From the IMG/VR virus record IMGVR_UViG_2597490253_000006: DNA of 5,464 nucleotides; one strand, written 5' to 3'. Under the pieces are notes generated by a model. The model ran no database searches and was not told the origin of the DNA. It worked only from the letters and a program-made list of their open reading frames with translations. The stretch comes from a virus. Its lineage: Duplodnaviria; Heunggongvirae; Uroviricota; Caudoviricetes. This document shows, piece by piece, positions 1 through 5,464 of this stretch. The translations under genes and the position numbers were made by a program. The stretch's first letter is position 1; each line of letters starts with the position of its first letter.

Positions 1-1344
1 ACTGAACAGCTCGCCATAGGTCGCCAGTGCAATAGTGGCCTGTTTATCTCCGGTGGTGACGTATTTATATTCCGCCCCTTCACGCACCTTACGCAGAGCA
101 CTGAAGCCCCCCATACCCACACGATGGGCAATTTTAAAATCAGACAACTGACCTTTCCGCGTCCACTGTTCATAGGTTTCAGGGGCATCTTCCCAGCCCT
201 GCAGAATGGCTTTGTTCGCAACATCCAGCAGAATATTACCGAAGTCAGACGTACTGTGTGTGAACGCCGCACCGACCATCTGCATCGGGTTATAACTGGA
301 AACACCAATACCCCGTTCAGTCAGTGACATACGGGCATATTCACGCAGAGTCATCCCGTTGTAGACATTATCACGTTCGGTTTTTTCAAATCCGGCACGC
401 GCCATCAGCGCCTGGCGGATCCCGTCCCCCACAAAATTACCGTTACCGGCATAAATATGAGCCGGGGTATTTTTATTGGATGGCGTGGACTCGCGCCCCA
501 TCTCGTTCAACAGCTTTTCGCGGGCCTGCTCCAGCGAACATTCAGGATCGGCAAGGCACTGAGCCTGCAGCGTCTGATAACGCCCGCCAAACATGGCAAA
601 CAGATCATTAATACCGTTTACACGCGCTTTTTGCTCTGCCAGTACCTGCGCACGGATACTGTTTTCATCCAGCACGGGTGCTGCTGCCTGCACTGGCGTC
701 CGGGAGGCTGCAGGTTCATTATCCTGTACGCGTGGAGCACTGTTACGTGGCGGAGTAATCATGTTTCGAATGGATTCCGGCATCTTTTTAAATTCCTCTG
801 TACGTTTTGACTGAATACATGCCATTGCCTTAACGGCTGGCGTCACCTGATCAGCAAATCCCTGTGCCAGACATTCGGCACCGGACATCCAGGTCTCATC
901 CGCCAGCATGGCAGCAATTTCATCGGTGGTTTTCCCGGTTTTCTGTGCATAAGCGGGTAACAGAACCGCCTCAACTTTATCGAGCAGGTCGGCATAGGTG
1001 CGCATGTCCTCCGCATCACCGCCCGTAAAGCCAAATGGTTTATGAATCATCATGAAGGTGTTTTCCGGCATAATGACCGGGTTTCCCACCATCGCAATGA
1101 CCGACGCCATTGACGCCGCCACACCGTCGACATAAACGGTAATGGACGCACCATGTGTTTTCAGTGCATTAAAAATGGCGATGCCTTCAAAGACATCGCC
1201 ACCCGGTGAATTGATATGGAGATTAATGTGGGTGATATCGCCCAGTGCATTCAGATCACTGATAAACTGCTTCGCCGTAACACCCCAGAAACCAATCTCG
1301 TCATAAATATAAATATCCGCATCACTCTGGTGACCAGCCTGCAT
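1..1344 (-). CDS. Prohead (head maturation) protease, ClpP/S14-like N-terminal domain with a long C-terminal extension (scaffold- or capsid-like); 3' end truncated by the window edge. 448 codons are open to position 1.
   Basis: Hand translation of the minus strand from ATG at 1344..1342 gives MQAGHQSDADIYIYDEIGFWGVTAKQFISDLNALGDITHINLHINSPGGDVFEGIAIFNALKTHGASITVYVDGVAASMASVIAMVGNPVIMPENTFMMIHKPFGF... with no stop through position 1. The GVAASMAS motif matches the ClpP catalytic-serine motif (GQAASMG type) and MMIHKP matches the ClpP catalytic-histidine motif (MIHQP type). It lies immediately downstream of the portal gene, as gene C does in lambda. It is absent from the ORF track only because it has no stop inside the window. 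Confidence 0.8.
   Translation of the reverse strand, partial: MQAGHQSDADIYIYDEIGFWGVTAKQFISDLNALGDITHINLHINSPGGDVFEGIAIFNALKTHGASITVYVDGVAASMASVIAMVGNPVIMPENTFMMIHKPFGFTGGDAEDMRTYADLLDKVEAVLLPAYAQKTGKTTDEIAAMLADETWMSGAECLAQGFADQVTPAVKAMACIQSKRTEEFKKMPESIRNMITPPRNSAPRVQDNEPAASRTPVQAAAPVLDENSIRAQVLAEQKARVNGINDLFAMFGGRYQTLQAQCLADPECSLEQAREKLLNEMGRESTPSNKNTPAHIYAGNGNFVGDGIRQALMARAGFEKTERDNVYNGMTLREYARMSLTERGIGVSSYNPMQMVGAAFTHSTSDFGNILLDVANKAILQGWEDAPETYEQWTRKGQLSDFKIAHRVGMGGFSALRKVREGAEYKYVTTGDKQATIALATYGELFS
1042..1113 (-). other. Catalytic Ser and His codons of the ClpP-like protease domain.
   Basis: Codon 1113..1111 is TCA (Ser78, within GVAASMAS) and codon 1044..1042 is CAT (His101, within MMIHKP), matching the ClpP Ser/His motif context. 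Confidence 0.7.
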
Positions 1345-1357
1345 CCTGAACCAGGAA

Positions 1358-2899
1358 TTATTCTTCGGACTGGTTGTTGGTGTGCTGCGGCTCCTGTCGT
1401 TTCGTTGCGGCACTGCTGCCTCCTTTATCACTGGCCGGATCGGTATCAAATACCAGATCCAGCTTGCGGTTTTCATCAATTTCGGCCTTGCGCCGACGTT
1501 TGACATCATCCGGATTACGACCACCAGCACGTACCCAGTCTGATTCTGTCGCCGCTCCACCACGAATCTGGATTTTCCAGGCCTCAGCCTCCTTAACAGG
1601 GTCAATCCACGGCATCACCGGTCCGGAATACACCGCGGTATACAGTGAAGAACGGTCAAGATCGCGGGGTAGCCTGATAACACCGGATGCCACAGCCTGT
1701 TTCAGCCAGGCACGGTACATCGGGCGGGTGACGGCACCAATAAACCAGTCCTGCAGGATCAGGTAGCCATCAGTGGATTCAACCAGCTCCTGACGCTGGG
1801 CGCTGTAAGTGCCGTTATAGTTGCGCGCTGTACTGGAAAAACTCAGACGACTGCCAGCCGCCACGGCACGCAACTGACCATTACGAAAAGTTTCAAGGTT
1901 AGGATTGGGACGATCCGACTTCACCATTCCGATTTCTTCGCCGGGTTTCAGATCGTCGTAAATAATGCCTGGCTGAATGGTAAGCTCGCGTTCATTCTCC
2001 TTGCTGTCATTACCATCCGTTTCATAGCTCTGTCCGTCGCCTTTCCGGATGTACATCCCCAGAGCAGCGGCGATCCTTGCTGCAGTCAGCTCAGAATCTT
2101 CATACTCTTTCAGGGCGCTGAGGCGGATCAGCACACCGGACAATAAAGACGTCCCGCGCATCTGGTGCAGACGGCGAACAAATTTAAGATGCAGCATTCG
2201 CTCTGCATCCACTTCTTTGGTTTCCATCTGCCGTCCGGATACAGGACGACTTTTATACACCAGATATTTTTCGGGACGCCCCCAGTCATCAACAAACACG
2301 CCCTGATTCAGCCTGTTGCTCTCATCACTGGTCATGGGAATAAAGTCCGGCTCGAGCGCCTCCAGCCAGAAATGAACACCGGCAGAAGGCGTCAGGCTGT
2401 TTATGCGCCCGGAAACCATCTGGGCAAACACCTCACCATCGCGCAGCCAGGTACGCAGCATCAGACGTTCCAGCATCGGACGGGTAAACTGCCCGGTGAC
2501 TTCCGGACTGACAGACCATTCACTCCATCGGGTACGTATCTCCGCTGCCAGGTCACGGGCAATGGCACCATTGCGTAATACCGGATGTGGCTCGACAATA
2601 ATCCCGTTTTTCCCCACCACCCGTTCTTCCAGCTTGTCAAATACACCAATGACCAGATCGTGGTTGTTATCAAGGTAACGGGCCTGCTCACGTAACGACA
2701 CGGCCCCGTACTGGCTNNNNNNNNNNAACGACACGGCCCCGTACTGGCTTAACTGGTCGGCAGTTCGGTTCTCCCGTCGGGCTTTGTGTGTCCGCGTCGT
2801 TTTTACGGCCTCATAAGCTTGGATCACCGCTCGGGAACGCAGCCTTGCCGCTTTCCATCCTGGTGAAAAAACGCCAATCACATCATCAAGAATTGCCAT
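1358..2899 (-). CDS. Phage portal protein, lambda gpB-like; contains a 10-N gap plus a 23-bp duplication in frame.
   Basis: Long minus-strand ORF (the track's 1358..2971). I place the start at ATG 2899..2897 (MAILDDVIGVF...) because it is preceded by GAGG with a 5-nt spacer and overlaps the upstream stop as TGATG. Size is about 500 aa and the position directly after the gpW-like gene matches lambda order (A-W-B-C). A C-terminal segment (LSFSSTARNYNGTYSAQRQ...) resembles the lambda gpB region as I recall it (from memory, not aligned). Confidence 0.8.
   Translation of the reverse strand: MAILDDVIGVFSPGWKAARLRSRAVIQAYEAVKTTRTHKARRENRTADQLSQYGAVSXXXXSQYGAVSLREQARYLDNNHDLVIGVFDKLEERVVGKNGIIVEPHPVLRNGAIARDLAAEIRTRWSEWSVSPEVTGQFTRPMLERLMLRTWLRDGEVFAQMVSGRINSLTPSAGVHFWLEALEPDFIPMTSDESNRLNQGVFVDDWGRPEKYLVYKSRPVSGRQMETKEVDAERMLHLKFVRRLHQMRGTSLLSGVLIRLSALKEYEDSELTAARIAAALGMYIRKGDGQSYETDGNDSKENERELTIQPGIIYDDLKPGEEIGMVKSDRPNPNLETFRNGQLRAVAAGSRLSFSSTARNYNGTYSAQRQELVESTDGYLILQDWFIGAVTRPMYRAWLKQAVASGVIRLPRDLDRSSLYTAVYSGPVMPWIDPVKEAEAWKIQIRGGAATESDWVRAGGRNPDDVKRRRKAEIDENRKLDLVFDTDPASDKGGSSAATKRQEPQHTNNQSEE
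2694..2749. repeat. Exact 23-bp direct duplication (aacgacacggccccgtactggct) on both sides of the N gap; most likely a scaffolding artefact.
   Basis: Copy 1 at 2694..2716 and copy 2 at 2727..2749 are identical. Gap plus one copy is 33 nt, so the portal frame is preserved and the translation shows SQYGAVS-XXXX-SQYGAVS. Confidence 0.9.
2717..2726. other. Assembly gap (run of 10 N) inside the portal CDS.
   Basis: Literal n characters at 2717..2726. Confidence 0.99.
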
Positions 2900-3111
2900 C
2901 AGAACCTCGCCAGCCGGTACCCGGGATGCCCCCGTCGTCGTGTAATCAGAGCCGCAAGGCGGCGCTCCCACTCCTGCCGCCCCTGCCGGATCTCAGATAA
3001 GTTTTCCATGGTCATCTGCTGACCATTAAAAGTGACGGATTTTCCGTCCAGCACTGCCATTTCAGCTTCCGTATAACGCTGAATCATGGCTTCAATATCA
3101 TTCTGATTCAT
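2899..3111 (-). CDS. Head-tail joining / head completion protein, lambda gpW-like (about 70 aa).
   Basis: Small minus-strand ORF between large terminase and portal. Its C-terminus ...ITRRRGHPGYRLARF resembles the lambda gpW C-terminus (...RRRGPAGFYV, recalled from memory). The track starts it at 3117, but the GGAGG at 3122..3118 abuts that ATG with no spacer, while the in-frame ATG at 3111..3109 sits 6 nt downstream of it and forms an ATGA overlap with the terL stop. Confidence 0.65.
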   Translation of the reverse strand: MNQNDIEAMIQRYTEAEMAVLDGKSVTFNGQQMTMENLSEIRQGRQEWERRLAALITRRRGHPGYRLARF

Positions 3112-5210
3112 AACCATCCTCCGGAAGTCAGCCAGGGGTTAACATCGTCAGTTACTGTTTTCTTCCGTTTTTGTTTTTTAACAGGCGTGGATACCGGTTC
3201 CGGTGTGGGTGACGGTTCGGTACTGTCCGGGACACACTCCAGCCAGGTTTCCCGGCTCGCCCACTCCGGTGCATCCGGCCAGCGGATCTTTTCGTATCCA
3301 TGCAGAATGACCAGAGCCTCGGCATACACCATCAGGTCAAAAGCTTCGTTGGCACCGCGACCCGGCTTACTCCATTTCCCGTCACTGCTCCGCTCTTCAT
3401 ACGTCAGTTCGTCGTAAAACCAGCTCCCCAGCCAGTCAGGGAAATGCACATAGCCGGGACCTGGCGAGTCACGCCATAACGCGTTATTCACCCGGTCTTT
3501 CAGGGCATCCGTCTGAAGAAGCCAGAGCGGTACATCACCTGCGGCCTGCGCCCGTCGGCCCGTTCGTCCGGTGTTATCAGGGAATGTACGGGTGATCAGT
3601 TTTGCGCGCCGGATGCTGTCGCCCTTAAACAGGTAAATACGTTTACCAAGGCCATCACGACGGCAACGACGCCAGAATTTATAGGCATTATCAGTGACCC
3701 CGTCTTCACCGCCGGAGTCCACCGCCATTGCCATCAGTCGCATTTGTTGAGAAGGATCGGAGGCCAGCGGCCAGCTTTTATGAAAAACATCCGTCAGCAG
3801 GACATCCCAGTCTTCCGGATAGCTGGCCGGATCAATTCGCTGGCTCTCCCCGTCGCTGTCACCGCGCAATGACTGCGTGATGTTGTAACGATCAATAATC
3901 CAGCGTTCGCCACGGCTGCCATAGCCCGTTACCTGAACCACAAAACGGCGATGAAGTCCCGCCTGCACATCCACTGTCGCCACAAGGAAATTAACGCCAT
4001 CCGGAACACTGCGGGAAGGAACTGGCTCTGCCCGCTGCTCAAGCAATTCACTTTTTCGTTGCTCCATGCTGGCGCGGGGAAGATAAGGTAATCCCCAGTC
4101 GGTATTGATAACCGTCTTGAGTGTCTCTTCACTTCCGGTTGTCTCGTATTCCTGTTCTGCAGTAAGCAGTTTGTAAACGAGTTGCGAGAGTGTCTGATAA
4201 GCAGCTGCCGGCCCCTCCATCCAGAATGACGCAATACGTGAACGCCGGGGATCACCATAACGACTGCCATCTGCATTGATGGATTCACCATCCCGTAACC
4301 AGACCCCACGTCCGTTCAGCTCGCGTTTTTGTTCAGGCAAAATCCGTCCTGAACAGGAAGGACACTGAATATAAGCCGCCTCACTTGCCAGCACAGGATC
4401 GGCAATATCACGGAAACCAGCAACCACATCGCCGCAGGGCTGAAAATACTCACCACAGTGTGGACAGGGCCAGTACCAGCGACGGCGATCGCCACGGTTA
4501 TAGAGCGACAGGATCCCCGTGGTTGGTGGAGCCTCATGCGGTGAAGTCCGTCGCCATTTCACATCCTTCACATCCCTGCCGGGGGAACTCTCCACCAGCG
4601 TCATACCACTGGACATAAATGTGGTGGTACGTTTTGAGGCAAGAGAGAAGGCATCCCCCTCACCATCAATATCTTCCGGAAAACGGTCATAATCCGTCAG
4701 CGCCACGCATTTATAATCTGATGAAGACATGATATTGACTGACGGCCAGCCGATTTTCAGGTAGTTGCCAGCAAGGAATGTTCTGTCATAAACGTTGTTG
4801 TCATTTTTGTTCGGACTCAGGCGACTGACCACTTCCGGGCTGACGCGAAACGTTCTGGCGAGTCGTTTTTTGGAGTGTTCGCGGGCTTTTTCCTCCGTCA
4901 TCTGAATGATCAGCATATCAGCAGGATCGCAAATCACGTTGTAAATCACCCAGCCGTCAATCAGGCCGATAGTCTTGCCGGTTCGTGCCGGGCCAACAAA
5001 TATCACTGCGTCGTATTCACGCGAGGCCAGGCAGTTCATAGGCTCAATAACATACGGTGCCACCAGCGGATCCCACGGGACTGAGTTCCCTGCCCCCATG
5101 GGCACCCGCATATACTGAGCAACGGCATCAGCAACCCGCATTCGTCTCGGTGCGCGAAGGATATAACCTGAATCGGTTCGTGCTGCCTTTGCGGTTTCCT
5201 GATTCAGCAT
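3108..5210 (-). CDS. terL: Terminase large subunit, lambda GpA family (700 aa).
   Basis: 700-aa minus-strand ORF. Walker A motif GPARTGKT at aa 73-80 (nt 4971..4994, verified by reverse-complementing). Cys-pairs WPCPHCGEYF and IQCPSCSG correspond to the ACPHCGEE region of lambda gpA. The segment NFLVATVDVQAGLHRRFVVQVTGYG resembles the lambda gpA segment AYLTAGIDSQLDRYEMRVWGWG (recalled from memory). Start ATG 5210..5208 is preceded by AGGAGGAG. Confidence 0.9.
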   Translation of the reverse strand: MLNQETAKAARTDSGYILRAPRRMRVADAVAQYMRVPMGAGNSVPWDPLVAPYVIEPMNCLASREYDAVIFVGPARTGKTIGLIDGWVIYNVICDPADMLIIQMTEEKAREHSKKRLARTFRVSPEVVSRLSPNKNDNNVYDRTFLAGNYLKIGWPSVNIMSSSDYKCVALTDYDRFPEDIDGEGDAFSLASKRTTTFMSSGMTLVESSPGRDVKDVKWRRTSPHEAPPTTGILSLYNRGDRRRWYWPCPHCGEYFQPCGDVVAGFRDIADPVLASEAAYIQCPSCSGRILPEQKRELNGRGVWLRDGESINADGSRYGDPRRSRIASFWMEGPAAAYQTLSQLVYKLLTAEQEYETTGSEETLKTVINTDWGLPYLPRASMEQRKSELLEQRAEPVPSRSVPDGVNFLVATVDVQAGLHRRFVVQVTGYGSRGERWIIDRYNITQSLRGDSDGESQRIDPASYPEDWDVLLTDVFHKSWPLASDPSQQMRLMAMAVDSGGEDGVTDNAYKFWRRCRRDGLGKRIYLFKGDSIRRAKLITRTFPDNTGRTGRRAQAAGDVPLWLLQTDALKDRVNNALWRDSPGPGYVHFPDWLGSWFYDELTYEERSSDGKWSKPGRGANEAFDLMVYAEALVILHGYEKIRWPDAPEWASRETWLECVPDSTEPSPTPEPVSTPVKKQKRKKTVTDDVNPWLTSGGWL
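3118..3122 (-). promoter_or_regulatory. Shine-Dalgarno sequence (GGAGG) for the gpW-like gene, inside the terL 3' end.
   Basis: Minus-strand sequence reads CCGGAGGATGGTTATGA; GGAGG is 6 nt upstream of the ATG at 3111. Confidence 0.5.
4353..4466 (-). other. Cys4 cluster (CPHC ... CPSC) in the large terminase, a putative metal-binding motif.
   Basis: Codons verified by reverse-complementing: 4455..4466 gives C-P-H-C and 4353..4364 gives C-P-S-C, at aa 249-252 and 283-286. Confidence 0.6.
4971..4994 (-). other. Walker A (P-loop) ATPase motif GPARTGKT of the large terminase.
   Basis: Reverse complement of 4971..4994 is GGCCCGGCACGAACCGGCAAGACT, which translates to G P A R T G K T. Confidence 0.85.
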
Positions 5211-5464
5211 TACTCCTCCTGCTGTAATTCCTCCTCATCATCCGCACCTGCTTCGGTCACCCGCAGGGCTATCTGATCGCGCAGATCATCAATAATGGAC
5301 TGAACACGGCTCACAGCGGCAGGCTGCAGGCCGCAGTCACGTTCCAGAATATCCGGTAATGTCTCCAGCACCTGCACGACCGCTTTTGCCCAGATGGCAA
5401 ACTCCCGTCTGACATCACTGGCCGGAATGAGTTGTGCCGTTTCCTGTTCGAACTTAAGACGCTC
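5210..5464 (-). CDS. terS: Putative terminase small subunit, C-terminal part only (5' end lies beyond the right edge).
   Basis: Hand translation of the minus strand from 5464 is open for 84 codons (ERLKFEQETAQLIPASDVRREFAIWAKAVVQVLETLPDILERDCGLQPAAVSRVQSIIDDLRDQIALRVTEAGADDEEELQQEE) and ends in TAA at 5212..5210, overlapping the terL ATG as TAATG. The call rests on position immediately upstream of terL, as in lambda Nu1-A; I saw no diagnostic motif in the fragment. Confidence 0.5.
   Translation of the reverse strand, partial: ERLKFEQETAQLIPASDVRREFAIWAKAVVQVLETLPDILERDCGLQPAAVSRVQSIIDDLRDQIALRVTEAGADDEEELQQEE
5213..5220 (-). promoter_or_regulatory. Shine-Dalgarno sequence (AGGAGGAG) for terL, embedded in the 3' end of the upstream gene.
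   Basis: Minus-strand sequence reads AGGAGGAGTAATG, with AGGAGG 4 nt upstream of the terL ATG. Confidence 0.6.

Follow-up and report, generated by a model that had tools for sequence, protein, structure and literature searches.

A protease-scaffold-major capsid fusion gene of lambda-like E. coli prophages and a candidate nested translation start within it

Which head-assembly products does the long minus-strand frame at the left end of this DNA encode, and from how many translation starts? The window, by which the whole analyzed stretch of 5,464 nucleotides is meant, contains an open frame of 448 codons on the minus strand (translation 1344 to 1). This frame includes the GVAASMAS and MMIHKP motifs, the Pro/Ala-rich stretch and the C-terminal sequence quoted in the original prediction, in which it was described as a ClpP-like prohead protease whose extension was either a scaffold, as in lambda C/Nu3, or a capsid-like domain. 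The frame belongs to a lambda-like siphophage prophage of E. coli and covers the 5' two-thirds of its head-assembly gene, in which a ClpP-fold serine protease, a flexible linker, a helical scaffold-like segment and an HK97-fold major capsid protein follow each other in one chain. The protease-scaffold-major capsid fusion gene occupies positions 1-1413 (minus strand) with codons 1-471 of 675 as an open frame, and its last 204 codons fall outside the window, past the left edge. As a whole, such a fusion gene together with a proposed second start inside it is regarded with good confidence as the best explanation of the locus. Residue numbers of the protein are counted throughout from the GTG at window position 1413; those of the 448-residue fragment are named as such.

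Residues 23-168 of the fragment match Pfam CLP_protease (E=3.6e-36) and residues 354-447 match Phage_capsid_4 (E=9e-12); no scaffold family was matched in these HMM searches, which had been proposed in the original prediction. The protease assignment, for which the lack of a significant ClpP match had been named as a possible refutation, stands. The fragment scores 652.6 bits against NCBIfam NF045540 (scaf_prot_MCP1), above the cut-off of 475, with the score resting on profile positions 2-448 of 652, and it matches PHROG 133 with E=1e-249. The NCBIfam name of NF045540 is 'ClpP-like prohead protease/major capsid protein fusion protein', and the corresponding features are all found at this locus: a ClpP-related head maturation protease domain at the N-terminus, its catalytic Ser and His present, an HK97-fold major capsid domain C-terminal to it in the same frame, and a position after the portal gene as the sole phage capsid gene. 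The protein is not a member of the cellular ClpP family (TIGR00493; 59.6 bits vs an equivalog cut-off of 308.6), nor of the second fusion family, NF045541 (scaf_prot_MCP2; 162.9 bits vs a cut-off of 525). The NF045540 members WP_001596842.1, cdtI orf5 and mEp460 are the same gene, with no difference at the gene level. The fusion gene is a curated, named and very common prophage gene and is already known, since the NCBI pipeline names it and the same architecture was described for gp5 of Pseudomonas phage MD8; the arrangement is not an unusual one. Deposited records do not agree on a name (protease, Nu3, major capsid protein, ClpP), and these proteins are misnamed where databases call them 'Clp protease ClpP' or 'ATP-dependent Clp protease proteolytic subunit'.

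The part of the gene beyond the window can be read from identical copies. Over 1400 bases the window shows no difference from prophages of many complete E. coli genomes (100% identity); 2121 of 5426 such genomes (about 39%) have a match. Identity to the window DNA is 98-99% in the isolated phages phi458, Tritos, cdtI, Ayreon and mEp460. In NZ_CP016546 the full gene of the identical copy (positions 8988-11015 of locus L001) is annotated as WP_001596842.1, ClpP-like prohead protease/major capsid protein fusion protein, with 675 codons. From the terminase gene on, the genes there are a small one for head-tail joining, the portal gene, the fusion gene, Phage_cement_2, a Gifsy-2-type connector and tail genes, the Phage_cement_2 protein directly downstream of the fusion gene having 107 residues. 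The order portal, fusion gene, Phage_cement_2, connector and tail is common to cdtI and to the phages 1720a-02 and Stx2_14040, the latter two at 81% identity. In the window the portal gene lies directly upstream at positions 1358-2971 (minus strand), where it is a listed ORF; it is annotated as phage portal protein in L001. Comparison by blastn revealed that the portal gene of the window is broken by an assembly gap, a run of N at 2717-2726.

These neighborhoods bear on a reading in which the gene is of the lambda C/Nu3 kind, encoding only a protease and a scaffold, with the capsid protein supplied by a separate downstream gene. Several deposited phage records do use 'protease/scaffold protein' or 'head-tail preconnector protein Nu3' as its name. 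However, the full-length protein of the identical copy aligns with essentially the whole Phage_capsid_4 profile (E=2e-54) and also matches Mu-like gpT (E=4e-8), the next gene encodes the cement protein and is followed by connector and tail genes, and the complete 47-kb genome of cdtI has no second capsid or scaffold gene annotated. Downstream of the fusion gene the identical prophage has only cement/decoration, head-tail connector and tail genes and lacks a separate gene for scaffold or capsid, and this reading is considered extremely improbable. The extension recommended in the original prediction thus leads, in 100%-identical prophages, to a frame open over 675 codons with the cement gene next to it, and not to an early stop with separate scaffold and capsid genes, the outcome that would have spoken against it. 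Of its two alternatives, the fusion to a capsid domain was borne out and a scaffold-like segment was found in between, while the scaffold-only version with a separate capsid gene was not sustained.

An equally improbable explanation is that an error of sequencing or assembly joined adjacent protease-scaffold and capsid genes. The window does contain one assembly artifact, the run of N mentioned above, but this is located in the portal gene and not in the fusion gene; furthermore, the same unbroken frame recurs in over 2000 complete E. coli genomes, in isolated phages and in 76 loci of different species. The latter were obtained from a scan of one genome per species, which gave 80 loci at 37-99% identity in Enterobacterales, Pasteurellaceae, Pseudomonas, Shewanella, Burkholderiales and Rhizobiales; the set of 76 omits L110, L141 and L146, which are cut by a contig end, and L145. 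All of the 76 loci analyzed have an uninterrupted protease-to-capsid frame. In L145 an in-frame stop follows 16 codons after the start of the tblastn match. A scan of viral contigs gave almost only loci with 99-100% identity, and the one-genome-per-species loci were used instead for the codon-level tests described below. Over their full length, more than 130 cluster representatives can be aligned with the fusion protein. Judged from these sequence comparisons, the protease-capsid fusion is real and old.

The full-length gene most likely starts at the GTG at 1413, not at the ATG at 1344 where the original prediction began. The probable true start (positions 1411-1426, minus strand) consists of the Shine-Dalgarno (SD) sequence AAAGGAGG at 1426-1419, a 5-nt spacer and the GTG at 1413-1411, 23 codons upstream of the ATG at 1344. 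The SD duplex energy is -11.6 kcal/mol for the GTG vs -2.7 kcal/mol for the ATG, which has almost no ribosome-binding site and was rejected as a start in favor of the GTG. Relatives at 90% protein identity have an ATG exactly where the window has the GTG. Codons 20 and 23 show synonymous changes with Ser-Trp-Phe-Arg retained, an indication that the stretch between 1413 and 1344 is coding. In distant homologues, too, the start lies several residues before the position corresponding to the Met at 1344. With its start at 1413, the fusion gene shares 56 nt with the 3' end of the portal gene; lambda is laid out alike, its gene C having a GTG with a strong SD sequence and overlapping the end of portal gene B.

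The domains of the protein were delimited on an AlphaFold2 model computed from 90 diverse full-length homologues (35-60% identity), with a mean pLDDT of 88.5; a model from 17 close homologues (75-96% identity) reached a pLDDT of 37 and was unusable. The ClpP-fold serine protease domain (residues 22-195; positions 829-1350, minus strand) is alpha/beta and modeled with high confidence. Its catalytic residues Ser101 (codon at 1113-1111, minus strand) and His124 (1044-1042, minus strand) do not vary among the 90 diverse homologues, in agreement with the intact Ser and His motifs noted originally; a further residue of the protease is Glu173 (897-895, minus strand), a position that is Glu or Asp in 85 of the 90. 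The predicted low-complexity linker is present as a disordered, hypervariable, Pro/Ala-rich stretch (residues 217-249; positions 667-765, minus strand), with a modeled pLDDT below 50 at residues 225-246 and with the highest entropy and the most insertions and deletions of the 90-sequence alignment. The probably helical segment after it (residues 250-307; positions 493-666, minus strand) is modeled as three helices, 250-273, 280-288 and 294-307, at a pLDDT of about 89-97. This scaffold-like (delta-domain-like) segment has no Pfam family and no scaffold family match, and its PHROG matches are only to families of fusion proteins; it is called a scaffold because of its position, its helical character and the absence of another scaffold gene. 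A low-confidence loop (residues 308-326; positions 436-492, minus strand; pLDDT about 56) follows, in which maturation cleavage is inferred to fall. The globular-looking region of the original prediction is the N-terminal part (residues 327-471; positions 1-435, minus strand) of the HK97-fold major capsid domain, which spans residues 327-675. In the structure prediction, which had also been suggested, the helical segment is followed by this large folded domain from about residue 327, modeled at high confidence with a 29-residue spine-like helix (residues 482-510). Foldseek matches among viral models are ClpP-like phage proteases and major capsid proteins.

The gene itself being known, the evidence for a nested start appears to be the one new point that the sequence offers. 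The candidate internal start (positions 781-798, minus strand) lies just after the protease domain and comprises GAGGAA at 798-793, an A-rich spacer and an ATG at 783-781, corresponding to Met211. Its predicted product would contain residues 211-675 and have a mass of 50.7 kDa. At this site the SD duplex energy is -6.0 kcal/mol, and the predicted energy of opening the mRNA is 3.7 kcal/mol, the second lowest among the in-frame ATGs of the gene. In the alignment of 90 diverse proteins, one column of the otherwise hypervariable linker is Met in 77%. In the E. coli lineage, which seemed to have no linker Met (an alignment placed Val229 opposite the conserved Met), the DNA shows the equivalent SD sequence and ATG at Met211. 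An SD core, defined as GGAG, GAGG or AGGA ending 5-12 nt before the ATG, is found upstream of the best in-frame linker ATG in 67 of 76 loci, compared with 49 (3.2%) of the 1527 remaining in-frame ATGs in these genes; the remaining 9 loci have no clear SD core. The mean duplex energy at the linker ATGs is -6.45 kcal/mol vs -4.09 ± 0.27 for a resampled null (2000 resamplings, none below -5.06 kcal/mol). The predicted opening energy from -15 to +9 is 5.5 kcal/mol at the linker ATGs vs 9.1 kcal/mol at other ATGs (p=1e-24), and the site is predicted to be a local trough of mRNA structure, 2.6 ± 0.3 kcal/mol below the remaining linker. As a positive control, lambda C has its lowest internal-ATG SD energies at codon 239, the RefSeq start of nu3, and at codon 309. 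The site of the fusion gene thus offers, as sequence signals, the in-frame internal start codon and ribosome-binding site downstream of the protease that characterize the lambda C/Nu3 type. Another candidate, Met137, has an SD energy of -10.1 kcal/mol but only a 2-nt spacer and lies inside the protease fold; its column is Met in only 32% of the 90 homologues, which counts against a start, and it was rejected.

The conservation of these signals can be compared with that of the peptide they encode. In the lineage of the window the internal SD-like core is weak and sits inside the conserved peptide motif R-I-E-E-F-x-x-M-P, and protein-level selection therefore explains part of the conservation. 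However, among the 44 loci with the motif x-x-[F/Y]-x-x-M-P of the window, AGGA is invariant: the codon five before the Met is GAG where it encodes Glu (29/29), CAG where it encodes Gln (9/9) and AAG where it encodes Lys (4/4), and the other 2 loci have Gly-Asp spelled GGA-GAC. The synonymous codons GAA, CAA and AAA are never used at this position, whereas the Glu codons of these ORFs overall are GAA in 1541 and GAG in 1158 cases. Since AGGA is kept whatever residue is encoded, the constraint is on the nucleotides and not on the amino acids. Most of the distant loci with a strong SD sequence have AGGAnn, 8 nt and ATG, and the window-type site (GAGGAA, 9 nt, ATG) has the same register plus one spacer base. 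In the distant loci the ATG is located 20-50 codons deeper in the linker in unrelated peptide contexts, e.g. AAGGAGagcaacaccATG. From these alignments the internal start appears to have been relocated within the linker between lineages yet retained. The use of optimal codons is lower in the protease part (0.491) than in the capsid part (0.555; n=26, p=7e-5, equal GC3), as for lambda, where values of 0.490 for the N-terminal part of C, 0.598 for the Nu3 part, 0.594 for E and 0.493 for B were obtained; this contrast counts as weak support, as one half of the capsid domain differs from the other too (p=0.0014) and an informal list of optimal codons was used.

On these grounds it is somewhat more probable than the contrary that the gene has two starts: the GTG at 1413 would give a protease-bearing chain of 73.5 kDa and the ATG at 783-781 a protease-free scaffold-capsid chain of 50.7 kDa. 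The main competing explanation, less probable but a serious one, is a polyprotein with the 73.5-kDa chain as its single product, in which each capsid subunit carries a protease that is removed by autoproteolysis, and in which the SD-like motif and Met211 are kept for reasons at the protein level (structural or cleavage) or as a translational pause. Such an explanation is consistent with the conservation of R-I-E-E-F-x-x-M-P as amino acids in the lineage of the window, with the nearly invariant Pro after Met211 across the family and with the internal SD energy, which is weaker than that of the main start (-6.0 vs -11.6 kcal/mol). By a rough volume estimate, a T=7 procapsid could also hold 415 copies of the full N-terminal part, and an internal start is therefore not strictly required. 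The literature search retrieved no experimental second product, and no protein-level or ribosome-profiling data for this fusion family and nothing usable on virion proteomes or N-terminal protein sequences from these phages were found; likewise, no report of an internal start in this fusion gene was found in the searchable literature, although one may exist outside it, and none is mentioned in the name of NF045540 or in the records consulted. What argues against a single product is the survival of AGGA through changes to Glu, Gln, Lys and Gly-Asp described above, the presence of AAGGAG, 8 nt and ATG elsewhere in the hypervariable linker of distant homologues that do not have that Met, and the predicted minimum of mRNA structure centered on the ATG. 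A pause site, in turn, would need no ATG at a fixed spacing.

The proposed two-start gene can be placed beside several known systems. The nearest in architecture is gp5 of MD8, a single gene of 693 residues for which protease, scaffold and major capsid protein were proposed from homology modeling (PMC8508860). It has the same domain order and its genome is lambdoid too, but it belongs to another host and is diverged in sequence; the report on MD8 (PMC8508860) gives no expression model and mentions no nested start. The nested protease-scaffold scheme has been documented for lambda, HSV-1 and HFTV1 (bioRxiv 10.64898/2026.09.13.751334). Lambda C/Nu3, Mu I/Z, herpesvirus UL26/UL26.5 and gp17/gp17.5 of the archaeal virus HFTV1 share with the fusion gene an N-terminal protease and a C-terminal scaffold in one frame; to their nested start corresponds here the candidate in-frame start after the protease domain. 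They differ in that the capsid protein is a separate gene, whereas in the fusion gene the frame extends across the capsid domain. The fusion protease is of the S14/ClpP type, and lambda C carries the annotation S49 peptidase. Actinobacteriophage proteins named 'major capsid and protease fusion protein' and NF045541 also carry protease and capsid on one chain but are different sequence families from the gene of the window. With HK97 gp4/gp5 the fusion protein shares an HK97-fold shell protein and, as modeled here, a helical scaffold-like segment N-terminal to it on the same chain, but the protease of HK97 has a gene of its own and belongs to another family, whereas here it is on the same chain; another difference is the Phage_cement_2 gene that follows the fusion gene. 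The HK97 shell is cross-linked, and HK97 is not known to have a cement protein. From Met211 through residue 307 the chain counts 97 residues, near the size of the HK97 delta domain, which has 102 (PMC8508860).

By analogy with HK97, lambda and the herpesviruses, the chains would co-assemble on the portal, forming a procapsid in which the protease and the helical segment point inward, and the protease would then remove everything N-terminal of the capsid domain. The cut would probably be near residues 305-330 and leave a shell protein of about 38-40 kDa. DNA packaging would expand the shell, which the cement protein from the adjoining gene may stabilize. If both starts are used, they would set the ratio of protease-bearing to protease-free chains, with the protease-free scaffold-capsid chain in excess over the full-length chain and the protease thereby sub-stoichiometric. 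One frame would then provide protease, scaffold and shell protein, with their proportions set by translation initiation alone. Such a scheme would continue the nesting logic of lambda C/Nu3 and UL26/UL26.5 into the capsid gene and merge it with the scaffold-on-capsid arrangement of HK97. A loss of the stop codon before the capsid gene was speculated for MD8 (PMC8508860); if an ancestral nested protease-scaffold gene did lose its stop in this way, a retained internal start would be expected.

The fusion gene serves head formation in one of the most common E. coli prophage types, toxin-carrying phages included: cdtI is in the 98-99% clade of the window, and Stx2a-converting phages are found at about 81% identity. 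The many database records labeled ClpP, Nu3 or protease should be understood as referring to the capsid gene. If the nested start is real, it would explain how a single-gene head module avoids a protease on every shell subunit, and the principle of gene nesting known from lambda, herpesviruses and an archaeal virus would extend to a third arrangement. In that case one ATG and one AGGA would also be a simple, mutable handle on the dose of protease in capsid maturation.

The right part of the window carries a packaging module like that of lambda, composed of a DUF1441 gene, the large terminase gene (3108-5210) and a gpW-like gene of 70-72 residues (2899-3117). The DUF1441 gene, presumed to be the small terminase subunit, is located on the minus strand at 5210-5464, where it is cut by the right window end. 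It corresponds to positions 4733-5224 of L001, the identical prophage locus of E. coli NZ_CP016546, and the ORF finder reports just a 55-residue piece of it in the window. The portal ORF (1358-2971, minus strand) contains a run of 10 Ns at 2717-2726. The same 23-nt sequence, AACGACACGGCCCCGTACTGGCT, borders this run at either side, and in comparison with the identical prophage the flanks overlap each other by precisely these 23 bases. The N run and its repeated flank are a scaffold-join artefact, owing to which SQYGAVS appears twice in the portal translation; the real portal gene is not interrupted.

The gene for the ClpP-like protease-scaffold-major capsid fusion has been deposited under the names 'putative protease', 'head-tail preconnector protein Nu3' and 'Major Capsid Protein', and also as 'head maturation protease', 'Clp protease ClpP' and 'ATP-dependent Clp protease proteolytic subunit'. 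Scored with the model for true ClpP, the fusion protein reaches 59.6 bits and fails the cut-off of 308.6. It is matched at E=1e-136 by PHROG 3348, a 386-position phage protein family profile of 'unknown function', and the match spans the protease and linker and takes in the first helix. PHROG 3348 may stand for gene calls that were truncated, or for relatives whose protease-scaffold part is a gene of its own. The homologous locus L145 (Microbulbifer epialgicus) has an in-frame stop around 2501-2548, 16 codons into the tblastn match. This stop probably precedes the real start and falls within the N-terminal region, where conservation is poor; L145 was excluded from the statistics. Outside the window, at L001 11039-11052, a GC-rich hairpin with a run of seven T's behind it lies just beyond the fusion gene's stop, in the gap that separates the capsid and cement genes; it looks like an intrinsic terminator.

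The final 56 nt of the portal gene, window positions 1358-1413, are shared in a different frame with the start of the fusion gene (GTG with AAAGGAGG). The lambda B/C junction is built likewise, with GTG and GAGGAGG, the overlap there being 20 nt. This arrangement suggests translational coupling. Within lambda gene C (locus L166), the nu3 start according to RefSeq is codon 239, with a Shine-Dalgarno duplex energy of -6.9 kcal/mol. The strongest internal Shine-Dalgarno sequence, CAGGAGGGCGAATG (-10.8 kcal/mol), belongs to codon 309, and a start at this codon would give a product of 131 residues, a size that fits the roughly 13-kDa gpNu3 of the biochemical literature. The RefSeq start of nu3 may be wrong, or codons 239 and 309 may both be in use.

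Follow-up and report, generated by a model that had tools for sequence, protein, structure and literature searches.

Phages mEp460, cdtI, Ayreon and Tritos represent the lambdoid type of Escherichia coli phages in which DUF1441, the gpA-type terminase, a gpW-like adaptor, the portal and a ClpP-protease/capsid fusion follow one another. The window analysed here, i.e., the whole stretch of 5,464 nucleotides, shows the same gene order, and the portal region of these phages and of matching prophages is 98–100% identical to it at the nucleotide level over an 801-nt segment. Judged from its sequence, the stretch carries the packaging/head module of this phage group and of E. coli prophages that are very common. 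A further described situation, of relevance for one position within this module, is the placement of gaps between contigs which in fact overlap; PMC5368935, at least in its account of SOAPdenovo2 and ALLPATHS-LG scaffolds, reports this behavior for scaffolders. Such negative-gap joins feature an N run of conventional minimum length between identical short sequences, and the removal of one copy together with the Ns yields exact collinearity with finished genomes; both properties are found in the window as well. Here, we conclude that the 10-N gap and the two 23-mer copies located in the portal gene are almost certainly an assembly artefact of an E. coli lambdoid prophage portal and not a biological repeat.

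The window contains a single N run of 10 N, and the 23-mer AACGACACGGCCCCGTACTGGCT is present exactly twice, each copy directly adjoining this run (Table 1). Both copies are identical in 23 of 23 positions, meaning that the left piece ends in the sequence with which the right piece begins, with the N run in between and no readable base separating them. Since the outer bases beside the pair are T (2693) and T (2750), the visible repeat amounts to exactly 23 nt. All k-mers repeated in the window at k ≥ 14 originate from this pair, while others appear only at k = 12; considering that only ~2e-7 exact 23-nt pairs would be expected in 5.4 kb (calculated by us as (5464^2/2)/4^23), the pair lies far beyond chance. 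The added length of 23 + 10 = 33 nt corresponds to 11 codons, and the open reading frame on the minus strand reads through the junction (...DQLSQYGAVSXXXXSQYGAVSLREQ...). As 33 is a multiple of three, the frame is not disrupted and the portal seems 11 codons too long; this preservation of the frame is a one-in-three coincidence. The initial annotation had described a 10-N gap with identical 23-bp copies at its two sides as well as 33 inserted nucleotides, which keep the frame and translate as SQYGAVS-XXXX-SQYGAVS. Coordinates and description were reproduced exactly by the repeat count, and the minus-strand translation agrees with the latter statement.

Table 1. Features of the window, with positions counted from its first letter.
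Feature	Position	Strand	Basis or reading
ClpP-like prohead protease / major capsid fusion, 5' part	1..1413	-	PF00574 + PF25209; runs off the left end
Lambda-family portal gene	1358..2899	-	PF05136; E. coli, mEp460_ev081 and cdtI records annotate it as portal
Copy 1 of the 23-mer AACGACACGGCCCCGTACTGGCT	2694..2716		Read as last 23 nt of the left contig
10-N spacer	2717..2726		Read as artificial scaffold gap between two in fact overlapping contigs
Copy 2 of the 23-mer AACGACACGGCCCCGTACTGGCT	2727..2749		Read as first 23 nt of the right contig
gpW-like / head-tail adaptor (Ad1, DUF6148), 70 aa	2899..3111	-	Annotation of L001-L003
Terminase large subunit, gpA type, 700 aa	3108..5210	-	PF05876 + PF20454
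DUF1441 gene, 3' part, small-terminase position	5210..5464	-	PF07278; 5' end off the right end

The gene harboring the gap encodes a lambda-family portal protein and belongs to the usual module of terminase, gpW-like, portal and protease-capsid genes. Its de-duplicated product matches PF05136 (Phage_portal_2) with E = 5e-82 and 276.3 bits, compared to a cut-off of 32.9, and covers positions 3–354 of the 354 profile positions, with the domain beginning at residue 35. Consistently, the gene follows those of the large terminase and the gpW-like protein and precedes that of the protease/capsid fusion, and an identical 700-aa terminase was found upstream of a 502-aa portal in 10/10 places shown, all of them in finished or large assemblies. 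The neighboring minus-strand genes are densely packed: the terminase stop and the gpW-like start share an ATGA (3108..3111), the gpW-like stop and the portal start share a TGATG (2897..2901), and the 3' end of the portal gene overlaps the GTG start of the protease/capsid gene by 56 nt (1358..1413). Such tight overlaps among packaging and head genes are typical of translational coupling. The GTG of the fusion gene at 1413 is accompanied by a Shine-Dalgarno sequence (aaaggagg) at 1418..1425; in relatives, the fusion comprises 675 aa and is already annotated by PGAP as a fusion protein. For the 70-aa gpW-like protein, no Pfam match was obtained at E ≤ 0.001, and its name varies by record, including DUF6148, ‘Ad1 adapter’, ‘head-tail adaptor’ and ‘head-to-tail joining protein W’.

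An 801-nt query spanning the gap gave matches in 1,921 records of complete E. coli genomes and in 16 of phages, and each of the matches listed (30/30) was split into two pieces, with a record span of 768 nt, i.e., 801 minus 33. In an alignment with E. coli STEC2018-607, mEp460_ev081 and cdtI, the difference is reflected by a clean gap of 33 columns, corresponding to one 23-mer plus the Ns, and the sequence is invariant immediately on both sides of it. Placing the 116 nt to the left and the 124 nt to the right of the N run on locus L001 resulted in an overlap of exactly 23 nt, and the merged junction of 217 nt is an exact match in this locus. When a merged junction of 400 nt from L001 was used as query, 2,129 records were matched; among the matches sampled at ≥97% identity, 35/35 were found in one piece and 32/35 over the full 400 nt, with the other three falling short by 2 to 12 bases at one of the query's ends, away from the junction. 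Moreover, a 50-mer across the single-copy junction gave at least 120 matches in IMG/VR alone, and the copy number of the 23-mer was one in 136/136 fetched loci containing it. Without positions 2717..2749, the complete window amounts to 5,431 nt, which recur without a single mismatch in L130, an E. coli contig of 5.08 Mb (GCA_964019835.1).

The same picture emerged on the level of the portal protein, whose gene has 513 codons as written and, without the redundant 33 nt, specifies 502 aa. The de-duplicated form of 502 aa has an identical counterpart in the database (‘phage portal protein [Escherichia coli]’), which occurs on 512 contigs of up to 5.3 Mb, and an exact-protein lookup showed that the 513-aa form with the insert is absent from the protein collection. 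A single S(Q/L)YGAVS was present in each of the five members read from the portal's 90% cluster (5,530 members), four of which were partial (461, 490, 517 and 518 aa), the fifth comprising 526 aa from an alternative start. Compared to the portal of L001 (WP_000985957.1), the window portal shows two amino-acid differences only, with N497/N498 in place of D/D at the C-terminal end. In terms of sequence, these codons (window 1370..1375) give an end of ...HTNNQSEE in the window and of ...HTDDQSEE in L001 as well as in P0004 and P0005, two of the cluster members read. A further variant, which lies inside the 23-mer, is a Q-to-L exchange (SLYGAVS) in some E. coli portals, e.g., at residue 76 of P0005. 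Public records also differ with respect to the start of the gene. The annotated start is the ATG at 2899, giving 502 aa in RefSeq/PGAP and phage records, and several NCBI entries, such as P0005, contain a 526-aa version from the upstream GTG at 2971, the codon which was also taken by our ORF list for the window (537 aa).

We furthermore searched for the duplicated arrangement itself. The pattern of 23-mer, N{0,30} and 23-mer gave 0 matches in IMG/VR, the GTDB species genomes and the JGI metagenome contigs. A control search on L042 demonstrated that an N in the pattern also matches a literal N in stored records, and for this reason the two-copy negatives are meaningful and cover N-spaced as well as true duplicates. 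Among the 244 fetched loci (2.35 Mb), no N runs of at least 5 flanked by duplicates were detected, runs of 1–2 N being the only ones present. Altogether, the duplicated form was observed in no independent assembly or relative, considering the three collections, the protein lookup, the 136 loci and the five proteins. These data are in line with several proposals of the initial annotation: that two contig ends overlapping by 23 bp had received an N spacer instead of being merged, which is supported by the exact 5,431-nt match to L130; that the locus should not be regarded as a biological repeat, as reflected by the empty two-copy search in the three collections and the single-copy state of the relatives; and that the true portal is probably 11 codons shorter, which is borne out by the 502-aa product being an exact known E. 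coli protein. An alignment of the portal to close homologs, recommended there as a check, gave the anticipated result, since the homologs contain SQYGAVS only once and are shorter than the window portal by exactly 11 codons.

A scaffold join would account for these observations in a few steps. In the draft assembly of an E. coli lambdoid prophage of the mEp460/cdtI type, two contigs with 23 nt in common at their ends (a ‘negative gap’) would have terminated within the portal gene. The scaffolder or joining script could then have ordered and oriented them correctly, leaving the short overlap unmerged and writing 10 N between them as conventional minimum spacer, with the outcome that the 23-mer would appear twice and the portal gene would have gained 33 spurious nucleotides. 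We infer that the two sides of the gap were formerly separate contigs. As first 23 nt of the right contig, copy 2 would thus be redundant with copy 1, and the true sequence is predicted to be the window without 2717..2749 or, equivalently, without 2694..2726, comprising 5,431 nt and encoding a portal of 502 aa.

An alternative option is that the strain carries a real in-frame tandem duplication of 33 bp (11 codons) in the N-terminal region of the portal, the 10 N hiding bases that were unresolved or masked. In fact, the visible bases fit an arrangement of [23-mer + 10][23-mer + 10] if the hidden 10 nt are TAACTGGTCG or a rotation thereof, the reading frame is preserved, and assemblies with a small k can break at a short tandem duplication as such. 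The hidden 10 bases are unreadable, and the sequence alone formally allows a strain-specific, real 33-nt duplication. However, in such a duplication the N run would have to coincide with precisely those 10 nt that complete the unit and, in addition, be just as long as a conventional minimum gap. Inserted material would, moreover, be situated inside the conserved PF05136 domain, and the duplication is present in none of the relatives inspected at the junction, i.e., the listed E. coli and phage matches, the 136 loci and the five of 5,530 cluster members. Against it also stand the two-copy search, which was empty in all three collections, and the merged single-copy sequence, which is an exact match to a real genome over 5,431 nt. 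We therefore consider a genuine duplication extremely improbable; if true, the additional 11 codons (SQYGAVS plus 4 residues) would be a rare case of an insertion that a conserved portal domain tolerates.

A different doubt concerns the origin of the two pieces, as an artefactual join could at the same time be chimeric, with contigs derived from two near-identical co-resident prophages or from strains of a mixed sample, so that the merged sequence would not represent one molecule. Some features of the data are compatible with this, including the up to 5 places matching the segment in E. coli genomes and the genome with two copies identical over 6.5 kb. Likewise, the left part of the window (1..2716) is exact in four of the fetched loci (L125, L126, L130 and L132), and the right part (2727..5464) in L130 only. 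It is, however, this very locus in which the merged window forms one contiguous and exact stretch of 5,431 nt, and the combination of flanks is consequently a natural haplotype; furthermore, the sequence bears no mark of a switch at the junction. We thus regard a chimeric origin as unlikely, and a chimeric join would still be an artefact.

For a break of the assembly at this position, the simplest explanation in terms of the graph would be a de Bruijn fork at the 23-mer, caused by a co-resident relative with a variant base directly adjacent to it. This idea received no support, as 0 IMG/VR sequences with this property were found: searches for a non-T base directly on the left or on the right of the 23-mer both gave 0 IMG/VR matches. 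The nearest natural SNPs are located at window position 2752, 3 nt to the right, and at 2681, 13 nt to the left. The former is carried by L157, L199 and L231 and the latter by mEp460_ev081, none of them being directly adjacent to the 23-mer. It is plausible that the assembler's k exceeded the length of the overlap at a coverage dip, and likewise plausible that multi-copy prophage modules, if collapsed, caused trouble; sequencing-error tips or a graph branch are a possible cause. With regard to multi-copy modules, up to 5 matching places exist per E. coli genome, and L128 and L129 (GCA_964046735.1) represent two prophages in one E. coli genome which show zero differences over 6.5 kb (positions 9501–16000 of each locus, comprising the DUF1441, terminase, portal and protease-capsid modules). 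The upstream lysis and regulatory regions of these two loci are unlike, despite the 100% identity of the 6.5-kb module. Repeats such as identical prophage modules of 6.5 kb fragment short-read assemblies, and the presence of two such prophages in one genome consequently gives short-read assemblies a reason to fragment in this region.

The value of these results is one of data hygiene only. The corrected portal matches a common prophage protein of E. coli in every residue, and the feature itself is almost certainly not biological. The correction is simple and well supported: deletion of 2717..2749 is sufficient and leaves 5,431 nt with a portal of 502 aa. If left uncorrected, the locus provides a portal with 11 spurious residues, of which 4 are X, introduces a false indel or ‘repeat’ into comparative or variant analyses, and may lead to a split or mis-called gene. 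In this context, an N run between identical short sequences is a cheap signature which could aid at flagging scaffold joins and discounting them automatically.

Compared to the systems described so far, the locus shares different features with each of them. Genuine short in-frame tandem duplications, arising for instance by replication slippage in phage structural genes, likewise consist of direct repeats whose period is divisible by 3, and they leave the frame intact. These duplications are, however, readable through both copies and need no N run, whereas the window contains such a run and none of the relatives or independent assemblies examined shows the duplication. With regard to the documented negative-gap joins, the 23-nt overlap observed here could equal k or k-1 of the assembler or be shorter than k. 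Finally, the window differs from the lambdoid portals of mEp460, cdtI, Ayreon and Tritos by the 33 spurious nucleotides and, in comparison with WP_000985957.1, also by the two C-terminal substitutions.
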